Source: Podarcis vaucheri (lineage: Eukaryota). Taken from it: a DNA stretch of 64,000 nucleotides. The notes beneath the pieces are model-generated. The model saw only the letters and a list, made by a program, of their open reading frames with translations, did not search any database and was not told where the DNA came from. Numbering within the stretch: the first letter of the stretch is position 1; every line of letters starts with the position of its first letter. This document shows positions 1 to 64,000 of this stretch, piece after piece. Both the position numbers and the translations under genes were made by a program. The stretch lies in the NCBI GenBank assembly GCA_965113315.1, contig OZ220363.1; one strand, 5' to 3'.

Positions 1-315
1 GTCGTCCCCTTCTCCTTGTGCCTCAATCTTTCCCAACATCAGGGTCTTTTCCAGGGAGTCTTCTCTTCTCATGAGGTGGCCAAAGTGTTGGAGCCTTAGC
101 TTCAGGATCTGTCCTTCCAGTGAGCACTCAGGGCTGATTTCCTTAGGAATGGATAGGTTTGATCTTCTTGCAGTCCATGGGACTCTCAAGAGTCTCCTCC
201 AGCACCATAATTCAAAAGCATCAATTCTTCGGCGATCAGCCTTCTTTGTGGTCCAGCTCTCACTTCCATACATCACTACTGGGAAAACCATAGCTTTAAC
301 TATACGGACCTTTGT
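1..315 (-). mobile_element. BovB (RTE-clade LINE) fragment, C-terminal ORF region, cut by window start
   Basis: Minus strand translates TKVRIVKAMVFPVVMYGSESWT..RRIDAFELWCWRRLLRVPWTARRSN..EKTLMLGKIE, the typical BovB/RTE post-RT sequence. Confidence 0.9.
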
Positions 316-1126
316 TATGTTGAGATTATTGTACTGCATTTCTTAGGTAGGAGTATTGTATCTCATTCCATATTTTCCTTAAACATTTTTGGTTTAAGAT
401 TATTAAAATACTAATTCTGCACCTGGGTGGTTGCCCACAATTTCATCTTTTTTCTTGATTGGGATGCAGCCCTCTTTTCTTTTTTCTTACCTTGTATCAG
501 CAGGTGAAGCGAATGTGTTTTCCTTTTTTCTAAGGGAAAATCCTAGGTTTCAGTTACATGGTCCTGTTTCAGATCTCATATCACGCACTCAAATTAATGC
601 TAGTCAGAGGCACAAAACTCTAATTTTAGTCCATTCATCATTCTCCTAATTAAGAGCCAGCTAATGAGTTGCCAGCTCAAATGCTTTACTTTCATTTCAT
701 GGTTCTTTCCTCTCCTTAAAGCTGCATAGGCTGAGACAGGCTTACGCCTGCTTCCTATGGAGCAATAATACGTCTCTTACTGTTTCCCCAACCATTCTCT
801 GTATGGAACCTTTACTTGATGATTAGCTTCAGATCGATGGCTTTTCTCCAGTGCAGCATAACTGTCTTATTTCTAGCAACTACGTGGCATAATTCCTCTC
901 CATCCACTTGGTTAGAAATCACTGGCTCTGCCATTGAAACAACAGTTTTGCTTGCTCACAGGATAGTAAATTGTAGCCAGTGGCTTGCACCGCTGTGAAT
1001 AAGAGATAAGGTGGATGGAGCACACAATAATTCCTAGCCTTGTGTGTTATGTGTGTGTGACACTGTCCTTCAGTAGCCATCTCAGAGTTTAGTATACAGA
1101 AGAGTCAACATGATTGTTGAACAATA

Positions 1127-1352
1127 GAGTGGTACCTTGGGTTAAGTACTTCATTCGTTCCGGAGGTCTGTTCTTAACCTGAAACTGTTCTTAACATGAA
1201 GCACCACTTTAGCTAATGGGGCCTCCTGCTGCCGCCGCACTGCCAGAGCACGATTTCTGTTCTCATCCTGAAGCAAAGTTCTTAACCTGAAGCACTATTT
1301 CTGGGTTAGCGGAGTCTATAACCTGAAACGTATGTAACCTGAGGTACCACTG
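1127..1352. mobile_element. Tc1/mariner(pogo)-type non-autonomous DNA transposon (MITE)
   Basis: Inverted ends (g)AGTGGTACCTTGGGTTA ... TAACCTGAGGTACCACTG flanked by TA at 1125-1126 and 1353-1354. Confidence 0.8.
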
Positions 1353-3179
1353 TAGTACAGTTGAACCTGATAGGTGATGTCTTTGTGGCTCAGAAGAAAA
1401 TGAAATACATCTTGTTGCTTTGTAACTTTTATAGAGATCTCCAGAGCTGATTGCCCCAACATTAGCCATTTTGGATCCCAGGAAATGGCTTGCATATTAC
1501 ACTTCTCATTTCTTCTCTGTTACAAACAGAAACCGTAGCTAAAATTATGTTGAGTGCAAGTAGGACACTGGCTGAAATCTTTTCCCAAGCCGATGTAACC
1601 AGGGTCCCTACCTGTCAATAGAGCCATTTGATATTGTATCTCATTTTTGTATGTTAACAGATGTCTGAGTCCTAGTGCAAAGTCTGTTGACTGGTTCAAT
1701 AAATTGATTGAGCTGTACAACCGAAGCTATCCGTTAAGGGCGTCCTTTTGTTTTCAGGCAGCTTTTACGTTTTTGTGAGGTTTTACTATTGATTTTGTTA
1801 GGGCTGTATTTCTGTATTGCTTTCCTCTTTGTTCTTGTATTGTGAGTAGCATTGTTCTTCTTGGAATTTTGAATTTTTGCTTTTTGATTGTGAGGCATCC
1901 TATTGGCACTGAAGGTATGGGATATTTTAAAAAATAGAAATAAATAAATATGTAAAGCCAGCTGCCCTGTTCAAAATGTGGCTCTTAAAGCAACTCTTAT
2001 CTGCTTTCCTGCCCTGGCAGAAGCACACCTGATTTCTTTTTTAAAATCAAGGTGGTTGTTTTTTATGTGAATGGATTGCCCAACATTGCACCTGTAAGGA
2101 AAAGAAAACTGTTCCCAAATTCACATGTGTGAGAGAGACATTCTCAAATGCATGCCCTCTGTTACTTTGAAACCATGACTGCTAAATGCTGCTGACTTCA
2201 TTAGAAAGCCTGGCCATCTGTGAAGAGGGTGGGTTGTGCATCCTAACACAGTGGCCCATGCAGCTGTCTGGAGAACAGCATTGCCCTGAGGTTTGCCTTC
2301 ACAGATAAAGAGGGACAACTGGGAATAGGTAAATTCCTTCTCTTGCAAATAAGCCAGCCGAAATGACTGATACTACACTTAAAGTCAACCTGCCTGTCCT
2401 CTTCAAAGGACAAGAAGTTTGCCACGATTCTAGCTTCTGCTTTTTTGGAAAACAGCAGCTATTCCCCATCCCTCTGACCCTGTCCTTCCCTCCTACATGT
2501 CCGCTTTCTAAGTTTTCCATCCATCCCAGCACCAGCTGTCTGTTCCATAGCAGAACATGCATAGATCCTTGCATGCATTCATGCACATGCACTCTGTGGT
2601 TTGGGGAACTAATCCAACTCTGGCATTAGGAAGGGGAATGGAGTAATATTACCCTAACCCCACACCCCACACACATCCCAAAAACCACACAGGAATTCCC
2701 CATACAAACCAAGCAGTTGTTATGCTGTAACAAAGTTGAGGTGATTGGGTAAGTGGGGCACTAGTCCTTGCCCCCAGTCCAGTGTGAATCAATAATATCT
2801 GTTGCTAAAGAGCATTCAGCCCAGACGTGACTTGCTTGGTAAGGGGAGAGGTTCCACTGTGTCAGGATCCTATTCCCCCTTCTAGGTGATCCACGCAGTC
2901 CAAGACGGCTTGCCCTATACTCCAAGAACAACTGCTGTGGAATACTATGGATAGCACGCAAGAGTTGGAGAGAAGGACCTACCTGTTTCCTAGCTTTGAT
3001 AAAGAGACAAGCTTGCAAACCTCTGGCCTGGAAGGGAGCTTCTGAACCCTTGAAAGCAAAACGCCATGGAGAAGATTTGTCATTTCTACAGAAGCAGTAT
3101 GGTGGCAAAAGCTACACTTGCTAGCCTTCATCCTGCCATTCAGCCACTTAAGATATTGGCGGTTTTCTTGCAATCTTGT

Positions 3180-3277
3180 TGTTGTTGGCATCCGTCTGTC
3201 TCAGTAGACAATGAAGGAAGTGCGCCTTTGAGGGTGAAGTCAAACCGCTGGAGGGTTACAGCGTCTGCTGTGGCTTG
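3180..3277. repeat. Interspersed repeat fragment, possibly an RTE-like LINE end; second copy at about 6767-6925
   Basis: Shares CATCCGTCTGT..GACAATG.AGGA.GTGC.CCTTTG.GGGTGA.GTCAA with 6767-6830. Confidence 0.5.
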
Positions 3278-3565
3278 GAAATCATAGCCTTGTTCGGAGA
3301 AAATGAGTCTGCTCTCTGTTTTTGATCAGAAGCCTATTGGAAAACAGTAAATGAAGGAACCCTGTTGGGAGGGTAGCCTTGCATTCAGATCTGTAGAGTA
3401 CATTCAGGCTGCATGGGCCAAATTGCCTTGAATTTTTCTTCTTGCCAGCACTCATTCTCACTCATGGCCTTTTTATCTCCAGGACGTTTCTGCCCTGCAG
3501 AACTTTGATATAATTATTCCCTGACACTCACCAAGTAAATCACAGCACCAGTGCTGTTGAAATAG

Positions 3566-3901
<336 letters not shown>

Positions 3902-5780
3902 TAGGACATGGTTTGAAATTTCAGCTGAAAGGGGGAAAATAACCTCAGAGATACAAAAGATGGGGATCCAGTGGCCTGCAGTGCCATTAATTAGCAAAGT
4001 AACTTTCATTTCCCCACATTGCACCACCGTAGCAGTTCCCGTAAGGAACCCGTTCTCAGACTTTGTTATATAGTCCTGTAGGGCTTCCCAGGTGTGCTTG
4101 TTTCTGTCCTTGGGGAAATGCAGAATGTTCCTCCTTCCCATGCCTGATACAAATGGGTCAGGGTTTGAAAGGCTGCAGAATGCTGAAGCGAGGTACTGAG
4201 AAGGGAATCCATGAGCCGTGGCTTCTTTTGATGCTTGCCAGAAACCAGCTGAGTCGAGTCCCTCGCATTATTTATTTTTGTCTTGTTTATCTTGTTAGTG
4301 AAATGCTCACTCATGCATAGGGAAGGCGGTGAAAGCTGAGAGGAAGCAGTGCAGAGAGCATGATAGGAGGGACACAAATGACTGAAGGGAGAATGTCTGG
4401 GTGCTTTTCTGTTCAGAAGCGGCAGAAGCGGCCCAGAACACATCTCTTGTCTCCTGACATTCATTTCTCTTTCTGTACTTTTTATTTTTTAAACATGCAA
4501 TCTTTTTGAACCCAGCCAACATACTTTAGGAAAGTCCCTTGCTGCATGCCTGGCACTGTGGCATATTCAGTCTTGTAGCTGGGACCAGGCATTCTTGATC
4601 TCTTCAAGGCCACAATGACTCCTCTTTTCCTGTAGGAAAAAACCCCAGCTTGGAAACCCCTTTTTTCCGTTTAGCAAAAGAGGATCACACATAGACCCTT
4701 GTCAAGTGTCGGTGATCCCCTTTGAAAGTGTAGGACAAGCGCCCACTTTGTTGTGGCATCGTGTGGTTAAAAAATGCCATGGCCACAGAAGAAGTCAATA
4801 GGGTCTTGTCAGAAGAAAATGGGGCTGTTGTTCTGTCTCTCTCAGCTTCATTTTTCATTGCTCTTGGCTGCAGTTCAAAGTAAACACGAAGTATAAAGGC
4901 TGGGCACGCAGTAATTTAAAACGAAAGGGTAACAGCAGGAAAGCAAAGCTGGTGGTGCCCTGAATCCTTTGCTGTGCAGGTGGGTTCATACCCTTCTACG
5001 AGATTTTTTACTGATGGCCATTTGTCCTGGGACATATTTAAAAGTGGTCTTGGTGAAAATATGCGCATACGCTTCATACAAAAAATTATGTGGAGCCAAG
5101 CCTCCATATACGAGTGTTAATCTTGCATTTAGTTAGAAGTGTGCTCTGCATGAAGGCAACTGAGTGCAATATTTAAAGCACTTGGTTTTCATTTGGCTGG
5201 GTTCCTATAACTGTCCAACATGAGAGAATTGCTCTTTAATTTTACTGGAAAATAAAACATTGCCACTTCTGAGGCATATTTAGGATTATTAGAGCTGTGA
5301 TAGCTAACCTGTGGTCTTCCAGATATTGGCATAGCCAATGAAGGGATTCACAGTCCATCAAAATACAGAGGGCGACAGATTAGCCATTGGGGAAAAAACA
5401 TGTGATATTGTCCTCCTCGAACAATACCACCTGAGGGTACATGTGTGCTGACTGCATATTTAAGTCTTTCTTTGCTGAAAAGCTCCCTCCTACTATGAAT
5501 GAAGATTTTAGCTTAGCGTTCTCTCAGTTTCTTATGAGCTGGGTGTTAATGTGGAGAAGTGTTCAGACATATGGTTCCTTTGATTGCTTTCTGAAATGAT
5601 ATGGTCTTTGTGAGTGCATAACTTCTCAACTGTGAACACAGCTCTGTAGATTGCAGTTGTGGTATTGCAATAAAAGACAAACGGAAAGTTTCCCAAGGTA
5701 GACTGTGTTCTTTCGGTTGTATATCAGTTGTTTACTGAAGTGGAATGAAGAAGTGGAACATAACTCTTTTCTCTTTCTGA

Positions 5781-5954
<174 letters not shown>

Positions 5955-8900
5955 TAAAATGATTACAGGAACTGGCCAACTTTTCCACTAAAAGGTAATG
6001 GTTGTACTACTGGTTGTAGTACAACCACTAAAAGGTAATGGTTGTGGTGGTGATTGTTATGGACTCCCCTAAGTTCAACATATGTGTTTAGCAAGCAAAG
6101 ACTCTTGAGTCCTGTGGGGGACTGCAGATGACCATATTACACACACCAATTGCAAGTCTGGTTTCTACCAGGCTCCCCAACAAGTAATGTCTACCAAAGT
6201 CCAGAAAGTGTGTGGAATAAAACTGCACTGGATTCGATGCAGTGCACTACAGATAGATCATCTATTTTGAATCCCTTTGTGATTTATGTTGGCTAGAAAC
6301 TTGCAGAACACAGGGTGAGATTGCCTGGAAATTATCCCTGTAAAGCTTCAGAAAGAGTTGTGTTCTCCATGCTCCTTCTGACATTTTCATACACTTCCTG
6401 GATAATTATTCTGCCTGATTGTACTTGAGGTTGTGGGCTAGGAAGCCAGATAGGGGGACGTGCTTCTGTCCAATTCTAAAGAGAATTTTTTTACATTATG
6501 CCATAATCCACTAATTCACAATCATGGTGAACGACATCTACATTTTGCATCTGGACGTTGGCTTACTGATCATGCAGCTTTTCAAAACTAAAACTCCAGT
6601 GAAAGCATTAATGATATATGTTATTACAAACTCATTTGCTTATGTAGCCTGAAGTGGCATGGCTCTCATCTCTATGGAATGCTCTAGGGTCTAGGAATGG
6701 GGGAATATAAGGAGGGTGTGTTAAGAGGGTGTGTTAAGGTTAAGGGGTACTTTAAGGTTAAAATATGTTGCCATCCGTCTGTTTCTGGAGACAATGGAGG
6801 AGTGCACCTTTGGGGGTGAGGTCAAGCTGTTAGATGGCTGCAGTAGCTGCTGTGACTATAGAGACTGATGCAGGAGAGACATGTTTTGTTGCAGTTGGGG
6901 CAGATAAAGGCATCTGGTTGTGCTGCTCCGGATGCACCATGGTGTTTCTTCTCTCTGAGTATGAGGAGTTCATACGTTAGTCCTTAACTTCAGCATGAGG
7001 TATTGCAAGAGTGTGGGCTGTACCCTGATCAATGTGTTTCATGAATCTGCTTGGTTTCCTCTGGCTTCTGCCTATCAATCCACGTGTCAGAATAAATGCA
7101 TGCCTGGTGTGTGGATTCCACCCTACTGTAGGCATTTTGTTTTGCATGAAGATGTTATCATAGCAGTTCAGTGGGCATCTGGGGTTGACTGACAGCTTTC
7201 TGGTGCGAGGACTTCCCAATGAAAAGGCTTATAAAGTTTTCCAGACTATGAATTTTAAAAGGACTCAAATTAAGGCTTTAAATAGCTGTCACTGTTGTAA
7301 ACTAGAAAGTAAAAATTAATGAGGCAGGCAGAATGTATTTAATGTGGCTCAGGCAGGAAATGCCACATCAGGCAGGTAGTACTTAATGAGAAAATCATCT
7401 TGAGTTAGTACCAAGTTCAGGGTTGTTGTTGTTTTAAATCACCCTTAGCCATAATTTTTTTGGTCCAAAGCTCTCCAGTGTCATTCAGCCTACTGAAAGG
7501 TTTCAGCACCAGGCTGCTGTAGATCATATAACCAGCAGCAGCATCACAAGTTTGAGAAAACAGGAATGCAGAATTGATCCAGTAATGGCAACATCAAAAT
7601 GGCTTTCTGTGTGGTGAACAAAGAAATGGCTATTGAAAATTAGAAAGGAATATGAAAATAATGATTTACACAGCCAAGACCCCTGTGCAAATTGGTTTAA
7701 AAGAAGCTTTTTGCTGGTGTAGTTCAAAAACTATTTTCTACCAGGCAATGAGCTTTTCATCCTTCCTGGATCCTGATTAGCTGCACACTAAAAGCTCACA
7801 TTTGATTGCAACATACAGTTAGAGTTAGATACTACTGTACTGGGATAATAGATAAGCATTTTTATTCTCCCATTCATGCATTTCCAACATATCAAATAGC
7901 TATCAGCTTTTCAGACTCCTGAGCCCTGCTTCCATGGTATAACACTGATCTGAAATCCAACTATGTCAGCAAGGAGAAAACTTAAGCTTTTAGCTTGTAA
8001 TAGTGAAACGGTGTTGGTTGATCACAAACTCTTACCAGCATAGAGAGCTATGCAAATATGCAGGGCTGGCTGTTATTGGGCAGAAGACACGTATTGCTTG
8101 CAGCATTAAAAACAGGCAGCTGTTTGTTTCTGTCTTCTTCCCACTCATAACTGGTGAAGTGCGGAAGTGACTGACAGGGCTATGGTCTGTTTTACCTCAA
8201 TTCTATACATCAGCCAAACCTATTAAAATTGAAGCCATAACAAACACATGTTCCAGCTTACATAAGCTTATATATAATGTTTTTTTAAGCTCTATCTCTC
8301 ATGTTTCATTTAGTTCTCAGGCTAGAAGGATGCTCTTTATTTCAGCTGCAGTCCATGAACCGTTTAAAGCAGCCACTGGATAGTTAACATCCCAGTGCAG
8401 TGGGATGTTGCAATGTGCAAGGCAAGGAGTGGGATAAGACTAGGTACAAAGGCCTTATGCTAATGCACACTTCGGTATCCTGTTGGTCCTCCAAATGCTT
8501 TTGGACTACAGCTCCTATTATAGCCCCACATCAGGGCTGTTGGGAGTTGTGGTTCAAAACATCTGGAAGGCATCAGGTTAGTGAAGGCTTTGCTCGTGCA
8601 GGATTGAGAGTCATCATGTTGCAACAGCAAACAGGGATTGCACAACAGTGCTGAGATGAGAAAGTCCTTGCACAGGTTTTGAGACGAATGAAGGGGGACA
8701 TGGCAGAGACTGGACAGGTGAATGGTGGTGCTACCCATAAGAACGAGAAGAAGGAGCTTGTACTAGTTTACATGCTAGTGCAGCAGCACTATAGGCTGGG
8801 TTCCTGGAAGTCCTTGTCCCATTGACACCAGTGGAATGAAGCTACCAGTTATTTTGTCTTAATGATCTTGTGGTATTATTATTATTATTATTTCTGGGTG

Positions 8901-11210
8901 GGAGGTATATGCATTAATGTTTGCCTGCCTTTGGAACTGAAAGTGTGGTTAATACACAGCAGTTTAAATGTGCTAAGGATGTTGAATGAATATTGAACAC
9001 ATATTCAGTTGTGAGCAAAATTCTCCTTTCTAACCCACCATTTAGTCCTCCTGACACCTGTTTTCATAGAATCAACCTCCTTTCTCCACTTCTGCGTGGC
9101 TTGTGGTTGGGCTGACTCTCAAAGTACATTCAAACAGCCAAGAAATCATATGGATCCTAACAGTGAATTTTCAGCTTGTCATTTAAGACTAGAATAGAGG
9201 AAGGAGACTATTTTACACTCCAGAAGGTTAGGATTACTAGATTGTGAATGTGATGGCATTTCAGAACCCTGTTCTTTCCAGCCACCAGGTTTAATTCTGA
9301 AATATTCAATATTTATTGCTCCTCCAGCTGCTCGCCAAAGACATGAAAATACTGTCTTTATTTGCATAGCCTGTTAGCAGAGAATAGTTGTAATAAAAGC
9401 AATGGGATGGAAACAAATTCACTTGAGCAAAGCATTTTTTTGTTTCCTGTGTGTCTGTTCTGTTCTGGTTCTTTAAACAACTCTCCCTCCTTCACTGAAT
9501 GTGCATTTCACTAAGAATCTCTGCTTGCTAGTAATGCTGCAAAAAACAGCCTTGTGTTATTAGTGAAGAAGGGATTCTTCAAGTATATATGAATATTTGT
9601 TTCTGAGGCAAGACTAAAATATATTTCCCTGCAAACAGGGGTCTTGAACCTTCTGAAGGATGGGGAATGCTTTTGTTTTAGACCCCACCCCTTTTAATAT
9701 CACTTAAATTGGAAAGGGGTTGCACTCTAGCAAATGTTTGTTAGGAAAAACAAACTCCTTCCCGTTTCCCCCAACACTCTATACCCTCTTTTCTTAAGGG
9801 GTTGCAGTGTGGGTCTATATATACTGCTCTCCCAACAATTTGCATGGTGGTGTGATTCTGATTGGCTGGCTTTGGCAACAGGTACACCAGAAGCATTTAG
9901 GGATCATCATGAACCCTGCTCCCCGCTGCACTGGCACAGAATTGCTTGCTAAGTTTTATCATGCTGCTAATGCGGTTTACATCTGCTGCCACTGGTAATT
10001 TGAAGACCACAGGCAGTGTCTTGAGCTTATTCAAGGGGGCAGGAACTAGTGGGAATCCCTGAGTAGCAGATTGGGAAAGACAGTGCACACAACCTTCTTT
10101 GGCCTCCACTTCTCCTCAGAATGCTTTCCACAAGCAATAATGAGCTCATTAATAGTATCTGCTGAACTGCTTATTAAGTGCAGTTTTGTAGAGGGGCTTG
10201 GGATGGCATCAATTAGCAAGCAGAAAGTACAAATATATGATGCTAATCCACATTTCAAGAATAATGACCATAGAAGGTCTTTCTAGCAGTTAATGCTCTG
10301 AGAACAGGAAACAGTCATTGAGGCTGTCCCAAAGAGGGAGAAAATTCAAATGGACAAAGGAACCACATTGCAACAGAACTAGTAATATACAGTTGAGCCC
10401 TTTGATGTTTTCCTTCCCAACTTAATGATTGCAGATCTTGATCTCAATGAGGGTATTTGCTATTGTTTGTAACTCAGTGCAACAGCATTATCTATTTGCG
10501 GTTTAATTTGCATCACATACCTGGCACTTGTTCTCTTGTGAATGTGAAGGCAATTTTTGAATGGCTGTTGCCCAGCTACGCTTGCCCAAAATAATCATTG
10601 TGTTTGATTGTTATCCTCAACCAATAGTAATCTTCAATTCTCCCAGTGCCAATCCAAATAGCAACCAAAATAGTCTCGCCTAAAAGCACAAGCAAGTTAT
10701 AAGAAGACCCTGGGGAACGCTGAGGTTTTCAGAAGTTTATGTGGAGTGGATCGGCTGGATCTCTATAAATAGAAGAACTCCACATTGCAGCATTTTGTTG
10801 CAGGTTCCACCTGGATATACTGATAGCCATCTCAGTGTGCCTAGCGCTGGTCCTCATGCAACTAAAACAGCACCAACCACACATAAGAGAGAGTTATCAG
10901 CAGACTTGGGGAAATCTCAAGAACTGGAGAAGTCCCCACCCCCCCACACAAAAAAAATTCTGTTGGGGAAAAACCTTTCAAGAGGCTGGGGGCAACTTCC
11001 CAAAACAATCTAATGAGAAGTGGGCATGGATTTTTTTTTATTTTGGTGTGTGAGGGGATAGAAACTTAATGGGAAGTGGGATTATAATGGAATCCCAGAA
11101 AAGGAGCAGTCCACTCTGCAACATTTTGTTTGCAAGCCCCACTTGCTTCCCTAATTCTGAAACATGTTCACTTGTGACTCTTGTCTACCAAAGTTCCAAA
11201 GATGTTTTGA

Positions 11211-11597
<387 letters not shown>

Positions 11598-11986
11598 TGA
11601 ATTCAATTCACTGTAGACCATTTTCCTGATCTGGAAGGCCATTGAGGTCATTAATTGAGCTCAAGGGGTTCCTGAGAACAACTGAGATAATTATGTTCCT
11701 GCTAGCCTACAATGCAAAACCTCTCCTTTTCTTTTGCGTTGATACATCCCTCCCTCACACATAATGCAGAATTAGATGGGCAAAATTACTTACTTTGTGG
11801 AAGGAGCTATTTTGACTGATTAAACTACTAGGAAAAAACATCCTCTGGGCTAGATTTGAAAAGCAATAGTTCTAGCATAGGGATTTTAGGGAACTGTTTA
11901 CCCTTTCCAAGTGTAATGTTTGGGCTAAATAACATGTTCTGCCAGCACATCACTTAAGTCCTTTGTGGACTTTCTGTGCAGCCTGC

Positions 11987-12117
11987 TTAGCTCACGGTGC
12001 TGAAGACGCCAAGGTTGCAGGTTCGATCCCTGTATGGGGCAGCTGCATATTCCTGCATTGCAGGGGATTGGACTAGACGATCCTCAGGGTCCCTTCCAAC
12101 TTTACAGTTCTATGATT
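11987..12117 (+). mobile_element. tRNA-derived SINE with CR1-like 3' tail
   Basis: Pol III B-box GGTTCGATCCC (12020-12030), degraded A-box TTAGCTCA, tail GGTCCCTTCCAAC..TTCTATGATT. Confidence 0.75.
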
Positions 12118-12243
12118 TGGAGCCTGTGTAATTCTAAATATTGTTGGGGTTTTTTAACTCAGTACAGCACTTGATCATTAACAACTGGAAGAAAATGTCC
12201 CCCTAGACCTTTTGAGTTGCACAGCCTGCACTACAGTGTAAAT

Positions 12244-12379
12244 CAGGCATAGGCAAACTCCAGCCCTCCAGATGTTTGGGACTACAATTCCCATCATCCC
12301 TAGCTAACAGGACCAGTGGTCAGGGATGATGGGAATTGTAGTCCCAAACATCTGGAGGGCCGGAGTTTGCCTATGCCTG
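12244..12379. mobile_element. hAT-type palindromic MITE, young copy
   Basis: 58-bp inverted arms (12244-12301 and 12322-12379, one mismatch), CAGG..CCTG ends, 8-bp TSD GTGTAAAT (12236-12243 and 12380-12387). Older related copies near 8478-8588, 24145-24230, 26074-26195, 33322-33447, 37796-37860, 38719-38785, 43604-43744. Confidence 0.9.
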
Positions 12380-12458
12380 GTGTAAATGGAAAGAGTTGCT
12401 CAAATCCTCCTCGGTGGCTTCTGACGTATTAATGGTCAGGATGAAGAGGCAGCTTTAA

Positions 12459-12605
<147 letters not shown>

Positions 12606-13514
12606 TAATGTAAAGGTGCTGGGGAGCAGCCTGTGACTTGTAGTCTTTGCATGGCCTAGAGGATTTGGATGCTGCCTGGTCCTTACCTCAACTGTTTTAG
12701 CAGCAATGTTAAGACCATTTGCAGTGGACTTGCCATCACAGTCCATTAAAGGCTGTGTGCATGTGTGTGTGTGGCAATTGTACTCTGAAAGCTGCCCTAC
12801 CAGCTCAGGGGAAAGGGCTAAGGCCACGAAAGGCTTCTTCCCACACTATACTCGGCACACAAGAATGCCTTTATTATCCTCATATCTTATGTAAATTAAA
12901 GTGCTTGTGCTGTTTACTTTTGTACTTCCAAGTTTGTGGATACATAGCCCAGTTCAAACAAAACTGCATTCCTGGCTTCTTAAACCATAGTTTAATAAGC
13001 CAAGAATGAGTCCCGCCCCCCCCCCATTTACCTCCCCTGCATATCACCTCATTCCTATAATTGATGCACCAAACATTGATGTCTGTAACAAGGAATGGTG
13101 CCTTAATGCTGATTTACTAACCAGGATTTTAGACCATGTTCAGATGAGGAACCCTCATTTAAGCTAACTATAGTTTCAGCTAAACGATGGTTTAGCAAGC
13201 TGGGGATGTATTGTGGCTGTATAAATATGTAATGGCATGTAATCCTGTTCTTGTAGACATAATCTCCTTTGGCCTGTCATTAGCGGAGGATGATTTATTG
13301 AGCCAATCCAATAGCGATCAGTAAAAGAATATATATTATTTATTTTTATTATTCACTTGGCACTAGAAACCTCAGAACCTTTTTTTACATACTGCAAAGT
13401 TTTGTAGTTGGCATTGTGGAAAGGCTTCAACTGAAGCAGAGGTGAAACTTACTCGTGCACTGATTCTTACTGAGTATAGGACAAAAAACAAACCCCATTC
13501 CTGAATGAGTATAG

Positions 13515-13697
<183 letters not shown>

Positions 13698-15817
13698 TAA
13701 CTTGCCCATAAGATGAGAGAAAAGGATGAGAGAAAGGAGGTCTCTGAAGAGCTCAGATGTTTTGGTTTACTTGATTTCTGTCTGTTAGTTCCTGGTGGAG
13801 ATTTAGACTAGCAGCAGGTAAGGAAGTCTTTGGACTTTGGAAGCACAACTCAGGTAATTCCCAAAGTTAGACTGGTACATTCAGCCAAGACACATTAGAG
13901 ACTAATATTTTCTAAGGCTGGCTGAGGTTATCATCCAGGTGAAAATTGGACTTGACATCCTTGGAGAAAGCATGTGGGTGACCAAGCCTAGCAATGAATT
14001 TTGGGAAGCTGTAGTGGAAAGCATGGCTCCAATTCCATAGTGGAATGCATAGTTAGCGGAGTCATCTGTTGCTTGTACAAAACTGCATGGTTGTCCACAT
14101 TACTTCTTCTTTAAGCTACAATTGTAAGCCCCTTGGGTTTATAACTTTCAGAAATACTGTTGCAAGCTGCTCTGAGCCATGCAATAAGGTAGGGCATAGC
14201 TCAGACAAATACCCCTTTGGTTACCCAGCTTAAATCATAATAGGCAGAGGTAACAGGAAAACTAAATGCTGCTGCTGGGCAGATGTGGGAATGTGGTTGC
14301 CCAAAGAGGCATCATATATTCCTTCCCACTGTCTTGTAGAAGCTGTTAAGTTGCTATAGTCCCATGGTAAGCCATGAATCTGATCTCCTTGTTCATTAAG
14401 GAACCTGGATAAAAGTGTAACGTTTTTTCTCTAGTAACCTAAGAAGCGTGTCATCTTGGTCAGTAAAAGTAGCATCTTTTTGTGACTGACACCTCCAGTC
14501 CTGATTATTTTAACAGTAACCAAAACCATATATTTTACTAGGTGAGGTTCCTTGCATCCCTGACAGACATAGCTAACAGCGGTTGCTCGTTCCTCCTACC
14601 CTGCTTCAACAGTTTTGCTGATTCGCTATTGATAGAAAGGTGGTGATTGGTGACATTATAATTATTGCCATGGCAACATCATATGAAGTTGCTAAGAGGG
14701 GAAGATGTCTGTGTGAGTCAGCATTTTTATGCTGAGGTAGGCGAGATGCAGTAAGAGACTAGCATTCATTTCTTATGTCAGCAAAATCAGCATGCTTGTG
14801 ATAATATTGTTAGCAACCAAAAGTGAAATGATCCTTATAGTAACTATGGTTCCACACACAGAGACCCCTCTCGTGACTATACCTGAGCGCAGCCTGGCTC
14901 TGTGTTCATGGGTCTATATATACCTAAACTTCCTAATAACAATAGTGTATGCTGTATGGTGCTCTGAGAAAGATACCTCAACAAGTATACTTGTCTGAGA
15001 CAGACAATCCCAAGCTGTCCTCCCTTTTGGTGCAATTATTTGCACCCTTATCTTGGTGTAGGCCTCATTTAGATCAGTTCTACAGGCTGCAAGTCATGAA
15101 AAAATTGTTTTTGTATCCTCAAATTTTAACAAAACAAAGGTAGACATTTCAACTAACATATCTAACAATTTTGGATAGGAGAAGACAAAACAAAGGAAAG
15201 CTGGGGTGGGCCTCATCTTCTCTAACCTGTTTAACATTCAGCGCAAGAGAACCCGCTGAAACAAAAACCCTATATAGTGTAGTGGAGTATAGTGGAGATT
15301 CTATATGTGTAGAGGGCGGCTTCTCATACTGCCCCTTACCAAAACAGGGCATTAAAAAGATTTGCACCTTCTCTGTTTGCAACTTACACAAATCAGGGAC
15401 AAACGTCTTAAGCTGACAGCTCTCCTGCTTAGTACTGGTCCAGGAAGTAAGCAGACTAGTGGAAAGGGGAGGTGACAGAATCTGTGATGTCCTTTCAAAG
15501 TCCTTAAAGAAGATGTTACGGAGAGGCCTTTTGGAAAATGCACATAGCCCTCATAGTTGCCCTTTACTGCATTTGTGGTGGTGGGAAGTGGAGGTCCTGT
15601 CAACACCTCCTAGTTCACTAGTAGAAACAATCTGACCTGGGGGGGGGGGGTTAAGTGCATATTTTTGTGGTATGTGCAACTCGTATTAATGTTGTAATTA
15701 TCAGTTAGTCTAGAATATGACTCTAATGATCTCACTTATCAAAGCTTAGTATGGTATATAAATTGTTTCTTATGCCATGTTTTTACATATTGCTAACTTA
15801 AATTATTTATTTCCTAG

Positions 15818-15991
<174 letters not shown>

Positions 15992-17591
15992 TAAAAAGTT
16001 CCCCACCCTTCTTATCAGGTACCTAGACTAGAATAACTGCAACTTTTTTTTCCCTATTGGCTGGATCCTATCCTGATAACATTTGAATAACAGCACAAGA
16101 AGTGTGGATAATGGAAGGTTCTATGTCAGGGCCCCTAGGGAGCAGCAGCAGCACGGATAATGGAACCTTCTAACATGATCTGCCACATAATTCTGACGTG
16201 AGATCTGACCTTGATGAAGTAGTCTCCATGCATCACCAGAAATGTATAAGCCAGGCCTAAGATGATTAACAGCATGGTTGCATTTATACTTTCTCCCAAA
16301 TTTCCCTAGTATTCTCTGTACTTCCCAAAACCGCTCTGTAGCTTGTTATTGTGGAGCTCATTTGTAAATTCAGTAGTAACAGGACACCTGTTTCTGACTG
16401 GGCTGGGACTCCACCATGAACAAACAAGCTGAATTCTGAACAAACAGCAAATGACATGGTATCTCTACAGTACATGAGGAGAGGTGGAAACAAAGGCAGA
16501 TCATCCTGCATTGTCTCTCACATACTAGTTGCATTTCTCTGGGCATTTTATATCCTGAGCCACCACACTTGTTAATCAAGGGACCATTATAACCTTCAGT
16601 TCTCAGTAGCTAGATTCCTGGAAACATGTGTTAAATTTCCCCTTTTGCCATGTTGTTGCTTTTGCATTTTGAAAATCTACACTGGCTCTGAAATCCACAG
16701 TTTTCAAGTTGCCTTTGTTGCTCTGTTCCCTTTCGTGACATTTTCTTTTCCCCCCCCTTAAAATTTGGGAGAACATTTTGTACTGGCCATGCTCTGTCCA
16801 TTCCTCATTACCTCTATCCAGGGAGCTTTTGTGAACTAAAGAGGACAGTGTATTCAACTAGATTTTTTTTAATTTAAAAAATCATCTTTATCAGGACTTC
16901 TTTCATATGCATAGTATGGTGTTGGAAGCAGCTAGGTAGTGAGACCGAATTCATCCCAGCAGGTAGCCTCAGATGGACTCCCAAAGTTGCTGGCTCTGAA
17001 TTTTACAAAGGGCATTTCTTATCCTTTGGGATTTGCCACCAAACTGAACTATCACAGGTTACTGAGACAAATGTAGGTCCCATGAAAGCTCACAGAAGAA
17101 GCAGATGGTTAGGTGCATGGCAATATGGTTCTCTTTTTGTGCTCTGGCAACTATTGTTCTCCACCGCCATTATCATCCTCAAAGCAGCAAGGAAACGCTA
17201 TGAAAACATTACATGGCCTGAGCTTGCGAGGTGATAAGCACCTGCTTTCCTTAGATGTTTGGAAAACTCAGACTAACAGCCTATTGAGAATGGTGGCCAT
17301 TTGCTATCATTCACTGAAACAGCAGCTTAAGATTGTCTTTCATCTTCTCAATTTAGCACACACAATTCTTCTATGTCCTACTGGGCACTTGCATCAAGAA
17401 TATGTATTTTTTGTGGTAAGGAGAAGAGGACAGGGACAATTGCCCTAACCAAGAGAGGAAATCGTCTTCCAAGAAAGTATCTAAAAGACCTATATGTAGA
17501 GAATGCGTAGGTTCTAATAGTCACTCCCACCCCTCACCTGGCGTCCCCATAACCTTTTGGTGATCCATCTCGCTTTGCTCATGTCCCATGA

Positions 17592-18008
<417 letters not shown>

Positions 18009-18404
18009 TGAATCTCAGGGCGGGGGGAGTATTTTGCATAGTAATTAGTGATCCAGCATCATAACATTCTACATGCCAGCTAATCCATGCTGAATTGCTT
18101 TGCTGATCAGCAACACTGCTGTGCGATTTAGCCTCCTTATTTTGCGAAACAGCATAATTTTAAGAAATAAGACCTGGATGCCGCAGAACAGAAAATGTGC
18201 ATTCTGTTTGCCAAATTCTCTGAAAACATTACTGACAGGATGTCCCAAACAGGAAGTTTCCACAGAGCATTGCAGTTTGATGAATCAACTGTTCTTTGGT
18301 ATCTGAGAACTCATCATAGAGCAAATGGGTTGTGCAGTACAAGTCTCTGCTTGTTCACTCAGAAGTTAAGTCACTCTCAGTTCAGTAAGGTGTTCTCCCA
18401 AGTA

Positions 18405-18573
18405 CCGTATTTTTTGCACCATAACACTCACTTTTTTCCTCCTAAAAAGTAAGGGGAAATGTCTGTGCGTGTTATGGAGGGAATGCCTACGGGTGGCATG
18501 CCTACAGGTTTTCCTCCTTTAAAAACTATGTGCGTGTTATGGTCTGGTGCGTGTTATAGAGTGAAAAATATGG
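18405..18573. mobile_element. Tc1/mariner-type MITE in the 8a-8b intron
   Basis: Inverted ends CCGTATTTTT.. / ..AAAAATATGG with TA on both sides (18403-18404, 18574-18575); internal repeats of GTGCGTGTTAT. Confidence 0.75.
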
Positions 18574-19704
18574 TAAGTGTGTAAGTAGGCCGAAGCTTGA
18601 AAGTGGATCCAGAAGTCATGTCATTTCCCTCAAAAGTAGACTAGATGCTAACCTTTCACTAGCTACAGCTTAAGATGGTGGTGGATAGAAGTTGTGGAGC
18701 ACCTACTTTTTTCTGGGATACTTGCAGAAAATGCTCAACCTGTTGGTTCTAGTTAGGGTACTCCTCATGTTCTTAAGCAATTGCGCATTATCAGATTATG
18801 CCTTAATTTTTAAGAGATCCTGAGCATGCACTCTTGCTTTGTGGGCCAGAAGGGTTCTGATAGAAAGTAGACTAATCAATACTGAAGCCATGGCTAAATG
18901 GACAGATATGCATGTCTGTGTCTTCTAAAGTGAAACAGGGAGCAGTATGGTAATACTTCAGATGTAAACTGCATTTCCAGAACTCCCCTGTGACATTCCA
19001 TTGACGTTCTGTCATTTTACTGCAACTGCACGATGCAGTTACCTTAAAATCCACTGTACCAGGCAAGGGGTTACTCTACATCTTTTTCCAATGCACACAG
19101 CTGAAGTTTAAAAAAGACATCCATTTTTAATCTGCAGTTTTATAAATGGAATATCTGCTAGCTGTGCCCACAGCACAAGGGGAAGAGCTGTATGCTCAGA
19201 AAACACACATGGGACAGCCCTAGTAAGATGTCAAGCACTGGCACTGCAAGAACAGATCTTCTCTGCCTTGCATCTGGGTTTTGTCATGCCTTTTAACTTC
19301 TATATAGTGTCTTCATCGAAATTTAGCTACTTTATTCCTGTGTGTAGAACAGGCACATGGCACTGGCTGTTTACTCCCCCAGATAAAGCTAGATTTGCCC
19401 ATCTGCAAGTGGGCTGAGGCTACTGACTGTGGAGTTGTGTCAAAGCAATGTGGACTAGGCTGGTTGCTTGGAAACCAAAGCTGAAATGGGGAGGTGGGAA
19501 CGAGTGCCACAGGACTCCACAAAGCCAACCCTGCCGGTCACGTTCTGATCCGAATTCCCAGCTCTCCGCATGGAAATCTGTTTGGCCTGTCCTGCAATGC
19601 ATGATGGGAAGTTTTCCCCTCTCTTACCACCCATGACTGTTTTATTTTATTCTGTGTGCTGCTTCTTACTTTATCCTTTCAACCTCTTCTCCTTCTTTGC
19701 ACAG

Positions 19705-19790
19705 ATATTATAGGCACGCTAAGGCCGGATGAGAAGGCCATTATGACCTATGTTTCATGTTACTACCACGCCTTCTCAGGTGCGCAGAAG
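19705..19790 (+). CDS. ACTN1: ACTN1 alternative exon 8b, tandem duplicate, probably mutually exclusive with 8a ([29 protein letters not shown])
   Basis: Long pyrimidine tract + acag| ... |gtgaga, 86 bp, same phase as 8a, open frame, many synonymous differences from 8a. Confidence 0.92.
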
Positions 19791-22700
19791 GTGAGACTTT
19801 ACTCCTAACAAACCCCCTCCTCTTCCTTCTGTTTCCCGCCCACCAAATTTAGAGGCAGATACCCTAAACCGTTAGAGGTATGGAATCCAGTGCTGGCTGT
19901 CATGTTGAGCTACCTAATATTGACACAACTTCCTTAGCATCTTGGGTGATTAAAAAAACACTCTCTAGCTTTGTTGAGAACTCAGTGGATTATTTTTTTC
20001 AATGTAGTGGGTCTCTCTGCTTTTCCCCAGACAATATTTCTGGCCTAGAACACCCAAGTTGCAGCCTACTGGTTCAAATTAATATTGTAGAATATATTCA
20101 ATACTTTGCTGACAGATCAGATGACTTCCTATTGGAAAGTGCATTGCTAGTTTCAGCTGGGTGCTGGTTTCCTTAGAGGGCTCTGTTCTCAGTCATTTTT
20201 GGTGGCTGATACAACACTGGTCCACCATTGGCAATGCTAAGCCTGCTGGGAGTGTTTTAAAGACCCAGCTCTAGAGTTGCTTTTAGCCATCAGTAATAAT
20301 TACTATAGGGCTAAACAACTGAGGTCGTAACTCCAAATGATGCTCAGTTGCAGAAGTTCTCTGATATTTTCCTCCGTACTAATCTTTTGCTCCAGACTGT
20401 AATTTTTGCAGCTGGATTTAGTTAAGGACATGTTCAAAAAAAGCTATGCATGATTGAGCATCATGCGTAGATTGCTCCCCATTCATGCAACCTAAAACCA
20501 ATTGTTCAGCAGGGTTTATTTTATAAGCAATAGGTCTCCGTTATTATTGGCAGTATACCAACGGTGGTCGTTAATTTCCGAGCAGCTACTTTTCCAAGTG
20601 AAGTCAGAAAATTGCCATTCAGCCTTTATGTGGCCATAAAAACAAAATCCCTCCGCTGCTTCTGCTTTACCATCAGTGGAATCTGGTCATGTCTACGTGG
20701 ATATATATAAATGGCCACTTCTGCTTTGACAGGTGTTCTCTCAATGGGAGACCTCAGAATGTCTTGTTCTGTAGATGCCAAGCTCATGGAATTCCTGCTC
20801 AGTTTACTTATTGTTTCATGGCCAAACTCTAGTGATTTCTGTAAGTTGGGATGGCTGTTCTCTTACATCTTTTTCACACAGCCAGCCTTTGATGCCACAA
20901 TTGATTATCACAGTCTCTGCATACACCTTTTAACTTTTTCTCTGCCCCACGTTGCTTCTCTTTGCTCCCATCCATCTGTGTCCTTCCTCTGCCGGTAGTT
21001 CTGTTGCTTTCCCTCCTCGTACCCTTTACCGTGTCCCCTTACCCTTACGGCTTTTTTATCTATGTAATCATCTCTCAGTGGATTTATCCTCCCTTGACAT
21101 TTTGTACTCGTCTGCAAAAATATTTGGCTTCTGTTGGTTCTTATCACGTCTTAGATGCATTTTGTGGGAAAGCTTTGATTCAAACACACGTGTGTCATTA
21201 GCGTTGGCACTGACATCGTGCATCTATACCTGAGTAAAAGATGCCAAGGGGAAAACAGACCTTAGTCCAGGCTCCTTGGGCACACATTGGGCAATTAAAC
21301 TCTGAAAAGGATAGCTGGTAATGTAACAAGACTCTCCTTTACTGAACCAGATAACCATTCCACAAAGTTTTCTTTCTTGGACCCTATTCTCCATTCTGCA
21401 GTCACATTGCATTCCTAACTTTTTTCCTATCCCATATTTGTTGGTAGATTCACAGGGGTTCTCAGGCACAGGTGTAACTCTAAGCTGAACTGAAATATTG
21501 CAAACTAAGTTGAAAATGTTCGTTCTGGGGCCTAATTCAAATGTTACTGACATGCCATGTTAGGTGCTGAAAAACTGACTTCACTGTGGCCTGCTCCCTT
21601 GGGCCTAACTCTCCATACTGAATGAGATGCAACATAGTGTGAAAGGATATCCACCATTGCTATGGGGCTTCTCTTTCCTCTCTTCTCCACAAGCAAATTT
21701 CTGTTGCTTAAGCAAGCAGACAACATCAGATGTCACCAATATTTACAAGCATCTTCTCTGAAAGTACTAAAGGACATATTTTGTAGTTTTTAAAATAGGT
21801 AGTGACAGCAGACCTTCTAAATATGTATCTTTTTAAGAATACATTTAGTTCACTAATTACCCTTTCAGCACAAGCTTATAGAAAATCTGGGACATGAGGG
21901 TTTCTGCAGGGAGCCTTCAAACTTAGCTCAAAGGCCATGTTTCCAGGGTTTTTTTTGCCCTGAAATTGTGTAGCACTACTCTGGATTTAATATATATCTA
22001 TCAGACAGCATAGACTATGGATCTCAGTGTTGTAGTGTTCTAGAATGGGGCCCAAGAGCTTTGTTCAGTGGTGAGGCCTAGTGCCTGATGCCTTGAAACG
22101 GCTGATAAGATACAAATGAGAACATCAGTTGCACAACATCTGGATAGTTGTCGGAAGATGAATATATAATCTCAAGTTTAGCAGAATCCAAAGTTTTATA
22201 ATATATATTTTTTTAAATTGAATGCACTGTCAGCTAGCTAGCCAGTCAGCCCAGCAATGAATTCATGACCTGGAGGAAAGAGTTAGGGTCCCTGTCCCTT
22301 TGTAGCAGTCCAAATCTGGGGCTATTGTAGAGTGATTAGCAAGCATGCATTTTGGCCTTGCCCAGGAGCACAGAGTGTCTTTTCAAGCTCTGCCCTCTTA
22401 CTTGACAAGGTGACTTACTGTGATGTCGCTCCATTTCTCATTCAGATTTCTCATTACTGCTACCAGCCCTGAAGGGGAGGTCACATGATCAACTTTCTGC
22501 TTCTTTCATTCTCTTATACTGAGTCTTTAAAGGTACAGGGGCCCCAGCCTGCCATGACGTGTATGTGACTGGCTGCTTTTCCTTCATATGATTTTGTGTG
22601 TGTGCGTGTGTGTCTATGTATTTCTACACATATACTTGCTTTGGTCCATTTGCTTTCTTCCCCCCGCCCTAACTGCTTCCAACTTTAATAACACTAAACT

Positions 22701-25062
22701 GCATGAGTGTTTTTATTACTAGATGGTTTTAAATAATGTGTTTTTAATACACTGTTGAAGGAGATTCCTGGAAATAATTATAGGCAAGTATTTTGATTAA
22801 GCTTCCGTTTGATAGGTAGCATTTCAGGATTCCATCATTAATCTGTGATGAAAAGACAAATGTCCACATTGTTTTATATACCTATTATATTAAGCCTTTC
22901 ACTCATTCATTTAGACACCAGGGGAGATAGGGAGCCATATCTATGCTGTTCTTTCTTAATGTTGAGACAAAGAGGTGAGGCATTATTAGCACTATCTAGC
23001 CTTACCTGTTCTGTGGGTAGCATCTGGGATTAACAGTCTAGTCACCTATAGGAAAATACTGTGGGCATGTATTTGCTTAAGATACATTTTGGACCCATTA
23101 ATGAAAGTATACCCCTTTTGTTACTGGACAGTGGAACAAATTACCCAAATAAGTTATAAGTCTCTGTACTTGCAAGTTTTTAGGGAAAATAGCAAGATTC
23201 TTAGTAGAGCGAACTTACCAGTACTTTAATATCAGTACTTTAGGGATGTCAGATAGTGGCGGCATAATACAACCTTTTCCCTCTGCAATTCACATGTATA
23301 ATATAATACATTTAATTACAGCACCAGAAGAGAACAATTTATATTGTGAATGTTCAAGTGCTGCCAACTTGAAGTGGCTAAAAGTGTCCCATTTGTTAAA
23401 AGAGGCCTGTTCAAAAGCTTGCATAGTCCTTTCAGTGGTGGATAAAAGCAGGTTGTTTCTGCTCCAGAATTCTGTGCAAGCCCAAAATCTTAGGATTTCT
23501 AGAGACCAGCGAATGATGCTTCAGTGCCCTTTCTAGTTCTGTGATTTGTCGATACAAAAAAATATGCAAAATGAGAAAGTAAAGTTAATGCACATTCAGT
23601 TAATTTTCATAATGTTTTAGAATTCAGCTTACCTTGGCATAAAAATAATTGATTGTTATTACTTTAAACACCACACATCCCTAAACAAAAAAAAAGGTAA
23701 ATGTTGTCATTTTGGTTTATCTTCTCTGGAGCCAAAAGCTTAGTGTTGAATGTGAGCATCAGCATTGTAGGAAACTGCTTCGGTGTTCTCGCAGTTTTGA
23801 TATGGAAGTTCCCTGCCTTCCGATGGGATAGCCTGGCAGGGGTTTTTAAAAGCTATTTACTTATTTATTGTAAATATTTTTATTCTGCTTCATCGCTAAA
23901 TCTGCCCAAGATAGCTATATCAAGATGCTCAGAATGCTCAACTCTGCCAAAGTAAAGGAATTCTTAGAATGGTTTTGAAATATACTAAGACTTTCACTAC
24001 AAGAACTCAGCAAGGAAGCTGCTGGAAAAAAATGTCTCCATGCTGTAGATGTCCTGGGTTGGCAGGTAGATGGTTTCATCCATCTTGGGGGATTGTGATG
24101 AGGCACGTAGAACGAGATGGCTTCTCAGATATGTTGGGCCAGAGCAGCCTTCTCTAACCAGCTGCTCTCAAAATGCTTTAGACTACAGCTCCCATAAGCC
24201 CAGAGCCAGCATTGTCCAGGGGCAAGGAACTTCAGGCCTGGGGGTGAAATGCAGGATTGTCCTGAAGGCACACACCCCTCTTCAAGCAGAGCCTCTTTCC
24301 CAAGGCCAGACCACTTCTCTGGTCTTACTTCACGACCTCCTTGAGAGTTTTTGCTTGACTGGGAAATGGTGTTGGATTCTGAAAATGACTTGTTGGCGTG
24401 GCTGGAAGACAGAGAGGAGGGTGTTAAGTGGATGTAGAAACTAAGCCTCCTGCACAAAGGTAAAATTGTTCTACCTAGTTTTGACTGTCCCTGCCCACTG
24501 CTGGCATGTTGCCAACAGAAGGAAACACAGCCCTTGAGATGAAAACAGTTTCCCTCCCCTGTTTTTTGTCCAAATCAAACTGGAGGACACCGCTAGAGGC
24601 TGCACTAGAGGGTTGGTTTTGTTTTTGTTTTTGCTAGTTCCAGTGAAGACTAAAAGGAAAATAGAAAAAGGGTTTCAAAGTTTTAACAAGCAATGGCTCG
24701 GCTTTTTAAAAAAATGAAATTATGTTGCTACCCTCTGAAGATCTGAAAAATAATTCAGTTGATATTGTTGCAGTTCAAGTGAAAGATACAAGGGACAGTT
24801 TTGTAGCCTCTTAGGACTGTTGAGCAGTACAACTTTGGACTTCAGGTTTTATTTCTCTTCCTGCTGCCCCCAGTCTGCTCTTTCATTTAGGCCCTCTGCC
24901 CTCATGTAACTTTGAGGCTGAACTGGCAGGTTGGGATGAGTCTGTAGACTACTCAAACCCAATCCTACCTTTGGCGTTAATTCCTAAAAGTATACATCAG
25001 TTATTCTATTTTAAAAAATCTAGTACAATATATGTAATAATGAGAACTCATAGAAAAAAAAT

Positions 25063-25201
25063 AGAATTATAGAATCATAGAGTTGTCAAGCCTCTGCTTA
25101 AAGACCTCCAAAGAAGGAGACTCCACCACACTCCTTGGCAGCAAATTCCACTGTCGAACAGCTCTTACTGTCAGGAAGTTCTTCCTAATGTTTAGGTGGA
25201 A
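25063..25201 (-). mobile_element. CR1 LINE 3' fragment
   Basis: (ATAGAATC) tail repeat then AGCTCTTACTGTCAGGAAGTTCTTCCTAATGTTTAGG, reverse complement of a CR1 3' end. Confidence 0.8.
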
Positions 25202-25913
25202 CTCTTGTAAGATTAAGGGAAGTTCATGTTTCTTCCAAAACCTAAGAGTGTGAGACGATCACAGCAGAGCTACAGTTTCATATGAGAGCACTTTGATAGC
25301 TTTGAACATTTGGATATGTATGGAATAGATGTCAACAGTAGACCTGTGCCTTCACACTTTCTTCAGGGGCAAGTTAGTTTTCGTGAGAAGTGATTCCTTG
25401 TAGCACCTCAAAACAGAGGTGGAAGAATAACTACAAACAAAATGGAAAACATTGATCGTTTGAAGTGGAAGAATGTTATTCTACAAGCAAAATGGAAACC
25501 ATTGATCCATTGAGACAAATGGGGTTAGATTTTTACCTCATTTAGTTTTATAGGATGGTCTTGGAGAAGGTTTGGATAGGCACTTACTTGTTCCAAGAAT
25601 AATTTTCCACTTTATGCATTCTATCTCATACCAGACACTGATGTGCATAGATATGGATGTGCACGTAAATGGATATGGGCAAGTGTAGAGGGTAAAAAAC
25701 CTCTTAGGCATTGCAAGTGTACATTCACATCAAAACTCCCAGAAGAGAAATGATAGCAAGAGCACTTCAAAATCTTCATAATGTGGAGATAAATTTGGAC
25801 TAGTAACATTCTCTTAGACGCAGAGTGGACTGTGCCTTTCCTAAAAGCATCAAGAAGCTGAAGGAAACATCTTTGTTAACAATGTATTTTTCTTTCTTTC
25901 TAAATTTCGGTAG

Positions 25914-26069
<156 letters not shown>

Positions 26070-26630
26070 TAGAACATCCTTCTGCAACCTGGTTCTCAAA
26101 ATGCTTTGGATTATAAACTCCCATCAACCCCAGTCAGGGATGATGGGCACTATGGTCTAAAACATCTGGAGGGCACTAGATTGGGGATGACGGCTATGGG
26201 ACCTATATATTTCTCAGTTTTGGATCCCAGATATCAAAGCAACATATATTTTTAAGTATGCAGTTGCAGGAGTCTATAGGCATGTTAAATTCACTCTGGT
26301 GTGACCTTCAGGCTCATGTAAGTAATGTTCCTTTAGTGATCTGTTTGTTTATTTATTTATTATTGGGTTTTTTAAAAAACCAAATAGCATTGCATAATAC
26401 TGGGGCTAAGAAACTAAACACTAATAGGGGAAAGAAACAGATGACTGAGGCTATAGGAAAGAGTGCATTAACTGATAGTTAGAAGCTGCTCCTGACATGT
26501 GAGTGGAATAGTGTCCTGCAGGTGGTGGCAGCAGGCATGGGCAAAACAAAAATGTTAAATTAACTCCAATGCTACTGCAGAAATTGTCAAAGGAAACCTA
26601 TAATCAACCCAATTGTAGTCGTAGTAATAC

Positions 26631-26690
<60 letters not shown>
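26631..26690. repeat. (AAT)20 microsatellite, tail of the adjacent LINE fragment
   Basis: 60 bp of perfect AAT repeats. Confidence 0.95.
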
Positions 26691-26858
26691 TTATTTATAC
26701 CCCACCCATCTGGCTGGGTTTCCCCAGCCACTCTGGGCGGCTTCCAAAAGAATATTAAAATACTATGGTACTGTACATCAAACATTAAAAGCTTCCCTAA
26801 ACAGGGCTGCCTTCAGATGTCTTCTAAAAGTCTGGTAGTTGTTGTTCTCTTTGACATC
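26691..26858 (-). mobile_element. L2-like LINE 3' end
   Basis: TTATTTATACCCCACCCATCTGGCTGGGTTTCCCCAGCCACTCTGGGCGGCTT, a stem-loop tail typical of squamate L2-type ends, abutting the (ATT)n tail. Confidence 0.65.
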
Positions 26859-27228
26859 AAAAGCCACAAGGGCTAGGAATATATGCAGCCCTGGGAAGAC
26901 TATCCTCAGAATTGGTCCATCACCAAAAATCAGCGGAAATAAACTCAGAAGCATGATGTAGAAATACTCATTAGCCCCGTTGAAAATTAAAAGCTGGATT
27001 GTGTGCTTATCTTACTTGAGGTTTCATGTCATGCTTGTTAGTGTAAAGTCTAGAGATGCAAAGTGTGAAAACACATACAAACATACAAGTCTATTAAACT
27101 AGATTTCTGCCAGTTGCTGAACCTTGCTGTCAAATAAAATTACAATCATGAAAGGTAAGATAATTGTAGGACTAAAACCACAAATAACAAAAAATCAAAC
27201 CCTTGTCCCTGTTAAATGTCAGCACTGA

Positions 27229-27561
<333 letters not shown>

Positions 27562-29012
27562 TAGGTACATGCTGTACGGCTACTGACACTTTCAAGTGGC
27601 CCATGTATCCCATCCTGGTATTTAATGGACTTTCTCATCACAGCCTGTGGTGCACAGAAAAAATTCATGAATGGTATAGCTCTTGCAAGTTGACAGCATG
27701 TTCTTGTTATCCAACCGCTATAGAACATGGATGCAAAATGATTATTATGGGTGTCCCAGGTTGCTGTTGCTCAGGAGCCACTCACCCCTGCATCAACACA
27801 GAAACTTTGGGGCATCAAGGACCCTGAAGGCAGTGGAAATCCTTCCACTTGATCATCTCAGGAAGGGGCCACTCCTTGCATTGCTATGTGTCAATAGAGG
27901 CAGAAAAGCCCCAGTAGGCTGTGCTTTCTTTCTGCTGTTCCTGATCTCGTTTCCTTGCTGATATTCTCAGATCCCGAAACTTCTTCAACTCCATACCTCT
28001 TTCACCATTGGTCCCAGAGGCAGTAGGAAGTACACTACTTTTCCAGGATTGCACATCTTCATATCATATTGCACATCTTCATATCAGAGAGCTGGCTTTT
28101 TAGCTGAGGACAGGGAGGTAGCGACTAGAAAACAGACCTCTTGCATCATCATCATCATTTTTTATTTGTACGCCTCCTTTCCACAGTTAAAAATCAATGC
28201 TCAAGGCGGCTTACAGCACAACAAGATTTACATAATTGCAAAAGTCATAAACAATAAATAAACCACATCAAAAAAATACACAACCAAATGGGAAAACAAT
28301 TTCCACATAAATCTAAAACTAAGAACACAGCATTAATATCAGTTTAAAATGACATAGGTAAAAAATAGCAGCAATTTAAACAAAAACAAAACGGAGCCCT
28401 CTCTGCCCAGCAGCGGCAGCAGTCCTTTATAAAGCCTGTCAGGCCAGGTGGTGAGTGGCAGGACTGGAGCCCTCAGGCGCTGAGTAGGGAGTATTGCTGC
28501 CATTGGTAGGTGGCAGATCAGTGCAGCAGCAACTGTCCAGGTCAACTGCTCTCCCCAGATGTTGCTTAGTTAGCTTAAGCCTTGCTTGTAGTTCCTACTG
28601 TCCCTGGTTCTTCTGCTGTCTGCCTAGCAGTTTGCCATGCTCTGCAGCCCATCCATGCCCAGGACTGCTGGTGCTCCAGAGCCTTAGCCCTTCTCAATGG
28701 ATTAGCAGCAGGCTTCTGCAGACACCTGTTTTCTAAATTGCTTGTGGACCATCCAGTGGTTTGCATGCTTTTCCTGTTAAAGTGTCATTGTGCTCTAGTG
28801 TAATGATGCTGGCAAGCAGATGCCATTCTGTCAAAATTATTTGCCCACTTGGAACTTCCTTTTCACGTCTCTTTCTGGTGTGATGCTGACCTTCAGTTAG
28901 CACAGGCCATTCGCCAGCCAGCTTGGGGAAACTATCTGAGGACGTTTCAGAATATTTCCCTTCTTCTGAACTTGCTCATCCTTCCTTGACCGTATTTGTG
29001 CTTCTGCTTTGA

Positions 29013-29219
<207 letters not shown>

Positions 29220-30718
29220 TAACAATAAATCCATGCATCATTAGTATTACGAATTATGATGATGAGCTGTGCTAAGGTAGCCTAAATTCTCATCTTTATT
29301 AGTAAATTAGCATGCTCTTCATACTTTATTTTTGGGGTAGGTAGAAGGGAGAATTGATGATGAATAGATCTCTGGGCTGCTCTGAATTTTAGTTGTTTCT
29401 CAATAGCAATGAATAAAGCTTAGAAGAGAAAACAGAAATGCTTCTGTGTGCGAGAGAGGTAGAACCTGCAAGCTGGAAATCTGCCTACCCCTGCTTTAGT
29501 TAACACCAAAGAGCAATACTTCTCACCAGAAGCAGCTTGCTGAGTGGGGGCACAGCCACTATGTAAGCTTCCCTGCAGGAGAATCATTATCGCTTACCAG
29601 GAGGAGGGACAGGGAAAGGACTGAGGCAGCCGGAAGTAGGTGTGGTGCAGAGGCATCAGCAGCGCTAACCTGGTGTTTCTGTCAGTGAGTTTGCACTGCA
29701 TCAACCTTCCTGCCACCTTGGCCCTCTCCTTCCTGGTAGACAATAGCAACCCATCTGCCAGGAAGCTAGTACAGCACCTCTGACCCACCTGGCAAACCAC
29801 TTCTCCTCCCCTTGTGGGTTACTGATATTGGGACTCCTGGAGATCTTGTTTGGCTGATTTCTAGGCTTCTAAGATCCAATTGGCGTTTCAAGCCTGTCTT
29901 TCTAGCCATTAGGGAATTGTTTTAATTTTAAAGAATCAAAGCTAAGATTTTCAGAGAGCTGTATTTTGTGTCCACTAGCACATACGGTGTTTCTGTTCTG
30001 TGCATGTGTTAAATTGTAGAGTGCAATCAATGCCCAAATGCCTAAAACAGCACCCAATTGCAGACAGATTTTTTAAAAAATGAATATCCTTGCAAAAATA
30101 TGGAAGCTTACAATTCTCAGATAATTTATGCAGTCCCAAAATTGCCTGTTCTTAATCCAAGGCTTTCCCCATGGGTCAAAATAAAGGCAGCCTGCAACAA
30201 ATCTCTGTTAATGGTAAAATTTATTCACGTTAACTTAAGGATTGAGCTTGATTAAATTGTTATTAATTATTATTACTTTCTATTTATTAAATTTCCTTGG
30301 GAGAGCATTGCAAAAGTGGGGAGCTACCACAAAAAATGCCCGTTCTCATGTTGCCACCCTCTAGACCTCTCATGGAGGAGGAACACAAAGATTACATGCA
30401 TTGACTAATATAAATGATGTAGATGATTTTATTGAAATATGGCATTCTTTTATAAAATACTTTGCCAAGAACCCTGAAGAATGGTAATTACCAAAATCAC
30501 AGATTGGATTTGGGCAAATTTAACTAGATTAATCCTTCCTCAAGTGAGGAGGAGGGCAAGTTGGAACCCCCCCCCCCTTTTGTAATTGTTATATATTGGA
30601 AATTAATGAAACTATTTTAGAAGGAAGGAAGGATATGCTACTCTATCAAAACTTCCTCGAAACTCCTTACCTGTTGGTCTTTTGCTCATTTTTTCCTGTG
30701 TTTTGGCACCCCCTTCAG

Positions 30719-30869
30719 GTAAAGAGGCAATGTTGCAGCAGAAGGATTATGAAACTGCCACCCTCTCAGAGATCAAGGCCCTTTTAAAGAAGCACGAGGC
30801 ATTTGAAAGTGATCTTGCTGCTCATCAGGACCGTGTGGAACAAATTGCTGCTATTGCACAAGAACTCAA
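30719..30869 (+). CDS. ACTN1: ACTN1 exon 12 ([50 protein letters not shown])
   Basis: tcag| ... |gtacga, 151 bp. Confidence 0.96.
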
Positions 30870-31488
30870 GTACGACTTTCGCCTAGCAAATGGGCTTCAC
30901 CTTTTGACACATAACCAAACAGTGGCCTTTTCAACAGTCAGCAAGCCTGGGACACCCTTTGAGCTCAAAGGCAAATCTAGTTCTTTTTAGACACAAGACT
31001 ATAGGGAAGCACCCTTATTTGAAAGAAAACATTGACAAGGATTAAAGCACAAAAAGAGGGGTGTAGGCTAGTGAGGGGAGAAAGGGACCTCTTGACTATG
31101 ACGCCTAACAAAATGCAATAGGGGTTTAAACAACTGATGTGCATAGATGTCATTGATCCATATTTGAATACCTGCATCTATATGTTCATTTTGCCTTCAA
31201 GCTCAAGGCTTACCTAAGCCCGTAAGAGCTGTCATCCGTGTGCAGAGGCTGTATGCCTCTGAAGATGAGTTGCTAGGTCAAGATAGAATGGGGGGGGGAC
31301 AGAGAAACAAGTGTGGGAGTCCACTTTTAGTATCAGGATACTGAACTAGATGGATCTTTGATCTGATCCAGCCAGGGCTCTATTCTTCATCTTTTAACAG
31401 CATTAGCAGGTTATTCAGTTTCAACACGTTTGGTGTGGTTTTTTTTAAAAAAAGAATAGATTCCAATTTTTACCAATGTGTTTGGTAA

Positions 31489-31677
<189 letters not shown>

Positions 31678-32399
31678 TGAGGGCAGAGTGGGGTGGCAGT
31701 TTCACTCAGTGAAGCCGACATTGTGGTCTGCTGCTCATACCAGTCCTGGGCGATATATTGATATACTGCCCAGGCCTACTCCCTGCCCAGGTTTTGACAT
31801 TAGCAGAGGGGGTCCTTCATCTTGTTCCCATGGTGAGTGTTGCTTTCTGCATGAGGATGCAAGATACGGCCTTCTTGGTAGTGGTGCCAGGCTTATGATG
31901 GACCTGCTTTGTTTTATGCCTGGCACCACTACCAAGAAGGCCTAGTTTTAGTTTTTATGATGTTTTACAATGGTTTATCTATTGCTATTAAATACTGTAT
32001 CATAAATCAAATGATTTTCTAAAAAATGATTTTCCTGTTATTTTGATGGTTGGGAACTGCTTTGCGATCAATTCTTTGATTATTATTTTTAAAAAAGCTT
32101 GGAAAAAAATCTGTAACTTGAAACTGCTTCCTAACTGTGGTTCTGTGGACTGTGGGAAAAGGGAAGGTGTACTGTTTTAGACGCCAATAATGTTAAGTCT
32201 TTTGCTTGGATTGCTTTGGGAAGAAGGGTGGCATATACATTAAGTAAATACATACGTAAATTACAGCTTCTTTTTTTAAAAAAAAGAAAACTAGGAGAAA
32301 GGACTGCGATGAGTAACAAAAGAGGAAATGTCATTAGGACAGGGGGAGTGTGGGAGAAATTCAAGGTGCCTAACTTCTTTATCTGGGTGGGTTTCCTAG

Positions 32400-32696
<297 letters not shown>

Positions 32697-32799
32697 TAAA
32701 CTGGTGGGAAAGATTGGATGGTTCTCTCTGCCTGTTAGATATACAAACTGAAGCAAATGAAGTGAGGAGAAGAGAAAAGGAAACGCAAAAATCAAAAGT

Positions 32800-32863
32800 A
32801 GCAAAGAGTCTTATGGCATCTTAAAGACTAACAAATGTATTATGGCAATAAGCTTTCAAGGAC
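32800..32863 (-). mobile_element. Degraded Penelope-like terminal repeat remnant
   Basis: GGCATCTTAAAGACTAAC..TAAGCTTTC resembles GCACCTTAAAGACCAAC..GAGCTTTC of the 51621-51851 element. Confidence 0.6.
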
Positions 32864-33980
32864 CATAATATATGTGTTAGTTTTTAAGGTGCCACATGAT
32901 TCTTTGATATTTTTGCTGTAATAGCACGACTACACCTCTGGAAATGGTTACAAAAACAAACAAAAAAATCCCATACATTCCCATTTCCCGTGCCTATATC
33001 TATTATGTGTCTTGTTCCGAAAATAAACACTTTGTTCTCACCTAACCCTTTTGATTCAGTGATCAGAGCTACATTAATTCCAGGTCTCAACAACTTAATC
33101 TGTTTTCTGCAGCATGGCAAAAAAAAACCTGGCGTATGTTTAGTAATGTGCAGGGAAAAGTGCCTCCTGAACACATAAAAAGTACTTTTCTCACCTCTGG
33201 TTAGTCATAGCCATTCCCTGTGCTAAGGATTGAGGAACTGCCCTGTCGTCCTTCAACAACTTTAATAAATAATAAAATAAAAGTAATAATATAACAGGCT
33301 TTGAAGATCAGCTGATATACTGCAGGAGTGGGGAGCCTTTGCCCTCCAGGTGTTGTGAGACTCCAGCCCCAGCCAACATGGCCAGAGGTCAGGCTTGATG
33401 GGAGTTGTAGTCCAACAACATCTTGAGAGCCAGAGTTTGCCATCCCTTTGGGCTTAGGCATCTTTCTCTTCAGAAAACAAGTATTCGGAACAGTTAAGTA
33501 AGTAATGCCTGCAGTAAGTAAGCCAGCAGTCTCACACCAACATATGGAACAAGAAGCCATGTTGAAGTCAGCAGGGCTTGCTTCTGAATAGACAGGTATA
33601 GATTTGGGCTCTGAATCAGTTTTCCTTTACCTTCTCCTATGCTAAACCATCTACTACCAAAGGGGAGCTTTCGCCATCCCTGCCTGCAACCCAGAAATGC
33701 TAGAGCCCAACCCCTAACTGACGTAAGAAAATGGCCTCCAAGAATTCTAAAAAGGAAATGTGCTTTTGGCACTCTTGCCTTAAAATCTTTCCAGTGTGTC
33801 CTTCAGTGGTCATGCAGTAGGAAGTTTTAATTGCTGCACAATTTAATTTTCCACTGCTCCAGTGCAGTTCCCTGCCTTAATAATTCTCATTTGTAGAAAA
33901 GAGAGTCTTTCCCTGACACTGTTTAAATTATTCCAATGTTCTGTTCCACACACAGATTCTTCCATCCTGGTGTTTTATAA

Positions 33981-34328
<348 letters not shown>

Positions 34329-34458
34329 TAAATCCCACTGAATTCAATGAAGCTCCTCCCAAGTAAGGGTGCATAGGATTGCAGCCTTAGTTGAAATTCT
34401 CATAGATCTGCAATGTAATATCTCGACTCTTGGTTTGCATGCAAGTAATCCACAGGGC

Positions 34459-34820
34459 GGGGGACGCGGGTGGCGCTGTGGGTTAAAGCCTCAGCGCCTA
34501 GGGCTTGCCGATCGAAAGGTCGGCGGTTCGAATCCCCGCGGCGGGGTGCGCTCCCGCTGCTCGGTCCCAGCGCCTGCCAACCTAGCAGTTCGAAAGCACC
34601 CCCGGGGGCAAGTAGATAAATAGGTACCGCTTACCAGCGGGAAGGTAAACGGCGTTCCGTGTGCGGCTCTGGCTCGCCAGAGCAGCGTTGTCACGCTGGC
34701 CACGTGACCCGGAAGTGTCTTCGGACAGCGCTGGCCCCCGGCCAATAGATGTGAGATGGGCGCACAAACCCCAGAGTCTGTCAAGACTGGCCCGTTCGGG
34801 CAGGGGTACCTTTACCTTTT
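34459..34820 (+). mobile_element. Sauria SINE, full length, young
   Basis: tRNA-like head GGGACGCGGGTGGCGCTGTGG..GGTTCGAATCCC, core CCTAGCAGTTCGAAAGC, (ACCTTT)n tail, 13-bp TSD TAATCCACAGGGC (34446-34458 and 34821-34833). Confidence 0.92.
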
Positions 34821-35243
34821 TAATCCACAGGGCAGATTATAAAAGGTAATTCTGAACTCAGTTTTATTCTTGTGCTGTAGGAAATAATTTCCGCCTGTGA
34901 AATATATATTTATTGAGCGGCCTGGTGACTTAAGTCACCAACGCACCCACCAAGTAGAATTAATTTATTTGGAGCACTAACAGAAATATTGGCATTCCAT
35001 CTTGACTTTTGGATGATCTGCTGACATTTCCGATGTTGCGTCTCACCTATAATAGATATGGAGGTGTTAATTTTCTTTGTGGACATTAATCCACTTAAAT
35101 GGAAATTTTTATTTTAATACCTACTTGTTCAGAAGAGGGCTGGATTTATCCTTTTGATTAACAGTGCACAGAACTTGGCTTCTCTGACTTCAGAACGCTT
35201 TGTGTTTATTAAGGCTTAACAGCAGTAAGCTCGATTTTTCTAA

Positions 35244-35411
<168 letters not shown>

Positions 35412-36775
35412 TAATACTTAAAACTGCCATTTTTTCTGTTGAAGAGAGAGCCTCCTAGTTGGGCATTGTCTTTTCATCCTTTCAGTGAAAAGGATTTGTG
35501 CTGAGAGAAGTCACCACTCTCTTTGGCCTGGTTTGCACAGCATGAAAACCCAAACCATGGCTTACTTACTGGGACTTTGCAAACATGCTAGCTTCCAGAA
35601 CAAACCTTGGCTACAGACGGTGGCTAAGAAGGAGAGAGCTTAACCATGGTCTTGGCTTAGCTGCAACACTGTGCTGAGCTAAAGGACTGGGGAAGAACAA
35701 AGCGGCTGCAATCTCCGCCTCCCCTCCCCTGAGCCAGTATATCTGTGCTAAGCTTTACTTGCAAAGTGGCCCTTCTTCCTCTCTCCTTACTAATCTTCAC
35801 AATACACATGTTCTTTGTTTAAGATACTCAATGGCCAGTGGTTACTTCTTATTTAAAAACCATTCTTAGACAAGAAATTATTGAGGGTGGCTTTCTATAA
35901 TAGAATGCTAAATTAAGTAGGTACTAAACTAACTGAGATGTGCCTTAGGAATAGTTTGTGCTTTGCATTTTTTGTCTGCATGTGCAAGTTCCAGACTTGC
36001 TCCATCTGAATTAGCTTCAGATTGGTTTTAAAACACATACACCACAACTGACTGTAGCTTCAGACCACATTGTACGTGCAGCTGTGCATATTTGTTTGGC
36101 TGTTGTTTTTTAAATTTGCCTACAGTCTGAGTACATGCAGGGGCATCTGGTCACAATCATAATACACATGGTTTTAAAACAATGTGTAGCTCCAGATCTG
36201 CTAGGTTCAGGTATAACTGATCTGTAATACGCACCCAATAAATGAACTTACTAACTTAGGGCTCCTCCTGACTTCCTTTTGAGCTACGTTTCTAGGCACA
36301 GTGGATGGCTTTGAGGTTTTCTTCCTGGGCCAGATCATCTCCCCTCTTTGAAATGGATCCAGTGGATCTATCACTGCCTACCCCCCCCCCCTCGGCTCTG
36401 CCTCCATCCCACACCTGTAATGCCTCATTTCAGAGCCCTATACTAGTTACCACTGGTGGGAACACCACCAATGACAGCTTCCCAACAGCCTGTGCTTTAG
36501 CCATATTGAAGATTTCTGCAATGGCCCCAGTCAGCGGAGGGACACCTCCACCTAATTCCACCAGCAGCACTGAGCAAGGGATTAGGATAGTTTTGTAACT
36601 GTGCTGAAAAGGAAACAAATTTATCCTCTGAAAGCCCTTAACACAGCTGGGTAGGTCTTCAGTTGGTGTTAAATATTTAACTCAGTAGAGCTGCAGTGAA
36701 TTATTCCAGCGACTCGGTTTTGTTTACCTGTTCTCTGAAAAACCTGCAAGCAAAGCTCTTTTCCCCTTGAGATGA

Positions 36776-37123
<348 letters not shown>

Positions 37124-37464
37124 TGAGCCAACCAATCCGGCTCTTGATTAAACTGATGTTGGGGAGAAGGGTGCTAAACTAGTAGCACTGACCAGCCATG
37201 CAGATGTGTACAGAGATTGACACACAACACTTTTGGCTAAAGCCTTGACTTGTGCAAATGACAGAGAGGGTGACTGATTTAACGTTCAATAGCACAGTCT
37301 GGAACCTCACCGGATTCACCTTTGCTTAAGGCCCATAGTCTGCAGCCAAGATAGACTATTTTGACTGTGAGGAATAAGGCCCTCACATAATGGGGACTGG
37401 CTGGCACATAAGGGGTTACAGGTTTGAGGCAACAACCTTAAAAGTGTAGGAACAACACTGCAGA

Positions 37465-38832
37465 CAAGTCTGAGGAGTCCATGCAAATGTGAGTGGGCAG
37501 TCGCTGGTTTTCTTCTCCATCACAGGGTGCCAGGCAGTTTAAACCTCTCTACCCAGGATACCTTGATCAGGAAGAACAGCTGATTGGAGTGCTGAGGAGC
37601 AATAGGCAATTTTCATTCCCATGTAGAGGAAAAACCTTCCACCCAAAGTACCATTCGGTGGATGCCCTCCCTACTTCTCTGATGGTCCACACCAATGTGC
37701 ACACACCTGGGGAAGCCACGGGAGTGCTGTGGATTGCATAGGAAGGTCTAGTGGGCTGGATTAGGCCTACCCTTGTTTTAAATGGAAACCTAGGTCAGCT
37801 TTCCCCAACGTGGAGCCCTCCAAATGTTTTGGACCACAACTCCCATTATCTGCAACCAGCATCGCCATGTGCTTCCTCTCCCTACTGGGCAGCACATTTT
37901 CCAAGTCTGAGGAGTCCATGCAAATGTGAGTGGGCAGTCGCTGGAGCTTGCCAGCTGTTTAATTGGTAAGAATTACCTATTAAAGTAAATAGCATGACAA
38001 TATATTTTTTATATTGTGATTGCCCTGTGAACTGCCCTGAGACCTCCGGGTATAGGGCAGTATATAAATTCAATCTATTAATAAGGAATTCTGTGTTAGA
38101 AGCAGTTTCTTATCAGCATTGTCTAAATGTGGGGTGGGAACCTGGGCTTGGGGCTGCATTGCTCCAGTGGAAAGCTCACCCCGCCCCCAGTTCCTCAAGT
38201 GATCAATGCAGATCAGCTAGGAAGGAGGACATTTCCGTACCTACTGCAGTGCCAGGATGGGAATGCGAATCATTCTTTTTTCATTTCTCAGCTGATTGGC
38301 ACAGACCATCTGAGGAGCATTGGAGGGTCCGATTTCATCCCCATTGCAGCCGGCTGGGTGGGGAGGTTTAAACCTCCAGTGCATGACAATAGGGATGAAA
38401 ACTGCCTACCACTCCTTGGCTGGTCCACACATCAGCTGTGGGTGATGGTGGTTTTCTTCTCCATCACAGGGTGCCAGGCAGTTTAAACCTCTCTACCCAG
38501 GATACCTTGATCAGGAAGAACAGCTGATTGGAGTGCTGAGGAGCAATAGGCAATTTTCATTCCCATGTAGAGGAAAAACCTTCCACCCAAAGTACCATTC
38601 GGTGGATGCCCTCCCTACTTCTCTGATGGTGCACACACCTGGGGAAGCCACGGGAGTGCTGTGGATTGCATAGGAAGGTCTAGTGGGCTGGATTAGGCCT
38701 ACCCTTTCCCCAACGTGGTCAGCTTTCCCCAACGTGGAGCCCTCCAAATGTTTTGGACCACAACTCCCATTATCTGCAACCAGCATCGCCATGTGCTTCC
38801 TCTCCCTACTGGGCAGCACATTTTCCAAGTCT
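37465..38832. repeat. Local direct duplication in intron 17 (A-C-A-B-C arrangement)
   Basis: A = 37465-37507 = 37902-37944; C = 37505-37908, near-identical to 38449-38832. Confidence 0.93.
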
Positions 38833-38885
38833 ACAATCACTTCACTGCATTTTGACTAGTCTCCAGGTGCTGCTTCTCAACTTGA

Positions 38886-39098
<213 letters not shown>

Positions 39099-40281
39099 TA
39101 GTAGTGCCTGTAACTTCAGAGAGTTTCTCCATAGAAGCGAATGGAAACCAAGCCTCAGATTCTCCTTGCGAAACCACAGCTCAAGTAAAACTTTTTAAAA
39201 ATGTGGCAGAGTCCATTAACATTAAAGCGTTTGGGGACTCAAAGGAAATGCTAACACAAACGTTTAAAAACCTTATCTCTTTGATTTTCAAACCCTTCTC
39301 AGATTTAATAGAAATGGCCACATTAACCTAATGAGCCTCCGTGAGAGTAGCTAATGGTTGTGGGGTTGTTTGTTTGTTGAACTTGATTACATGCCACTTC
39401 CTAGCAAAGCTCTTGTATGTTATCCATCCTTTAGAAAATGTACAGTGATAACTCATTGCAGTACAAATATTCTACATGTGTAAGCTCACAGGTCAGGTAT
39501 CGCTGTCAGTAAGCCTCTTGTTCAGGCCACACTGTCTGTGCTTCACGTTCTTCCTTCTGGATTGTTCTTAAGGTTTTTGCCTCAAAAAGACCAAGGCTAA
39601 CCTTGCATGGAACAATCTTCAGCTCAAGCCACTGAATCCAGGCAAAATACTGTTATGTCAGCAACAGCACAAAGGAAGACATCTGGCTGCACGGAATGGC
39701 TGTAAAAAATGTAGTCACCTCATGCGCTAATAGTGTGTAGCTTTTAGGCGTGCTCTGTCAAGTCCTCTATCTCACTCGCATTTTAATGTAGCTTATATTC
39801 ACTATGGGAGTTGTTTTTGTTTGTTTTTTACAATTTAGAAAATACAAAGGCAAGTTAATGTTGCGTCATATCTCTGGGTAAACGTCTAAATGAAAGACAA
39901 AGGTCTAGTTTTCAGTGCAGGGAGCATCAAGCAGGAGACTCGGTCCAAGTTCTGTTGCAAAGATAAACTTTTGGACTAAAAATGGCTGCAGAGTTGGGGC
40001 CACTCTAAACTACATGAACTCACATGTTCTTCTAAATCCAAGGCTCCTCTAAGCGCAAAGATGCTTCAGCAACAGGATATTCCAAATGTGTCCAATGCTT
40101 CTCTGCAGTCCAGGTGGCTCACTAAATGTTTTGCTTCTAAACTTGTTGAAGAAAATGTAATTGTTTCTAATGAAAAGCAGTCTTCAAAGCAAACATTTGT
40201 CCCTGGCATGGTCATGTTTTGTGAGAAAGAAGTGCAAAAAGAAAAAAAGAAAAGGCAGCATTAGCACAATACGAAATGTGA

Positions 40282-41105
<824 letters not shown>

Positions 41106-41171
41106 AAGAAGACTGGCATGATGGATGCTGAAGATTTCCGCACCTGCCTTATCTCCATTGGTTACAATATG
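41106..41171 (+). CDS. ACTN1: ACTN1 exon 19b, smooth-muscle (SM, Ca2+-insensitive) exon (KKTGMMDAEDFRTCLISIGYNM)
   Basis: gtag| ... |gtaatg, 66 bp, phase 0-0 like 19a. Confidence 0.95.
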
Positions 41172-42314
41172 GTAATGTAGAAGCACCTGCCACTTACATT
41201 CACAATGGTATATTTGACCCTTAAACGAGAAAAGGGCATACTGCTAGTGAACCCAGGTAAAGCTTTGTCAGTCCCGTGACTTGTGAATAAAATCTATGGC
41301 ATCAGTGGCATATTTATTTACAAACTGGATTGACTTCATACTTTATTTTTGGAAGAAGAATCAGAATATAATCCAAACTGATTCCTGGTTGACCTCTGAA
41401 TAAGTAGAACAAAACAATGTCCAAGCCTTGTTCTCCCATGGCCATTGTGCTTTGTTTTTGCATTATAATTATGCATTTGTTGCTAATTCATTGTGAGCAG
41501 CCCACACAACAACCCTTCACACTTGTCCTTCTGCTGTAAAAATAGTCCATTTTCCCACATTTAAACTGCGAGAGTTGGTTTATCAAAAAATGATTTTCCC
41601 CCCTTCATTATGTACATCCATTGGTATGGAAGAAATTCAATGATCAGGGCTAGCATTTTGGCTTGCCAGACAGAAGGGTCCCCTCCTCTCCCTGCATGCA
41701 TTTGCAGAGGTTCTCTCAACCCCTGCCCCCAGAGCCAATTTGGGGCAGGGGGAGAAAAGGCAGGGAAAGCCCTATGACACATGTGAAATCCTTGCTCAGG
41801 GCTGCTACTTGACAGGATTCATTAGTTGAATCCTGTTTTAAGGGGATTTTTTATTCAAACATTTTCGAAGCTCCCCTTTGGCAAAAAATGGTATTTTGTG
41901 TCGGTCTCACAAATCCATAAAAACAACTGGATTTATTCGCAATAAAAACAAACTGCAAAACCAGCAATATATCAAGCAACAGATGAAAACCATTTAACCA
42001 TGCAGTGTGGGATGCAGCTGCACAAGAGTCTTGGGCACCTTTTCTGTTAAATACTCTGTGCATATTTTCTGTGACTTCATTGTCGATGAGCAACACAGCT
42101 CTCTCTAGGCACGTCTTTGCCATTTTGTGAACAGTTCATATTTTCACAGTGAAAGGCTCACCATCTTTACTCAGAAGAAACTCCTACGGTAGTTAGCGGT
42201 GTTTATTCCAAGGAAAGTGTACACAGAACTGCAGTCCCACAGGGCAACTGTATACTCACATTTTTCTGGAACTGGAGCTATGCTGGTAGAAGTCGTTGGA
42301 AGGGAAATTAGTTA

Positions 42315-42642
42315 CAGTGGTGCCCTGCAAGACGAATGCCTCGCAAGATGGAAAACTCGCTAGATGAAAGAGTTTTCCGTTTTGGAGGTGCTTCGCAAAA
42401 CGAATCTCCTATGGGCTTGCTTCGCAAGACGAAAATGTCTTGCGAGTTCCTGCGGGGTTTTTTTCCTCCCCCCTTTTTTCTAAGCCGCTAAGCCGCTTAT
42501 CAGCTGATCCGATAAGCCGCTAAAAGCCACTAAAAGCCGCTAATAGCGCTAATCCGTCAATGGGCTTGCTTCGCAAGACGAAAAAACCGCTAGACGAAGA
42601 GAATCACAGAACGGATTATTTTCGTCTTGCGAGGCACCACTT
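42315..42642. mobile_element. Tc1/mariner-type MITE
   Basis: TA-CAGTGGTGCC..GCAAGACGAA ... TTCGTCTTGCGAGGCACCACT(t)-TA inverted ends; internal CGCAAGACGAA and TAAGCCGC repeats. Confidence 0.8.
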
Positions 42643-43800
42643 TATAGCCATCAATTGAAGGGGTGTAGGATATGGTGACGGTCTGTGCCTTCCCATACTG
42701 CCTATATTCCACCCATAAGTCCCAGTGGCCCTGTGGCAGCTAAAATTAGTAGTACTAAGAATGCAGTGCTATTTTCCAAAGAAGTGTATATTTCAAAGTT
42801 ATCCATTCTTTAGATCAACAGAGACAGGATGCCTCATAATATAATCTCATATATGGCAGTACTACTAATTTTAGCTGTCACAGGGCCACTGTGTTTATCT
42901 TCATCAAACTCTGTGATCTCAAATCTTTGGTCTGGAGCTTGCCCCATCCATGTAAGTTGCTGCAACTGAATTCCATGAATTTTGCTACCCCACATGTTAC
43001 ACTGCTCATGTGCATAGCCCATTTGCATGGGCTAGAAAAGAGGAGGGGGAATTCAGCAATAACATGCAAATTGGCCCTTAGGCTTATTCTTGCCTCAAAA
43101 TTTATAAAGAGGGGAAAGGAAGTTGCTAGTGAACATGTTACAGTTCTCAAGCCCCCAGTTCTAAGATGTGAAATGTGGTGAATCTTAATCTCCAGTGAGA
43201 TCAGCTTTTGTTAACCATGTTTCCTAGCCATGAAACTGTCAAAGGTACTTTTATTGTGTTTCCCTTCCTATAAAGAGGGTGTTTCTACACAGCAGCTTCT
43301 TGTGGACTTGATGCCATGCATTGCCCACACTCAACAGCAGCAGCATCACAATAATATGGCATTTGGGCAGTGTTTGGTTGGAGCTTGAGGAATGTCTCTA
43401 CCTGAAGCAGTTATGCCATTGCCTTCCATTGGTTGCTGTCTTATCAGACCTGTGATAAGGGGTAGCAGCCCCATTCTTTGGGTGTCAGTGCTGAGAATAC
43501 TACTTGGTGCCAAACATTTATGAGCTTGTCTTCCTTATAACTTCAAATGCAGTCAAACTACTTCAATTAATTCTTCATGTGCTACATCCTCGATGCCTCT
43601 GGAACAGCCTTCCCGAACTTAGTGCCCTCCAGATGGATTGGACTACAACTCCCATCAGGCCCAACCAGAGCAGCAATTGTTAAAGAAAATGGGGGTTGTA
43701 GTCCAAAACATCACTGGGGGGGGTGGCCAGTTTGCAAAAGGCTATGGTGTGTTTCCATAACAAATGCCTATTTCATCCTTTCCTGTCACCAGTAGATTGA

Positions 43801-44331
<531 letters not shown>

Positions 44332-45400
44332 TAGCTGGGGAGGAGGAAGACACCCTAAGCAACAGCTTATGCTGAGGGAGCATATGTCATGAGTCTCCAT
44401 GAGTCTGATTCTTAATAAAACTGCTAGCTGCAAGTTTCCTGTCTGGCCTTGTCTCTCTCTGATCTTCGCTGAACTGTGCTACATGTCAGCGCTTCCCCGT
44501 GACAGCTGAAATATAAAAATATAACCTGGATTTTTCAAATAAAGATTTTAGGAATGTGTTGTAATTTATTTCAGGTTGGCTGAAACATTAATATAACCTG
44601 TTTTTGCTTATGGTAATTTGGCCCAATTTGGCCTGCAAGGCCATTTCCCTCCAACCCACACAACCACTGGTCACAAGTGTCGTCAGAAGACAGGGTTTAA
44701 TCCTGCATTTGGCCGTACACCCTGTTCCCAGTAGGGAACAGGATCATACAGCCAAGGGAGCAGGCTTTAATCCCTACTCATTAGCTGATGGGTGGAGTTT
44801 AAAGCTCTTTCCAGAAGTGCTGTTTGAAGGAGGTCACACTTCTTCTTTTTTTACTCCACTGGGGTCGTGGCAGCAGGATGAGGGAGAGGAGTCTCCCCCT
44901 CCACCCCACTGAGACGGCCTGCCCACAAGCTAAAAGGAGGAGCATTGCAAACACCGCTTTTCCAAAGTGTTTTAAGGCAGCCTCCAGTAATAAGCAGTAC
45001 TTCATATGCACGTTGGCTGATGGCAGGGTGATCCTGACTGGTCTGGATGCATGTGAGAACTCTCTGCAGGGAACTCTCTCACACACACCTGAACCTGCTC
45101 AGGTAGGTTTTCCGCATGGCAGACAGCAAGGTCCTGCTAACAGGAAGATTTTTTCCTTTAAAATGAAGCGGGGGGGGGAGGGGACTTTCCGTTAGCTACA
45201 CCTTGCTACCTGCTGCTTTCAGGACTTCAAAACACCAGATCCCCTGATGTAATTTGTGACATTAGTTGATGGATAAGGATCTGGCTTGTGGAGCCAAAAA
45301 GGTTCCTCATCCATGTCCTAATATTACAAATTATAAAAGATGCTGCACCCCAATTGGAAAGCAACAGAAACACAGAAAATGCATATCAAATAAAGCCACT

Positions 45401-45639
45401 AGTCGTACCTTGGATCCCGAATGCCCTGGAACTCGGACGTTTTGGCTCCCAAACCCCACAAACCCAGAAGTGATTGTTCCGATTTGCAAATGTTCTTTTG
45501 GAACCCGAATGTCCGATGGGGCTTCCGGGGCTTCTGAAGCTGCCTGCAGCCAATCAGAAGCCGCGATTTGGTTTTCGAATGTTTTGGAAGTCGAATGGAC
45601 TTCCGAAACGGATTCTGTTCAACTTCCAAGATATGACTG
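45401..45639. mobile_element. Tc1/mariner-type MITE about 95 bp upstream of the last ACTN1 exon
   Basis: Inverted ends AGTCGTACCTTGGA / TCCAAGATATGACTG-TA. Confidence 0.7.
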
Positions 45640-45701
45640 TATTTAATATGGAAATAATTACAATTTACATTAATAAAATTGTGCCTGCCTCATCTAGTTA
45701 A

Positions 45702-45893
<192 letters not shown>

Positions 45894-46428
45894 CTATTAC
45901 CTATCTATCCACCACACATCCTTACCCTCTCCCATCCAGGAGCACTTTTCTTTCTGTTTGCAAAACGGGCTCTGCTCTGCCTTTTCTCTCCCCTCCCCCC
46001 TGTCCTTCCTGTTTCCACTTCAGATCCCAGATCCCATTTGGGGTGGGGGCAGCAGAGGGGGAAATGTTGAAATGAAACAGTTTACCATGCCCCTAAAAGA
46101 TGACGGTTTACAAAATTATTTTCTGCAGAAAAAGAAGTTACATATCAGCAAACGTATTTTATTACAGAAAAAAAGTATTTTTCTCCAAGATTGACGCGTA
46201 AATAGAAAATGTTAAAAGTATTACACAAAATGTATACGGTTTGTTTTTCTTCTTCTTGCCATTCAGACATAGGAAATGGAGTTCCGTGTTGCGTTCCATC
46301 CTAAGATTCCCAAGCCCAGCGCCACTCCCCCCCCACCTGTCTCTATTTCCTTATCACATTTATTTTGAGAGGCGGAGGCACACAAGTGCATGTATTGCTG
46401 GTTCACTTGTTTCATGAAAATATTTTAC

Positions 46429-46460
46429 AATAAAACTTTTTGAAATTGCTGTGTTTTTTA
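46429..46460 (+). terminator. ACTN1 polyadenylation signal with downstream GU/U-rich element
   Basis: First AATAAA after the stop (46429-46434), upstream TGTA, downstream TGTGTTTTTT; implies a 3' UTR of about 550 nt. Confidence 0.75.
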
Positions 46461-47126
46461 GGGAAAAATAATGTACACAGCTCATGTTTTCATATTTAAT
46501 TAAAATTGCAATATGCCTACTTTGTGTTGTTGCTGAAAGTTGTCTGGTTTCCAAACATGGCGCTTGAGAGTTGGCATCTTTGATATTGCTTGTCACAGAC
46601 CATATTAAAAAGAAAACTTATTGTGATAACAAATCTAGACTTCATTCTTTTGTCTAGTTAACTTGTTTCTCTATAACCAGAAAGGCTTTCCAACACTGTT
46701 CAGAATGCATTGGTCGCTTGGAGGGTTTTTTGTATATTATTCTGATGTTCATGTTTTTACCTGTTTTCTTAAATGCAAGACACCAAAGTGCTTTCCCCTC
46801 CTCCACTCTGCTTTGGAATTGTATTGATGTTTACGTGGCTGGTATTACTTCTTCAAATGGAGATAATCTTAAGATAACGAAAGATAAACTTGGACCAAAC
46901 ATGAAGTATGCAAATTGCTGGAACTTGCAGCTTTTTTCCAGCAAAGAAATAATTAGCAGTCAATTTTCCTGTTTTAAAGAAGGTTTTTAAGTGACTGACA
47001 ACAGTCTTATACATGTCTTACTCAGAAGTCCATGGAGTTCAATGGGACTTCCAGCTAAGTGGGTATAGGACTGCAGTCTTACAGCATGTTCCTATGCAAG
47101 TTTACTCAACGTAAAGCCACACTGTA

Positions 47127-47360
47127 CAGTCATACCTTGGGTTGCGAACGCTACAGGTTGTGCGTTTTCAGGTTGTGGACCGCTCGAAACCCAGAAGTAC
47201 CGGAACGGGTTACTTCCGGGTTTCGGTGCTCGCGCATGTGCAGAAGCACCAAATCACGTCATACGTGTGCGCATACGCGGTGCTGCAGGTTGCGAACGTG
47301 CCTCCCGCATGAATCACAACCCGAGGCATGACTGTATTCACAACCCGAGGTATGAATGTA
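47127..47360. mobile_element. Tc1/mariner-type MITE with duplicated right end, nested in an older short palindromic repeat
   Basis: TA-CAGTCATACCTTGGGTTG ... CAACCCGAGGCATGACTG-TA followed by a second TCACAACCCGAGGTATGAATGTA. Confidence 0.75.
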
Positions 47361-49477
47361 TTTAGTGTGTCTTGCTCTTAGGTAAATGTGCATAGGATTT
47401 CAGCCTTAATTTTATAAATACACTAATCTTATTTGATGAGCCACTGCATTATTTCCAATCCTAGGCATTGGAAGATATGAAATCCACATCTTCCCCTGCC
47501 CCCAATGTACAATTGGCTTTAAAGCAATTGTTTTCGAAACCAATAAATTTTGTGTGTTTAGTTTGTCTTGGGATGTTCTTCCAGCTTTTGTGTATGTTTT
47601 TGTTCTCGTATCCACATCTCTGTAGGTGTATCAACATATTCTTAAACACAGGGGTGAGGGGGAAAGGGAAGCTTTGAAGGACGGTGAATAGAAACCTGAA
47701 GATTTTACAAGAGGAAGTACCACTGTGAAAAGCTGGCAGCACTGTGCTGAAGTGTCTGTTTAAAGACACACATTCTCTCTCATCTTTGTTAGGAACAAAT
47801 GTTTTTCTCTATTGCCAGTTTTTCCCCAAAGGTATCTGAGCCTGTGTAAATGATCGGGATTCTTGCTGCAGTACTGTAATTTAATTGTTGTTCCAAGAAC
47901 AAGATCCCTATTGAGCAATAATCTGCAAATTCACACGGGACACCTATATTTGTCTGTGGTTATCCAAGTAGCACGAAGGCTGGTTAATAAGAACTTTGCT
48001 TCAGAGTACCCTCACTTTTAAATTTTGCTGTGATGGTATCAGTTTATTATTTAACTGGAAGGCCATTACAATATTGTATACAAATACAGCAGCAGCAATA
48101 AAATTAAAATATTTTGCTTCTAGCAGGCCTTTTATGCATGTTTTAAAACATCTTTGAGAAATTAGCTTCTTGACAATTCACTACCTTTCTGCACATACCC
48201 ACTTCAGCTGCTTTACTTTCATACTATATGTATCTCAGGTGAACAAAATGATTTCTACTCCGTTCTCTCATTGGCATTTGGTCTGCAGCCTATAAGGTCG
48301 AATATACCGTAAATTTCCCCTAAGGCACAACACACATCTTTAGTAGTACTGGAGAATCATCTCTTATTCTCTGTAATCCTGCACCTTACTGAAATTCCCT
48401 TTTCCACTCAGGTATGTATATGTGTATACAGTATATACCCACAGGTCTCAGGGCAGTTAAAGATGCAGAAACACTCCTCTTTTTCACCTGCCCATTATGA
48501 AATCTAAGCATCCAAAAGGCCCTTTGGAGGGAAATATATATTCAGTGCTGCAGCTCCAGTGGCACAATAGATGTGCGCAAAACAAAGCTTTCTCTTCCTC
48601 TCCTGCCCGCCACCCCGTGTTCATCTGGAGCAGATTGGGGATGGGGGAATGAGAGGGTACGGCAGTCCCTAAGGCTGAGCATCAGAAGAGGAGGAAACTG
48701 GGAGTATCATCTGATAAACCTCAGCTGCAGAGAAAGGCTGGTGGATAAAAGGAGGAGTAGCCAGAACTGGTTTGAGGCCTATTAATGTGGGAGGGGCAGA
48801 AGCTGAGATGTTGCTGATAGGGCATTCTAGGAGCTATGGGACAGGATGGGAGGTAGCAGCAGGTGGCTGAATAGTACAGACCTGTCTGCTAGAACTAACA
48901 GTGGAAGAGCCAGAAGGATGTTAGCTGAGCTGTTTCTACAGAGCTTGGGGGTGGGCACTGTGGCATGCCATATGCTGCCATGCATTTTTACCCATCTTCT
49001 GAGAAGATGAGTGCAGGGATGCTAACATCCCACTACTATTTTGAAAGGTGAGTTTGGTGAGACTCCATAGTTGTTGTTGTTATTAATTATCAGTCATAAA
49101 ATTTATATGTCATCCTCCACCCAAAGATCACAGGGATGTTACAGTATAAAAATACAAAATACATATCATAATAACAAAAAATACATACACACACACACAT
49201 TCTCCAAGCAGACAAACTTGCAGGCCCAGAGCAAAGCCTAAGCTCTTCTCTACTCCCACCATCTTGCCCCTCAGGAGGCAGAGGACCCTGTTGCACCTTT
49301 GCTGACAGGTTGAACGGGAGGCTGAGGATACAATATTTCCCACCATGTACAGGTAATCTTACTGGATTAGGCAGTATCAGTCAAAGGGGTCTCTTGGACG
49401 GAGGGCAGCAGTAGCCACTATTAAACAGTGTCCCCAAGTATGTTGGTGTTACCAGTTGGGCAGAATTTTGCTAACCT

Positions 49478-49836
49478 CACGGGTGGTGCTGTGGTCTAAA
49501 CCACTGAGCCTAGGGCTTGCCAATCGGAAGGTTGGTGGTTCAGATCCCCACGACAGGGTGAGCTCCTGTTTGCTCGGTCCCCGCTCCTGCCAACCTAGCA
49601 GTTCGAAAGCACGTCAAAGTGCAAGTAGATAAATAGGTACCCCCCCCCAGCAAGAAGGTAAACAGCATTTCCGTGCGCTGCTCTGGTTTCGCCAGAAGTG
49701 GCTTAGTCATCCTGGCCACATGACCAGGAAAAACTGCAGACAAATGTCAGCTCCCTCAGCCACTAAAGAAAGATGAGCGCCACAACCCCAGAGTCGTTCG
49801 CGACTGGACTTAACTGTCAGGGGTCTTTTACCTTTT
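49478..49836 (+). mobile_element. Sauria SINE, older copy
   Basis: Colinear with 34459-34820 (CCTAGGGCTTGCC, CCTAGCAGTTCGAAAGCAC, AGTAGATAAATAGGTACC, TTTACCTTT tail) with CpG decay. Confidence 0.88.
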
Positions 49837-49883
49837 TATAAAACAATCAGTAAAGTTGGGGTGAAAATTTGGTAAACGGGGGA

Positions 49884-49906
49884 CACACACACACACACAC
49901 ACACAC
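49884..49906. repeat. (AC)n microsatellite
   Basis: Run of AC dinucleotides. Confidence 0.9.
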
Positions 49907-50354
49907 TGTCAGCTCCAGGTGCCTGGCTCTGCTTATGTAAACCAGCAATTTCTTTCCTCATTCCACACTATCCTGATCCACCAGATTCTATCTTTACAAC
50001 CCATGATTTACCAGGCACCAATCATAGACCGGTATTTTGTAATTTTAATCCTGGCAGTGCTATAATGCCAGTATTTACATTTCCCAGTATAGATAGATGA
50101 CTGCCAGTTACCCCAATGGGGCATAAATAAAATGCTTGTCTGTCTGTCTGTCTGTCTGTATCTCTGAGGCCAGAGAACCGCACACATCCTCTCTTAAGAT
50201 CCCAGCACATTGGTGCTCTCTGCTCACCTGTAGCCTGTCATTTGGTGGCATGGAAGTAAAGAAGCAAGCTTCCAAGTAAGCCCTCAATATTATGACTAGG
50301 TGAAAATGTGTAACAGATTTCTGTGGTATTTGTCATGTACACCGAGAAATGTTT

Positions 50355-50470
50355 GGAGTCCACCCAGTTCCACACCAGCTACTCTATCAGGGCAACAGCT
50401 CCCCAGGGTTTCAGACAGGCACCTTCCCAGACCTGCCTGGAGATTGGGAACTTCGGCATAGCAAGCAGCA
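50355..50470 (-). mobile_element. Degraded squamate tRNA-SINE (Squam3-like) fragment
   Basis: GGCAACAGCTCCCCAGGGTTTCAGACAGG..TTCCCAGACCTGCCTGGAGAT matches the recalled reverse complement of the Squam3 body. Confidence 0.55.
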
Positions 50471-51620
50471 CTGTGGTCATTTCCCAATGCCTATAAAAAC
50501 AAGGCCACCTTTGTCAGTCACGGAGTACTTGGCTGCACACGTTGGTGAAAAGAAAAGGAGCCATTTGTATGCAGGGAATCAACAAGAGATTCTTATCACA
50601 GCCAATTCATATACACTTTGGCAAAGAAGAAGCCACTTAATTGTGGTTGTGCTATCACATGCAGCATTAGTACAGTCTGTGACTGGCAGGACCTATGTGG
50701 GCCAAGAGAATGTTACTCCACACACCAGTTATTACATTTATTGTCCATTTGGCACAGTAGTGATATGAAAAGTCTCTGCCCATCCTCAGCTTACGCAATG
50801 GTTTGCAATGGGTTGGGAAAAACCAATATGGTGGCATCCTTTTATGGAGCAACCTGCTATGTATGTGGCAACCAGTTATGTTTTGGAAAGCCAAGGTTTA
50901 GGTTTATTAACTTTGTATATTGCTCCCCACTAAAAAAAATCCCGAAGTGATTTACAGTAAAAAAAAAATGCAATTAAGAAATTTTAAAAATGGTATTTAA
51001 AAACTGATGTAACAATATCATACAATATCACTGACGTTGCCGAAATGCCTGGGAAAACAAAACTGTCTTTGCCTCGTGCCAAAACTGGGGAAACCATTCC
51101 TCAGAGGCCGCGTACCTCAGAAAGATCTGAAGTAGTCTTGTTAAAACAAAGCAACAAAATCTTCTGACCTATTTTGATAAGGAAATGCTGTGTTGCATAT
51201 TTAGCTTTTAGTGATGTGGAAATGTTGAAAAGCCTGTGTGCCAACTGTGTTCATTAATATGTAATGAGGCACAACATCTTGGTTCTACTCCCCCCACCCT
51301 GTAATCTTTCTTGCACAACATTTACCCCAGATCAAAATATCAGACAGGTGACAATTCTCGTGCATTTGCCTTCCTGCGCCACCCTCAAAGTATTAATGCA
51401 AAATAGAGAGAAAGGCATTTTATAATCATTTGAATGAAATTGCTTTGTTTTGATTTAGGCTATTGGTCTGTGAGCATCTGCAAGGGGGGCAGTCACTCCC
51501 TCTTCCCTGGGATGAACCACAATCACTAGATTCCCAGCTTTTTTCTTTTTTAAAAGGGTATAGAATCCCATCCCCCACCCCTTCCCCATGAGCTAGGGGC
51601 AAGTAACAATATATTTATTA

Positions 51621-51851
51621 GTAGATAGGTAGCCGTGTTGGTCTGCCATAGTCAAAATAAAAAAAATTCCTTCCAGTAGCACCTTAAAGACCAACTAAGT
51701 TAGTTCTTGGTATGAGCTTTCGTGTGCATGCACACTTCTTCAGATACACTTCTATATATACCAAGCTCATACCAAGTAATACCATAGCTCATACCAAGAA
51801 CTAACTTAGTTGGTCTTTAAGGTGCTACTGGAAGGAATTTTTTTTATTTTG
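51621..51851. mobile_element. Penelope-like retroelement terminal-repeat insertion with inverted arrangement
   Basis: 13-bp TSD AATATATTTATTA (51608-51620 and 51852-51864); perfect 67-bp inverted repeat 51652-51718 / 51786-51852; GTAGCCGTGTTGGTCTG..GCACCTTAAAGACCAAC is typical of reptile Penelope ends. Confidence 0.85.
51710..51747 (-). ncRNA. Minimal type I hammerhead ribozyme motif (Penelope-associated)
   Basis: Minus strand GUAU-CUGAAGA-A-GUGUG(CAUG)CACAC-GAAA-GC-UC^AUAC: both core boxes, stem II, 4-bp stem I, palindromic AGCU stem III. Confidence 0.8.
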
Positions 51852-52109
51852 AATATATTTATTAATCTGCCATGCCTCTGGTAATTATATAGCTACAGTA
51901 TTATAAACAAAAGCCCTTTGTATCACTTCAGGAAGAAAACGCAGCTCAGGCTTTCAGCAGGAAATAATTCAAAGTAAGCTTTTTTTTTTATGGCTTGAAA
52001 GCACCCAACTGCAGCGAAGGACAAGGACCTTAGCTTGCATACGTAAACACTGTGCACAAGGAGAGCCCGGCAGCTGCTCTGGATGAATTAGCCTGGCAGA
52101 GAAGCATGG

Positions 52110-52870
52110 TTTGTATCCCCGCCCGCACTGACGTCCTGAAATGGCGCAATCGCCATTCGCGAGAGCCGATTGCCTAAGCTCTCTCCCTCGGAAGGACAAC
52201 ACCTCCCGGCCTGCCTCTCTACCAAGCCCCGCTCTCCACAAGGCCCCTTCGCGACGGCAGCCGCCTACAACTCCCAAGCGGGGCAGCGGACCCTCCATTC
52301 GCGTCCAGCAAAGGCGTTCAAACCGCGGCCTCTGGCGCGTTGCCTTCTGGGAGTCGCAGTCCGCAAGCCGGTTGGAGAGAAAGGGGGCTTTGCGCAGTCG
52401 CAGCCGCCTTCTCCGCGGCTCCTCCTCAGGGAAGTAGCGCCGCCATTTTCTCTGGCGGACTGAAGCGAGCGTCGCGTCCGCACACGGGAGGTAAGCGAGT
52501 TTCGTTGGACGCTGGCACCGCCGGCGAGTGCGCGGTTTTCCTCACCCGGGAGAGGGGCCGAGCCGGAGCAGGGGCGGGTGGGAGAGCGAGGCGGCCTGTG
52601 GCGTCGGGGAATAAGAGCCAGCGGGCTCCGTTTTATCTGCTGTGGTAAACGGAGCGGAGCCAGGCTGCGAGGCCGAAGCTCCGCCTTGCCTGGGCCCTGC
52701 GCGGCGCCCGTTCCCTGCATTGGGTCCCGGGTGAGGACTCCCTCTCCCCACATCCCCCCCCCCAGGCGCCCCCTCGTCTTCGTCTCCACTTCTGTCGAGC
52801 ATCTGCCGTTAACACTCTCGTTCTTTTCCCCTTCCCTTTTCCCTCCCTGCCTTCTGCTCCCGAACCGCTT
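52110..52870 (+). promoter_or_regulatory. CpG-island, TATA-less promoter of the SRSF5-like gene
   Basis: GC/CpG-rich; GC box 52117-52124, TGACGTC 52129-52135, ZNF143-like motifs 52265-52277 (+) and 52347-52360 (-), YY1 CCGCCATTTT 52440-52449. Confidence 0.88.
52430..52490 (+). other. SRSF5A: Probable non-coding exon 1 of the SRSF5-like gene (start approximate)
   Basis: YY1 initiator-type motif followed by strong donor GAG|GTAAGC at 52490/52491. Confidence 0.7.
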
Positions 52871-52884
52871 TTGCATCCCTCCAG

Positions 52885-52942
52885 ATCGGGCCTTGCAAGC
52901 GCATCTCAGCAGCCGAACTTTTCATCCATTTCCACTCAAAAG
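52885..52942 (+). other. SRSF5A: Candidate additional 5' UTR exon (58 nt)
   Basis: About 70-nt pyrimidine tract + CCAG| ... AAG|GTAATG; contains no ATG. Confidence 0.5.
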
Positions 52943-53542
52943 GTAATGATTGAGACGGACGATGAAGGAGCAGATTTGTTTTTGTTTTTGACCCTCCTCA
53001 CGATCTCTCTCTCTCTCTCTGGACATTTATATTTTTGTGTGCACGCGAAAATGTCTTTATTATTCCGCCCCTGTTTTTTTTGGTAGGTATGTCATGAAAA
53101 GGAGGCTGAACGGCCTCTGATGCAGAAACATCATGAATCCTAAACTTGTTATCTGCTAAGGTGTTGCCTTATCTACTACCAGCTTCTTTTGGTGGAGCGT
53201 AGTGGCTTTTGACTTACACAAGAGCTCAGTTTGAAGGGTTTCTATGCTCCCAACACCAGTGGGAGTTGGCGCCAAGTGAGAGATGGTTTTAATTATTTAT
53301 TTCTATGCAGTGGATGTTTGACTACGTTTTGAGAGTGTGCATTGGGTACATTTGTGATAAAACTATACTCTAAAGTTGTTTGCATCTATATTGGCATGAT
53401 ATAGTGTTTTAAGAAATATGTTTTAAACACTGTCCTCAGTTGTCTCTTCTGTCCAACATCTGTGGGACTGAATTTTAGTAATGATATAATAAAATACCTA
53501 ACGTGAACACAAAAACTTAATTTTTTTGCAGCTTAGGCTAAA

Positions 53543-53668
53543 ATGAGTGGCTGTCGTGTCTTCGTTGGACGTCTAAGTCCACATGCTCGGGAGCGAGATG
53601 TGGAGAAATTTTTCAAGGGATATGGCCGTATACGTGAAATCAATCTGAAAAACGGCTTTGGTTTTGTG
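53543..53668 (+). CDS. SRSF5A: SRSF5-family splicing factor (srsf5a-type) first coding exon, RRM1 (MSGCRVFVGRLSPHARERDVEKFFKGYGRIREINLKNGFGFV)
   Basis: Acceptor at 53530-53531, ATG 53543, donor GTG|GTAGGT; RNP2/RNP1 motifs. Family certain; the a-type assignment is from recalled sequences. Confidence 0.92.
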
Positions 53669-56600
53669 GTAGGTATATGCGTATTTAAATATTTCCCTCC
53701 CAATCTAGATGACTGTAGGCAGTTACATTGTAACATACAAATCACAGGAAATCTGATTAAGCAAAATATCAGAAATGTTAAACTTCCATCTTCTCTTTAA
53801 CCTTTTAGATCTTTCTGTAAATGGCTCTTAATATGTGCAAACTTCCTCTTTGAAATTGCTAATATGGTAAAATGGAAGGCTGCTTTTTAGGTAAGAATGA
53901 AATAAATTAGCTTTGCAAATAATCATAGCCGTAGGTTGTATATGCCATGGTTCCCTCACCTGAGCCTCTCCCTCCAACCCAACATTTCTCTCTGCTGCCA
54001 TTACATTTTCCTTCCTCCCCCAAACTCGCAATAAAAATAAAAATATGGAACTTAAACTTAAGGTAAATACTCAGGATGGTTGGTTAACGCTCAAAGTTTT
54101 AAGTCGGGGAAGGAAGGGGAAAACTGACAGCTTTCTTAATAGAGGTGAACTAGCCAGGTTTGTGTGGTTCTCTTTTTGTACTGGAATTCTCTGTTACACG
54201 TACAAAACCAAGAGAGCATACTCTGAACACAAATTACTTACATCTTGAGGGATTCTTAGTATTCAGAAATTCCAGCAACCATTAGGTGATCCTTCTTTCA
54301 ATGAGAAAGAAGCCAGCCAGTTCTGCTTAGGTGGGAAGCACAACAGGTTTGGTGGGACTCGTGTCGTCTTTCTGACCCATGCTATCAAGCAAGAGGAGAG
54401 AGGAACACAGAAGGAAAAGCAGCAGTCTTCTTTTCTGTATTTGCCTATCCAAGCAAACTCAGTGGGGCTGTGGGGACTTGCATTTTCTCTTCTCTTGCTA
54501 GGCAAGCTAGGCAACTTGCCCCTTTGCATCTGCCTAGCTGGGGTAAAGGATACTTGGATTCTTTCTTCCTCTCTCTGAAATAGACAGATAGGGAACAAAA
54601 GTCCACCCAACTAGTGCACATCCTACCAAACAGGATGTTAAAGTTCCATTTTGGGGGCAGCATGTGTGACTTTATTCCCCCACTCAACAAGCAGGAGACA
54701 GGGAACCTAGCTTGCAGCTGTTTTTCCTATGCAGGAGGGGAGAGAAGTAGTTCCATGTGCCACCTCCAAAATGAGACCTAAACTGAGCAGAAATCTTTTC
54801 TGCAAGGCAGGAAGTTGAATCCCACAGATGGGGTCTTCAGAGCTCATGAACAGTGTTAGAAACTGAGATGTGAAAGCTAGGAGTTAAATGGCACCTTAAG
54901 CCTAAGGTTATGGGTGCCACAACAGAATGTCTAGATAGGTGTTTTTTATACAAAGCTGGAAATTAATGAACTGCAGCAAAAAAATCATATATTCATTTTC
55001 CATATGGTTTCATCCTCATCTGAAGACTGCAAAAAACAAAGCTATACTTCCTGCCCGCCCTCCTAATATTCTTATTTGGGTCACTCCAGTCTTCAGAGAG
55101 TGGCTGGAAGTGGGGAGACAGAAAAAGGTCTTCCTTTCTTTCCACTTTGCAGACAAGCCCTGGATTCTTCCTACACCCCCTTTCCTTCATATAAATAAAT
55201 CTTTTTGGCTCCACAATTAGCACACATTACAGGCCTATACAACTGATGGCAGAGACACCCACCTTGAGTGTCCAGTTCACAAACCTAAGACTTCATTGTC
55301 TTTCAATGATCCCACTCCAAAATTGGTTTCGATTTTAAGCATCACTGTGAGAGAGTGAGGTAGATAACACTTTAAAATGCACTACTTAAACCAAACCTAT
55401 TTAAATCAATCTGAGGCTATAAAGTGCAAAACTGCCTTTCTGTAAGGCCAGCTGAGGTGGAACCTCTCAGCTTTCCTGTATTGATCTCTTGGAAGTCCAG
55501 CAGGGAGGATTTTCTCCTCCCATGCCCTCAGTCCCAGCAGCGGCAGTTTTAATCTTAAATATTAGGTGCAGCACTGCACCCAGATCTCAGAAACTGCTCA
55601 TACTAATGAAATTCCCTGTTGCAAAACGTGCCTAGAACAACGGGAGTTTTGAACGCTGCTTATGGAGGTTGCATACGTAGGCTGCGTTTACCCATCACAA
55701 TAAGCAAGGGTTGATGGATTATAATGGTATACTGTGAATGTGCACTGTGCTGGTACCTGCAGCCTGATGTCTCCCACTTCACTTATCTCTTGACATGATA
55801 GAGAAAGGGAAAACCAGGAAGCTGCAGTTGTTGTGACTTCAGATATGGGATCCTGATTTGTTGTTCCCAAACAAGCCAGCATCACTGCAAGCCTTTATTG
55901 GCTTGCAGATCCTGACTTGTTTGGGAACTACAAACCAAGGTCTCTAGTTAGATATCACAGAAAGCCAAGCCTATCTTACAGCTTCATGGGTTACTTCTCC
56001 ACTCACATCAGGAAAAGCAGTCAGGCTTAATGTACCACCACATTGCTTGCTCACCATGAATCATAAGCAAATCTGGCTTCTTGTGGGAACATTGACATGG
56101 TTGTCTTGCCTGGAGGCAATATTTACTTGCCCCAGGTGAGTGGTCATTTTTCTTTTGACTTACACCATCTTCATCACTAGATTTGCCCATATTTTCTTTT
56201 GACCATAAGTCTAAATCACAGCAGCAAACAGCAGAACTAATGCTTTATTCAACCTGCATGCCATTATGCAGAATGCACAGTTCTCCAAAGCTTGCCAATT
56301 AACTTCAGGCATAGGTGGATGAAGTGGGAAGCATAGGAAAATATCAGGTGTTTTTGTAGTCCCAGACCACTCTGTTAGGCAGCTGTAGCATATTGTGTGA
56401 GGCTGTTTGGTCTGAAGACTGATAGGAATTCATCACTAAACCACTTCTCATCCTGTGTGATTTGACAGCATGACATGACAGCATAGGCGTGCATGCTGCT
56501 GGACACAGTCATGAGTCCATTCTCATAATAGCACATCATTTCACCTGTATTTGGCAGATTCCTATATAACGAACTTTCATTGTACAATGGCATGAGATGT

Positions 56601-57272
56601 TACAGTAGAGGCAAGCATTCTACTGTATTAGGTGTTGGTGGTCTTCTATTTTATGTTTTATTGTTTTTCTTATTTAAAATATTTCTACCCTTCCCTATAT
56701 TTAAATATTTCTTTTAGACTACAGAGCAGACACATGTAGGCTAGTTGAACTAATGTTCCACAAATGCCTAAGCAAATAGATGTTTTAGAAATTTAATGGT
56801 TAAGTAGGTAAGTTTTAATTTGTTATTGAAATGAGTCAGTAGCTTCTGTACCTCAGGGGGGAGGGCATTCCTGACAAGACCCATTGCCATGTTGCCACAG
56901 AAAAGTATCTCCTGCCAGAGGAACACGTAATATGAACTTCAAGCATGGGCAGGCTGGTTTAGGGAGAGATGACCCTCTTTTAATTAGTTTCCAAGTTAGG
57001 GTTTACAATTATTGTTAACTTTCTCACATATTCAGTACTCTTGTGCTGATATATACAAGTTGGGTCCAATACATCTTTACTACCACCTGAGCATGTATAG
57101 CTTAGTCCACTTACTGAGATCATCTGGAAGAGCATTGTTGATTGTCCTCTGTGTTACAGAGTCATGACTGTAATAAGCTGGAAAAAGGAATGGAAAAAAT
57201 CCCCTATTAGGGCAATAAGATTTCACTCTTAAAGAACTGAATACATGATTCATTCCTTCTTTTCCTTCTTAG

Positions 57273-57343
57273 GAATTTGAGGATCACAGAGATGCAGATG
57301 ATGCTGTTTATGAACTGAATGGTAAAGAACTGTGTAATGAAAG
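57273..57343 (+). CDS. SRSF5A: SRSF5-like coding exon 2 (EFEDHRDADDAVYELNGKELCNER)
   Basis: ttag| ... |gtaatc, 71 bp; EFEDxRDAxDAV SR-family signature. Confidence 0.95.
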
Positions 57344-57360
57344 GTAATCTTTAATTATCG

Positions 57361-57415
57361 TAGAATTGTAGGGTTGGAAGGGACCCTGAGGGCCATCTAG
57401 TCCAATCCCCTGCAA
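57361..57415 (-). mobile_element. CR1-type 3' tail fragment (LINE or CR1-mobilised SINE)
   Basis: TAGAATTGTAGGGTTGGAAGGGACCCTGAGG..CTAGTCCAATCCCCTGCAA is the reverse complement of the tail at 12057-12112. Confidence 0.75.
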
Positions 57416-58960
57416 AGCACACAACTAATTGCAGATAAATTGCAATTATGTCTGCCGCAAGTAAATTGAATGGTCTGCTGCATTTGATTTTTAAAAAATC
57501 TCTAGTGTGCTGCTTGTGGGCGCAGAAGGCTGGTAGCAGATCAGGATGCAGGATTACCGCCTTACTTTTTCAACTGCTTTCTTTGAAACTGAAGAGCAGA
57601 AAAACTGGTGCCTACTGTTAACAAAAGAGACCTCACAAGAAATAGGGCTTCCTTTGTTTTTGGCAGATTACTAACATCTGTTAATCCTAGATTTGACTCC
57701 CTATATTGATCAGAGCATTCTAATTTGTGTAGTTTGTAAACCTACCAAATATACAGTGTTTTGTCAGGGGCAACTTACCCTTTCTATCTTCTATGCCTAT
57801 TCAGTCTACATATATGCCTTACTGAGAACCTAAAAGGTTATATATTTCATTTTTTCAACAGAGGCAAGGGGAAAGTTTGCACTCAATAAAATACTTTTTT
57901 TCAGCTTCTCAAGAGTGGAACTGGTTTTCCATATGTTGTAGTTTGACCTCTGCACATCTTTGGGTTTGTTTTATGGCTGACAGCTACCAGCAGCTTCATT
58001 CATTTAACTCAGTCTTTAAATACCTTCTAGAGTCAGTTCTTGATAAAAGGGAGGAGTTTTGCAAAAGTCTTAATTTGCACAACATCCTTTTCTCCCCCAT
58101 GAAACTATATTCCTGGGCATCATATGTAATTTACCAAAAGCAACTGGACTAAAATTACTATTGTAATTTCAGAAATAAAGTCATTCTAAGATTTTTCTGT
58201 TTTACTGAGTTTTCTAGTATTTGTATTAAATCTACATTGCAAACTTTAAAGAAATACAGGCATCCATAATTCACTTGCCAGGAACTCTTTGCCAAGATGC
58301 CCAGCAGTGTGCATGCATATGCCCACTCTTCCTAAACTCATTTGCACTACAGGTTGGAGAAGGTAAGAAATAGGGATATTTTCATGTGCAAGATGTCTTC
58401 CTCCTCCAGACTAGGCAAGCATTAGAGTTTGGGAGGGAGTTGGAGTCTTGCCTGTGTATGCAAAGACTTGGTAAGCTAAGAAGAATCAGGCGTGTCTCTC
58501 CTGCTGCTTCTTAACCATCTTTATTCCCCAGCAGAAATGAGAAAAACACCTGCCACCCCCACCCAGCTCCTTGTATATGCAGGGTTGGTGGTAAGCACAG
58601 CTGTTGCTTTGGCCTTCTCGCTAGCCTCTGTCAACCCCCAAACTAATGCAATTAAAAAGCTGGAAGAAATATGTGATTCTCTCATATTCAGTCATCTTAA
58701 ATTGTGTACAATAGATGGATGTATGAGGAAGTTAAGATTTGGCAAAAATGAGAGGGTTTTTTGGTTACACACGTCTGAATAGACAAATATTTGCTTCTGT
58801 TTTCAAGTACCTCAAAATAGCTACATTTCATTTATAGAAATGCTTGGAGGAAGATGCCTGTTTGCTTTGTGTATGTTTCCAGTAGAAAAAGATGGATGTG
58901 CTAAAGAAGCTATGTATTTTTCATTTAATATTAATATTTCATTTTCGTTTAATATTAAAG

Positions 58961-59053
58961 GGTTACAATTGAACATGCCAGAGCCCGAAGAGGGGGTAGA
59001 GGCAGATACCCACAACGGTTCAATTATTACCAATCCTATGGGGGTGGATCTAG
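58961..59053 (+). CDS. SRSF5A: SRSF5-like coding exon 3 (VTIEHARARRGGRGRYPQRFNYYQSYGGGS)
   Basis: aaag| ... |gtaaga, 93 bp; end of RRM1 plus RG-rich linker. Confidence 0.93.
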
Positions 59054-60009
59054 GTAAGAAATATGTTCTTTTTACTGCAAAGTCACTTGTTAAACAGTTA
59101 ATTTTAGACTATGAACATTCTCCATACACTCAGGATTCTTAACAGTTCACATTTCTAGGGGTAGCTGCATAACATTTTAAGGTGTTCTTAATGAGCTGTG
59201 GTTATTTCCCCTACCTTTCATTACCTTTTTAGTAAGACCAGTACAAGGAATCTTATGCTAACAATCTTTTCATTGAAATTGCTGAATTCCATCTACCACC
59301 TTCAGCTATAAGAAGGAGAGGTGTGTGCTGTTGAAGTCATTAATTATTGCTGCACCTTGCCTAGTGGGTGTATGGTTAGCACTTGATAGCTTTCATGCCC
59401 ATTAATATAATTGTGATGCACAAGTAGTGTACTCTCATGCCAGCAGCCAGAGTTTGTTATAGTTTGGTTTCAGCCTGTAGTACTTTGGTCCTGTACAAGT
59501 CTTACTGAATGGAATGGGCTTTGTGTGACTAGTGCTTAATGGACTGTGCCCCTCTTTGCTTAAACTTTGGCTGGGAGCCTAGGGGACTATAGACAAGAAC
59601 TACTTGTATAAGTTAGTTGTGCTCCAAGGTCAGTAGAACCTACGACAAAGCAAATATGATGTCTACATAGAAGACTCTATAAGGCCAATATTTGTTTGAA
59701 ATACACAGTCATTATAGAATGTATTTCTGTGATGCATGTCGGACAGTATATGTGAGGAAATAGTATTTTAAAATATGTTTCTCTCACATTAAACTATTTC
59801 ACTGTGTCTACTACAAGCTGCTGTTAAGACATCTGTTCATGAAATTGTTTAGACACTGTATTGATAATTGCTTTTAAATAAAATTTGCATTTTTGCATTT
59901 CATTCAGAGGCAGCCTTCTTGCCGTTCTCGTGCTAAACAGAAACCAAACACATTGGAAACTACTAATTTTGCATATTGAAGTATGCTGTTTAGATTCTCT
60001 TTTCTTTAG

Positions 60010-60455
60010 TGCAGTGATGTTGCTGCAGTAAGAGTGATCCAAGGTCGAGGCTAAAAGTGAACTTTACTAAAGTAGGATATGTGACTGACGTTCATGGGCA
60101 TCTTGCATGGTAGTTACGTTCATGACATCAGGCACATGGTGCCAGACAAGAAGAGACTACTATTTCCAGTAGTGAAAAGTGGGACTCGGCCTTCCAGTTG
60201 GGGGATTCTGGAACTTCTTTTAAATGCTCTGAAGATCTGGATATTCTGAAAATGTGGGGCATTTAGAGGTATGCAAATGAAATGGAGTTGCCTCTGCTTA
60301 AATTTCCAAAAGATGCACTTGTTGTTGGTTGAATTTCATATTATATAAAAGAGCCATCATTTGGAGTGGATTTTGGTAGCTAGCCTGAACAAACTAATGT
60401 ATAGTTCTCCAGTTGTTCATACTAGCACTTTATAATATTTTGGGGTTTGATGACA
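60010..60455 (+). other. Candidate poison cassette exon (boundaries tentative)
   Basis: TACTAAT at 59961-59967, pyrimidine tract + TAG (60007-60009), in-frame TAA 60029-60031, donor ACA|GTAAGC 60455/60456. Confidence 0.45.
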
Positions 60456-60970
60456 GTAAGCCAGATCTTTTATTCATGTAAAATTGGGTAGATAGTGCAT
60501 CAGCTCCCACAGCTTATTGAAGTACCATAGTGCTGTAGTAAGCATGCAGTCTCCACAGCCTCATCCTCCTGGGGTGATTCATGCCTGTATGTTCATCATT
60601 TGATGTGTGTTCACAGCATGTAGGGTCTTTGAAAAATGTTATGTTAGGTGATAGCTTTGAAAGCTGTTTATATGCTGGCTGTTGCACACATGGAGGTCAT
60701 TGACTGATGAACACACTTGCGTGAACTGCCCCATAGTCATTTAGTGTGTGTCTTGCAGTTTGTGTATATATTCCACTTGCCTTCCCTATTACAGACAATA
60801 AGCAACTGCCCAGTAGCCTTTCCCCTCATTTAAATAAAACACAGTCAAATTTCTAAAGCATTTTCTGGTTTACTGAGCAATGTGAAGCAATCTGTCCCAG
60901 CATAATGCACTTTCATTTTCCGCATGAAGTATAAATGAACAAATAATGGAAAAATGTGTTTCTCTTGTAG

Positions 60971-61043
60971 CCAGTATGGACCACCTCTTCGTACTGAACA
61001 TAGGCTTATAGTTGAGAATCTTTCTTCACGTGTTAGCTGGCAG
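60971..61043 (+). CDS. SRSF5A: SRSF5-like coding exon 4 ([24 protein letters not shown]); gene continues beyond the window
   Basis: gtag| ... |gtgagt, 73 bp; start of pseudo-RRM2 with SWQ; the DLKD exon is not seen before 64000. Confidence 0.93.
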
Positions 61044-63732
61044 GTGAGTTGGAGTTGACCTTAAATACTTCTTTCTTCTCAAAAACAAGTCGTCCCCTTG
61101 AAGGAGACACCATAAAATTTAACTTTGCAGCTAAAGCAGTCAGAACATTTTTATTAAAACTCAGGCTTAAAGTTCTTTGATTTGCATACCAAAAAATAAG
61201 CATTTAAGCAGCATGTTTTTATTTTTAAAACTGAAGAGCTGATTAGTGTTTCTTGGACAACTATAATCCTCATCTAATAAGAATTGTGAAAAATCTATTT
61301 TAAGACATAATCTTCATAATTAAAGGCATGTCTCAGTGGGAAGGTCTGTAGTTTGTATCTGGCTTCAATAGAATGAACAGAATGACTGCATGGTTAAAAG
61401 AACTCTGTGTTCATAACGCAGGAAATTTTATGTATTACTTAATTCTAAAAGAGGTTTGTGGCTTTCATTGCATAGCTAGTGTGTGTGTTAAATAACATTC
61501 AATATATACATAACTTCACATTTAAGTATTGCCTCTATTTGGTTTCCTTGCAAAGACAATGCTTTTTTACTCTTCCTTAACTGTAAGGGGTACATGACTA
61601 ACATAAACCTGAAAATTTCATGCCACAAATTAGTTTGCTTTTCAGGTGCCCACAGGACCCTTGTCTTAGAACACGAATTTCACATGCAGATTCAAAATAT
61701 TTATGCTGAAATTGGATAAATGAATCCTCACTTTCAATATTTCAGCTTTCTGGCAGCTGTTTCTGACATGTTTTCCATGCAAGTGTGGATGTGCTTGGGT
61801 AGGGAGAAGCCTATGTATACCATCTTGAGTGAAGATTATTCAAGTATTTTACCAGGTGTATACTGGAAAAAGTTGCTATCATTTGCTAGGTGGCACTTAG
61901 TCTGGCAGGTTTGCTATACCAAATAATCCCTGAAGTTCATTTTGATTCTACTCTTTAGCAAGGCAGCAAGTCTTCAAAGTACACCAGCTTCTGTTATCAT
62001 TAGCCAGTGAATCTTTAGCTGCTTCACATACCTTTCATTCTAAATATTTAGTTGTGAAACAAAAAATGAGATTTCATTGAGCCAGTAAAGTAGTGTTAAA
62101 TATAGAATGTATTTTTATTAGATTTATTTATAATAGGTTTAGGCAAGTAGCATATTGTCAACTTAATAATCTGCTTTAAATTAGGTTATGGTAGCCTTCA
62201 TTTTTAATAATATCTATGTGTATATCACTTCCTACAAAGGAGGAATCTGCAAACTAAAGACTTATTTTCTGCTCTTTGGCTTGCATGTATGCTAACATTT
62301 GTTGAGGCCCTGAACAATATTTCACTTATTAACTTCTGGGTATAATGGTTGCATCCACAGTGAAGACTAATTTTTTTTTTTCTTTTTAAAGCTGATTCTG
62401 GTGTCCTGAGTTCTCTTGTAATTTCCTTTTGACTAGTTGCTGTTGTGCTTAAATGAGGGGCAATTATTACCTTGATCTTAGCACTACTGTCATCAGTACA
62501 TGATTTGTCACTTTACCTAACCTCAGTTTTGTCTTCATTTTAATTTGAATTAAATTTCAACATGGGGAATGCCTAGCTTTTTAACAGTGCTCTAAACATG
62601 TGTTCGTCAAACAGGGCTTTCTTTGGAACCCGAAGGAAGAAGGAAAGGGTAGGAACAGGTAAATAATTGCACAGTTCAGGAGCAAGATAGCTGTCAAGAG
62701 AATAATTACAACAAACTATTTAGCATACTGCAAAATAGCCTTAGCTGAAAGTAAAGAAACAGGGCTTAGTAATATAGGAAATAAACCTGAGGCAAGTTAG
62801 CCTTTGTTAGCTGATGTAGTGAACTGTAAGAATAATGAAGAGCTTAGTGTAGGATGGAGAGGTTCACATGGGTGATGAAGGGAAGCCTGGCGTATGCATT
62901 TAGAGTTCTCTATTTGTGTGGAAATACAGAACTCAACAGTTGAGTCCACTGTAGAACAAAATACATATATTGAACTACTTGTGTAATTTGACAGGATTAA
63001 AATTGCTGCCTTTCCAATAAGTTGCGCAGGGCAACCTACAGAGAAGTATAAAACGTGAGATGCATAGGGTACCAGTTTTTCAGTCATTTGACTTATGATC
63101 CTGAAGTCTTTTGATATCAACACAGGACTTTTTCCATAGATCAGCATTACAGACCCCTTTTTGCATTTTAGAAAAGTTTTATAAAATAACTGGGTGGGCC
63201 TGTTGTCTGGCAATTTATTATTAAGTGCCTAAATTTGAACCAGTCTCTCTCACTCATACGAGAGGCATGGGAAGATATAAAGGGAGGAGAGTTAAACACA
63301 CGCGAGTCCCGATACGTAGCATTTGTTTTACAAGTAGCTGTGTGGAATGGCCCACTGGGAAAAATCCTGGGTATGAGTCCAGTGCCACTTATTTTAAAGA
63401 ACTACTCAATTGTATCTAGAGGCCATCTCACTGAGTATTCAGTTTCCAATAGAAGCCAGCCTGATACCTTCATGCCCTGCTTATATATTTCTCAGAGGCA
63501 AAGACACTTATTTTATTCCCAATATCAAAAGTATACTGTCTCTAAACATGAAGGTTCCATCTGTCTACTATGAATAGTCTTTCATTTATTTGGTCCCAGC
63601 CAAGTTTCAGTTGTCATTGGTTATAAATGCATGTCACTTTTGTGACGCTTCATTCTGAGTCTTGTATCTCACAAAATTTCCCAGTACACTTTCTGGTGTT
63701 GGTAAATGCTGTACTTGTATTATCATTTGCAG

Positions 63733-63861
63733 CCATTGGGAAAGCTCATCAGGTCATTTGAGACCAGCATGTATGTGCTCTGGTGGGCTATGTCTAATAC
63801 AGCTACACTGATGTTGCCTGGTGGGTGGGTGTATGATGATGTGGTGTGGTTCTTAATTTAA
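63733..63861 (+). other. Candidate unproductive alternative 3' splice site segment in the intron after SWQ
   Basis: CATTTGCAG|CCA at 63732/63733; phase-0 frame PLGKLIRSFETSMYVLWWAMSNTATLMLPGGWVYDDVVWFLI then TAA 63859-63861. Confidence 0.5.
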
Positions 63862-64000
63862 TGGAAAATTCACTGATGTTCACTGATGTGATAGCACTTC
63901 CATCGCTGCTTTTAGACTGCTGTTTATGAAAAGCAGTTTGTATGAAGGCACTTCAAACCTTGCCTGGCTCTGCAGAGGTGAAATTAAAAATAGCCAGAAC

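Follow-up and report, generated by a model that had tools for sequence, protein, structure and literature searches.

Part of intron 4 of the lizard gene SRSF5a is spliced to exon 5. The donor in use, at position 60268, likely closes a 259-nt cassette exon (60010-60268) that holds a stop codon in frame, and we put at about 0.5 the probability that this exon is a second unproductive-splicing switch of the gene, with an origin of its own in the lineage. The splice event is real but rare; alongside the known switch, it probably marks a poison exon that is new but belongs to a well-known class.

The window is a stretch of 64,000 nt of Podarcis vaucheri (GCA_965113315.1, contig OZ220363.1), and all positions are counted from its start. 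The host gene, on the + strand, is the paralogue of SRSF5 found in non-mammalian vertebrates, SRSF5a. The coding part of its first coding exon (53543-53668), which has GT/AG ends and an open frame, encodes 42 residues at the start of RRM1; these match SRSF5a and SRSF5-like-named proteins from fish to reptiles at 93-100% (120 best of 198 matches). Exon 3 (57273-57343), also part of RRM1, was placed by exon mapping, and loose RNA read ends agree with its 3' end. Exon 4 (58961-59053) encodes the end of RRM1 and the linker and is joined by reads to exon 5 (60971-61043), which encodes QYGPP...SWQ and was placed by RNA joints and exon mapping. Between them lies intron 4 (59054-60970), a phase-2 intron in the same place as intron 4 of SRSF5; it measures 1917 nt, versus 113 nt in the SRSF5 of the same genome. 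Intron 5 (61044-64000 in the window) holds the SRSF5-type alternative acceptor; the window contains only its 5' half, as the whole intron measures 5743 nt, and three further coding exons lie beyond the window end. The translation agrees by eye with the lizard protein P0122. A possible extra 5' non-coding exon (52886-52942) follows the CpG-rich first exon and precedes the first coding exon; judged from the sequence only, it has a pyrimidine tract and CAG before it and AAG|GTAATG after it. Upstream of SRSF5a is a gene recognised in ORF translations, presumably alpha-actinin-like, with exons on the + strand at about 3500-45700. Two of its EF-hand-like exons near 40282-40731 may be a mutually exclusive pair, an arrangement known for the alpha-actinin family.

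The comparison genes were taken from the same genome. Those we take to be SRSF4 and SRSF6, by protein features, lie on other contigs, and what we take to be SRSF5 proper, by such features and protein matches, lies 585 kb from SRSF5a on the same contig. Five of the six intron positions of SRSF5a fall in the same column and phase as in SRSF5, and the sixth is one column off with the same phase. A tree was built from 31 rows and 163 columns, with a single SRSF4 and a single SRSF6 row and the long branch of unnamed outgroups as root; one fish row and 12 of 24 metagenome loci without an extractable core were omitted, as were three near-copies. In this tree the SRSF5a protein groups with SRSF5a and SRSF5-like-named proteins, sister to a tuatara row at 99/96, and SRSF5a and SRSF5 are grouped at 81/96 (not starred). 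A clade of SRSF5a with SRSF4/6 was rejected (p-AU 0.034). The YGPP motif is no link to SRSF4/6, because 11 of the 12 usable metagenome outgroup rows also carry it. In chicken, SRSF5a lies about 430 kb from SRSF5, as given in Table S1 of PMC4379411.

The RNA came from a close relative of the window's organism, in four raw runs; of the words sampled in the relative's DNA runs, about 80% are shared. Two runs are single-cell and two are bulk (X23 and X24, from one study); 6-12% of each was read and mapped from 58701 to 10 kb downstream, and a joint was listed only with at least 3 reads. The normal joint 59053->60971 was covered by 117, 173, 113, and 114 reads in the four runs, and another 12 reads show an allele at the last base. 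Of the X24 reads, 11 have a different letter at 59053, the last base of exon 4 adjoining the donor, which is probably an allele changing the split codon. The joint 60268->60971, with GT..AG ends, was covered by 0, 0, 3, and 2 reads, all from one study of the relative rather than the window's organism; the 3 reads in X23 have 3 starts and the 2 reads in X24 have 2 starts. This amounts to 5 of 243 bulk junction reads (about 2%) versus 0 of 291 single-cell reads (Fisher p 0.019), a comparison in which library type is confounded with tissue. Because these reads join 60268 to 60971, the donor in use is GAG|GTATGC (60269-60274). The preliminary description had proposed another donor, ACA|GTAAGC (60456-60461). 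That motif is present at its place after 60455, but no joint from 60455 was listed in the four runs at the 3-read floor, and the reads use 60268 instead.

The most likely acceptor of the exon is the pyrimidine tract and AG at 59994-60009, as suggested by tract composition; the alternatives end at 59907, 59993, and 60014. The tract has 15 pyrimidines in 18 positions, 12 of them T, and is the most T-rich of the 8 acceptor sites listed. The acceptors ending at 59907, 59993, and 60009, the sequence blocks at 60047, 60277, and 60408, and the branch-point-like heptamer TACTAAT (59961-59967) were all found where they had first been described. The heptamer is a candidate only: TACTAAT has 13 copies in the 64-kb window, both strands counted. 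Folding of 59930-60030, run with no shuffle control, placed it in a loop and not in a stem. The GC content of 60010-60268 is 0.44, and that of the flanks 0.36 and 0.38. Joints into an acceptor upstream of 60268, including the proposed junctions 59053->59908, 59053->59994, and 59053->60010, were looked for and none was listed in the four runs at the 3-read floor; upstream joints may miss that floor because their reads may be divided among four close acceptors.

The stop codons first described are also correct. Acceptors 59907 and 60009 lead to TAA at 60029-60031, 237 nt before the used donor, and acceptor 59993 leads to TAG at 60007-60009. For these three acceptors the stop lies 237-259 nt before donor 60268, and for every candidate acceptor the distance is more than 230 nt. 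Nonsense-mediated decay (NMD) acts on stops followed by a junction over 50-55 nt downstream, a distance that the in-frame stop of the candidate exon exceeds. Other natures of the region were considered and rejected. It is not an in-frame coding exon, as the sole stop-free acceptor would give 34 nt and a frameshift. It is not a structured RNA or snoRNA, as the single Rfam match in 52000-64000 (E 0.74) falls outside the candidate region. No tandem repeats were found in 57000-64000. Searches of the genome with 59850-60500 and 59054-59900 returned the self match only; because the search skips common words, this is no proof of rarity.

The SRSF5-type event after SWQ is also present in the gene, as had been expected from its family. 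Reads connect 61043 with an acceptor that lies 4766 nt inside intron 5 (extended place 65810; G000:C1:49665810), with 2, 3, 0, and 0 reads in the four runs, that is, 5 of 245 reads in the two runs showing it. The DNA behind this acceptor encodes exactly the 22-aa tail of the annotated lizard isoform P0125, and the turtle isoform P0139 agrees with 17 of the 22 residues. The joint is thus the SRSF5-type event, kept in lizard and turtle isoforms. The event is in print for SRSF5a: Table S1 of PMC4379411 gives EST counts for chicken, frog, and zebrafish, a figure legend of PMC5766196 describes only intron-5 isoforms for zebrafish srsf5a, and a passage of PMC7354994 reports a upf1-sensitive srsf5a exon with the intron not named. 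In the bulk runs, depth across intron 5 is higher than across intron 4. Depth is raised from the intron-5 acceptor to exon 6 (L010 7110-8086) and no joint was listed from a candidate donor near L010 7554, therefore the remainder of the intron may be retained in the intron-5 form. Among the letter differences listed between the two organisms, none falls in L010 6540-7669 and many fall elsewhere in intron 5. In the last intron (L010 8670-9420), tandem acceptors 3 nt apart were seen with 1, 4, 2, and 0 reads; the shift shortens the start of the RS domain by one residue, and several reptiles have X1/X2 isoform pairs one residue apart.

Because part of intron 4 is spliced to exon 5, where any such exon would carry a premature stop, and the SRSF5-type intron-5 event is also present, two stop-creating events probably coexist in the gene. 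The preliminary description had proposed that the gene may carry both the SRSF5 and the SRSF4/6 NMD switch. The 60268 joint, the stops, and the intron-5 event support two unproductive events; that the intron-4 exon is of the SRSF4/6 type is not supported.

It is possible, at rather less than even odds, that the joint reflects splicing noise: a cryptic donor of the 1.9-kb intron would be used occasionally, NMD would remove the product, and the event would serve no regulation. Only 5 reads, about 2%, support the joint, a share no higher than that of the tandem acceptor at the last intron (8 reads), and 27 GT sites in intron 4 agree with the donor consensus in at least 6 of its 9 positions. A stop is almost certain to arise by chance: of the 81 AG sites upstream of donor 60268, 80 yield one within the exon, so the in-frame stop is no sign of design. 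Nor do annotated isoforms include the exon among those listed. None of the amniote SRSF5a isoforms listed, a set with 15 of the 37 members of the squamate cluster, stops in the linker, and a motif rule assigned 3 of 120 proteins to the linker-ending class, none from an amniote. Among 12 short candidates there were 2 matches, one an intron-5 form from pigeon and the other a frog model. Against noise, true NMD targets are likewise rare at steady state; the low read share of the 60268 joint fits a decaying form, as does that of the conserved intron-5 joint with its 5 of 245 reads. Moreover, a strong acceptor and a step in GC content lie at an exon-like distance upstream of the donor, and SR genes are, in passages of PMC4379411, the class where such exons are the rule.

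Caecilian and frog SRSF5a models (P0005 and P0015) have 20-23 extra residues, in frame, at the intron-4 position. These inserts matched no frame of lizard intron 4 (scores 17-22), and may reflect either different intron-4 exons or errors of the models. Among the 80 metagenome loci kept (34-71% identity, short), no contig was useful for intron-4 conservation. No intron-4 exon of SRSF5a was found in the literature searched; as most subscription papers and genome-browser annotation were outside its scope, an annotation of the exon as a non-coding isoform may already exist.

The intron-4 exon had been proposed as a candidate of the SRSF4/6 type, and its gene as a possible missing link whose ancestor held both switches. 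Neither proposal is supported, since the exon sits in another intron place and phase, the core of the SRSF4/6 exons is unmatched, the clade with SRSF4/6 is rejected, and a later origin has been published. The host intron is of phase 2, at alignment column 109 and 2 codons before YGPP; intron 2 of SRSF4 and SRSF6 is of phase 1, at column 89 and 12 and 15 codons before YGPP. The linker aligns poorly, so columns 109 and 89 are less firm than the distances to YGPP. None of the 4 mapped SRSF4/6 introns coincides with an SRSF5a intron. Consistent with this, passages of PMC4379411 state that SRSF5 and SRSF4/6 share no intron positions, and that SRSF4/6 gained their exon once they had split from SRSF5, in a vertebrate-specific intron absent from SRSF5. 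The same passages call SRSF6 intron 2 vertebrate-specific and date the split from SRSF5 earlier, in chordates.

Sequence comparison gave a similar picture. The comparison exons were those of the own-genome paralogues only, with bounds read from sequence (SRSF4, 274 nt, L013 9500-9773; SRSF6, 291 nt, L016 1630-1920). Both genes keep a clearly homologous intron-2 poison exon, and the two exons align to each other at z 23-47; EST support for the SRSF4 exon in Table S2 of PMC4379411 is from human and frog only. When the pairwise alignment proposed earlier was run against these exons, the 651-nt candidate region reached z 1.0 at most with either. Of the 173 columns that SRSF4 and SRSF6 conserve, the 259-nt exon matches 64; the background is 61 +/- 9, and a match as good came from 54 of 120 random stretches. 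An nhmmer profile of the two exons gave 11 matches up to E 50, none at the intron-4 exon. Three blocks had been proposed to resemble parts of the human SRSF4 exon. The 8-mer at 60047 does occur in both own-genome exons, at chance level: among 648 tiles of 259 nt, 91 contain one or more of the 39 8-mers that the two exons share. The other two, a 19-nt block (60277) and an 18-nt block (60408), match neither exon; against SRSF4/6 intron 2 their best matches are 12/19 and 12/18, and both lie downstream of the used donor. Homology to SRSF5 intron 4 or intron 5 of the same genome was rejected (z at most 1.5). The comparison with SRSF5a's own intron-5 exon, the sole standout of 34 comparisons, gave z 3.2 (1/200) under one scoring and z 0.2 under another, and we read it as chance.

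A true SRSF4/6 homologue is nevertheless kept as a slim possibility, because a faint, parameter-dependent likeness exists in the first 100 nt and the power of the test is low. This reading would have a deeply diverged homologue beside the ancient intron-5 switch: a chordate ancestor had both, SRSF4/6 underwent an intron shift, one switch was lost in SRSF5 and one in SRSF4/6, and SRSF5a kept both. The lengths are similar (259 nt versus 274 and 291 nt), and the tree permits this history if SRSF5 lost the exon. When 5774 YAG sites were ranked by acceptor-anchored likeness at six lengths, site 60009 ranked 152, 4, 18, 6, 24, and 6 against SRSF4 and SRSF6, and 627-1974 against SRSF5. The intron-5 acceptor mirrors this, ranking 9-109 against SRSF5 and 214 or worse against SRSF4 and SRSF6. 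With cheap gaps, the first 100 nt score z 4.0 against SRSF6 (0 of 500 shuffles), and the values are 2.6 global and 1.2 local with stiff gaps. Against SRSF4 the first 100 nt score from 2.3 to -0.1 by gap setting. The whole exon gives z -0.2 to 2.5 against shuffles. In a control, the position-matched intron-5 exons of SRSF5 and SRSF5a reach z 2.0 at best, so a blank result is weak at this depth. However, the likeness falls to z 1.2 with local stiff gaps and to about zero against SRSF4, the 100-nt tests were shaped after it had been noticed, in a set of 84 comparisons, and 45 YAG sites lie upstream of donor 60268. Together with the absence of a core signal and of a profile match, the chance-level 8-mer, the mismatch of intron places, and the dating in PMC4379411, this makes the first-100-nt likeness a faint lead. 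Convergence of short motifs through binding of, and cross-regulation by, the same SR proteins would account for it equally well. We regard homology to the SRSF4/6 poison exon as unsupported, and an independent origin of the intron-4 exon as the better reading.

Donor 60268 might belong to no cassette: it could serve as the alternative 5' site of a longer exon 4, terminate an internal first exon, or be a decoy slowing intron-4 removal. This is improbable. In its favor, the sole listed joint is the downstream one; against it, upstream reads are perhaps spread over four close acceptors, and depth upstream of 60010 is about 0.9 with the two runs summed, well below the 5 joint reads. Summed bulk depth is 2.1 in the bin with most of the exon versus 0.95 and 0.84 in the two bins upstream; the numbers are small, but the pattern is more like that of a discrete exon than that of intron retained from exon 4 onward. 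A longer exon 4 would also be unproductive, because a TAA stands directly behind the normal donor.

As a cassette exon with a stop, the intron-4 exon could act as follows. Skipping would give full SRSF5a. By analogy with other SR genes, high SR-protein activity may promote inclusion of the weak exon 60010-60268. Translation of the included form would end 7 codons into the exon, after RRM1 and the linker and 237 nt before the next junction. Because this stop lies far upstream of several junctions, the included mRNA is predicted to be degraded by NMD. Poison exons are a well-known class, and the evidence for the present one is 5 reads. If it is regulated, SRSF5a, a little-studied paralogue, would be a further SR gene that gained a decay switch while keeping a billion-year-old one. 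It would also let one ask whether two switches in one gene answer different cues, a question that is approachable here because the two joints appeared in different libraries. Should the likeness to SRSF6 prove true, one would have to revise the model that has SRSF4/6 lose the SRSF5 intron and then invent an exon of their own; likewise, an ancestor with both switches would require revising the published replace-after-duplication model.

The gene is the same as the known SRSF5a of other vertebrates (chicken SRSF5a, frog 'krt5.1', fish srsf5a), with the six intron positions of SRSF5 and a location close to SRSF5. It shares with them the intron-5 alternative acceptor after SWQ (Table S1 of PMC4379411; passages of PMC5766196 and PMC7354994). 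These reports concern the intron-5 event, and an intron-4 stop exon is absent from the passages of the three papers considered here. Like the SRSF4/6 intron-2 exons, the intron-4 exon lies between RRM1 and RRM2, falls in the range of about 260-290 nt, has its stop near the 5' end, and shows one shared 8-mer and the faint likeness in its first 100 nt. It differs from them in the place and phase of its host intron and in lacking the core that aligns SRSF4 with SRSF6 at z 23-47, and its gene belongs with SRSF5. Passages of PMC4379411 describe repeated gain of new poison exons in the family, including two in human SRSF4. Unlike the mammal-specific SRSF4 intron-1 cassettes reported there, which comprise three exons with NMD shown in human cells, the present case concerns another gene and intron, with one exon and predicted NMD. 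Those cassettes are nonetheless its best functional analogue, being a later gain by an SR gene that had one unproductive event before.
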